A stretch of DNA of 64,000 nt from Pseudomonadota bacterium (GCA_005776725.1 SXOO01000203.1:2658-66657), one strand, 5' to 3'. Positions 1 through 64,000 are shown, counted from the first letter of the stretch. Numbers and translations: made by a program. Notes: a model not told the origin generated them from the sequence alone.

Positions 1-1095
1 GCCCCGGGCGAGATGTGCGACGCGCCCACGGCCAGCTGCGTCGCGCTGAGCGGGGTCACGGCCGCGCCGGGCTTGATCGCGTCCATCGGTGACGGCTACA
101 CCACCGCGTTCGCGGCGCCATGCGAGGATGGCAGCGTCTCGGGCTTCTCTTCTTGCATGCTGAACGGCGTCGTGAGCGGCCAGTCGCTTGGAGGCGACTA
201 CCCGTGGCTCTCTTGGTCGACCGGTGACGAGCCCGATGTCTTCAGCCTCGCGCAGCCCCTCGCGGAAGCCCTGGGCTTGTCGTCACCGCCGATGGGCGCC
301 ACGGTCGCGATGACGGGCGCGCGGTGGCGGGACTTCGCCGACGCGGCCCGCCGGGTCTGCGAGCTCGCGCCGAAGCCGGCTGTTGTCACAGTACTGCTCG
401 GAGCGGCGGACGTCTGTGACGCCGCGACCCTGACCCAAGCGCCTGCCCCCACCGTGGTCATCAGCGAGCTGAGTGAGGGCCTCGACCTCCTCACCCGCTG
501 CCTGCCGGCAGGTAGCACCATCCGATGGTTCAGCATGCCGCGCGTGGATCTGGTCTACGACGTCGGTCAGGAGAAGGTGCGGGCGCCGTGCGCCGACGAG
601 CAAGACGTCAGCTGCCTGGACGCGTGGGCCGAGCTCGGCGTCTGCCCGCTCGTGACGCAAGGCGCTGACCCGAGCGTCCGCGCGGCGCTCGGGAGCAAAA
701 TCGACGCACTGAACCAGGGCCTGTCGGATGAGGTAACCCGCTACCAGACCCAGGCCGGCGGCCGGAACCCGAACGGTGTTGCGTTGACCACGGACTGGAC
801 CGGCTCGATCGGCGCCGGCCGGGCGGACACCTCCGTGGGCACCTGGCGCCCGGGCGTCTGCGACCTCAACCCCGTCGACTGCTTCCACCCCAGCACGGCC
901 GGTCAGAACCGACTCGCCTGCCTCGCGTTCGCGCAGGATCCGAAGAACCCTACCCCCGGGGCCGAGGACTGCGGCGCCAGCCGCCGCTGCGGCAACGGCA
1001 TGCTCGAGTCCGCGCTGGGCGAGCAATGCGAGACCGACGCGAACTGCGCCCTGGGGACGGTCTGCGACGCGCTTTGCACCTGCGTCGCCCCCTAG
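1..1095 (+). CDS. Phospholipase-B1-like SGNH/GDSL-family hydrolase homologue (5' end outside window) with a C-terminal Cys-rich tail
   Basis: The frame is open from nt 1 (track ORF 13..1095). Ordered SGNH blocks are present: IGDGYTTAF (block I), WLSWSTGD, VLLGAADVCD (block III) and DCFHPSTAGQNRLA (block V, DxxH). The tail CGNGMLE..GEQCETDANC resembles the myxobacterial CGNG Cys-rich repeat. Motif recognition only. Confidence 0.7.
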   Translation, partial: APGEMCDAPTASCVALSGVTAAPGLIASIGDGYTTAFAAPCEDGSVSGFSSCMLNGVVSGQSLGGDYPWLSWSTGDEPDVFSLAQPLAEALGLSSPPMGATVAMTGARWRDFADAARRVCELAPKPAVVTVLLGAADVCDAATLTQAPAPTVVISELSEGLDLLTRCLPAGSTIRWFSMPRVDLVYDVGQEKVRAPCADEQDVSCLDAWAELGVCPLVTQGADPSVRAALGSKIDALNQGLSDEVTRYQTQAGGRNPNGVALTTDWTGSIGAGRADTSVGTWRPGVCDLNPVDCFHPSTAGQNRLACLAFAQDPKNPTPGAEDCGASRRCGNGMLESALGEQCETDANCALGTVCDALCTCVAP

Positions 1096-1209
1096 CAGAC
1101 CCCGGAGCTCACGCTCGTAGGCCGAGTGGGCCATTGAGGGCACCGGACTCGCGGATCAAGACGGACGAGCCGGTCGATCCGATGGACCGGGACGCTCGTA
1201 CCGAGGGCG

Positions 1210-4200
1210 ATGGAACCCCTTTGTCGTCGCTCGCTCGGGCCCGCCGTGTGGTCCGCCGTTGCCGTGCTCCTCGTTGCCTGCGCCGAACCACCGGCAAGCG
1301 CAGGCATCGAGGCTGCCGATCCCGGCCCGTCGCCCGACGCGGCGCAACTCGACGCCAGCGTTGACGTCGGCGCCGACGCTCTCCCGAGCCCCGACGACGC
1401 GGCCACCTCCGTTGATGCCGACGTACCCGAGCAGGACGTGCCGCCCGCGGAGGACACGGCGGCGGCACCGGATGTGCCCAAGGACGACGTGCCACCGAAC
1501 GACGCATCGACGGACGTGCCCGCCGGAGACGTACCTACGGAGGACGTGCCAACCGAGGACGTGCCAGCCGAGGACGTGCCAGCCGAGGACGTGCCAACCG
1601 AGGACGTGCTGCTAGAGGACGTGTCAGCGGATGTACCCGAAGAGGACGTGTCCCCAGAAGACGCATCCACTGACGACGTAACAACGGAGGACGTACCGCT
1701 CCACGAGGTCACACCGGAAGACGTGATAGCGGAGGACGTGACTGCGGACGACGTCGCCACCGAAGACGTGCACAGCGACGAGGACGTCACGCCCGGCGAC
1801 GAGGACGCCACGCCCGGCGACGATACGACCGACCCGCAGGACATCACTGAGGACACGGGCGGGCCCGAGGACGTCGGTCCGACCGCGTTCTGCACGGCCG
1901 ACGCCGAGTGCGACGACGGCGACGCGTGTAATGGCGCGGAGCGCTGCGTCGATGGCGCCGCCTGCGCGCGCGGCCCAGCGCCGGCGTGCGACGACCAGAA
2001 CCCCTGCACCGCCGACACGTGCCTCGCCGCGTCGGGCTGTAAGTACACGCCTCTCCTCACGGCGTGCGACGACGGCGATCCCTGTACGGCCGGGGACACG
2101 TGCGCGGCCGGCCATTGCGCCGGAGTGGCCCGCACCTGCGATGACGGCGACGGGTGCACCCACGACAGCTGCGGCCCCGGTGGCTGCACCCACGCCCCGG
2201 TGGAAGAGCTCCCCGCTCTGAATCTGGTGGCGCCCGAGGACGGCGCAGTCGTTAAGGGCCCGGTGGCGCTCGCTGTGGTGGTGACCGGGCCCGCGCGGGG
2301 GGCACCGCGACTGCTCGATTCCGGCCTCGGCCTCCCGCTCGACGCCGTGCTCGTGGACGCCGGGCCCCACGAGCTCGCCGCCACAGTCACCGCGTGCAAC
2401 GGCACCGTGGTCACTTCGAGCCGCCGCTTCGTCGTCGATCCGCTCCCGCCCTCCTGCCGCGCCACGCTCAGTCCGCCCCCGAACGCCGCCGGCTGGTCCA
2501 ACACGCCCACCACCGTCACCTTCGAGGCCGAAGACGACGGGGCGGGGCTCGAGACGGTGAGCGAGCCGGTAGTCGTCACAGCGCCGGGCGAGACCGTGGT
2601 CACCGGCACCGCGGTTGACCGGGCCGGCCACGAGACCACCGCCAGCGCCACGGTCCGAATGGACGTCCACGCGCCCCTGGTGGTGCTCAGCGGCCCGAAG
2701 CCGAACCAGCCCGCGAATGACCAGTGGGTCAGCCAAGACTCGTCGGTGACCCTCACGGGCACGATCGGCGACGAGGCGCCGGGCGTCTCGGCCGCCGGCT
2801 TCTCCCGCGCGGTCGCGTTCTCCAGCCGAGACACCACCCGCGTGGACCTCGCCCCCGGGCCCTTCACCGTAACCTTCGCGCTGCGCGAGGGGGTCAACAC
2901 CCTCACGGTGGCGGCGATGGACCACGCCGGCAACGCTGGCCTCGCCTCGCTGATGGTGGTGCGCGACGCCGAGCCCCCACGCGTGGCGATCCAGACCCCC
3001 ACGGGTCCGGTCTCGGGACCCACGGTAGACGTGGCCGGCCTCGCCCACGACCTGGTGGTCGGCTCGATCACGGCGGAAGACGTGACGGTCACCGTGAACG
3101 GCGTGAGCGCTACGGTGCTCGATGGCCGCTTCTTCGCCGCGGGAGTGCCCGTGTCCGCAGGGGAGACCACGCTCACGGCGGTGGCCACGGACGCGGTGGG
3201 GCTCACGGCAACGGCGGCGGTCACCGTGCCCGTGGTCCCCTCGGCGCTCGAGCTCGTCTCGGGGGGAGGCCAGACAGGGGCCCCGAAGCTCCCGCTCGAC
3301 GCCCCGGTGGTCTTCCGCGTCACGACGCCGCCGCTCGAAGGGCGCGAGGTGACGGTAGCGATCACGGACAACGACGGCGCGTTAGCCGCAGGGCCCGCGG
3401 GCACCCTAGTCGCCCTGGGCCCCGAGGGTCGCCGCGCGCTGCTGCGCACAGACGCCCAGGGTCTCTGCAGCGTCACGTGGACGCTGGGGTCGCGCGCTGG
3501 GGCCGGCGTGAACCGGCTCAGCGCAACCGCCGGCTCCCTCGGCAGCCAGGTGGCGCTCGCCAGCGCGAACGCCGGCCCGCCCGCCAACCTCTACGCGACG
3601 TCGGGCGACAACGCCGTGGGCACCCCTGGGGAGCCGCTGCCGATGCCGCTCTCGGTGCTCGCCACCGACACGCACGGCAACGGGGTCGCCGGCGCGGTCG
3701 TGCGTTTCGAGGTGAGTCGCGGCGACGGACGCTTCGCTGACGGCGTAGTCGCCACGGCGCTCACCAACGACAAGGGCGTGGCCCACGCGGTCTTCGTGCC
3801 CGGCGACGCGCTCGGGAGCGGTGCACAGGCCGTGCGCGCCACCGTCCTTGGCTTCGACTCGAGCACTGCGCTGGGCGCCGAGTTCTCTGTGTCCACTCTG
3901 GCCCGGAACCCGGGTGAGACCACGCGGGTCAGCGGTCTCATCCTCGACGAAGACCAGGCGCCGGTGGCGGGCGTGACGTTGTCGACCGAGGACGGCTCAC
4001 AGAAGACCCAGAGCGACGGCGACGGCCGCTTCCTCCTGCCCACTCCGCCGGGTTTCGTGCGCCTCACGGTTGACGGGCGCACAGCGCAGCGCCCCGCCGT
4101 CGACGAGCGCTTCCCCGTGATGACGCTGGACCTCAACCTCGTCGAGGGCGCGCTCAACCCCATCGAGCGTCCGATCTACCTCCTTCGGCTCGCCGCCGGG

Positions 4201-7023
4201 CAGCGCGTGGACGCGGTACGCGCGGGCCCGATCCGACTCACGCTGCCGGAGCTCCCGGGTTATGAGCTCACGATCCCAACGGGCACCGTGGTCACCTTCC
4301 CGGACGGCAGCCACGAGGGCTACGTCTCGCTCACGCAGGTCAACAACGACCAGGCGCCGATGCCGCCGGTGAACGGCCTCGCGCCCCGGGTGTTGGTCAC
4401 GATCCAGCCCGCCGGCACCCGCTTCGAACCGCCCGCGCCGCTGACGCTGCCCAATACGGAGGGTCACTCGCGTGGGCGAAAGGTCGAGCTTGTCTCGTTC
4501 GACCACGACCTCGAAGCGTTCGTTCCGGTAGGGACGGGCACGGTCTCCGAGGACGGCTCGTTGATCCGCAGCGATCCCGGCGTGGGCGTGTTGAAGGGCG
4601 GATGGCACGGCGGATCGACGCCCGGCGGGCAAGGCAACGCCGCCACCATCACCGCCAAGCTGACGAACAACGGTCAAAAGCTCACGTCGGTGTCGCTCGA
4701 GGGCACGGGGCAGCCGGGCGCAGACACCAGCTGGCAGTTCTGCGCTTCGGGCTCCATCACGGTGGGCAACGCGGCGTGCCCGAACAAGACCTCGTGCCCC
4801 ACGTCCGCGAAGGCGGCCAGCGGGCTCAGCGGCTTCGGCGTGGTGAAGGTGGTGCACAAAGACACCCGGGGGAACCAGGCGCAAGACTATCAGCTGGTCA
4901 CGGTGTGCCCCCTCCCACCGGTCACGCTCAAGACGGCGCACAAGATCAACGGGGACTTCTTCACCAAGTTCGTCGAGCGCGCCGGCAAGGTCACCCAGCG
5001 CCTCGGGTGCAAACCCGCCGCCACATACAAGTTCAACACGGCGGCCGACGCCACAGTCGGCTGCTGCGGCAGCTGCCCAGGCATCACGGCGAAGAACTTC
5101 AACCTCTCGCTCGACGCGGAGGCCTCGATGTCGCTCAAGTGCAGCGTGCCCGGCGCCTCGATCCCACCGATCGAGATCCCGGGGGTGGCCACCGTGGAGG
5201 TGGGGCTCTCGGTCACCGCGAAGCTCGTCGGGGCGGCGGGTGTCTCCGTGGCGGTGGACAACTGTAGACAGCCGGCAGACATCCAGCCGAAGGGCAACGC
5301 GAACGTGAAGCTGGCGATCCAGGTGGACGCCACGCTCGCGAGCGTGAAGTTGGGCAAGAAGCAAGTCGCCAACGTGACGGGCTCGGCCGAGTCCAGCGTG
5401 ACTGGGACGCTCGAGCTGCAGCGCAAGGAGTTCCAGGCCAAGGTGTGCTGGGACGGGGTCACGCTCAAGGGCAAGGTCGTGTTCCTCGACTTCACCCTCG
5501 TGGACTACAAGAAGGTGCTGTTCTGCCCCCAGACCGTCTGGGAGACCGTGATCCCGTTCACGCCGCCCGCGGGCCTCGTGGGTGGCACGGGATGTCCCAA
5601 CGGCGCCTTGCCGCCCCTGGTGGACCCGCCCTGCGGCAAGCCGATCACCTTCCCTGACCCGAACGCGCCGCTCCCCCCGGTGAACACCGGCTCCACGAAG
5701 AACGCCTGCGGCGCCGGCTGCGATTCGAGCGCAACGGGGGGCTGCACCTCGGACGCGGAGTGCGACAACGGCAACGTCTGCGACGGCCTCGAGACGTGCA
5801 GCGTGGCCAAGGCGTGCGAGAAGGGGACGCCGCTCGTCTGCGAGCCCGACCAACACGCGTGTACCACCGTGGCGTGCGACCCCATCGATGGTTGCGTGCA
5901 ACAGGCCGACGACACGGCGTGTAACGACTCCCTGGACTGTACGACCGACCGCTGCGACCTCGTGGTCGGCTGCACCCGCGAGGAGGACGACTCGCGCTGC
6001 AACGACGGCGTGGCTTGTACGATCGACCGCTGCAACAAGGCCCGGCCCGCCCCAGGGACTGGCTGCGAGGTGGAGTTCGACGACCAGGAGTGCACCGACG
6101 GCGTCTCGTGCACCGATGACTTCTGCGACCCCTTCGACGGCTGCAGGAGCACACCGAACCTCCAGAAGTGTGCGGACGACGGGGTCCCGTGCACCGAGAC
6201 GCGGTGCGATCTCGTCCGCGACTGCCAGGACGAGCCACGCGACACCTTCTGTGACGACGGCTTCGCGTGCACGGTCGATCGCTGCGACCCCACGGAGGGG
6301 TGCGTCTTCCAACCGCAAGACAGCGCGTGCAACGACGCGCTCGAATGTACGACCGACGTGTGCGTCCCCGGCGAGGGCTGCATCTACACGGCGGACGACA
6401 CCCTTTGCGACGATGGCGTGGACTGCACCCTTACCCAGTGCAATCCGCTGACGGGCTGCGACACCGAGCTGGATCCGACGCGCTGCGCAGACGGCCTCGA
6501 GTGCACCGAGGAGCGTTGCGATCCGGTCAAGGGCTGTGTGCTCACGCCGAACGACGCGGCCTGCGACGACGGAGAGCCTTGCACGAACGACGCCTGCGAG
6601 CCGACCGCGGGGTGTACCCACACGCCCGACGACGGCCTCTGCGACGACGGGGATCCAAACACGGTCGACCGCTGCGCCCCGCCGTGCGTGAGCGAGGGCG
6701 AGCCGGGCGGCGGGGGCACGGTGGGATGCGCCGGCTGCCCCGCGGGCTCCACCGACTGCTGCTGCAGCGACGACGACTGTCCGGGCGACGGGATCGCGCG
6801 CTGCGAAGCCGGCCAGGTGGTGCGGCACACGTGTGAGGGCGGGAGCTGCGTCAAGACGGTGCCGGGCTGCGAGGCGTTCGAGTCGGCGGGCCCCCCGTCG
6901 TGCGCCTCCCTCACGCAACCCGTGGCCTTCACCTGCAGCGGCGCGGTGTGCACCGTGGCGCCCTTACCCGCGTGCCCTCCGGGAACCAGCTGCAAGAGCG
7001 GTCAGTGCGGAGGCACCCCGTGA
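1210..7023 (+). CDS. Giant exported lipoprotein (1937 aa) with an acidic EDVP-repeat tether, Cys-rich repeats, Ig-like domains and a CarboxypepD_reg-like domain
   Basis: ATG at 1210. Signal peptide plus lipobox AVLLVAC. Acidic D/E/P/V region at about 1300-1880. CDDGDxC-type repeats at 1888-2200. About 11 repeats of D..C.D...CT.D.C....GC at 5740-6700. VSGLILDEDQAPVAGVTLSTEDG..GRFLLP resembles CarboxypepD_reg. High GC3 throughout the frame. Confidence 0.85.
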   Translation: MEPLCRRSLGPAVWSAVAVLLVACAEPPASAGIEAADPGPSPDAAQLDASVDVGADALPSPDDAATSVDADVPEQDVPPAEDTAAAPDVPKDDVPPNDASTDVPAGDVPTEDVPTEDVPAEDVPAEDVPTEDVLLEDVSADVPEEDVSPEDASTDDVTTEDVPLHEVTPEDVIAEDVTADDVATEDVHSDEDVTPGDEDATPGDDTTDPQDITEDTGGPEDVGPTAFCTADAECDDGDACNGAERCVDGAACARGPAPACDDQNPCTADTCLAASGCKYTPLLTACDDGDPCTAGDTCAAGHCAGVARTCDDGDGCTHDSCGPGGCTHAPVEELPALNLVAPEDGAVVKGPVALAVVVTGPARGAPRLLDSGLGLPLDAVLVDAGPHELAATVTACNGTVVTSSRRFVVDPLPPSCRATLSPPPNAAGWSNTPTTVTFEAEDDGAGLETVSEPVVVTAPGETVVTGTAVDRAGHETTASATVRMDVHAPLVVLSGPKPNQPANDQWVSQDSSVTLTGTIGDEAPGVSAAGFSRAVAFSSRDTTRVDLAPGPFTVTFALREGVNTLTVAAMDHAGNAGLASLMVVRDAEPPRVAIQTPTGPVSGPTVDVAGLAHDLVVGSITAEDVTVTVNGVSATVLDGRFFAAGVPVSAGETTLTAVATDAVGLTATAAVTVPVVPSALELVSGGGQTGAPKLPLDAPVVFRVTTPPLEGREVTVAITDNDGALAAGPAGTLVALGPEGRRALLRTDAQGLCSVTWTLGSRAGAGVNRLSATAGSLGSQVALASANAGPPANLYATSGDNAVGTPGEPLPMPLSVLATDTHGNGVAGAVVRFEVSRGDGRFADGVVATALTNDKGVAHAVFVPGDALGSGAQAVRATVLGFDSSTALGAEFSVSTLARNPGETTRVSGLILDEDQAPVAGVTLSTEDGSQKTQSDGDGRFLLPTPPGFVRLTVDGRTAQRPAVDERFPVMTLDLNLVEGALNPIERPIYLLRLAAGQRVDAVRAGPIRLTLPELPGYELTIPTGTVVTFPDGSHEGYVSLTQVNNDQAPMPPVNGLAPRVLVTIQPAGTRFEPPAPLTLPNTEGHSRGRKVELVSFDHDLEAFVPVGTGTVSEDGSLIRSDPGVGVLKGGWHGGSTPGGQGNAATITAKLTNNGQKLTSVSLEGTGQPGADTSWQFCASGSITVGNAACPNKTSCPTSAKAASGLSGFGVVKVVHKDTRGNQAQDYQLVTVCPLPPVTLKTAHKINGDFFTKFVERAGKVTQRLGCKPAATYKFNTAADATVGCCGSCPGITAKNFNLSLDAEASMSLKCSVPGASIPPIEIPGVATVEVGLSVTAKLVGAAGVSVAVDNCRQPADIQPKGNANVKLAIQVDATLASVKLGKKQVANVTGSAESSVTGTLELQRKEFQAKVCWDGVTLKGKVVFLDFTLVDYKKVLFCPQTVWETVIPFTPPAGLVGGTGCPNGALPPLVDPPCGKPITFPDPNAPLPPVNTGSTKNACGAGCDSSATGGCTSDAECDNGNVCDGLETCSVAKACEKGTPLVCEPDQHACTTVACDPIDGCVQQADDTACNDSLDCTTDRCDLVVGCTREEDDSRCNDGVACTIDRCNKARPAPGTGCEVEFDDQECTDGVSCTDDFCDPFDGCRSTPNLQKCADDGVPCTETRCDLVRDCQDEPRDTFCDDGFACTVDRCDPTEGCVFQPQDSACNDALECTTDVCVPGEGCIYTADDTLCDDGVDCTLTQCNPLTGCDTELDPTRCADGLECTEERCDPVKGCVLTPNDAACDDGEPCTNDACEPTAGCTHTPDDGLCDDGDPNTVDRCAPPCVSEGEPGGGGTVGCAGCPAGSTDCCCSDDDCPGDGIARCEAGQVVRHTCEGGSCVKTVPGCEAFESAGPPSCASLTQPVAFTCSGAVCTVAPLPACPPGTSCKSGQCGGTP
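1540..1629 (+). repeat. Tandem 15-bp coding repeat (GAGGACGTGCCARCC, about 6 copies) encoding EDVP(T/A)
   Basis: Read directly. Copies start at 1540, 1555, 1570 and 1585 (near-identical), then 1600 and 1615 (diverged). The array sits inside a longer degenerate acidic repeat. Confidence 0.8.
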
Positions 7024-10000
7024 AGCTCACCCTCCCTGCCCTTCCTGCCTGCGTGGTCTGCGTCGTCTGTGTCGCCTGCGTGGCTGGGGTCGCGCTCGCC
7101 CAACACGAGCGCTCCCCCACGGAGGACTGCTTCGTCCAGGTCGGCAACCGGCTGGTCCCCGTTCAAGCCGACGGCTACTGGGAGGCCATAGGCATCCCGG
7201 CGGCCGGCGGCCTCTTCAAGGCTCGGCTCCACTGCACCAACCCGTACGGCACACGCCGCGGGGCGAGCGGGTTCTTCGGGGTCTCGCCCAACACCACCAC
7301 CGCGATCCCGTCCGTCCCGTTCTCTCCGCCACCGAGGGAGCCCCAGCGCCTGATCCTCACCGGGCCGTCCGTCGTGACGGGGCCCGATGCCGGCGCGCTC
7401 GGTGTGAGCGGCGCGTTCGCAGACGGCGCCATCGAGGCGCTCACCGAGGGGACCACCTTCGTCTCGTCCGACGCGTCGGCGCTGGCCGTCGACGCGGCCG
7501 GCGGACTCGCGGCGCTCCGTAGCGGGCGGGTCTTCGTATCGGTCTCACACTCCGGGATCACCTCGGGGCTCCGCATCGACGTGCTCCTCGGCGGCGACAC
7601 CGACAACGACGGCCTCCCCGACGACTGGGAGATCGCCGTGGGGCTGGATCCGTCCGACCCGCTCGACGCGGGCGCCGACCTGGACGGCGACGGGCTCGAC
7701 AACCGCGCCGAGTTCGATCTGGGCTCTGACCCGTTGAGCGCCGATCCCGACGGCGACGGCATCCTCGACCCGGAAGAGGTCGTGGCGGGCGCGGACGGCT
7801 GGATCACGTTGCCCCGGGCCTCTGATACGGACGGCGACGCGCTCCCAGACGACGTCGAGCTCCTCGTGGGCAGCGACCCCACCGACCCCCAGAGCGCTGA
7901 CTACGGGGCGGCCGTCCTGTCGCTGGAGGTTTCGCCGAAGACGCTGACCTTCGGCCTCGGAGTCTTCGGGGACGCGAGCCCGAAGCGCGTGCGTGTGATC
8001 GCGCGCCTGGTCGCCAATCGCACCGCGGAGGTCACCACGCGCGCGGCGTTCTCCACCTCGCCCGCCGGCGTCGTGGAGCTGACCGACACCAAAGGCGAGA
8101 TCCAACCGTCGGCGCCAGGCGTGGCCGTGCTCACCGCCGCGTTCGCCGGTCGCGACGTCTCGGTGCCGATCCGGGTATTCCAGACCGCCGTGCAGCCGCT
8201 CGGGCGCTTGGACCTCCCGGGCGACACTTACGACGTCGCGCTCTTCGGGGACCACGCGTATCTGCCCGCCAGCGCGGCGGGCCTCGTGGTGGCCTCGCTG
8301 GCGAGCCCGACCACCCCGGTGGTTGTGGCCACCCTCGCGGTCGGCACAGCCCGGGACGTCACGCGCTTCGGGGCCAGAATCGGCGTAGCCACCGAAGGGG
8401 GCGTCGCCCTGGTGAGCGCCGCCGGCGCCAGCGCCGCCATACTCCTGGAATCCTCCACCAGCAGCCCGCAGACCCAGGTGGCCGCCTCAGCAGGCCTGCT
8501 CGTCTCCGGCGGTCCCGCAGGTGTGCGCGCCTTCGACGCCTCCCTGAACCCGGCGGGTCACCTCGACACCACGGCCGTCCGGGGCCTGGCCGCGTCGGGG
8601 ACCACGGTGGCCTACGGACTCGGCCGCAGCCTGGCCGTGGCCACACACACCGGCAGCGAGTTGACCTCCCGCTCAGCCCTGCAGTTGGGCCGCCCCGTGC
8701 TGGCCGTGGAGCTCTCCGGCGACACCGCGTTCGTCGCTCTGGACCTGCCGGTGAGCCAGATCCTGGATCACACGCTGGCCGTGGTCGACCTCAAAGACCC
8801 TGGCGCACCGGTGCTCCTCTCGCGGTCGGGCCTCGGCGACTTCCTACTGCGCGATTCCGCGCTGGTCGGCACCACCCTGTACGGTGCCGAGTGGCTGCGG
8901 ACGAACGCGGCCGTCTTGCTGGACACCGCCGCTCCCGGTGCCCCGGCTTTCGTGGCACAGGCCGACTTCTCGCCGCTGGGTGACGCGGACGGCTGGGGCG
9001 TGGACGCCAGCCCAGCGTGGCTCGCCCTGGTCGCGGGAACACCGACGCCGCGGACGCTGTACGTCAGCCGGTCCACCGCGGGCGGCGCCACGGCCCCCGG
9101 CGTCCAGCCCCTGCCGCCCACCGTGGTTCTCACCGCGCCCGGCGACGGCCGCGCGGTCCGTCGGAACGAGGTGCTGACCCTACAGGCCTTCGCGTCCGAC
9201 GACGGCGGCGTGGCCCTATTGCGCTTCCGAGCCGCCGGTGAACCGGTGGGCGAGGCGTTCGGCTCCGCCGCTTCCGTCGTCTGGACCGCTCCCAACGACT
9301 TCGGCACCGTGGTCCTCACGGCCGAAGCGCTGGACTTCGACGGTAACCTGACGACCTCGGGCCCGGTGCAGGTGTTCGTGCTGCCGGACACCGACCCGCC
9401 TTTGGTCACTCTCAGCGCGCCGCTCCCCGGCGTGACCGTGTTCGCGGGCGCCAGCTTTGCCGCGGCCGCGGTTGCCACGGACAACTCGTTCGTACGGTCT
9501 ACTCGGTTGCTGGTGGACGGGGAGGTGCGCCACGAAGCGGACGGCGCGAGCGCCTCGGCCCTCTTGAAGGCACCGAACACGCCCGGAACACTCACCGTCT
9601 CCGCCGCGGCGACCGACCAGGACGGCAACTCCGGGACCTCGCCGGGGGTGATGGTCACGGTGATACCGGTGCCGACCACGACGTGCGTCGGGCGGGTGGT
9701 CACGGCCGCCAACGCCGCTGTGCCCGGCGCGACGGTCGCCGTGGGGGGCCTCACCGGGTCCAGCGCGACCGACGGGTCTTTCAGCGTCACGGGTATCCCG
9801 GCGCTGTCCGGCCTGGTGGTCGCCGTGACCCCGCCTGAGGGCTCGGGGCTCTCGTCCCTCTCCGTCGGGCCCGTCACCCCCGTGCCGAACGGGGTCACCG
9901 ACGTTGGGAATGTGGTCCTCGAGGCCGCGGGGGCCCGGCCGCTGCGACGGTCGGCGGTGGTGTCTCCGCCGGTTCGTCTCACCTTCGCCGCGCCCTCTGC

Positions 10001-12866
10001 TGCTCCCGCCACACACGTGGACGATCTCATCGACGGCACCACCCTGGACATGGACACGTCTACGGCGCGACACCTCCCGGGCACACCCGGTCTCGCAACT
10101 TCGGGCCTGGACCTCGTCCGTCCATTGCCGGGAGGCGGTGGCCTCGGCGCCGTGGTGATGACCACGCCGACGACCCTGCTGCCGGGTATCTACGAGTACG
10201 AGTCGCTCACCGTCGCGACCGAGGTGAAGTGCCCGTACGGCGACGTGGAGATCCGAGTGAAGGGCGACTTCTACCTCGAGAACGGCAACATCTTGGCGCA
10301 GGAGGGCTCGCTGACACTCATCGTGGGAGGTAAGGCCGAGATCGGCGTGGGCTCCAGCGGCGGCATCTACGCCACAGGCGATCTGTCCGTATTCCTCGGC
10401 ACCCTGGGGCCACAGGTCCACCGCCTCGAGGAGGGGCTCTCGACCTCGGAGAACGGCCCGCCCGCAGGCGCTGACTTTCACGGGAGTTCTGTGGTGCTCG
10501 AGGTGGTCGGAGACCTCTACGAGGGGGACCAGTATGCGTTCGTGGGCGCCGGGAGCGGCCGGGGCTCCGGCTTCGGGGGCGACGCAACCGTGCGCGCGAC
10601 GGGCGTCCTGGATCTCAGCGAGGTTTCCTCCGGCGGCTCGTACAGCCCCCTGGACAACGCGCCCTTCGGCAAGGGCGGCTCGACGCGGGTCACCGCCGGG
10701 GGCGACGTGCACTTCGAGAGTGTCTGGGCAGGCGGGTCGTCGCAGGGGCTGGGCGGCGACCTCGTGGTGTCGGCCACCGGAGACATGGTGCTGGAGAACG
10801 CCTGGTGCGACGGAAACGGCGACGTCCATGTGACGGCGGGGGGCAACGTCACCTTGTACAACACTTGGAGCGAGCATATCGACAACACCTCCGGGCTGCC
10901 CGGCGGCTCAGGCTCTGTGCGGATCACCGCGTTCGGCGACGCACTGTTCGACAATGTGTGGAGCGGAAGCACCATCGGCGGTCCCTCTGGGAGCGTGCAA
11001 GCGCGTGTGGGCGGTCGACTCTCGCTCGGCTACTCGTGGACCGGCGACACCATGCTCGCTGGGGACACGGGGGACCTCGACCTTCAGGCCGGTGAGCTCG
11101 TGGGCTCCGGAGGGAACTGGTCGGGCGCCGCCACGGGGGGCGCGGGCGCCGGCGGAGACGTGATCCTGAGGGCGCCGCGCATCGCGATGGAGTACCACCA
11201 AGCCTATGCAGGCGAGGGAGACAACGGAACACCTGGCTCCCTGCTCATCGAGGGCGACGTGATTCGGCTGACGTACACTAGGCTCTACACGAACCGCCCC
11301 GAGACCGACGCGCCCTCCGGAGCAGTCGTGGTGCGCGCCTCCGATACGCTCGCCCTCCTCGGCACCTATGTAGACACGGGTTATCCCAATTGCCCCTGGA
11401 GCCACCCCACGGGGGACATCACGCTCGACGCCGGGCGCACGTTCATCGCGTTCGACTCCACGGTTGAGTCTGGCCCCGGCGGCGGCTGGCAAGACTGTGC
11501 ACTCGGCGCGAGCGGCGACGTGACGGTCAGAGCGGGCACCACGCTCCGGATCGATCCCGCGACCGTGCTCATACGCGCTGGCGTAGGCGAGCCCGCGGGC
11601 GTGGTCACCCTGGGGGTGAACCAGCAGGTGAACAGCCCGAACGCCCGTGTCGAGCCCGCGCTGGTGCCCGACACGGTCTCGCACCTCGTCTCCCGGCCCA
11701 TCGACACGGCGTCCGACTTCCCGCGTGTGGAGCTGGCCGAGTTGGACCTCGCGTCGGCGCCCTCGGGGGCCACCGCGCTCCTGGAGCTGTCCAGCGCGCC
11801 CACCCCGGCCGGGCCATACTCCCCGTGGACCGCTGTGCTCACGACTCACGACCGCTTCCTGCGCTGGCGGGTGACGCTCGCTTCGGTGGGCCTGGTGGGG
11901 CCCTTCGTCGATCGAGTCCGTCTCCGCTGGACGCCTCAGAGCTGCGAGGCGATCGCTCGCCCGTGCAACGACCAGAGCGCTTGCACCACAGACACCTGCG
12001 CTCAAGCGGGATGCACCTACACGATCCTGCCGTGCCTGGCCGACGGAGACAGCTGCACAAGAGACCACTGCGACCCCGCGCTCGGGTGCGTCCACACGCC
12101 GGACGACTGCGACGACGAAGATCCCTGCACCACCGACACGTGCGGCACAGGCGGCTGTGAACACGCCGCCGTGGCCGGATGCTGCCGGAGTGCGCTCGAC
12201 TGCCCCACCACCGCCCCCTGCAGGCAGGCGTACTGCGGCGCCGACCACCTCTGCCACGACCAGCCGGCAGGCCCCGCCCTCTGCTGCACCAGCGCCGCGG
12301 ACTGTCCCTCCGATCCGTGCGGCGTCAGCACTTGCGAGTTCGGCCGATGCAGCGGTTATCAGAACAGCTTCCCCTGCTGCACTCAGAGCCTGCGCCGGTT
12401 CGACTTCGCGAGCGGGGACCACGGCTTCGAGACGCGCGCCGAGCCGCCCACGGGGCACGAGTGGAAGCACCAATCCACGGGCTGGGATCCCGGCAGCCCC
12501 GGGAGCCTGGTCTTCAAGGGCCCCGCTGACGGCGAGGTGCTTCTCCGTGCGCCGGCCGGGGTCACCTTCGGCGGCATCGGTGTGACGGCTCGGTTCAGGA
12601 TCCGGGCGGTGGGCGCCAGCGGCCAGCTCGTGGTGCTCGCTCGCGTCCCCGGAGTACTCAGGGCCTTGCCCGTCAGGGTCGGTACGGTCGACCTGGCGAA
12701 CGTCTCCGAGTGGACGCAGCACACGGTGGACCTGCCCGACCAGGGGCCGTTCCAGCTGGAGTGGCGGCTCGAAGGGAGCCCGGGCGACGCTGGGATCGCA
12801 CTCGACGACGTGGAGATCGAGAATCCCTGCTTAGACGCTGGAGGAGGCGACGGTGGTTCTAACTGA
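7020..12866 (+). CDS. Giant exported protein (1948 aa) with Big_2-like Ig domains, Ca-binding DxDxDG repeats, LVIVD-like propeller repeats, a beta-solenoid and C-terminal Cys-rich repeats
   Basis: In-frame GTG at 7020 overlaps the upstream TGA (GTGA). The N-terminus VKLTLPALPACVVCVVCVACVAGVALAQ is signal-like. Motifs: DTDNDGLPDDWE/DLDGDGLDN/DPDGDGILD, HTLAVVDLKDPGAPVLL (LVIVD-like), GRVVTAANAAVPGATVAV..DGSFSV (CarboxypepD_reg-like), and CNDQSACTTDTC..CTRDHCDP at 11940-12370. The track ORF starts at 6900, but that stretch overlaps the upstream gene. Confidence 0.8.
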   Translation: MKLTLPALPACVVCVVCVACVAGVALAQHERSPTEDCFVQVGNRLVPVQADGYWEAIGIPAAGGLFKARLHCTNPYGTRRGASGFFGVSPNTTTAIPSVPFSPPPREPQRLILTGPSVVTGPDAGALGVSGAFADGAIEALTEGTTFVSSDASALAVDAAGGLAALRSGRVFVSVSHSGITSGLRIDVLLGGDTDNDGLPDDWEIAVGLDPSDPLDAGADLDGDGLDNRAEFDLGSDPLSADPDGDGILDPEEVVAGADGWITLPRASDTDGDALPDDVELLVGSDPTDPQSADYGAAVLSLEVSPKTLTFGLGVFGDASPKRVRVIARLVANRTAEVTTRAAFSTSPAGVVELTDTKGEIQPSAPGVAVLTAAFAGRDVSVPIRVFQTAVQPLGRLDLPGDTYDVALFGDHAYLPASAAGLVVASLASPTTPVVVATLAVGTARDVTRFGARIGVATEGGVALVSAAGASAAILLESSTSSPQTQVAASAGLLVSGGPAGVRAFDASLNPAGHLDTTAVRGLAASGTTVAYGLGRSLAVATHTGSELTSRSALQLGRPVLAVELSGDTAFVALDLPVSQILDHTLAVVDLKDPGAPVLLSRSGLGDFLLRDSALVGTTLYGAEWLRTNAAVLLDTAAPGAPAFVAQADFSPLGDADGWGVDASPAWLALVAGTPTPRTLYVSRSTAGGATAPGVQPLPPTVVLTAPGDGRAVRRNEVLTLQAFASDDGGVALLRFRAAGEPVGEAFGSAASVVWTAPNDFGTVVLTAEALDFDGNLTTSGPVQVFVLPDTDPPLVTLSAPLPGVTVFAGASFAAAAVATDNSFVRSTRLLVDGEVRHEADGASASALLKAPNTPGTLTVSAAATDQDGNSGTSPGVMVTVIPVPTTTCVGRVVTAANAAVPGATVAVGGLTGSSATDGSFSVTGIPALSGLVVAVTPPEGSGLSSLSVGPVTPVPNGVTDVGNVVLEAAGARPLRRSAVVSPPVRLTFAAPSAAPATHVDDLIDGTTLDMDTSTARHLPGTPGLATSGLDLVRPLPGGGGLGAVVMTTPTTLLPGIYEYESLTVATEVKCPYGDVEIRVKGDFYLENGNILAQEGSLTLIVGGKAEIGVGSSGGIYATGDLSVFLGTLGPQVHRLEEGLSTSENGPPAGADFHGSSVVLEVVGDLYEGDQYAFVGAGSGRGSGFGGDATVRATGVLDLSEVSSGGSYSPLDNAPFGKGGSTRVTAGGDVHFESVWAGGSSQGLGGDLVVSATGDMVLENAWCDGNGDVHVTAGGNVTLYNTWSEHIDNTSGLPGGSGSVRITAFGDALFDNVWSGSTIGGPSGSVQARVGGRLSLGYSWTGDTMLAGDTGDLDLQAGELVGSGGNWSGAATGGAGAGGDVILRAPRIAMEYHQAYAGEGDNGTPGSLLIEGDVIRLTYTRLYTNRPETDAPSGAVVVRASDTLALLGTYVDTGYPNCPWSHPTGDITLDAGRTFIAFDSTVESGPGGGWQDCALGASGDVTVRAGTTLRIDPATVLIRAGVGEPAGVVTLGVNQQVNSPNARVEPALVPDTVSHLVSRPIDTASDFPRVELAELDLASAPSGATALLELSSAPTPAGPYSPWTAVLTTHDRFLRWRVTLASVGLVGPFVDRVRLRWTPQSCEAIARPCNDQSACTTDTCAQAGCTYTILPCLADGDSCTRDHCDPALGCVHTPDDCDDEDPCTTDTCGTGGCEHAAVAGCCRSALDCPTTAPCRQAYCGADHLCHDQPAGPALCCTSAADCPSDPCGVSTCEFGRCSGYQNSFPCCTQSLRRFDFASGDHGFETRAEPPTGHEWKHQSTGWDPGSPGSLVFKGPADGEVLLRAPAGVTFGGIGVTARFRIRAVGASGQLVVLARVPGVLRALPVRVGTVDLANVSEWTQHTVDLPDQGPFQLEWRLEGSPGDAGIALDDVEIENPCLDAGGGDGGSN

Positions 12867-14004
12867 GGCGATCACGCTCTGGGCGCCGCTCTTGATGGCG
12901 GTGGACAGCGGCAGCACCGGGGCGCTCGGGGCGCTTCAGCCCACGGCAGACACCGTTATCGCCGTGCCCGCCGATGGCGTGCTCCACTACACGCACATAA
13001 AGATCCCGGCAGGTATCACGGTGTCGTTCGCCCGCAACGCAGCCAATACCGGCGTGGTGCTACTAGCCACCGAAGCCGTCGTGATCTCCGGGATCCTCGA
13101 CGTCTCCGGGGCCGGACCCACCGGGGGTGTGGGCGCCTTCGCTGCGGTGGGAGGTCTCGCCGGACCCGGTGGCGGAGACGGCGGCAGCGCGCTCGTTGGC
13201 GGCGGGGCGCTCTCGGGCCTGGGCGCCGCGGGCGGCGGCTCCCACGCGACCTGCCGGGGGGCCGGTGGCGGTTCGTGGATCCGCGCCAGCGGGGCGGGCG
13301 CGTGCCCATGCGCCGTCATCCCCGAGGACGTGACCGGCTTCGAGCTGCCACTCACCGGTGGCAGCGGCGGCGGTGCCGCGGACGGCGACGCCGGCGGCGG
13401 CGGCGGCGGGTTCGTGGTGGTGGCATCCAACGTGAGCATTCGTGTAGAGGGGGCGATCCGGGCACGTGGCGGCGTGGGGGGCCCCAAGGGCGGGAGCGGC
13501 GGCGGCGGCGCGGTGCGTCTAGTTGCCCCGCTGATCGACGGCGCCGGTGAGCTGGACACGCGCGCGCCTGACTGCGAGGCCAGGTGCGACGCCGCCACGT
13601 GCGGCGCGCCGGGGCTCGTGCGCCTCGAGGCCGACGAGGTGGATCCGGGGCTAGTCGGCCGTATCACGGCGGCCTTCTCCGTGGGACCTCCCGGGCCCAT
13701 TGATCTCGGTCGGAGCGTCCGGATTCTCAGCGTTGCCGGGCAGAGCCCCGCGGCCTCTGCGGCGCACGGGCATCTCCTCGATCCCGTGGCTGTGAATGAC
13801 GGGACCTCGGTGGCGATCTTGGTGGAGGGTCGGGGGATCAGCGCCGGCGCTCCGGTGGTCCTGGTGGTGATGCCCTCCGATGGAAGGCGCCTCCGCTACG
13901 TGGCCCCCTGCACCGGCACACCGGCGTGTACTGCGAGCTTCTCGGTGCCTCGTCCGGCGCTCAGCGGGGCCGCGGCGCTCCAGGCGTTGGTGGAGCAGCC
14001 GTGA
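12853..14004 (+). CDS. Glycine-rich beta-helix-like exported hypothetical protein (383 aa)
   Basis: GTG at 12853 is preceded by GGAGGAGG at 12840-12847. It overlaps the upstream stop by 14 nt. Features include long GGxGG runs and HYTHIKIPAGITVSF..VVISGILDVSG. The antisense frame is a Pro-rich mirror image. Confidence 0.6.
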   Translation: MVLTEAITLWAPLLMAVDSGSTGALGALQPTADTVIAVPADGVLHYTHIKIPAGITVSFARNAANTGVVLLATEAVVISGILDVSGAGPTGGVGAFAAVGGLAGPGGGDGGSALVGGGALSGLGAAGGGSHATCRGAGGGSWIRASGAGACPCAVIPEDVTGFELPLTGGSGGGAADGDAGGGGGGFVVVASNVSIRVEGAIRARGGVGGPKGGSGGGGAVRLVAPLIDGAGELDTRAPDCEARCDAATCGAPGLVRLEADEVDPGLVGRITAAFSVGPPGPIDLGRSVRILSVAGQSPAASAAHGHLLDPVAVNDGTSVAILVEGRGISAGAPVVLVVMPSDGRRLRYVAPCTGTPACTASFSVPRPALSGAAALQALVEQP

Positions 14005-14714
14005 GGGCCACTCTGCTGGCCGTTTGGGTTGCGGCGCTCAGCTGGTGGCTCTGGCCGGCGCCGGCTGAGATCGGCCCGGACGCGCGACCACCCGTCTCGG
14101 TGGCAAGCCCGCCGGCGCCCACCGTGGCTCACCGACCCCACCAGCCGGGTGGGCCTCCAGCTCAGCCGCGTTCGATGGCCCAGCCGGACTCCAGCCCAGT
14201 CTCGTCCCCGCCTCATCGCGACGTTGCGCCGCTTGGCCCACCGAAGGCCCTGGAGTTGAACGCGGAGGGCGCGCGCTACGCTTTCATCGAGCGCGACTAC
14301 ACCCCCCCGTACGAGGTGCCCGAGCTCTCGGCAGCGAGCCCGGCCACCACGGCGGAGCTCGCCGTGGCGAACCTCCTGTCGGCCATGGCACGGGCAGACT
14401 TCGACTGGGCCGTCGCCACGTTCGGCGAGGATGGCGAGGCGCTCTTGAAGCTGGCCGGCGCCAAGCGCGCAGACTTCGAGGCAGGGTGGCGCGCCCAGTA
14501 CGCCGGGCGGCGATGGCGGCTCACACGACGCATCGACCTCGAAGACACCGTCCTCATCTACAAGGCCGACGCCGTGACCGGCGAAGAGGACCCCCTCCCC
14601 TACGCGCTTCGGCCCTCGCGGACACGCGGCTGGGAGCTCACACAGAGCCTGTCGGGACATCCAGTCTACGCCTATGAGCGCCACGGGGTCAGGCCCACGC
14701 TCGTGCACCCATAG
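14001..14714 (+). CDS. Membrane-anchored hypothetical protein with a Pro-rich linker (237 aa)
   Basis: In-frame GTG at 14001 overlaps the upstream TGA (GTGA). The N-terminal hydrophobic helix is ATLLAVWVAALSWWLW. The track ORF from 13926 overlaps the upstream gene. Confidence 0.55.
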   Translation: MRATLLAVWVAALSWWLWPAPAEIGPDARPPVSVASPPAPTVAHRPHQPGGPPAQPRSMAQPDSSPVSSPPHRDVAPLGPPKALELNAEGARYAFIERDYTPPYEVPELSAASPATTAELAVANLLSAMARADFDWAVATFGEDGEALLKLAGAKRADFEAGWRAQYAGRRWRLTRRIDLEDTVLIYKADAVTGEEDPLPYALRPSRTRGWELTQSLSGHPVYAYERHGVRPTLVHP

Positions 14715-14885
14715 CGTGGGGGTGTCTACCGCGAGGCCGCTGAGCGCATCCGCTTGGGCCGGCCACGGAACGCCGCGCTCCTCCTCGCTCGGTCAACTGT
14801 CGCCCCCGAGTCGAGCCCGCTGCGGCCATCGATCGCCGCCCCTCTGGCCAAGCCGAGCTTGACGGCAGAGCGCGCGCTCCGGTAA

Positions 14886-15596
14886 GTGCCGTCGACGTTC
14901 TGCCGTCGACCCCACCCCGTCTCCTCCTATTCCCTCCGAATCGCCACCCTCGGAGTCCTCGGGCTCGCCGCACCGGCGTGTCGTGACACACTGGAGCCGC
15001 TCGCGTCGGCAGCGGTTGCGCCCCCTGTCTCCGCCGGCGACCCGACGGCCGCGCGCTGGCGGGGGCGCGGCTCGAGCGGGAGCGCGGGCGGCTCGAGGCC
15101 GCACAGGACGCGCTCACGTTGGCGGTGCGCCTCGACCCCGCCTTCGCGGGCGGGCAGAACGCGCTCGGGCTCCTCTTCCGCCAGACTGGGCGCGGCGTTG
15201 AGGCGCTGCGTGCGTTCGAGGCCGCCGCACGGCGGAACCACCCGCCGCAGTCCGTTCTAAACAGCCTCGCAGTGCAGTATGCGGACCTCGGGCGCAACGA
15301 AGAGGCGCTGGCCGCCTTTGCGCGCGCCATCTAGGTCGAGCCTGCCCCGCTCACGCACGCCAACGCGGGTGGGCTCCTCAGAAAGCTCGGACGGCACGCC
15401 GAGGCCGCCGATCACTACCGTGCTGCGCTGGCGCTGGAGCCAGCAGTCACGGATTACGCCGTGGCGCTGGGCGAGACGCTCTTCGCCGCCGGACAGCTGC
15501 AGGACGCGGAACCAGCGGCGTCAGGAGGTGCTGGCTCGGCTGGCGCGGCTCACCGCCCTGCCAGCCCCGGGGGCGCCCGCGCCGCAGGGACCCTGA
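14886..15596 (+). pseudogene. Degraded TPR-repeat protein gene (frameshifts plus an in-frame TAG)
   Basis: A signal-like N-terminus (IATLGVLGLAAPAC) lies in frame 0. TPR sequence (LAVRLDPAFAGGQNALGLLFRQTGR..EALAAFARAI) lies in frame 2 and has only a TTG start. TAG at 15332-15334 is followed in the same frame by more TPR sequence (AGGLLRKLGRHAEAADHYRAALALEP). A plausible C-terminal tail lies in frame 0 and ends at 15596. Confidence 0.4.
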
Positions 15597-15636
15597 GCTC
15601 CTCGCGCTCTGCGACCGCGTCGGTGCTTAGGTCCGC

Positions 15637-18600
15637 TCAGGGGCTGGGATTGCAGAGACCGTCGTTGTCCGGATCCGGACCGTCGGCAAGCGGGGCGTAG
15701 GCGCCCGAGTTACAGTCGTCGCACAAGTCGTTGTCCACGTCGGAGCAGCGCCAGGGGTCGAACGGCGCCGCGTCGTCGAGATCGGCCACGAGATCGCCGT
15801 CGTCGTCGAGGTCGCATGCGTCGCCAACGCCGTCCCCATCGAGGTCGGCGTGGGTGGGGTCGTACACGCGGGGGCAGCCGTCCTCCCCGTCTGCGATGCC
15901 GTCCGCGTCGTCGTCGTCGTCGCAGCTGTCCCCCGCTCCGTCTCCGTCGGTGTCGGGGTCAGCTGCGGGCGACGCCAACTCCGGGCACGAGTCCGCGTCG
16001 TCCGGCACGCCATCTGCGTCATCGTCCTCGTCGCAGGCGTCGCCGAACCCGTCCGAGTCGAAGTCGCGCTGGGTGGGATCGTAGTGGTCACGGCACACGT
16101 CAGCATCATCGGTGAAGCCGTCGTTGTCCCGATCGCTGTCACATGCGTCGCCGAGACCGTCGGTGTCCGTGTCGAGCTGCTCCGGATCGGCGACGCCGGG
16201 GCACTTGTCCGACAGGTCGGGGTGGGAGTCATCGTCGTCGTCAGCATCGCAGGCGTCACCGACGCCGTCCCCCTCGAGGTCGGTCTGATCGCCGTTGGAG
16301 AGCCCCGGGCAGTTGTCGAACGCGTCGTCCGCAAGATCGCCATCCGCGTCGGCATCGCAGACGTCGCCGACACCGTCGCCGTCGGCATCGTTCGCGTTCT
16401 GTGACGCCATCCACGGGCAGTTGTCGTCTTCGTCGAGCAGGCCGTCGTCGTCATCGTTTGGATCACAGAGGTCGCCGCTTCCGTCGCCGTCCGCGTCCGC
16501 CTGCTCGCCGTTGTTCACCGTCGGACAGTTGTCTTCGTCGTCCCGCGTGCCGTCGCCGTCGGCGTCGGGGGTGGTGCAGACGCCCTCGACGAGCGCCGCG
16601 CCCGCGGCGCACGCGACACACGCCCCGGGCCCGCCCGCCGTACAGCCGTTGCAGAGGGGGTCGCAGGCCTCGCAGTTCGCGTCCGTCGCGCCAGCGCAGG
16701 CGGTCGCCTCCCACGTCCCGAACGAGCAAGCGCTGCACTTTACGCAGGCGTCGGCGGCGTCGACGAAGTGACCCGCCGCGCAGGCGACACAATCGGCCGC
16801 GGTCGGGCCCTTACAGCCGCTACACGCCGCGTCGCAGACGCCGCAGTAGCTGCCCGCGGTTCCTGGACAAGCGTCGCTGCAGTCGGGGGTCCCGTCCGAG
16901 TCGCTGTCGGCCGCGACGAGCGCGCCCCCCCCGAGGCCGGCCGCCGAGAGAGCGTAGAACGGCCCGGCCGGGAGCTCGGGCGACTCGCCCCAAGCCGTGA
17001 GTACGCCCTCGACCGACAGCGCCACCGAATGCAGAGCGCCCGCGGCCAGCGCGAGCGGTCCGCTGAGCTCACTCGGGGCGTTCAGCTGCCCCGCGTCGTT
17101 CCGACCCCAGCCGATGATGGCGCCGCCCTGTGCCACGGCGAGCGCGTGATCGGCGCCGCACGCCACAGCGCGGAACGTACCGCTCGGCGCGACCGAGAGG
17201 CCCCACGCCTTGGTACCGAAGGACCGAAGCGTCCCATCGCTGGTCAGCGCGACGCTGTAGGATGCGCCTGCGCAGATCGCGACCGCATCCCCGATCGCGG
17301 GTGGGGGGGTGGCCTGCCCATGCAGGTTCGAGCCCCAGGCGACGACCTGTCCGTCCCTCTGCAGTGCCAAGCTGTGAAAGGCCCCTGCCGCGATCGCCGC
17401 GACGGGGCCGAGAGGCGGAACCTGGGTCTGGCCAAACGTACCTTGCCCCCACGCCACCACGCTCCCGTCCGAGAGCAGCGCCAAACTGTGCGCGTTGCCC
17501 GCGGCCACGGCGATGGCGCCGCCAAGCCCGCCCGGCGCGTCTGCACCCGGTCCATTCCCCCACGCCACGACCGCTCCCTCGGAGGTGATTCCCACGGCGT
17601 GCTGCTGCCCGACCGCGAGCGCCGTCAGGAACGGCAACTCCGGCGGTGCCGCGGGTGTCTCCCCCCAGACGCTGACAGCGCCGACCCGTGCAGCGACGCA
17701 GGCCCCGGCGACACACCGGTCCTCGGTGCAGCCGTCACCGTCATCGCAGCCCGCGTTCTCCACACACTCCACACAGGCGGCCGTCCCGAGGGGGCAGCCG
17801 TCCACCTCGTCCAGCTTCTCGTCTCCGTCGTCGTCGTCGTCGCACCCGTTCCAGAGGCCGTCGTTGTCGAGGTCCGATTGGCTCAGCGCCCATGCCAGCG
17901 GGCAAGCATCGAGACCGTCGGCCAGCCCGTCGTCGTCATCGTCGTCGTCGCAGTCGTCACCCGCTCCGTCGAGATCTGTGTCGACTTGCCATGGGTTGTG
18001 CAGCCCGTCGCAGTTGTCGAGGCTGTCAGCGACGCCGTCATTGTCGAGGTCGTCGTCCGCGCAGTCGGGCACGCCGGCACCGTCCACGTCGGTCGGGCAG
18101 GCGAGCGAGCAGATGCCGCCCTCGAGCCAGAACTCACCGTCCGAACAGCCGGTGCCGCAGGTCCCCCCGCACCCATCCGACCCACACTCGGCGCCCGCGC
18201 ACTGTGGCGTACAGCTCCCCGAGAGGCACAGCGCCAGCTCGGCGTCGCACGAACCCGCGATCGACTCGAGGCACGGGATCGACGGTCCCGGCCCACAGAA
18301 CCCCTCCACGCAGCCCGCGACGAGGCTCCAGAGCTTCGTCCCCTCCGAGCTGAGGTCGTTCGCGCAGCCCACGACGCAGTCCCACGTCGTGCAGAGCTCG
18401 GAGCAGATGAGGACGTCGCTGCACGGCCGCCCCGACTCGCACACCCCAAGCACGCAGACCTGCGCTTCGCCGCAACCGAGCCCGCACGTGCCGCCGCAGC
18501 CGTCGTCACCACACTGCTTGTCCGCGCAATCGGGGACGCAGCCTGTCACCTCGTCGCACAGGCCGCCACGGCAAGGGAGCTCGTCCGGGGACTCCGCGTC

Positions 18601-27316: not shown

Positions 27317-27810
27317 GGCAGGCTCACCGCGGGGCCCAGCGTGACGGCCGTGTTGGCCTCGGGCGGCGCGAAGATCGTGGGCTGGCCGACCAGCTCGAAG
27401 CGGACGGGGCCGGGCCCCGTGCGCCGTAGATGGAGGCGGGCTAGCGGCCCTGAGTCGAGGCGCGTGAGGTTCTGCGTCGTGAACACGAGCACGCGGAGGC
27501 TCCCGTCGTCGCGAGGCAGCACCACGACGTCCTTGCCCGCTCGCGCCGCGGCGTCGAGACGTTCACTGCGCTCATGGGCGACGGGCCCGTCGACGTCGAT
27601 GAGGAGCTCGGCCATGCGCGGGGCTTCAGAGCTGGCCTGTCGCGCGTAGGCGATGTCGACCGCGATCCCGCCGGGCGTCTCGGCCGCGGCGAGCGCGAGG
27701 GTCGTGGACTGTTCGGTTCCGACGTGAGGGATGTCTGCGCTCGCCTCGCCTCGTTCACACGCCGAGATCGCCAGCAGCACCGCGAGGAGTCGAGGGTGAA
27801 AGTCCATCAT
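27313..27810 (-). CDS. Small lipoprotein (165 aa) consisting of a cohesin-like beta-sandwich module
   Basis: ATGATG at 27810 lies 2 nt after the upstream TAA, with GGGGAA upstream. Lipobox LAISAC. The track ORF extends to 27837, but that part overlaps the upstream gene. Motif: DGSLRVLVFTTQNLTRLDSGPLARLHL. Confidence 0.65.
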   Translation of the reverse strand: MMDFHPRLLAVLLAISACERGEASADIPHVGTEQSTTLALAAAETPGGIAVDIAYARQASSEAPRMAELLIDVDGPVAHERSERLDAAARAGKDVVVLPRDDGSLRVLVFTTQNLTRLDSGPLARLHLRRTGPGPVRFELVGQPTIFAPPEANTAVTLGPAVSLP

Positions 27811-27812
27811 GG

Positions 27813-29978
27813 TTAGTTCCCCGGAGCTCCGTTCCAAGCCCCGGTGGGTCCGTTGTCGCAGACGAACGAGATCTGGAGGGAGTCATCGGGGTTCACCGTT
27901 CCGGCCACCCGCCGGAAACCCGACCAAGCCCCATTTGCATCCAGCTTCGCGCACCATGAACGGTCGATGGAGTTGCCATCGCCATTGGAGTCGTCTTGAT
28001 ACAAGCAGATTCTGCACTTGCTGACGGTGAGCTTGTCCGTGGAGAGCGTGTTCCAGACCTGGAATGGGACGTAGGAGATGACCCGTGGGTAGTTCGTGCC
28101 GATCTGGAGGAAGGGCTCCGGCGGTTTCGCGCCGTCCTCCGTGGAGTCGAGCAGTGGGATTCGGGTAGTCCCTTGGACCGTAATCCCCTTGTTCGGAGCC
28201 CAGACCATTCCGTTCGTGAAGGTCGGCGCCGAGTTGAACGTGACCGAGTTCCCGAAGGTCGCGGTCCCGTTGAAGACCGCAGGAGCGCTGGCGCTGAGCG
28301 TGACGCTGCCGTTGAAGGTGCTGGGGCCGTTCAGGGTGGCGCCGTTCAGGGTCGCGCTGGCGGCCGTGATTGTGTTGACGCTGTGCAGGGACTTGTTCGC
28401 GAGGCTCACGTTGTTGAAGCCGCCGCCGACCTCGAGCGTTCCCCCGGCCATGAACAGCGCGTTGCGCTTGTCCGTGCCAGAGGTCAGCGCGATGGGCCCG
28501 GCCGAGAGGAATCGACGGGCCTGGGACCATGCCTCGATGTACGCAGTGTCGCCGAGGTCCAAGCGGTAGTCGGAGCCATCCTTTACGTCGCGTAGGACAT
28601 ACCGGTCGCCGGTCCCGAAGTTGAAGCGGAGCGAGGTGAGGTCCTTGAGGATGACGTGCCCATTGAACCAGGCCGCCCCATCGAAGGTGGCCGAGTTCCA
28701 CGCGGTCGACTTGAAGCTGACGACCCCCTTGAACTCGGAGCTCCCGCTGGCAACCAAGGCCGACTTCGCCGTCAGAGTGCCCGTCACGTTCAAGGCGCCG
28801 CCGAGGTCGAGGAGCTTGTTCACCGCGGGCGCCGTCGAGTAGTAGACGACGTTCGGATCGGTGATCGTCACGGCGCCACTGAGCGAAACGGCCCCGTTGA
28901 ACACGACGGGCATGTTGAAGGTGACCTTCGGTGTCGCCGACGGGTTGGTCTGCGCGACCGTGCCGAAGCGGGCGTTCTGCGTGAAGGTCGACTCGCCATT
29001 GGCTGTGAGCGCGCCGCCGAGGGTGGTGGCGCCGGTCGTGTTGAGTGTGGCGATCGTGGCGGTGCCCGCCGGGACCGAGAGCGTGCTGCCGACCTCCAGG
29101 GTGCCGTCGACGCGGGCAATCCCGCTCGGGACATGGAGCGCTCGCCCGCCCGCGGGCAGGCCTTCGCCCGTGATCGTGAGCGCACCCCGCACGCGCACCT
29201 GCTTAGCGGCGATCACCAGCTCGTCGAGGAACTCCACAGCGCCGCCGTACGCGCGACCCGCGATGTGCAGCAGCCGCTGAGCCGTGTTGCGCACCGGAGT
29301 CCACTGCAGGAACGCGCTGTCGACGTACTTCCCGAAGAGCGCCGGCGTGGAGTACAGCGCGGTGGCCTGGGTCTGGGTGGGCGTCGAGAAGTCGAAGTAG
29401 CCGATCCCCAAGGTCTTCCTCAGGAACAGGTCGGTGTCGGCCGTGACCCGGTAGGCATAGTTCGCCACTGCGGCCTGGTTCGCCTGGTGCGCGTTCTGCG
29501 CCAGGTTCGCGTAGGTCGACTTGATGGCGTAGGGCGTGGAGCCGAGCTGCACCGGCTTCAAGCAGGTCGACTGGCTTCCGAGGCAGATTCGGAAGGTGAG
29601 GTCGGTGTTCTCCGCCACCACCTCGCCGAGATCGCACGTCATGTTCGCGCCGATGGAGAGGTTCAAGACGCTGTCCTTCACCTGGACGTTCTTGAACTGC
29701 TCGGAGCAGATGACCGTGTTGTTCGACAGCACGTCCGCGTAGACGGTCTGGATCTCTCCGTCACCGACCGGCAGCTTGCTCTGGGCCACACGGGCCTGGA
29801 ACTTGAAGACGTTCGGCACCTTCTGGAGCTGGACGTCTTCGATCTGATAGCCGCACGGGAACGTCACGCCCGCCGCCGTACATTTCACCTCCGCCGCAGA
29901 AGCAGGTGATGCGGCGAGGCCGGCGATCGCGACGGTGCCAAGGAGTAGAGCTGCCGGGAGGCAGCGCAGCCTGTTCAT
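27813..29978 (-). CDS. Exported Asn/Thr/Gly-rich beta-helical, fibre-like protein (721 aa) with a Cys-containing C-terminal knob
   Basis: ATG at 29978 overlaps the upstream TGA (ATGA). Signal peptide ..AGLAASPASAAE. Short repeats of the type TFNGSVTLS/VFNGTATFG/SVTFNSAPTF. The STPYAIKSTYANLAQNAHQANQAA segment is typical of tail-fibre-like proteins. The C-terminus is CRICLYQDD..WCAKLD..FVCDNG. Confidence 0.85.
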   Translation of the reverse strand: MNRLRCLPAALLLGTVAIAGLAASPASAAEVKCTAAGVTFPCGYQIEDVQLQKVPNVFKFQARVAQSKLPVGDGEIQTVYADVLSNNTVICSEQFKNVQVKDSVLNLSIGANMTCDLGEVVAENTDLTFRICLGSQSTCLKPVQLGSTPYAIKSTYANLAQNAHQANQAAVANYAYRVTADTDLFLRKTLGIGYFDFSTPTQTQATALYSTPALFGKYVDSAFLQWTPVRNTAQRLLHIAGRAYGGAVEFLDELVIAAKQVRVRGALTITGEGLPAGGRALHVPSGIARVDGTLEVGSTLSVPAGTATIATLNTTGATTLGGALTANGESTFTQNARFGTVAQTNPSATPKVTFNMPVVFNGAVSLSGAVTITDPNVVYYSTAPAVNKLLDLGGALNVTGTLTAKSALVASGSSEFKGVVSFKSTAWNSATFDGAAWFNGHVILKDLTSLRFNFGTGDRYVLRDVKDGSDYRLDLGDTAYIEAWSQARRFLSAGPIALTSGTDKRNALFMAGGTLEVGGGFNNVSLANKSLHSVNTITAASATLNGATLNGPSTFNGSVTLSASAPAVFNGTATFGNSVTFNSAPTFTNGMVWAPNKGITVQGTTRIPLLDSTEDGAKPPEPFLQIGTNYPRVISYVPFQVWNTLSTDKLTVSKCRICLYQDDSNGDGNSIDRSWCAKLDANGAWSGFRRVAGTVNPDDSLQISFVCDNGPTGAWNGAPGN

Positions 29979-32900
29979 AGGACCCCCAGAGGAATCGTGA
30001 TGTTGCCGCCGCTGGCGGGCACGTTGGAGAGGTAGCCGGTACGGTCGCCGGCGTTACGGAGCCCGTCGCCGTTCATGTCCTGCCAGCAGGTGACGTCATA
30101 CGCACGGCCCGACACCAATGCCGGGTTCATCGTGCTCAGGAGGCCACCGGAGTCCGCGCACACGTTCGACGGCGAGCAGTTGGCTCGAGCGATGCCGAGG
30201 ACACCGTCCGTCGCCGTCCACGGCAGCAGGTCCGCCACGCTCCCGAGCCCGGCCGGGGCCCACCCGCACACGAGCGGCGCCGAGAGGGACGGGTTGGTCG
30301 CGAGGACCGCCCGGACCAGCGACGTTCCGAGTGTGACGTTCTGGACGATGTCCGCGCTTGGGCTGGCCGGGACGTTGATCTCCACGAAACCCACGAGATC
30401 GCCGCTCGAGTAGTTGGGATCACCGAGGCCGTCGAAGTCGGACGCGCTATTGACCGCCAGGTAGGCGTGGTACCGGGTGTTGGCCGCCAAGATGAGCGCT
30501 CCCGAGCCCGAGAGCGGCGCGGGCGTGAGCTGCAGCGCGCCGCTGTCCGCCACCGTCCCAGTCCCGTACCCGACGAGCACCGGCGCACCGGTCGTCGGGA
30601 AGCGGAAGACATGCGCCTTGGCGCGCACGCCCGGCGCCCCTGTGGTCGCGGCGAGCGTGAGCCCGGCCCCGGGCGCACACGTCACGGTGACCGCGACCGC
30701 GGCCTTCTGAACCACGCCCTCGGCGCCCGCGCCAAACGTGCAGATACGGCCTGGGCCCCACGGGTTGCGCTCGACCGTGATCTTGAAGGCGTCCGCCGTC
30801 CGAACCGTGCCCTTGAAGGTGAACTTCGTGCTCCCAGCCGCGAGATCGACGGTCTCGCTCGGGCTCGACGTGGTCGTGTCCCCGGTGCGCAATCCGAGAC
30901 GGAGGCCGGAGCTCGGTCCGAGGCCGACGATGGTGCCGCCGACGCTGTAGCTGGTTACGCTGGGACCGGCGTTCTGGCTGCACTGGATGCTCACGTCGTC
31001 GAGGGCTGGGGTTCCCGCGGTGGGCGCTGCTTTGACGCCGAGGGAGACCACCGAACAGGTCACGTCGGTGGTCCCGGGCTGAGTCGACAGCGTGTAGGCG
31101 GCACCGTCACGGAGGCCGGTGAACAGGAGTGTCGCCGCACCCGAGGGGTACACGGTCCCCGGAGTGAAGGCGAATGCGGTCTTCGACGTGGAGCCGCTGT
31201 TGTCTGCCACGCTGCCGGTCCACGAGAGGGCGTTGCCCACGCCGTCCGTGGTGCCGAGGGTGACCTTGAGGCCCGCTGTGGGCCCGAGAACGCCGATGGA
31301 CAGCGGATGGGTCGTGACGCGAGCGCAGGTGACGTTCAGAGTGATGTCCGATCCATCCACGACGCCCGAAGCACCGCCCGTGCAGGTGTACGGATAACGA
31401 TCGGGCTGCTGCACCACCGAGACGGCGTAGCTGGCGCCATCGAGTCGACTCGCGAGCTCGACCGTGCCGTTCTGGGAGACGTCGTGGAAGGCCGGGATGC
31501 CGTTCACGACGTCGCGCAGCCGGAGCGGCACCACCGGCGCCGCCGACGCGTCGAGCCCCGTCACGTCGACCCGCAGCCGGCGGACCGGCACGGGGCTGCA
31601 GTTCAGGTCCACCACCGGGTCGACGGTCGACAGCACGCCCAGGCTCGGCGACGCGGTGCACACCTGCCCGTCCGGACTGGCGACGATGGCGATTTGGAAG
31701 GCGTCGCCGGGGACACCGCTGGCCTCGAGGTCGGGGATGATGCTCCCGGCCGGGACGGGGAGCGCGGCCCCAGTGGTGCTGCCCAGCGTCGTCTGTACGG
31801 TCAGCGCGACGCTGCTCTTGTTCGCGTAGGTCACTCGGAGGATGGACCGACACGTCACCGCCACCGTCTGGTTCGTCTTGCCCATGTGCAGCTTGCTCGG
31901 CGCCGAGCAGAGGCGAGTCGCCCCAGCGGGAATGGACACCGTGAAGGGCTGGCCCTCCGGGACCTGGAGATCGAAGCCGATGGTTCCAGCGCCACTCGGG
32001 AGCGTGCGCGTCTCGGGGGTCGCACCGGCCCACGCGACCGTAACGGTGGTATTGGCGTCGAGCGCCGGGTCGAGCCCCGTGACCGTCACGCCGTGACGCG
32101 GGAAGGGCACGGAGGTGTAGCCGTCGTCGTAGGCAAAGCTCCGGAAGAGGCCGAACTCGAGGGTCTCGAAGGCGACCGACGCGCCCGTGTCGACATGGGC
32201 GTTCTGCGGGTCGAGGGAGGCGTCGTTTCGCCAGGTGGTGCACGCCTTGGTCACCCCGTTGCTGGACTCCAGGATGCACTGGTCGCCGGTGTCCGAGAGC
32301 ACCGCGCCTTTGGGCTGGGGAGGCGTCAGGATGATGCCGCGCAGGTGCAGGAGGGCCCCCCCGCTCTCGTCGCCCGGGTTGAAGAAGTTGCAGTTGAGGA
32401 GCGCGAAGCCCTTCGTATCGGCCGGGAACGTCGCGACCTCCTTCTCTGGAGACGCCGTGCACTTCGGATCCGAGGTAGGCGCCTTGCAGCTCTTCCCGCT
32501 CTTGAGGTTCGAGACCTCCTTCGAGTAGTCGCCGTAGTAGAGAACCTGGCCAGGCGCGGTCGCGTAGCCCTGGTACCCGCAGATGGTGTTGGTGGTCTGT
32601 GTCGTGCTGGCCAGGTTCACGGCCTTGCCCGCCACGTCGACGCCGAGGATGGCGACCGTGGGTCGACCTGGGATGAAGTAGGCCTGGAGCGCGGCGTCCT
32701 TCGCCGGGAAGCTGGGACACCCTTCCCGGCCCGCGCAGGCCTCGGCTTGAAGATGCTCGGGCAACCCGACGGGGTAGCCGAGGTTGGCGTAGCTCGACTG
32801 CGCCCTGCGGAAGCACACCTCCTTCGTGAGGCCTTGGGGGACCGCACCCGACGTCCCCGCGGCGGCCTCGTCGAAGTCGTCCTCGCAGAAGTCGGAGAGA

Positions 32901-35900
32901 CCGTCGCGATCGAGACCCGTCGAGCCACCCATGACGTCGTCGTAGGGGCTCGTGACGAGGCGGAGGCGGAGTTCGGTGAAGACGGCGCGGGAGGTCACGG
33001 TGAGCGGCTCCGCGTCGGCTTCGGCCGACGACGCGGCGTAGACGCTGATGCGTCCGAGCTCGTGCCAGTCGCTGCCGTAGAAGGGGCCCCCCTTCGCCTC
33101 GACGAGGATGGTCGGCGCGCGGCCATAGTCGCCGGCGCCAAAGGCGCGCACGGCAACCGGCACGGTTTGGTCGAGCACCGCCGTGTAACCGTTGTAGCCG
33201 TCCCCCTTCGGGACGTCCTGCCGCATGTCGGCGACCCCGGAGAACGAGGCGGGCGAGAAGTCGGACCAGTCCCACGAGTGGAGGACGCAGTGGCCACCGT
33301 CGCAGTACTCCGTTGTCGGATCACAGAGGTAGATACTGGCGCCGTCGGAGACGTCATAACAGTCACTGACGCAGCTTCCGCTCTCGCAGCGCCAGGAGCG
33401 CTGATCCGGACAGCCCTCGACCACGGTGGTCGTGAGCCCCCCGACCGTCTGACTGGCCTCGCGGCACTCGAGGCACGTGAGCGAGTCCGGGTCGCAAAAC
33501 CGGCACGGGCCATTCAGGCAGGCCTGGGTGAAGCACTGCGAGTCGGTGTTGCAGTCGGCGGCGCAGACCCAGTCCGACCCCGTGGGGCTCGGCACGCTAA
33601 GCGGTCGGAGGGCGCAGCGCGCGCCGAGCGCATCACACGTTCCGGGCAAGGACGGCGAGCAGGGCACCACGCTGCACTTACCGGCGTTGCACAGGTGATA
33701 GGGTGGGCACTCCGAGTGGTCGTTCGCGCACTCGGCGCTCTGCGCGACCGGCGCGGACGTGCTCGCCGGCCGGGCGAGCAGCTCGAGCCCACGTTCCGCC
33801 TCGGAGCGGAAGGAGGCCTCGGGGCGAACGCCCGAGTAGAACTTGAGCTCGTCGAGCCCGCCGTGGTGCGGAAAGAAGCGCTCGGGCTGACGTAGGGCCT
33901 TGGTCTGGAAGTGGGACTGGGCACCCACGAAGTTGCACGCGTAGAATCCCTGCTCGGCCGACCACGTCAGCCCGCGCGTCGCGGTGCCCCCGCCGTAGAT
34001 CGGGTAGGCGCCGACGGCCGTCCAGGCGCCGCCCGGTGCGTGCGGCTGGGTCGCCAGCAGGGTGGGCCGTGCGTCCGCGATGGTCGCAAGTGCGAGGCGC
34101 TCTCCGTCTGGCGAGAACGCGCCCTCGAGGACGCGCTCGAAGCGCCCGTCCGGGTTCAGCTCCTGCGGAGTGCCCGACGGCAGGTCCTTGACGAAGATCT
34201 GCGTCGCGGAGTTGTCGCTGACGACGACCGGAGGTGGCCCGCTGCCAAGGAGGCGGATCGTGGCGATGGTGCCGGGCACGAGCGGACGTCGGGCGTGACG
34301 CCCGGGAGTGCAGCTCGTGGCTTCAGCGTCGGAGATGGCGCCGTCGCCATTGGCGTCGTCGAGCATGCAGCGCTGGCGCGCGAGCGGGCCCCAAAAACCC
34401 GACTCGACGCCGAGCACGTGCTTGAGGTCGACGGGGACCGCCGTAGTGGCGCCGTTCGGCCAGGACAGGAGCGCCCCGGAGGACGCCACGCCGAGGTCGC
34501 CGAGGTTGGTGTCGGTCGCGAAGTCCGTGAGCCTGGCGCCGGGCCCGGCCTGCCGAATGGCGGGTTGGGCGGTGTTGCCCTCGTACCCGACAAACTTCGC
34601 GCCGACGCCGATACCGAGCCGCAGATACCCCGCTTCGAGTGAGCTGGCGCCGGGATAGAGCGGGAGACCCTGGGGCGCGGAGGTGGCGGTGAGGGCACTG
34701 TTGGCCCCCCAGGTCACGATGCGGCCATCACCCTTCAGCGCATAGACTGCGTCCTCCGCGGTCGCTATGGCGATCACGCCGGCGGTCGCGTCGCCGGGGC
34801 CCCCCGCCGTGAGCGTCTCGGCGCAGCCCCAGTGATGGACGCGCCCGGTGTCGTCGAGGGCGATGATCGTCTGGTATCCCGCGGCGATCGCCACCACGGG
34901 AGCGGTGAGGTACTTTCCGGCGACCTGCGCGCAGTTGACCGTCGCGGCTTGAGTCCCCAGCCTGCACTGACACCAGTCGCTGGAGGGCGCGACGTCGCAT
35001 GCCGGCGGCGTGGGCACCGCCGTGAAGGTGCAGGCGTTGCCCCCGAGCGCCGGCGAGCCGTACACCGTGACCGCCCCAGCGCTGTCGAGCGCGACGGTGA
35101 AGCCCGAGCCAGCCGCAACGGCTCGCACGCCGCTCGCGCTGGTCGAGATGGCGCCAACGGGCGCCTCCGCACCCCAACCCTGGAGCCGGCGTTCGTCACC
35201 GACGATGGCCACGCCGTGAGTGTGCCCGACGGCGAACGCATGCACCTCTCCAGCGAAGGGCGGCGCAGTCGCAGCGGCGAGCCCTGAGATGGATGCGATC
35301 CGCGCCGAAGGGACCCGAAGCTTCGAAGTGACCTGAACGCGGACGAGGCCGTCCTCAGGGCCGGCGCCCACGCTCGCGACCTTGCCCGGGAGCGTCGCGC
35401 CCGTGGAGCTCGCGAGGTCGGGCTTGAACTGCGCCGGGTCGAATTGCAGGAGCACGTCGTGGAGGTCGGTCGGGTAACAGTCGGCGACGGTATAGGTGCC
35501 ATCTTCGTCGAGGTCTTCGTCGGGAGTGCCCACGCCGCTCCCGTCGAGATCCCAGCAGGTGGGCGAGTAGGCGCCCGCAGCGGGCGCGAAGACGACGTTC
35601 ACCCTTAGGACGCCGGGCGTGGTGCTGGAGGTCTCCACCGAATAGCGGGGATCGACCGCGCGGGTCGTCTTGGTGCTCGTGAAGGCGATCCGCTCCTTGG
35701 TGTCCTGACTGAGTCCGGCGGCCGTGACGCTCCGGTGTGAGGCCAGTAGGGTGAGGTCGTCGCCCGCGCCGCCCTCTACTGGCGAGTCGGTCACCGCTTG
35801 CACGATGCTGCCGATGCGCAGGCGACGGATCGTCTGCTCCCGAAGGTCCGCCGTGGCGCGCTGGTAGACGAGCGTGCCGCGCGACGTGCCGTCGATGGCG

Positions 35901-42253: not shown

Positions 42254-44215
42254 GTGACCGACGCTGAGCTGCTCACCTGTATCCGTACGTTGGCCTCGAA
42301 CACCCGTTGGACGTGGCACACGCCAACGCGAGAGCTGTTCGAACGCGCCGATCCGGCGGGGCTCCACACCTCACGCGGCAACCCCTGGGCTTGGCTCCGC
42401 CGCGTAGGTGATGCTGGCGCCGCCGAAGCCTTCCGGAAGCACGAGCTCGAGGGAGCGCTGGTCGTCGAATCCTTGGGCCTCCGGGCCGAGCTCGAGCGCA
42501 CCACCAACGGACCCCACGTCGCCTACTTCTGTATGGAGTACGGGATCCACGAGTCTCTGCCGATCTACGCGGGCGGCCTCGGGATCCTCGCGGGAGACCA
42601 CCTCAAGGCCTGCTCCGACTCGCAGATCGACCTCGTGGCCTTCGGGTTCCTGTACGCCGAGGGCTATCTGTCACAGGCGGTCGACGCCCACGGACGCCAG
42701 GTCGCCGACGCCGCGCCGCTCGACCGCGCCGATCACCCGCTGCGCAAGCTCCCCGACTCGCTCACGGTGGGGATGCCCGGCGGAGTGGTTCACGCCGACG
42801 TCTACGAGCTCCGCGTGGGCCGGTCGCGCCTCTTCCTCCTCGACACGGACGTAGACCGCAACTCCGACCCTGCGCTCCGCGCGTTGTGCCGGCGGCTCTA
42901 CGGCGGCGATCACATGACCCGCATCCGCCAGGAGCTGCTGCTCGGCATCGGCGGCATGCGGCTCATCCAGCGGCTGGGACTGGGTCAGCGGCTGCTGCAC
43001 CTGAACGAAGGGCACTGCGCCTTCGCCCTGGCCGAGGCCGTGCGCGTGGAAGCGCTGCGGACCAAGAACCGCGATCAAGCGGTGGCCAACGTGCGCGCCC
43101 GCTCGCTCTTCACCACCCACACCCCCGTCCCGGCGGGTCACGACCGCTTCGATCCCGTGCTCGCGGCCGAGCACCTGTCCGCCGCGTTCGGCGACGACTC
43201 GAGCTTCGTCGACTTCGTCCAGCATCAGAGCTTCGAGTCCGGCACCTCGCCCGGCTCCGTCTGTATGACGGTGCTGGCGCTGAACCTGGCCGGGCGATGC
43301 AACGGGGTCAGCGCCATCCACGGGCGCGTGTCCCGCGAGATGTGGCACCGACCGATCGGACACATCACGAACGGCGTCCACGTCCCCACGTGGGTGGCGC
43401 CTGAGCTCCAGGCCCGGCCGCTCCCGGAGGATCTCGGAGCCACGCGCCTCCGCCTGCGCCGCCGCCTCGTCACGTTCGTGCGGCAACGCCTGCTCCGCAT
43501 GCCGGCGCAAGCGCGCACGGGCCACCCCGACAAGCTCCGCGACGACGTGCTCACGATCGGCTTCGCGCGGCGTTTCGCGCCTTACAAGCGCGCCACGCTG
43601 CTCCTCGAGGCCAAGACGGCGCTGGAGCGCATCGCCCAGAATACGACACAGCCGGTCCAGTTCCTCTACGCCGGCAAGGCGCACCCGGCCGACAAGGCGG
43701 GTCAAGAGCTGATCCGTCAGGTCATCGACTCGGTGAAGGACCCGCGCTTCAACGGCGCCCTGCACTTCATCCCTGACTACGACATGGAGGTCGGGCGCCT
43801 CCTCGTTCAGGGCTGCGACGTGTGGCTCACCAACCCGCGCCGACCCCTGGAGGCCAGCGGCACGTCAGGGCAGAAGGCCGGCATGAACGGCTGCCTCAAC
43901 GTGTCCGTGCCGGACGGTTGGTGGCCGGAGTCGTACGACGGCGAGAACGGCTGGGTGATCGGGCCGGACGTGGGCGAGGTGGACGCGGCAAGCCAGGACG
44001 AGGGCGATCTCGAGTCGCTCCTCGAGCTCCTCGAGTCCGAGGTGATCCCCATGTTCTACGAGGGCGAGGAGCCCGGCAGGAGCGATCGCTGGCTCCACCG
44101 CGTTCGGCGCTCGATCGAGACCGTCACGCGCGACTTCAGCGCGGAGCGCATGGTCGAGGACTACCGGCGCGAGCACTACGCGCCCAGCTGGACCGCCATC
44201 TCCCGCCGGAGCTGA
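42254..44215 (+). CDS. glgP: Alpha-glucan (glycogen/maltodextrin) phosphorylase, GT35 short bacterial/archaeal type
   Basis: GTG at 42254 has AAAGGA upstream. Motifs: YFCMEYGIHESLPIYAGGLGILAGDHLKA, and EASGTSGQKAGMNG (PLP-lysine motif). Confidence 0.93.
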   Translation: MTDAELLTCIRTLASNTRWTWHTPTRELFERADPAGLHTSRGNPWAWLRRVGDAGAAEAFRKHELEGALVVESLGLRAELERTTNGPHVAYFCMEYGIHESLPIYAGGLGILAGDHLKACSDSQIDLVAFGFLYAEGYLSQAVDAHGRQVADAAPLDRADHPLRKLPDSLTVGMPGGVVHADVYELRVGRSRLFLLDTDVDRNSDPALRALCRRLYGGDHMTRIRQELLLGIGGMRLIQRLGLGQRLLHLNEGHCAFALAEAVRVEALRTKNRDQAVANVRARSLFTTHTPVPAGHDRFDPVLAAEHLSAAFGDDSSFVDFVQHQSFESGTSPGSVCMTVLALNLAGRCNGVSAIHGRVSREMWHRPIGHITNGVHVPTWVAPELQARPLPEDLGATRLRLRRRLVTFVRQRLLRMPAQARTGHPDKLRDDVLTIGFARRFAPYKRATLLLEAKTALERIAQNTTQPVQFLYAGKAHPADKAGQELIRQVIDSVKDPRFNGALHFIPDYDMEVGRLLVQGCDVWLTNPRRPLEASGTSGQKAGMNGCLNVSVPDGWWPESYDGENGWVIGPDVGEVDAASQDEGDLESLLELLESEVIPMFYEGEEPGRSDRWLHRVRRSIETVTRDFSAERMVEDYRREHYAPSWTAISRRS

Positions 44216-44297
44216 TCCGGCCACGGATCCGGCCAAGGTCCGGCCACAGATCCGGCCCACTGGTCCGGCCGCAGATCAGGCCACAGACCCGCCCCCA
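44214..44297. repeat. Degenerate tandem array of about 7 units, 11-14 nt each, consensus GATCCGGCCACA
   Basis: Read directly. Units start at 44214, 44226, 44238, 44249, 44263, 44274 and 44286. The array lies in the convergent gap between the glgP stop (44213-15) and the stop of the next gene (44322-24). Confidence 0.6.
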
Positions 44298-44321
44298 GGC
44301 CGCCGTCGCGCGGCCCACCGG

Positions 44322-45254
44322 TCACTTCAAGAGGACGAGGCTTCGCGCCGCGAAGACGGCGTGCCCTTCGTGCAGGCCCGACGCGACGAAGTCGACGCGC
44401 GCGAGGCGCTGGACCACGAGGCGAGTGATCGTCTCGCTGGTTGCGAGGGTCGACACCGCCTGCACCCCCTCCGCAGGGAGGACGACCGCGCCGGTGTCGC
44501 GGCTGCGGCAGCGGAGCTCGACCCGCCGATCGAACTGGAGGGCCTCGAGGCTCACCACGAGGTGGGAATCACCCTCGGCGGCGCCGGTGGAGAGCCATGT
44601 GACCGCCAGCTCGTCTGACCAGTCGATCCCGGCGTAGTCGCCCGTGACTGGCTCGCCGTTCACGGCCTGAATCGTGGGCGGCGGGGCCAGCGTGTGCGTG
44701 AGATGAAAGGTGCCGAGCTCGGACGAGCCGCGCCCCTCGAGAGCGAGGACCGCGCTCCCGCCGGACGGCGGCGCCACCATGGCCATGGGCAGTGAGGCCT
44801 CGTAGGTGACGCCGTTGACCGCGGCGTGGAGCTCGGACACCGGGCGGCGCGCCAGGCGATGGGTGCCGTGCTCGCCGAAACGCAGGCGCACCTCGCCCGC
44901 GTCCAGTAGGTCGATGAAGGCCTCGTGCTCGTCGCCCCGGAGCGTGACCGCCATGCTCCGCTCCACGACTCGGCACCTGCCGACCTCCAGCGCGAAGAGC
45001 TCCGGGTCCCCGAGCTCGGGCAATCCCACCACCTCCACCGCGCCCAGGTGTGACAGGCCCCACTGCCGGGCGAAGAAGCCCTCGATTCGAAGCTCTTCGG
45101 TGAGGCCGGCGGCGGCGTCGCTGCGCACAACCGTGAGGATCGCGAAGCGCTCGGCCACAGGACGAACCTCGACCGGCGCGCCCGACTCGGCGCAGCGAGC
45201 GAGGGCAACGAGCGCGACGAGCGCGCTCAGCGTGGATCGCGCGCGATGAACCAC
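44322..45254 (-). CDS. Exported hypothetical protein (310 aa)
   Basis: GTG at 45254. Signal-like N-terminus STLSALVALVALARCAE. It overlaps the upstream gene's end by 28 nt. No family recognised. Confidence 0.6.
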   Translation of the reverse strand: MVHRARSTLSALVALVALARCAESGAPVEVRPVAERFAILTVVRSDAAAGLTEELRIEGFFARQWGLSHLGAVEVVGLPELGDPELFALEVGRCRVVERSMAVTLRGDEHEAFIDLLDAGEVRLRFGEHGTHRLARRPVSELHAAVNGVTYEASLPMAMVAPPSGGSAVLALEGRGSSELGTFHLTHTLAPPPTIQAVNGEPVTGDYAGIDWSDELAVTWLSTGAAEGDSHLVVSLEALQFDRRVELRCRSRDTGAVVLPAEGVQAVSTLATSETITRLVVQRLARVDFVASGLHEGHAVFAARSLVLLK

Positions 45255-47314
45255 TCGCCCGCCGGGACGAGGTTGGGGTCGCTCGCGATGAAGGAGCGGA
45301 GCAGCTTCTTCATCGCCTCGAGGCGCTCGGGCTCCGAAGCGCTGAGCTCGCGGGTCTCCATCGGGTCTGCCGCGGTGTGGTAGAGCTCGTACAGGACCTT
45401 GGTGCGCGTGGGGATGTAGAGCAGCTTCCAGCCCTGGTGCAGGACGGCGCGGTGCTTGGCCACGAGGAAGTCGTCGTCGAGGCGAGGGTCCAGGTAGATC
45501 TCGCGCGACTCCGGGTGCACCACGAAAGCGCCAAAGCCCTGCATGAACGACAACGTGCGGCCCGACAGCACCGCGGCCTCCGGGTTGATGAACCAGAGCC
45601 CAGTCTCCATGAACACCGGCGGATCCTCCCCGAGCGCCTTCCCCTCGAGGACCGCGGGCGCGAGGCTGCGTCCGTCTTGAGCGGCGAAGTCCAGGCCCAC
45701 GAGCCCGGCGAGCGTGGGCGCCAGATCGAGCGACCGCACCGTGTTCTTCAGCACCCGCGAGGCGCCCCCGCCGGCGGGCTTGACCAGGAGCGGGATCCGC
45801 GTGGCCACGGTGCCTCGCAGGTGATCGCCGTGCCCGACCCCGAAGCCCTCCTCGTAGAGGTTCTCGCCATGGTCCGCGGTGACCACGATGTGCGTCTTGT
45901 CATAGAGCCCGCTGTGGCGCAGGTGCTCGAAGAGCTGTCCGATCGCGGCGTCGGTGCCGCGGACGGCCCCGGTGTAGAGCGCACGGGCCTGCTGCTGCTC
46001 CTCCGGGCCGGGCGCGTGATCGGCGTCCTTCCAGGCGGCCTTGTGAAAGCGCGAGTCCCCCGCGTAGTCAGGGTCCGTGTCTGACGCGTACCAGGGCCAC
46101 GGGGCCGCATAGGGGAAGTGCGCCCCCGAGTAAAAGAGGACCAGCGCGAAGGGCCGCTCGTCCCCATTGGCGATGTAGTCCCAGGCCTCCTCAGTGACGG
46201 CGCGCGGGTCAGCGAGGCGCTCCCAGAGCTTCAGGATCGGGAAGGACCGCTGCGCTCCCAGCACGTGCAGCAGGTAGGGCATGAGGTGGTAGTGCAGCTT
46301 GAAGCCGCCGAGCGCCACGTTGGACCAGAGCGTGAACCGCGGAACGCGGACGGTCTCGAAGCCGAGCTCGATGCGGCTGAAGATGTCGCCCGCGAAGTCG
46401 GACACCACGGCCGTGCGGTAACCCGCTCGGCGGAGCTCGGAGATCACGGTGTGCCGGCGCGTGGCGAGCGTCTCGGGCGAGGGGAACATGTGCCGGACGC
46501 CGTGGTTGTGTGGGTAGGCCCCGGTGAGCATGGAGACCCAGGACGGGAACGTGCGGGCCATCACCGAGTAGGCCGAGTCGAAGCGCACCGCCTCGAGCGC
46601 CGCGAGGTTTGGCGTGACCCCCGGTTGGTCCATGAAGTCGGGACGGAGGCTGTCCACGGCCACCACGAGCAGGTTCGGACGGCTCGCGATGACGGGTCGC
46701 GCCTCCACCGTGAGCCCGGCGGTGAGCACGCCGCAAGCGACGCCGACGGCGCCCAGCACCACCCGGGGCCGCCCGGTTCGCCACAACGCGAGCCCGACGA
46801 GGGCCGCCCACGAGAGCAGCGCGGCCCAGCCGAGCGCCGCCCAGAAGCCTGGCGTGGTGTAGCGGGTGAGCGTGAGCTGGATCCACGCAGACACGCCGCC
46901 CTTCGCGAAGAAGGCGTCGGCCATGACCTGCGGGAACTCGACCATCGTGCGCGCGAGAAAGCCCGCGTGGATCAAGGCGCACCCAGCGAGCACCGCGGCC
47001 GGGCCACGCCAGCCGGTGAGCGGCGGCCGTCCCCGAAGCGTGCCCCAGGCGGAGAGGCCGCTGAAGACGAACGTGGCGAGGCCAATCCCCGTCCCCACGG
47101 CGATCCCGAGCAGCTGCGCCTGGAGGAGCACGAGCTCCCGCGTGAACATCCCCAGCACCCGGTTGATCAGCGCGTCGTCCTTGACGCCCATGTACTCACC
47201 GGAGCCGAAGCTCGCGAGCGACAGGGCGAAGAGGGCGATCCCGAAGAGGGCGCCGGGCGCGACGGCGAGGCGGAGGGTGCGGCGCAACATCGGCCGCGGA
47301 TGATGTCCCACCAA
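45227..47314 (-). CDS. Membrane-anchored sulfatase-like (alkaline-phosphatase superfamily) hydrolase/transferase
   Basis: Several N-terminal TM helices. Motifs: LLVVAVDSLRPDF, ARTFPSWVSMLTGAYP (Thr at the nucleophile position, as in LtaS/EptA-type enzymes), VTADHGENL..GHGDHL. Confidence 0.85.
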   Translation of the reverse strand: MVGHHPRPMLRRTLRLAVAPGALFGIALFALSLASFGSGEYMGVKDDALINRVLGMFTRELVLLQAQLLGIAVGTGIGLATFVFSGLSAWGTLRGRPPLTGWRGPAAVLAGCALIHAGFLARTMVEFPQVMADAFFAKGGVSAWIQLTLTRYTTPGFWAALGWAALLSWAALVGLALWRTGRPRVVLGAVGVACGVLTAGLTVEARPVIASRPNLLVVAVDSLRPDFMDQPGVTPNLAALEAVRFDSAYSVMARTFPSWVSMLTGAYPHNHGVRHMFPSPETLATRRHTVISELRRAGYRTAVVSDFAGDIFSRIELGFETVRVPRFTLWSNVALGGFKLHYHLMPYLLHVLGAQRSFPILKLWERLADPRAVTEEAWDYIANGDERPFALVLFYSGAHFPYAAPWPWYASDTDPDYAGDSRFHKAAWKDADHAPGPEEQQQARALYTGAVRGTDAAIGQLFEHLRHSGLYDKTHIVVTADHGENLYEEGFGVGHGDHLRGTVATRIPLLVKPAGGGASRVLKNTVRSLDLAPTLAGLVGLDFAAQDGRSLAPAVLEGKALGEDPPVFMETGLWFINPEAAVLSGRTLSFMQGFGAFVVHPESREIYLDPRLDDDFLVAKHRAVLHQGWKLLYIPTRTKVLYELYHTAADPMETRELSASEPERLEAMKKLLRSFIASDPNLVPAGEWFIARDPR

Positions 47315-47340
47315 CGCGGCCTGTCAAAGCGCGAGTGCGC

Positions 47341-47637
47341 TCAGCGCGTCCGAGCGTTGTGCTTCTTGCGGTAGACGTTGCGGCTCGCGCGGTCCTGAGC
47401 GGCGTCGAGGCGACGCTTCTCGCCCCTGGTGACCACGCCGTCGGCCTTGGCGACCTTCTTCTGGACCTGGATCTTCGCCTGCTGGGCCGTGAGCTTCGCG
47501 GCCTCCTTCTTCGTCAGCGCTCCGGTCGCTACACCCTGGGCGATCCGCGCCGTCTGGCGCTCCTGGCGGGCAGCCGGGGGAGCGGCGAGGGCGGACGAGG
47601 CAACGCAAGCGGTAATCAGCGCGATGAGGGTCTTCAT
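47341..47637 (-). CDS. Small secreted Lys/Arg/Ala-rich protein (98 aa)
   Basis: ATG at 47637 is preceded by TAAGGAGA. Signal peptide MKTLIALITACVASSALAAP. The rest of the 527-aa track ORF is antisense to the oxidoreductase gene. Confidence 0.7.
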   Translation of the reverse strand: MKTLIALITACVASSALAAPPAARQERQTARIAQGVATGALTKKEAAKLTAQQAKIQVQKKVAKADGVVTRGEKRRLDAAQDRASRNVYRKKHNARTR

Positions 47638-47772
47638 GGGGGTCTCCTTAGGTCGTGAGGTCATCAAGTGGCTCGGCGCGACGGCTCGAGGCGCGTCGTC
47701 GCCGCGTCCCAACCTATGAGCAGGGGCCGTGCCACCCAAGACCGATGTAGTTTCAGCATGTTGCACAGCACG

Positions 47773-47820
47773 CCCTGACATGCGGGGCCACACCCTGACA
47801 ACGCCGGTTGACACCTGACA
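47773..47820 (+). promoter_or_regulatory. Three direct (C)CCTGACA repeats at exact 20-bp phasing, overlapping a TTGACA -35-like hexamer, upstream of the 47839 ATG
   Basis: CCCTGACA at 47773-80 and 47793-800, CCTGACA at 47814-20, TTGACA at 47808-13. Regulatory function is inferred only. Confidence 0.3.
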
Positions 47821-47838
47821 CCTCCCGGACGCCATGCC

Positions 47839-49110
47839 ATGATGCGCCGCGTGTCGGAGCACGTTCAGACGCTCATCGTCGGCGCGGGGGTCACGGGCCT
47901 CGCTTACGCCAACTTCGCGCCCAAGGGGACCTGGCTCGTGGTGGACCGGGACACCAGCCCGGGCGGCTACTGCAAGACGGTGGTCCAGGACGGGTTCGTC
48001 TGGGACTACAGCGGTCACTTCTTCCACTTCCGCGAGCCCTGGGTCGAGGCCTGGCTGCGCGAGCGCATGCCGGACGACGAGATCCTCACGGTGGCGAAGG
48101 CCTCCGGGATCCTCGTGCCCACCTCCGAGGGGCTCACGCGCGTGGACTTCCCTTTCCAGAAGAACATCCACCAGCTGCCGCGCGCCGAGTTCATCGAGTG
48201 CCTCCACGACCTCTACTTCGCGGACCGCTCGGCCCCCGTGAGGTCCTTCGGGGACCTGCTCCTCGGCCGCTTCGGACGCGGGATCGCCCAGCGCTTCCTG
48301 GTCCCCTACAACGAGAAGCTCTACGCGTGCCCCATGGACTCGCTCGACCCGGACGCGATGGGCCGCTTCTTCCCCCACGCGGACGTGGCCGCGATCATCC
48401 GACACTTCCGGCACCCTGAGAACGGCAGCTACAACGCCAGCTTCACGTACCCGAGGGGCGGCGCGATCCGTTACGTTCACGCGCTGCTGAGGGAGCTCCC
48501 GCCGGAGCGCATCGCGCTGGGTGAGGCGCTGGTCCATGTGGACCCTGTGGCCCGCGTGGCCACCACCACGCGACGAACCGTGCGTTACGACCGCCTCGTG
48601 AGCTCCGCGCCCTTCGACGCGCTGCTCCGCCTCACCGGCACACCGCACGATCCCGCGCTCTACAGCGCGAACGCGGTGCAGGTCTACAACCTCGGCTTCG
48701 ACCGGAAGGGCCAGACCAAGGACCACTGGCTGTACGTTCCCGATCCCGAGATCTCGTTCTACCGCGTGGGCTTCTACGACAACATCTTCGGCGACGATCG
48801 CATGAGCCTCTACATCGAGCTGGGCCAGGCGCGCGGGGCGGAGCGAAAGGCGGAGCTCCCCCGCGTCTTGGAAGATCTGCGCCGCCTCGGCATCGTCACT
48901 GACCAGCGCCTCGTCAGCTCGCACGAGATACTGCTAGACCCCGCGTACGTTCATATCACCACCGCGGGCCGCGCCGACTTCGAGGCCCAGCGCGCGCGCC
49001 TCGAGGCGCAGGACATCATCACCGCGGGCCGTTACGGCGGTTGGACCTATTGCTCGATCGAGGACAACATCCTCGAGGCCCACCGGCTCGCCACCCGCCA
49101 CGCCTCATGA
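47839..49110 (+). CDS. FAD/NAD(P)-binding oxidoreductase (amine-oxidase / UDP-galactopyranose-mutase-like fold)
   Basis: N-terminal Rossmann motif [26 protein letters not shown], then WDYSGHFFH. Confidence 0.85.
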
Positions 49111-50204
49111 CACCGCCGCGCCCGCGAGGGCTCGTCACCCTCCTGCTCATCCTGCTCGTCGGGGTGCTCACGTGGCGCCTCTGGGCGCTGCTCCGCACCA
49201 CCACCTCGGAGCCCCGCGCCGTCACGCAGCGAGGCGACCTGGCGCCCGACGAGCAGGCCACGATCCAGATCTTCAGAGACAACGCCCCCTCCGTGGTGTT
49301 CATCACGTCGGCGCGTATCGCCCGCGACCGCTGGTCCATGCGCCCCCTCGAGATCCCGCAGGGCAGCGGGTCGGGCTTCGTCTGGGATGAGGCTGGGCAC
49401 ATCGTCACCAACTACCACGTGGTCGAGCAGGCCGTGAGCCAGCCCGGCATGACGCTCACGGTCACGCTGCACGACCAGGAGACGTACCCCGCCGAGGTGG
49501 TGGGGGCTGCCCCGCACAAGGACCTGGCGGTGCTCAAGATCGACGCCACGGGCCTTCGGCCGATCCCCATCGGGACCTCCCGGGACCTGGTGGTGGGCCA
49601 GAAGGTGTTCGCGATCGGGAACCCGTTTGGCTTCGACCACACGCTCACGACCGGAGTGATCAGCGGCCTCGGCCGCGAGATCCAGTCGGTCACGAGGCGC
49701 CCCATCACGGGCGTGATCCAGACCGACGCGGCGATCAACCCGGGGACCTCCGGTGGCCCGCTGCTCGACTCCGCCGGGCGGCTGATCGGGGTGAACACCG
49801 CGATCTTCAGCCCCTCGGGCGCCTACGCGGGCCTCGGCTTCGCGGTCCCAGTGGACACGGTGAACCGCATCGTCCCCCAGCTGGTGGCGCACGGACGAGT
49901 GGTCCAGCCGGGCCTCGGCGTACAGCTCTCGGAGGTGCGCACCCGCGTCCCCGGGATCCCGATCGCGGGCGTCAATCCCGGCAGCGCCGCCGAGCGCGCG
50001 GGGTTGCGCGGTTTCACCGAGGACGCGCTCGGCCAGATCCGGGTGGGCGACGTGATCACCGAGGCCCAGGGCCTCCCCGTCTCGAGCCCAGACGATCTCT
50101 ACCGCGCGCTGGACGGCAAGGAGGTTGGCGACGAGATTGTGCTCACCGTCGATCGCGGCGGCTCGGCTTTGTCCGTCAAAGTCACCCTCATGGCGTTGGA
50201 GTAG
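49107..50204 (+). CDS. HtrA/DegP-family serine protease (trypsin-like domain plus PDZ) with an N-terminal TM anchor
   Basis: ATG at 49107 overlaps the upstream TGA (ATGA). Motifs: [19 protein letters not shown] (His), DLAVLKI (Asp), [21 protein letters not shown] (Ser). PDZ-like C-terminus. Confidence 0.9.
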
Positions 50205-50207
50205 GCC

Positions 50208-51140
50208 ATGCTGCGCCTCGTCACTTGGAACGTCCGTTACTTCAGCCACTCGACCCGTGGCATCACCAGCATGGACCACACGCAGCGCGCGATCAGCGCG
50301 GCGATTGCGAGCATGCGCCCCCAGCCGGACGTGGTGGCCCTACAGGAGATCGACGACGCGTCGTTTCGCTCTCTCGCGTTCCGCGCCCGCGGTCGCACGA
50401 AGCGCGGGGAGTCGGTGTCCAACTTCGACCGCTTCTACGACAGCCTCAACCGCCAGAGCCTCGAGATCGGCGGCCACCAGTATCAGGCTCAGTTCTACCC
50501 CGCCCAGGGGCACCGCGGCGGCACCCCGCTCTACTCCACGGGCCTCGCGCTCCTGTGGCGAAGCGGCCTTACGTTGGTCGATCACAACGGCCACGAGCCC
50601 CACGACATCACGCACCGCCGAATCGCGCGCCTCGCGCGCTTCAAGCAGAAGCGCATCTGCGCGTGGGGCCGCTTCAGAGCGCAAAGCGGCGAGGAGGTGG
50701 ACGTGTTCAACACCCACCTGTCCCTCCCGGCGTTCTTCCAGCGCACCAACGGCCCCACGGGCGGGCGCTTCGGCGAGTCGGACAACCAGCTGCGCGAGAT
50801 CGACTCCCTGCTCGAGTTCGTGGCGCAGAACGGCCAGCTCGACCGCACCCTCCTGGTCGGCGACTTCAACGCGCTGCCGGGCTCCCGCGTCTACAACCGG
50901 GTGACCAGCACGTTCCGCGACGCCCACGCCACCTTCCTCGGCGCCCCACCCGCCCGCATGGTCGAGCTGCCGTCCGCGGGCTTCATGAACCTCAGGTACC
51001 GCCTGGACCACGTCTTCTCGGGGCCCGCGCTGCGCTTCCACGACTTCCAGGACACGGCGCCTTACGGCCCCGCCCATCCGTGGGCCCCGCTCTCGGATCA
51101 CGCGCCGCTGGTCGGGCGCTTCAGCGTGGCCGCTCCTTGA
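50208..51140 (+). CDS. Endonuclease/exonuclease/phosphatase (EEP) family protein
   Basis: ATG lies 3 nt after the upstream TAG, with GGAG upstream. Motifs: LVTWNVRYF, VVALQEID, NTHLS, LVGDFNALPGS, LDHVF, SDHAPLVGRF. Confidence 0.9.
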   Translation: MLRLVTWNVRYFSHSTRGITSMDHTQRAISAAIASMRPQPDVVALQEIDDASFRSLAFRARGRTKRGESVSNFDRFYDSLNRQSLEIGGHQYQAQFYPAQGHRGGTPLYSTGLALLWRSGLTLVDHNGHEPHDITHRRIARLARFKQKRICAWGRFRAQSGEEVDVFNTHLSLPAFFQRTNGPTGGRFGESDNQLREIDSLLEFVAQNGQLDRTLLVGDFNALPGSRVYNRVTSTFRDAHATFLGAPPARMVELPSAGFMNLRYRLDHVFSGPALRFHDFQDTAPYGPAHPWAPLSDHAPLVGRFSVAAP

Positions 51141-52240
51141 CCTCCCCCCTCGAGCTGCGTGTCCTCGACGGCGGCTCCAGGGTCGTGTTCTCCGGCCCGC
51201 TCGACAAAGAGACCGTCCCCGACGTCCAGGGCGCGCTCCTCGCGCTGGCGCCCCGACCGGGCACGCTCACGATGGAGCTCGCCGGGGTCACCCGCATCGA
51301 CTCGGCCGGCGTCGCGTTCCTCGGGGTGGTCGAGGCGCGGCGGAGAGGCGCGGGCGGCCAGCTTCAGCTCGTACAGCTCTCCGACGCCGCCCGCGACGCC
51401 CTCGAGGTGTTCCGGCTGGCTGAAGAACGTCCTGCCAAGGGCCCGTCGCGGGGGCTGTTCGAGCGGCTCGGGGACGGCGGCTACGAGGTCGGCAAGGGCA
51501 TTACCGCGTTCCTCCAGCTCACGGCCGACACGGTGCTCTGGAGCATCGGCGGTGCCGCGCGGACACGGCGGGTCCGCAAGGGCGCCATGACGCTCGAGGC
51601 CATCCGAATGGGCGTGGACGCGCTCCCGATCGTGGCGCTCATCGCCCTGCTCATCGGCGTGGTCCTCGCGCTCCAGTCGGCCTACCAGCTCCGGCAGTTC
51701 GGCGGAAGCATCTACGTCGCCAACCTCATCGCGGTCTCCATGACGCGCGAGATGGGGCCGCTGATCACGGCGATCATCCTCGCGGGTCGCAGCGGCGCGG
51801 CGATCGCCGCCGAGGTGGCCACGATGAACGTCAGCGAGGAGACGTCGGCGCTCCGCGTCATGGGCCTCGAGCCGGTCCGTTACGTGGTGGTTCCCAAGTT
51901 CCAAGCGCTGACGCTGACCATGCCGGCGCTCACTGTTTACGCGAACGTGGTTGGGATCCTGGGAGGGTCCGTCGTCGCGTGGGCCTACCTCGACATCGGG
52001 CCGCTCATCTACCTCCGGCAGTCGTGGGGCGCGCTCGTCCTGCTCGACATCGGGACGGGGCTCCTCAAGAGCGTGGTCTTCGCCTGGATCATCGTGCTCG
52101 TCGGCGCGCACTGCGGCTTCTCGGCCCACGGCGGCGCCGAGAGCGTTGGGCGCGTCACCACGCAGTCCGTGGTTCGCAGCATCTTCTGGGTGATCGTGGC
52201 GGACGCGGCGTTCAGCCTCCTCTTCTACTTCGGCGACTGA
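51137..52240 (+). CDS. mlaE: MlaE-family ABC permease with a fused N-terminal STAS domain
   Basis: The only in-frame start is TTG at 51137, overlapping the upstream TGA (TTGA). STAS-like: LTMELAGVTRIDSAGVAFLGVVE..LQLVQLSDAARDALEVF. MlaE-like: IVALIALLIGVVLALQSAYQLRQFG..VANLIAVSMTREMGPLITAIILAGRSGAA. The track ORF from 50225 is out of frame over the EEP gene. Confidence 0.85.
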   Translation: MTSPLELRVLDGGSRVVFSGPLDKETVPDVQGALLALAPRPGTLTMELAGVTRIDSAGVAFLGVVEARRRGAGGQLQLVQLSDAARDALEVFRLAEERPAKGPSRGLFERLGDGGYEVGKGITAFLQLTADTVLWSIGGAARTRRVRKGAMTLEAIRMGVDALPIVALIALLIGVVLALQSAYQLRQFGGSIYVANLIAVSMTREMGPLITAIILAGRSGAAIAAEVATMNVSEETSALRVMGLEPVRYVVVPKFQALTLTMPALTVYANVVGILGGSVVAWAYLDIGPLIYLRQSWGALVLLDIGTGLLKSVVFAWIIVLVGAHCGFSAHGGAESVGRVTTQSVVRSIFWVIVADAAFSLLFYFGD

Positions 52241-52253
52241 GCAACCGTCTTGT

Positions 52254-52517
52254 TCAGGTTTCTGGGGCAGCCGGCGCCGCCGCGTCGGCGGCCGTTCTCA
52301 TCGTGGCGTTGAGGTGGATGAGCCGCTTCCTCATGACCGCCACGAGCGCGACCTTCTTGAGCTTGCCGCTTGCGACGAGACGGGCGTAGAAGGCCCTCAG
52401 GTGGCCGAGCTCCGAGACCTCGGCGATGAGCACGGCGGCGCTGAGGGCGCCCACACCGTCCACTGCGGTCAGGGCCTCGAACCTCGGAAGGCGCGACCTG
52501 CACTCGCCGCTAGCCCC
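52254..52517 (-). mobile_element. IS110-family transposase gene remnant (C-terminal pieces only, with an internal deletion)
   Basis: The translation LTAVDGVGALSAAVLIAEVSELGHL (helix-hairpin-helix part) is joined directly to RAFYARLVASGKLKKVALVAVMRKRLIHLNATMR (the typical IS110 C-terminus). The N-terminal DEDD/RuvC-like domain and about 60-80 aa between the two pieces are absent. An upstream in-frame stop lies at 52518-20. Confidence 0.6.
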
Positions 52518-52623
52518 CTACCGCCCGGCGTCCGCCTCAAGCGGACGGCCGGCCGGCCAGCCACGGCGCAACGCCAACTGCTCTGGGGACTGCAACGCAA
52601 CAGAGCGCGAGCCGCGATTCCCC

Positions 52624-52980
52624 GTGCGCGTCACCGTCCAGATCTACAAAGCCACCAGCAACGGCGTGTTGGCGAAGGCCGACGTGGCGTCCATCAAGGC
52701 CCAGGTGAAACGCGTCTACAAAGAGGCGGACTACGTCGGGAGCCTCGTCACGCAGGGCTGCACCGGCCGGCCAACGGAGTGGGAGGGCGACCACCGCGAG
52801 CCGGCCGACTTCTGGCAGGTCTTCTGGCAGCACTTCGAGGCCGACACGGGCCTCACGCCCGAAGAGACGATGCGGCTCCTCGAAGAGCGCGTCACGACCG
52901 GCTGGCGCACCGGCGAGGGGCCCTCGCGAACGGCGGCGTCCCCGCTGGCTTGCCTTCCCCAGCCTCTCCTGAGCCTCTGA
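52624..52980 (+). CDS. Hypothetical protein or gene fragment (start uncertain)
   Basis: The coding-like part of track ORF 52426..52980 (RVTVQIYKATSNGVLAKADVASIKAQVKRVYKEADY..). GTG at 52624 is one possible start. No family recognised. It may be a truncated gene next to the IS remnant. Confidence 0.25.
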   Translation: MRVTVQIYKATSNGVLAKADVASIKAQVKRVYKEADYVGSLVTQGCTGRPTEWEGDHREPADFWQVFWQHFEADTGLTPEETMRLLEERVTTGWRTGEGPSRTAASPLACLPQPLLSL

Positions 52981-53106
52981 GCCGTTCACGACTCATTCGA
53001 CGACCAGGGCTCCGGCTGAAGCCGGCAACGCCAGCGCTCGGGCTGGCAGCTCGGGGTCGTTTCGCAGATTGGTAGAGCTCGCCTCAGTCGCCGTTAGGTT
53101 CCCAGG

Positions 53107-53142
53107 TTGACGACGGGACGCCATTGCCGTACATGCCGTACA
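53107..53142 (+). promoter_or_regulatory. Sigma70-like promoter with a tandem GCCGTACA operator-like repeat upstream of the TA module
   Basis: TTGACG (53107-12), 17-nt spacer, TACATG (53130-35). GCCGTACA at 53126-33 and 53135-42. AAGGAGG at 53146-52. ATG at 53158. Confidence 0.4.
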
Positions 53143-53157
53143 GGCAAGGAGGTTTCA

Positions 53158-53397
53158 ATGCCAGCCGCAGCCCGACTCGAACTTCGAATAGCACCGGCCG
53201 AGAAGCGTTTGATCGAAGAGGCCGCCGCCGCTCGACAACAATCGGTGACGGCGTTTGTCATCGAGACTGCCGTGCGGCGCTCGCGCGACGTCCTCGGTGG
53301 TCGTGAGCCTGCCACGCCGCGCCCGATCGGCGGCTGGTCGTTCACTCTCCTCGATGGATGGGACGATCCCCTCGCCGACTTCGAGACGTGGCGGTGA
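53158..53397 (+). CDS. DUF1778/TacA-like ribbon-helix-helix type II antitoxin (79 aa)
   Basis: ATG at 53158 follows AAGGAGG. ARLELRIAPAEKRLIEEAAAARQQSVTAFVIETAVRRSRDVL matches the DUF1778 pattern. Confidence 0.8.
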   Translation: MPAAARLELRIAPAEKRLIEEAAAARQQSVTAFVIETAVRRSRDVLGGREPATPRPIGGWSFTLLDGWDDPLADFETWR

Positions 53398-53798
53398 CAC
53401 TCCTCATCGATAGCCACATCCTGATGTGGGCGGCGATCGCCGACCCACGACTTCGCGGCCCCGTGCTCGACGCATTCGTCGATCCCAACAACTTGCTGCT
53501 CGTCAGCGCGGCGACACTCTGGGAGCTCGGGTTGAAGCATGGCCTCGGGAAGTTGCCACTCCCCGTGTCTGCGCGTGACTTCTTCGCCCGCGAGATCGCG
53601 ACGCGCGGCTATCGTGTCCTCGACGTTCAGCGTGCGCATGCCGAGCGCGCCAGCGAGCTACCCTACGTCGATCCGGCGCATCGCGATCCTTTCGACCGGA
53701 TGCTCATCGCCCAGGCACTGGTGGAGGGAGTGCCGCTGCTCACTGCCGATGCGCGCTTCAAGGCCTACGTTGGTCTTGGGTTGCGGCTGGTTGGATAG
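53394..53798 (+). CDS. vapC: PIN-domain type II toxin, VapC family (134 aa)
   Basis: GTG at 53394 overlaps the antitoxin TGA (GTGA). Motifs: LLIDSHILMW (Asp), SAATLWELGLK (Glu), HRDPFDRMLIAQA (Asp), LLTADARF (Asp). All four acidic residues are present. Confidence 0.85.
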   Translation: MTLLIDSHILMWAAIADPRLRGPVLDAFVDPNNLLLVSAATLWELGLKHGLGKLPLPVSARDFFAREIATRGYRVLDVQRAHAERASELPYVDPAHRDPFDRMLIAQALVEGVPLLTADARFKAYVGLGLRLVG

Positions 53799-54021
53799 CA
53801 GAAACGCCGCCCCGGCTTTGGGCCACGCCGGGCCGATCCAGCTGGTCATTGTCGCGCTTCCCGGCAAGTCGGACTTTTGGGCCTCGTAGAGATTGGTCAT
53901 CCCGACGCCCTCATGCGCACCTGGGCCGAACGCGCCCTGTTCTGTTCGCGGCGCACGGCTCGGCCCAGTCTCAACTTCTCGGAGCGGACATATCGCGGCC
54001 TCGAACCCGCGCTCAAAAGGC

Positions 54022-57000
54022 TCAGTTGAGGAGAGCCACCTCGAGCGTGTAGGCGCCCTGCTCGGAGGCGTTGTACGAGTCGACGATGATGGTCACCGTC
54101 TCACCGGCCGAGAGGGACACGACCACAGGCGGAAGCGCACCGTAATGGTCGACGCCCGCGAGGCAGGCCGACGCATCGGTCGAGCAAGCGGACAACACCG
54201 AGACCAGGCTCGGGAGGTTGGAGCCGTCCACGTAGACGAGCCCGATCGAGTAGTCGCCGGTCTCTGGGGCCGTGAACGTGTAGACGATGTCGTTGCCGCC
54301 GTCGCCCACGCCGAAGGAGAGCTCTCCGGGGCCGACGCACTGTATGAAGTCGTCGAAGTAGCCCGGCTGGGTGTTGTCTCCCTGCACGCTGATCGGGAGC
54401 TCGCCCTCGAGGACCAGCGCGTTCGCGCAGAGGTCGCCGAGCGCGGGCTCCGCGCACACGCCGTTGGAGCACTGCAGCCCGTCCGCGCACCCGCAGGTGC
54501 CGCCGCAGCTATCCGAGCCGCCGCAGGTCCCTTCCGTGCAAGTGGCCGCGCACGGGGGCAGCACCTCGAGCGTGAACGCGCCCTCGGTGTCGCTCAGGTA
54601 GGCGTCCACCACGATGAACACCTCCTGGCCCTCCACGAGGTCCACGAACACCTCCGCGTTGAGGCCGCTCGTGGTGATAGGTCCCGCCGCGAGGCACGCG
54701 CCGTTCACGTCGGTGCAGCTGGTGGAGACCGAGATGACCGGCGCGAAGTCCGCCGTGACACGGATCGGGAAACGACCCGCGGATGGGGCGACGAAACTAT
54801 AAGTCTGGTCTGCGCTCCCGAGGCCCGCTGAGGTGGAGGCGCACGCACCGAAGAAGTACCGGGCCGTGTCGAACTTGCCCACCGTGGTCCCTGTGGTGAC
54901 GAAGGGCAGCTCACCCACCGGCATCGGCTCGAGGCAGCTGTCGCCGGGCCCAAGCGGCGCGGGCGGCGAGATCGTGAGCGTGTAGGGCCCCGCTGGCTCG
55001 GCCGGATAGTAGCTGTCTACGACGTAGTAGACCGTCTCGCCGGCCGTGAGCGCCGTCCCGAGGACGTTGGCGGCGCCGAAGTTGTAAGCGCCGCCGAGGC
55101 ACTGGATCTCCGGGGATTCGCAAGAGCGCGTGAGCGTCAAGACGGACGAGGAGGTGGTGTCGAGCGTGGCCGTGTAGAACCCCGACTCCTGCACCTCGAA
55201 GGCGTAGACGTGGTCGCTCCCGCCCAGCCCGTACGTCCCTTGCAGCCCGCAAGCATTCGACACCGAGAACTGGTCGCCGCTGCCAAGGGTGGTGTTCGTG
55301 ACCGCGACGGGCAGCGCGCCGGCGTCTAGCACGAAGGGCTCTGCGCACGACTCGCCCTCTCCGAGTGGCTCGCAGAGGGATCCACCCGCGCACTTCTCGC
55401 CATCGCTACACCCACAGGTGCCGCCGCAGCCGTCGGCGCCCCCGCAGAGCCCCGCCTCGCACGTTGGAGCGCAGCAGGTCACACCGAAGTGGAAACCACC
55501 GACCACTGGTGTGAACGCGGTGTAGGTGTCGAAGACCAGAAAGTAGTTGCCGCCGGCCTTGGCCGGGAAGGTCAGAGTGCCGTAGCCCGCCTTGATACAG
55601 TTGGCACCCGCGTCGATGCAGCCCTCGCCCAGGTCCTCTAGGACGACGAGCTGGAGCGTTGCGGCGTTCACTGTGGCGATAGTCACGATCTGCTCGGTCT
55701 CGGCCGTGAACGCCCACGCGACCTCGGCGCTCTGCGAGAAGTTGTCGCTGATGTAGGGCTGGCACGAGTACTTCGAGAACGCCGCGGTCACACCGGCTAC
55801 GCTGTTGGACAAGAACGTGAGCTCGGACCCGCAGGTCACCGAGTCGAGCGGCTCGCACGCGTCGCTCGGGAGCGACTCCTCGCACTTGCCCGCCGAGCAG
55901 AACCCTTGGGCGCAGTTACCACAGGACCCTCCGCACCCGTCGTCGCCGCAGGTCTTGCCGTCGCAGGAGGGCGCACAGCACAGAACGGCCATATCGAAGG
56001 ACGGGACCACCGGCGTGGCTGTGTCGGCCGAGTCCAAGATCAGGAAGTAGCTGGTGTCTGCTTTGGCCAAGAACTTGGTGGTGCCGGACGCGCTGTGAAC
56101 GCACGACGCCTCCGTGTCCGCGCAGCCGTTGCCCTCGTCCTCAAGCACGATGAGATCCAGCGGGCCCTCGTCAGCGAGGCCGATGGAGACCTGCTGCTCG
56201 ACCTCGGAGTAGAAGGTGAACACGGCCTCGGGGCTCTTGGAGTAGTCGTCGCTGTTGAACTGCTGGCAGCTGTAGTTCGAGAAGGCCATCACGGCGCCCG
56301 TCATGGTGTTGGACAGACCCGAGTAGCCCACGCCGCAAGAGACCGGCTGAATCGGAGCACAGCTCCCGGGCAGCTCGACGCAGGTCGCGTCCTGGCAGAA
56401 GCCGGTGTCACAGGTGCCACACGTGAAGCCGCAGCCATCATCGCCGCACTCGTTGTCGGCCGGACAATTGGGGAGGCACGGCTCGCCCACCTCGAGCTCA
56501 TACTCACCCACGTCGGTGGAGTAGTCCCCGTCCACGACCACGAGGAGCGTCTCGCCGGCCTCGAGCTTCACGTCCAGCGACCCACCGCCCGAAGCGAAAG
56601 CGCTGCCTTCGCACTGGTCGCCGGCGCAGTCGGTCTGAGCGTAGAGCAGCGCGAACCAGCTGGCTGTGAGGGTGAACGTGTAGACGCCCGCCTTCGGGGC
56701 CTCGAAGCGCCACGCCTCGTCCGGCGCCGGGAGGCCGTCGAAACCATCGAAGCCGCCGTCGAAGCCATCGAAGCTGTCGAGGCCGTCGACGACCCCGTCG
56801 AAGCCCCCGGTGCAGTCTTCGTAGTTGGACACCCCGCCCGTGGTGTCGCTGGAGACCGGGACGCCGATCTCCAGCGCCCCTTCGACGACGCAAGGCTCGT
56901 CGCCGTCCGTTGCGTCCGCGGTGCCGTCAGTCCCGTCGGTCGCGTCGGCCGTGCCGTCGCTGCCCTCGGTCGAGTCGGCCGTGCCGTCCGTGGCGTCAGT

Positions 57001-57354
57001 GCTGTCCCCCGTGCTGTCCCCCGTGCCGTCGGTGCTGTCCGCGGTGCCATCGGTGCCATCGGTAGCGTCGGTGGCGCTCGAGCCGTCGCTGCCGTCGGTG
57101 AGGTCTGTGGCGTCGGTGGCGTCGGTGGCGTCCGGGGCGTCTGTGACGTCCTCGGCGTCGCTCCCATCCCGGGCGTCGCCGGCCTCCGTCGCGTCGGAGG
57201 CATCTGTGGCGTCGGAGCCGTCGGCCGCCTCGCTGGCGTCAGCCCCCGAGGTGTCTTCGGCGGTCCCATCCTGCCCAGAGCCGTCTCCGCTGGTGCCCGC
57301 TGTCGAGCACGCCGCGACCACCGCAAGACAGAACCCCCACACCACGCGTCGCAT
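54022..57354 (-). CDS. Exported lipoprotein (about 1110 aa) with a D/T/G/S acidic tether followed by six PPC-like beta-sandwich modules separated by CGxDGCGGxCGxC motifs
   Basis: ATG at 57354 has GAGG 5 nt upstream (alternative GTG starts at 57360 and 57369). Lipobox AVVAAC. DATDATDATDLTDGSDG.. region at 56904-57306. Each module ends ..GxYxLxV/I. Cys motifs lie near 54480-54545, 55400-55470, 55910-55975 and 56400-56470. Confidence 0.85.
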   Translation of the reverse strand: MRRVVWGFCLAVVAACSTAGTSGDGSGQDGTAEDTSGADASEAADGSDATDASDATEAGDARDGSDAEDVTDAPDATDATDATDLTDGSDGSSATDATDGTDGTADSTDGTGDSTGDSTDATDGTADSTEGSDGTADATDGTDGTADATDGDEPCVVEGALEIGVPVSSDTTGGVSNYEDCTGGFDGVVDGLDSFDGFDGGFDGFDGLPAPDEAWRFEAPKAGVYTFTLTASWFALLYAQTDCAGDQCEGSAFASGGGSLDVKLEAGETLLVVVDGDYSTDVGEYELEVGEPCLPNCPADNECGDDGCGFTCGTCDTGFCQDATCVELPGSCAPIQPVSCGVGYSGLSNTMTGAVMAFSNYSCQQFNSDDYSKSPEAVFTFYSEVEQQVSIGLADEGPLDLIVLEDEGNGCADTEASCVHSASGTTKFLAKADTSYFLILDSADTATPVVPSFDMAVLCCAPSCDGKTCGDDGCGGSCGNCAQGFCSAGKCEESLPSDACEPLDSVTCGSELTFLSNSVAGVTAAFSKYSCQPYISDNFSQSAEVAWAFTAETEQIVTIATVNAATLQLVVLEDLGEGCIDAGANCIKAGYGTLTFPAKAGGNYFLVFDTYTAFTPVVGGFHFGVTCCAPTCEAGLCGGADGCGGTCGCSDGEKCAGGSLCEPLGEGESCAEPFVLDAGALPVAVTNTTLGSGDQFSVSNACGLQGTYGLGGSDHVYAFEVQESGFYTATLDTTSSSVLTLTRSCESPEIQCLGGAYNFGAANVLGTALTAGETVYYVVDSYYPAEPAGPYTLTISPPAPLGPGDSCLEPMPVGELPFVTTGTTVGKFDTARYFFGACASTSAGLGSADQTYSFVAPSAGRFPIRVTADFAPVISVSTSCTDVNGACLAAGPITTSGLNAEVFVDLVEGQEVFIVVDAYLSDTEGAFTLEVLPPCAATCTEGTCGGSDSCGGTCGCADGLQCSNGVCAEPALGDLCANALVLEGELPISVQGDNTQPGYFDDFIQCVGPGELSFGVGDGGNDIVYTFTAPETGDYSIGLVYVDGSNLPSLVSVLSACSTDASACLAGVDHYGALPPVVVSLSAGETVTIIVDSYNASEQGAYTLEVALLN
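56904..57306 (-). repeat. Low-complexity coding repeat (D-[ATGS]-[TS]-D/G units)
   Basis: Plus-strand runs of gtcggtggcgtc / gccgtcggt-type units, encoding the acidic tether of the lipoprotein. Confidence 0.6.
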
Positions 57355-57503
57355 ACGCACCTCGAACACAAGAAGGGTAGCTGGGGCAGCGCGTGCCCCG
57401 TCGGGTGCGTCTCCGCTCGCGCTCGGACGGGCCCGGGTCGGCGGTGGGGGTGTCCCCTCCGCCTAAGACGCAGCTCGCATCGAGACGACGTCAGCGCGGG
57501 ACG

Positions 57504-58814
57504 CTACCACGGCGTCCGTCCTGCGTTCGACCAGAACCGGGGGGAATCGTCTCCGTCAGCCACCGGCGAGCTTCGGCGTGCTCCCGCAAGGACGGCGACC
57601 GCTACGACGAGAGCGCCGAACCACGCGACGCCGCTCACGGGTCGATGGACCCCTGCGCATCCCGCGGCCGCGCCAGTCGCGCTCGGGGTCTCGGACCCCG
57701 TCTCGCTCGGCGGTTCGGCGCTCTCACCCCCCGCATCCCACGGGAGCTCCGGGGGCGCCACTGCGGGCCCGAAGCACGCGTCACGCTGCCCGGGGCAGTT
57801 GGCCAGGGCGCAGGCCGCGTCGTCCAGCCGGTCGCAGTAGGCCAAGAGACACCGGTCGAGCGAGTCGAAGAGCCCCTGCCCTTCGCTGGTCCCACGCGCA
57901 TGGCACGCCGCGAGGCAGGCGGTGTCCCGCCCCGCTGCCTGACACTCCCCCGCGCAGCAGCCCGCAGCGCACGCGACGAGCGCGGGGCAGTCGAGCACCG
58001 CGCACCGCGCGTCGTCGCAGACACCCGCCTCGCAGGCCTCTGGGCAGCGGCACACGCTCGGCTCGACTCGGCAGTCGGGGCGCTCGAGCCCCGACTCGGC
58101 CGCGATCCAGGCCATCGCCGGGTCCACGCGCGTGACGATCGCAGCCTCGCGGCAGGGGTCGCAGCCCTCGCCCCCCACGACGCAGCCCGCGACGGCCTCG
58201 TTGACGCCGATGATCAGCCCGTCTCGAAGCGCGGGCCCGCCGGAGTCGCCGAAGCAGACGCCGCCGGTAGCGGGCTCGCTCACGAAGGTTCGGTCGCCCA
58301 CGTAAGCGACGCGCATGGTGCCGCTGCGCTTCAACCCGGCGTCCGGGGGATCAACGCCGGACGTGGCTCCGAAGCCGACGTGCACCACCTCTTCGCCCAC
58401 CAGATCCACTCCCAGCTGCGCGCGATTGAGCGGCAGAGGCTCGAGCCCGCTGGGCTCTGCCAGCTCCACGAGGCCGAGGTCGTTCTGAGCTCCGAGGGGG
58501 GCGTACTCTGGGTGGATCACGAAGCGGAGCACCGCGAGCGGCGTCTCGGCGGCCGCTCCCACGCCCACGAACACCCCCTCGGGGCTCGGGGAAAACCCAC
58601 CGCCGCCCTCGGGGCCTGCGGGGACGAGGCAATGCGCCGCCGTGAGCACCCAGGTGGGGGCGATCAGCGCGCCCGTGCAGAAGACGCCGATGGGCTCGGC
58701 CACCAGGGCGACCACCGCGGGGTGACTGCCTGTGGGGACCTGCTCGCCGTCGACGATCGCGCCCTCCCGGTGGCCGAGAGCCGTCAGCAGTAGGGCGGCA
58801 GCGAGAGAGACCAC
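57504..58814 (-). CDS. Secreted S1 (chymotrypsin/trypsin-family) serine protease with a Cys-rich C-terminal domain and a MYXO-CTERM-like membrane tail
   Basis: GTG at 58814 has GGAG 6 nt upstream (alternative TTG at 58856 has no SD). Motifs: AIVDGEQV (IVGG-type N-terminus), LTAAHC (His), NDLGLVEL (Asp), GDSGGP (Ser). Tail: GCAGV..WFGALVVAVAVLAGARR. The remainder of the 674-aa track ORF is antisense to mlaF. Confidence 0.8.
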   Translation of the reverse strand: MVSLAAALLLTALGHREGAIVDGEQVPTGSHPAVVALVAEPIGVFCTGALIAPTWVLTAAHCLVPAGPEGGGGFSPSPEGVFVGVGAAAETPLAVLRFVIHPEYAPLGAQNDLGLVELAEPSGLEPLPLNRAQLGVDLVGEEVVHVGFGATSGVDPPDAGLKRSGTMRVAYVGDRTFVSEPATGGVCFGDSGGPALRDGLIIGVNEAVAGCVVGGEGCDPCREAAIVTRVDPAMAWIAAESGLERPDCRVEPSVCRCPEACEAGVCDDARCAVLDCPALVACAAGCCAGECQAAGRDTACLAACHARGTSEGQGLFDSLDRCLLAYCDRLDDAACALANCPGQRDACFGPAVAPPELPWDAGGESAEPPSETGSETPSATGAAAGCAGVHRPVSGVAWFGALVVAVAVLAGARRSSPVADGDDSPRFWSNAGRTPW

Positions 58815-58865
58815 GCGCTTCTCCGAGACTTTGCGGGGACGCGGGCGCTGGGGCAAAGTGCCCGC

Positions 58866-59651
58866 GTGCCCGACTACGTCATCGAGACCGACGACCTCGC
58901 CGCTGGGTATGGCGGCCCGCTCATTCTCGACGGGGTCTCGGCGCGAATCCAGCGGGGCTGCATCACCTGCATCATCGGTGGCTCCGGCTGCGGCAAGTCC
59001 ACGTTTCTGAAGTCGGTCTTCGGCCTCCTGCCACCACTCCGCGGCTCGGTGCGCCTCTTGGGCCACGACCTCTACGCCGTGGAGGAGCACGCCCGGGCCG
59101 AGATCCTCGCCCGCGCCGGCCTCATGTTTCAGTACGGTGCCCTCTTGGGGAGCCTCAGCCTCGTGGAGAACCTCGCGATCCCGCTTGTCGGCCACACCCG
59201 GCTGGATCCTGCCGTGATCGACGAGGCCATCGCCATGAAGCTGAGCCTCGTCTACCTCTCCCACGCGCTGGACAAGCTGCCCAGCGAGCTCTCCGGCGGG
59301 ATGAGGAAACGCGCCGGGCTGGCCCGGGCCATCATGCTCGACCCGGAGCTGGTCATGTGTGACGAGCCCACCGCGGGTCTCGACCCCAACACGGCCGCCG
59401 AGATCGACCACCTCATCCTGAAGCTCCGCAGGGTGCTCGGCATGACGGTGGTGGTGGTGACCCACGAGCTCTCGTCGATCGAGGTGATCGCAGACCGCAT
59501 CCTCATGTTCAAAGCGGGCAAGCTGCACTTCGACGGCACCCTGGCCGAGGCCAAGGCCTCGCCGGATCCTTCGCTGGTCGGCTTCTTCTCGCGCGCTGAC
59601 GAGACCGTGGCGCGACCCGGACGGTCTCTACTCGATCGGGTGGCGGCGTGA
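58866..59651 (+). CDS. mlaF: ABC transporter ATP-binding protein, MlaF-like
   Basis: GTG at 58866. Walker A GGSGCGKST, signature LSGGMRKRAGLARA, Walker B LVMCDEPTAGLD. Confidence 0.9.
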   Translation: MPDYVIETDDLAAGYGGPLILDGVSARIQRGCITCIIGGSGCGKSTFLKSVFGLLPPLRGSVRLLGHDLYAVEEHARAEILARAGLMFQYGALLGSLSLVENLAIPLVGHTRLDPAVIDEAIAMKLSLVYLSHALDKLPSELSGGMRKRAGLARAIMLDPELVMCDEPTAGLDPNTAAEIDHLILKLRRVLGMTVVVVTHELSSIEVIADRILMFKAGKLHFDGTLAEAKASPDPSLVGFFSRADETVARPGRSLLDRVAA

Positions 59652-60697
59652 GCCAGGCCACCCGCGCACAGAAGCTGCGGCTCGGGATCTTCCTCGGGGT
59701 CTCGGGAGCGATCCTGGGCGGCACGCTGATCACCATGGTGGGCCTCGCCGCCATCGAGAAGCGCGACGAGTACCCGATCCGCTTCGACGGGAGCGTCGCG
59801 GGGCTCTCCCCCGGCTCGCCGGTGCGCTACAACGGCATCGACGTGGGCCGAGTGGAGCGGGTGGCCATCGACCCGAAGAAGCCCTCGGGCGTGCTCGTCA
59901 TCATGAGCCTCGTCGAGGGCACGCCGATCCGCACGGACACCGTCGCGGTCCTCAACATGCAGGGCATCACCGGGCTCAAGTTCATCGAGCTGCAAGGCGG
60001 CCGAGACGACGCCGCGATCATAACGCCCGGCACCGACGTGAAGTCGTCCCGCTCCACGGTGGACCTCCTCACCGACAAGGCCACCTCCATCGCCACCAAG
60101 GTGGAGACGGTGCTCGACAACCTCACCGCCCTCACCAGCGGCGACAACGCGAAGTCCATCAGCGGCATCCTCGCCAACGTCGACAACATCTCCGGAACGA
60201 TCGCGAAGATCCTGGCCGACAACAGCGAGGTGGTCACCGGCCTCGTCGAGGACGCCCGGGCCATCGTGGGCGACATCCGCGCGTTCGTGGCCGACGCCAA
60301 GACGTCTCTCGGCACGCTCCGCGACGCGGCGGACACGGCGGCAAAGTGGATCGACCCCGCAGACGTCAAGGGTACACTCGGGCGCCTTCAGGGCACCCTC
60401 GCGCGCCTGGAGCTAACGCTCGGGGTGTTCGACGAGACGGTGCGCACCGCGAAGGCGCGACTGTCCACCGCCGAGCTGGGCGCCCTGCTCAGCTCGGTCA
60501 ACGGGCTCGCGATCTCCTCCACCGACCTCGTGAAGCGCGCCGACTCCACGCTTGTCCGCGCCCGGGAAGACCTCTTCCGCGCGCTGGAGGCCGTCATCGA
60601 AGGCGCCGACAGCTTCTCCGAGCTCGCGAATACGCTCCGCGACGACCCGGCATCCATGATCCGCGGCAAGGGCGGCGATCGCGAGGTACCCGAATGA
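59648..60697 (+). CDS. mlaD: MlaD/MCE-domain substrate-binding protein with a long helical C-terminus
   Basis: GTG at 59648 overlaps the upstream TGA (GTGA). N-terminal TM helix. MCE core FDGSVAGLSPGSPVRYNGIDVGRVERVAID..MQGITGLKFIELQGG. Confidence 0.9.
   Translation: MSQATRAQKLRLGIFLGVSGAILGGTLITMVGLAAIEKRDEYPIRFDGSVAGLSPGSPVRYNGIDVGRVERVAIDPKKPSGVLVIMSLVEGTPIRTDTVAVLNMQGITGLKFIELQGGRDDAAIITPGTDVKSSRSTVDLLTDKATSIATKVETVLDNLTALTSGDNAKSISGILANVDNISGTIAKILADNSEVVTGLVEDARAIVGDIRAFVADAKTSLGTLRDAADTAAKWIDPADVKGTLGRLQGTLARLELTLGVFDETVRTAKARLSTAELGALLSSVNGLAISSTDLVKRADSTLVRAREDLFRALEAVIEGADSFSELANTLRDDPASMIRGKGGDREVPE

Positions 60698-64000: not shown

Follow-up and report, generated by a model that had tools for sequence, protein, structure and literature searches.

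An Mla-type lipid transporter gene cluster split between mlaE and mlaF by 6.6 kb of mobile debris and envelope-protein genes in an uncultured myxobacterium

Organization of the split mla cluster

The window, that is, the whole stretch of DNA that was analysed, comprises 64,000 nucleotides of a myxobacterial (Myxococcota) genome, and all positions are counted from its first letter. In this window, the gene of a STAS-MlaE fusion permease ends at 52240 and that of an MlaF-type ATPase starts at 58866, which leaves 6.6 kb between them. The features of the locus are as follows.

51137-52240, plus strand: STAS-MlaE fusion permease (Pfam MlaE PF02405, 4.3e-71; STAS_2, 2.3e-11)
52237-52517 (stub 52254-52517), minus strand: IS110-family transposase 3' remnant (NCBIfam NF033542, E = 1e-6)
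About 52588-52980, plus strand: 5'-truncated C-terminal fragment, ~130 aa, of a secreted-protein gene (tblastn)
53158-53397, plus strand: TacA/DUF1778-type antitoxin (Pfam TacA1, 4.5e-11)
53394-53798, plus strand: PIN-domain toxin (Pfam PIN, 7.5e-13)
53849-53986, no strand assigned: short dispersed repeat (~140 bp) separating the PIN and lipoprotein genes
54022-57354, minus strand: six-module lipoprotein, 1110 aa (lipobox, module alignment, structure model)
57504-58856 or 58814, minus strand: secreted S1 (trypsin-family) protease (Pfam Trypsin, 1.3e-23)
58866-59651, plus strand: MlaF-type ABC ATPase (Pfam ABC_tran, 3.6e-25)
59648-60697, plus strand: MlaD (Pfam MlaD, 2.8e-16)
60694-61404, plus strand: ABC_trans_aux lipoprotein (Pfam)
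61404-62939, plus strand: conserved OMP-like protein, 511 aa
62936-63481: RNA methyltransferase (Pfam)

Profile, homology, and structure searches bore out the gap inventory of the original prediction, namely an IS110 remnant, a gene fragment, a toxin-antitoxin (TA) pair, an S1 protease, and a six-module lipoprotein. Both mlaE and mlaF are full length with intact domains, as judged by Pfam and by comparison with orthologues. The MlaE match covers profile positions 6-211 of the 212 in PF02405, and a STAS_2 (MlaB-like) domain is fused to its N terminus. The permease, complete in length relative to its orthologues, is the final gene of a co-directional run upstream, and mlaF is at present the first gene of a run that continues with mlaD, the auxiliary lipoprotein gene, the OMP-like gene, and the RNA methyltransferase gene. 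Outside the gap, the close spacing that had been described was found at all seven listed junctions, where the genes overlap by 1-4 nt or are 3 nt apart: ATGA at 49107, a 3-nt gap at 50208, and TTGA at 51137 upstream, and GTGA at 59648, ATGA at 60694, TGATG at 61404, and GTGA at 62936 downstream. The tight coupling described for the genes upstream of mlaE does not extend to other genomes: those for the FAD oxidase, HtrA, and EEP were not kept with mlaE in any relative examined.

With MlaE, MlaF, MlaD, and a STAS domain present, the cluster is predicted to encode an Mla/MCE-type ABC lipid transporter. All four have homologues in the phospholipid-transport operon of E. coli, MlaFEDCB, where MlaD is the MCE-domain protein and MlaB the STAS partner. 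However, the gene order is F-E-D in E. coli and E-F-D here, the STAS domain here is fused to MlaE, and E and F here are separated by 6.6 kb that includes genes on the opposite strand. Moreover, no MlaC was detected: neither MlaC nor MlaA gave a Pfam match among the genes of 47.8-63.5 kb, and the ABC_trans_aux lipoprotein and the 511-aa OMP-like protein that follow occupy the cluster in their stead.

Four independent assemblies, among them a 244-kb contig from ENA and a 22.7-kb contig from Logan, were collinear with the window at 99.8-99.99% identity; the remaining two, from other samples, are ~4 kb long. The 244-kb contig, which derives from a different sample, contains the arrangement in full and shows 3 mismatches over 15 kb, and the protease-mlaF junction is common to three further assemblies. 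One Logan contig breaks 26 bp past the mlaE stop codon, and one starts at 53903, inside the ~140-bp repeat. When the exact MlaE and MlaF proteins were used as queries, no contig with an empty site was found. Given the collinearity of all four assemblies, the split arrangement is real and not an assembly chimera.

Adjacency of mlaE and mlaF in related genomes

A survey of 107 genomes from the same class gave 52 mlaE/mlaF pairs located on one contig, 48 of them with a distance of 11-136 nt, which supports the earlier view that the adjacency is ancestral and the split here derived. The two genes are neighbours in other phyla as well. Furthermore, the order of mlaD, ABC_trans_aux, and the OMP-like gene was found again in all Myxococcota relatives examined. 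The ancestral cluster has five genes: STAS-mlaE, mlaF, mlaD, the auxiliary lipoprotein gene, and the OMP-like gene.

A split private to the species is not supported. In G001 and G002, two genomes of the same genus, mlaE and mlaF are not neighbours either, and differing genes lie beside them; the MlaF orthologues in the genus are 74-80% identical. A divergent sigma-54 activator precedes mlaF in both genomes, and the gene after mlaE in G002 encodes an FG-GAP lipoprotein. The break between mlaE and mlaF may predate the species, or it may be recurrent. Genes occupy the junction in three or four lineages (the own genus, genus g46, and genome G013), and it was broken independently in two lineages besides the own genus. 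The cargo consists of lipoprotein or secreted-protein genes in the own genus and in g46, and of Lon and MoaA genes on the opposite strand in G013.

Mobile debris and the toxin-antitoxin pair

Homology to G002 extends up to the mlaE stop codon and no further. The predicted IS110 remnant is present, and the left border coincides exactly with this stop codon, the multi-copy 3' end of IS110 starting there. At the right border, the ~25 nt before the mlaF start are all that aligns with G001 and G002.

The NF033542 match is limited to positions 308-341 of 343 plus one more short stretch, and the Pfam search with the remnant was empty. What is left is a helix-hairpin-helix piece and the extreme C-terminus, in an internally deleted stub of 87 aa, with the Transposase_20 domain undetected. 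Since the DEDD/RuvC-like catalytic N-terminal domain has been lost together with the non-coding region upstream, the stub is an inactive remnant and no functional member of the family. IS110-family elements, which are RNA-guided, are not known to have terminal inverted repeats or target duplications. The stub shares the transposase C-terminal end with this family, and the missing terminal inverted repeats and target duplications here agree with it; unlike intact IS110 elements, it is inactive.

Nucleotides 52237-52403 form a multi-copy repeat, with copies elsewhere that are 97% identical on C55 (167 bp) and C225 (101 bp), 93% on C50, and 77% on C165. Copies of the IS110 3' end sit just past the stop codons of other genes, for example moaA on C165. 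A full-length copy of the element was not found in the 73%-complete assembly. The secreted-protein fragment next to the stub matches the last 130 aa of a longer paralogue, encoded by a long open frame on C54, at 61% identity and a second fragment on C114 at 71%; it had no match in Pfam or NCBIfam. The ~140-bp repeat recurs at C59:31213-31351 (89%) and C115:33509-33587 (92%).

The cassette at 53158-53798 is a predicted type II toxin-antitoxin module, the antitoxin gene overlapping the PIN toxin gene by 4 nt (53394-53397). Overlapping two-gene cassettes with a TacA1-type antitoxin or a PIN toxin are likewise seen in TacAT and VapBC. TacA-type (DUF1778) antitoxins are usually paired with a GNAT toxin. 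Compared with TacAT, the pairing here is thus a hybrid, in which a TacA1-type antitoxin is joined with a PIN toxin and not with GNAT.

The PPC-fold lipoprotein and the S1 protease

The lipoprotein consists of a lipobox, a D/T/G/A-rich tether of ~140 aa, and six modules, with Cys-rich connectors at four of the five module boundaries. As a whole it had no Pfam or NCBIfam match, and a blastp self-comparison returned no repeats; the modules were therefore cut by hand and then aligned. One of the six matched Pfam PPC weakly (PF04151; E = 0.0016), the other five being below detection, and the module profile likewise gave a weak match to the ColG collagen-binding domain 5IKU (E = 0.002). In the AlphaFold model (pLDDT 77, pTM 0.77), the best Foldseek matches were 5SV5 (PPC) and 1NQJ (ColG collagen-binding domain), with E ~1e-4 and TM scores of 0.75-0.78 normalised to the target. 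The modules are thus predicted to share the beta-sandwich fold of PPC and clostridial collagenase collagen-binding domains. Different from those proteins, six tandem modules here make up a lipoprotein of their own, which has Cys-rich connectors and lacks a catalytic domain.

Orthologues of the lipoprotein, 53% identical, are present in G001 and G002 at another, mutually syntenic locus, which speaks against a foreign origin of the gene. There they adjoin a block syntenic to C212:19.8-26.4 kb of the own genome, and this block runs on here without the lipoprotein gene. Since the orthologues occupy a syntenic locus elsewhere, the lipoprotein gene was probably moved within the lineage. The gene may have entered the mla locus in the present genome, or it may have left that locus in the lineage of G001 and G002.

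For the divergent protease gene, either TTG at 58856 or GTG at 58814 is a candidate start; as predicted, it thus starts close to mlaF, at 9 or 51 nt depending on the start chosen. The C-terminal region is Cys-rich. No orthologue was found in the own genus or family, and the best matches, 41-45% identical, are from other families and from a paralogue on C246 of the own genome. These homologues and the paralogue have Cys-rich repeats and a C-terminal hydrophobic tail. We considered fission of a protease-PPC fusion, and this was rejected because neither the protease homologues nor the paralogue ever carry PPC modules. Moreover, the lipoprotein orthologues of G001 and G002 do not adjoin a protease. 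Of the original prediction, the stand-alone PPC-fold protein is retained, and its origin by detachment from the protease is not.

Proposed stepwise filling of the gap and alternative explanations

A check of GC3 and codon usage had been proposed for the island against its flanks, and atypical values were obtained for 53045-54250 only. Here the codon-position GC of 402-nt windows lay at the 0-8th genome percentile, and the GC3 of the two TA genes was 0.69 and 0.77, compared with 0.90-0.93 for the flanking genes. Windows over the lipoprotein lay at the 41st-94th percentile, and those that covered its tether and the protease at the 13th-68th. The 4.8 kb with the two large genes looks native in composition.

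We consider it most probable, at roughly 0.7, that the break in the cluster arose in the short spacer from mlaE to mlaF and that the gap was filled stepwise, without a single island. An IS110-family element would have landed directly behind the stop codon of mlaE and been reduced over time to its 3' stub. Debris would then have gathered beside it, namely the 5'-truncated fragment, the compositionally foreign TacA-PIN cassette, and the small dispersed repeat. Finally, two envelope-protein genes of native composition would have come between this debris and mlaF, the PPC-fold lipoprotein gene from another chromosomal locus and the lineage-specific S1 protease gene. One genome cannot give the order of events, and we infer both this order and any role of the IS in the later insertions. 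Since mlaE and mlaF already lack adjacency in G001 and G002, with different neighbours, the break could predate the IS insertion, and the stub may be a later passenger and not the initiator.

The arrangement could instead be functional, with the protease and the lipoprotein recruited and the shared divergent control region of 9-51 nt co-regulating them with the lipid transporter. The very short distance between the divergent starts fits this idea, as do the lipoprotein or secreted-protein genes at the junction in two other lineages and in G002 and the fact that all these products are envelope proteins. We nevertheless regard it as unlikely, as the junction cargo is unrelated between lineages, with opposite-strand Lon and MoaA in G013, and the protease-lipoprotein pair is not kept as neighbours anywhere else examined.

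Slightly less likely still is the original proposal of a single insertion, in which the IS, the TA pair, the protease, and the lipoprotein would have arrived together on one 6.6-kb island by horizontal transfer. The mobile remnants at the left edge, the TA module within, the ancestral adjacency of the flanks, and a protease without orthologue in close relatives would all fit such an event. However, the target-site duplications expected at 52241 and 58865 were not found, nor was any direct or inverted repeat pair flanking the gap; the repeat search around it returned only low-complexity repeats in the lipoprotein tether and chance pairs. There was no recombinase or integrase domain among the ORFs of the gap (Pfam, NCBIfam), no match in tRNA and Rfam scans, and no second copy of the block elsewhere in the own genome. 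Furthermore, ~4.8 of the 6.6 kb is compositionally native, only the TA segment being atypical, and the lipoprotein is conserved in the genus at a different syntenic locus.

An assembly chimera, in which the repeats at 52237-52403 and 53849-53986 joined unrelated contigs and mlaE and mlaF are truly adjacent, is suggested by the metagenome-assembled source and by short-read contigs that break at both of these multi-copy repeats, but it has a negligible probability in view of the spanning 244-kb contig, the three further assemblies with the same protease-mlaF junction, the failure to find an empty site, and the small chance that a mis-join would place both halves of the operon in the same orientation at a distance of 6.6 kb.

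Predicted transcription of the split operon

Under the stepwise reading, the split is ordinary operon erosion, a case of routine genome plasticity in an uncultured myxobacterium. Two opposite-strand genes lie directly upstream of mlaF, so that a promoter of its own is very probably required. The upstream unit would end with mlaE, and mlaF, mlaD, the auxiliary gene, and the OMP-like gene would be driven by a promoter in or beside the 5' end of the divergent protease gene. A scan of 52000-59200 for sigma-70-like promoters and intrinsic terminators returned none, and such a scan is uninformative for a myxobacterium of 69% GC. Since mlaE and mlaF are both intact, the transporter probably still works, with permease and ATPase made from separate transcripts.

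The mycobacterial Mce1 and Mce4 permeases and substrate-binding proteins are encoded in dedicated operons and share the ATPase MceG (PMC9947336). There, as would be the case here, permease and ATPase are not co-transcribed, and they work together. However, MceG is one ATPase for several operons and its separation is ancient, whereas a single cognate pair was split recently here and is still no more than 6.6 kb apart. MceG shows that unlinking of permease and ATPase is tolerated in the MCE/Mla superfamily, to which the present locus adds a well-bounded natural case of an ABC lipid transporter whose permease and ATPase would be transcriptionally uncoupled with both genes intact. Annotation requires caution, as operon-based inference would wrongly attach Mla function to the protease, the PPC lipoprotein, and the TA pair.

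It is a speculative thought, to which we give little credence, that the mlaE-mlaF spacer of the Myxococcota cluster is a recurrent, tolerated landing site that captures envelope-protein genes and lets them share divergent control with mlaF. If this were true, surface proteolysis or adhesion would be coupled to outer-membrane lipid transport. As for the genes that neighbour mlaE and mlaF in G001 and G002, YkgJ had no match in the own genome, the sigma-54 activator was found here on C236 in an unrelated context, and the FG-GAP and 352-aa DUF proteins had distant matches here, 30-42% identical.

Gene content of the region

The source MAG (Myxococcota, 69% GC), whose nearest named relatives are 'Myxococcales bacterium' MAGs, has coding frames clearly marked by codon-position GC. 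The genes around and within the mlaE-mlaF gap (52241-58865) on contig C194 are given below, with family assignments from Pfam unless stated otherwise.

47839-49110, plus strand, FAD/NAD amine-oxidase-like gene
49107-50204, plus strand, HtrA-type protease with PDZ domain
50208-51140, plus strand, endonuclease/exonuclease/phosphatase-family gene (EEP)
51137-52240, plus strand, STAS-MlaE fusion
52254-52517, minus strand, IS110 remnant ORF (NCBIfam IS110 transposase model, E = 1e-6)
~52588-52980, plus strand, gene fragment, C-terminal ~130 residues of a secreted protein (by a longer paralogue on contig C54, 61% identity)
53158-53798, plus strand, TacA1/DUF1778 antitoxin and PIN toxin (overlap 53394-53397)
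53849-53986, intergenic, just after the PIN gene, dispersed repeat of ~140 bp (by copies elsewhere in the genome)
54022-57354, minus strand, lipoprotein of 1110 aa (lipobox, acidic Thr/Gly/Asp tether, six modules of 130-140 aa)
57504-58856, minus strand, trypsin-family (S1) protease
58866-59651, plus strand, MlaF-type ATPase
59648-60697, plus strand, MlaD
60694-61404, plus strand, ABC_trans_aux lipoprotein
61404-62939, plus strand, OMP-like protein of 511 aa (no confident Pfam family)
62936-63481, plus strand, RNA methyltransferase

The original prediction had listed the IS110 remnant, gene fragment, toxin-antitoxin (TA) pair, lipoprotein and protease in the gap, and all were found; the junctions that it listed outside the gap are all 1-4 nt stop/start overlaps or a 3-nt gap. 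The exact MlaF and MlaE proteins were also found on a 244-kb ENA contig carrying the complete arrangement, and on a 22.7-kb Logan contig and two ~4-kb contigs from other samples. Aligned to the window, these contigs were collinear and showed 1-9 mismatches, which rules out an assembly artefact. In the Logan assemblies, made from short reads, contigs terminate at the IS stub and within the 140-bp repeat, which shows independently that both are repeated in the genome.

The mlaE-mlaF adjacency is ancestral

All 107 available genomes of the class were surveyed, and STAS-MlaE and MlaF orthologues were present in 54 and 55, respectively. The two genes lay 11-136 nt apart in 48 of the 52 same-contig pairs; the four split pairs were those of this genome (6628 nt), G013 (4126 nt), and G068 and G069 of one genus (2640 and 2056 nt). 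Adjacency was also seen in other Myxococcota MAGs, KSB1, Cloacimonadota, Calditrichota, and Fidelibacterota. As predicted, adjacency is ancestral, and the split in this genome is clearly derived. The permuted order mlaD-aux-OMP-like-STAS-mlaE-mlaF of the five-gene set occurred in loci (L008-L016) of KSB1, Cloacimonadota, Calditrichota, Fidelibacterota, and Spirochaetota MAGs, in several of which the 511-aa OMP-like protein is a conserved partner of the Mla-type system.

Two same-genus genomes, G001 and G002 (MAG_44), were compared. The homology with G002 ends exactly at the mlaE stop codon, and only ~25 nt upstream of mlaF still align with both genomes, so the proposed borders of the split are sound. 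In both, the gene ahead of mlaF-mlaD-aux-OMP (MlaF 74-80% identical to that here) is not mlaE but a divergent sigma-54-dependent activator, whose orthologue in this genome lies on contig C236 in a different setting. No mlaE was found in G001, and in G002 mlaE is followed by a co-directional FG-GAP/ASPIC lipoprotein gene and then two minus-strand genes. What fills or flanks the break is different in each of the three genomes. Since the activator, and not mlaE, precedes mlaF in G001 and G002, the loss of adjacency may predate this species or have recurred within the genus.

In the other split lineages the junction content was unrelated: Lon protease and MoaA on the opposite strand in G013, and co-directional lipoprotein genes without known family in G068/G069. 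The only slightly unusual feature is that three or four lineages of the class have each opened this mlaE-mlaF junction independently. Co-directional lipoprotein or secreted-protein genes occupied the open junction at L006:827-3400 and L007:1095-2966 (genus g46) and at L031:198-1934 (G002); two are without known family and one is FG-GAP/ASPIC, and the G002 gene begins right at the mlaE stop.

The gap is probably a mosaic rather than one island

A single 6.6-kb insertion, as originally proposed, was not supported. No direct or inverted repeats bracketed the gap, target-site duplications at its borders included, and it held no tRNA, Rfam match, or recombinase. Atypical composition was confined to 53045-54250 (the TA pair and adjoining non-coding DNA), where windows fell in the 0-8th percentile of the genome best-phase GC distribution; the lipoprotein and protease windows ranged from the 13th to the 94th. 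GC3 was 0.69 and 0.77 for the TA genes, 0.86-0.89 for the lipoprotein and protease, and 0.90-0.93 for the flanks. Given the missing repeats, recombinase, and tRNA, the mixed composition, a relocated lipoprotein gene, and a protease without genus orthologue, the evidence favours a mosaic.

The IS110 remnant matches solely the extreme C-terminus of the NCBIfam model (profile positions 308-341 of 343), and its ORF had no Pfam match. The DNA at 52237-52403, which starts within the final bases of mlaE, shares 97% identity with stretches of contigs C55 and C225, 93% with C50, and 77% with C165. The C-terminal-only match and the copies identify it as what is left, in decayed form, of the 3' end of an IS present in several copies. 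Elsewhere in this genome, 3' ends of the family directly follow the stops of other genes too, e.g. moaA on C165.

A second fragment of the secreted-protein gene was found on contig C114. At 52629-52759, the DNA is 89% identical to C114:66909-67039 versus 75% to the longer paralogue (C54:1680-1967), and the C114 fragment adjoins a two-gene cassette resembling a nucleotidyltransferase/HEPN-type TA pair. The fragment may mark the border of a small unit that is repeated and moves with different TA cassettes. The usual partner of a TacA/DUF1778-type antitoxin is a GNAT toxin, in place of which a PIN toxin is found here. The GC3 of the TA genes, the lowest in the region, marks the cassette as the piece acquired most recently. 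The 140-bp repeat (copies at C59:31213-31351 and C115:33509-33587, 89-92% identical) had no recognisable coding potential; it may be a MITE, an IS end or a REP-like element.

The lipoprotein and the protease

The lipoprotein has Cys-rich connectors at four of its five module boundaries. One module reached Pfam PPC (E = 0.0016), the module profile matched the ColG tandem collagen-binding domain (E = 0.002), and the best Foldseek matches of its AlphaFold model (pLDDT 77) were PPC and collagen-binding-domain structures; by its fold, the protein therefore merits the label 'PPC-like'. Full-length orthologues (53% identical) in G001 and G002 both adjoin a block syntenic with own contig C212:19.8-26.4 kb, where the block runs on into other genes and the lipoprotein gene is absent. 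This points to a genus gene with changed location, not foreign cargo.

No orthologue of the S1 protease was found in the genus or family, and its nearest relatives are 41-45% identical. Its homologues in other families and an own paralogue on contig C246 are built alike: an S1 domain is joined by Cys-rich helical repeats, often by Cys-rich metal-binding-like repeats too, and by a hydrophobic tail at the C-terminus. None of them carries PPC modules, and the lipoprotein orthologues have no adjoining protease. The idea that PPC modules were detached from the protease is thus unsupported, and the adjacency here looks incidental. Of the original prediction, then, the adjacency, borders, and inventory stand, and the single insertion and PPC fission do not.

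Proposed stepwise erosion of the spacer

The best reading is a stepwise erosion of the mlaE-mlaF spacer, in which an IS110 element would have inserted at the 3' end of mlaE, debris and the TA cassette would then have built up beside its stub, and a rearrangement would have carried in the two envelope-protein genes, lipoprotein and protease. Neither mlaE nor mlaF is damaged; the upstream co-directional run now ends with mlaE, and mlaF is the first gene of a run of its own, directly preceded by two opposite-strand genes. The candidate protease starts, TTG 58856 and GTG 58814, are separated from the mlaF start by 9 and 51 nt, as claimed. The need of mlaF for a new promoter is sound, and the gene very probably uses one inside or beside the protease 5' end, as originally proposed; a consensus promoter scan across the region gave no match. 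In mycobacteria, the operons Mce1 and Mce4 rely on a shared ATPase encoded separately, MceG (PMC9947336), a superfamily precedent for expressing permease and ATPase separately. The case is well documented but of an ordinary kind: in an uncultured myxobacterium, mobile debris and local rearrangement have broken up an operon.

At 47839-52240 in this genome, the genes for FAD-oxidase, HtrA, and EEP overlap each other and mlaE; upstream of mlaE (<=10 kb available) in other Myxococcota loci and G002, none was matched. They are unlinked to mlaE in every relative examined. The upstream half of the 'operon' is likewise a lineage-specific grouping. A second Mla-like set, with MlaE- and MlaF-like paralogues ~37-39% identical, lies at C212:2713-5688, ~15-20 kb from the block that neighbours the lipoprotein orthologue in G001 and G002; this shared location is probably a coincidence.
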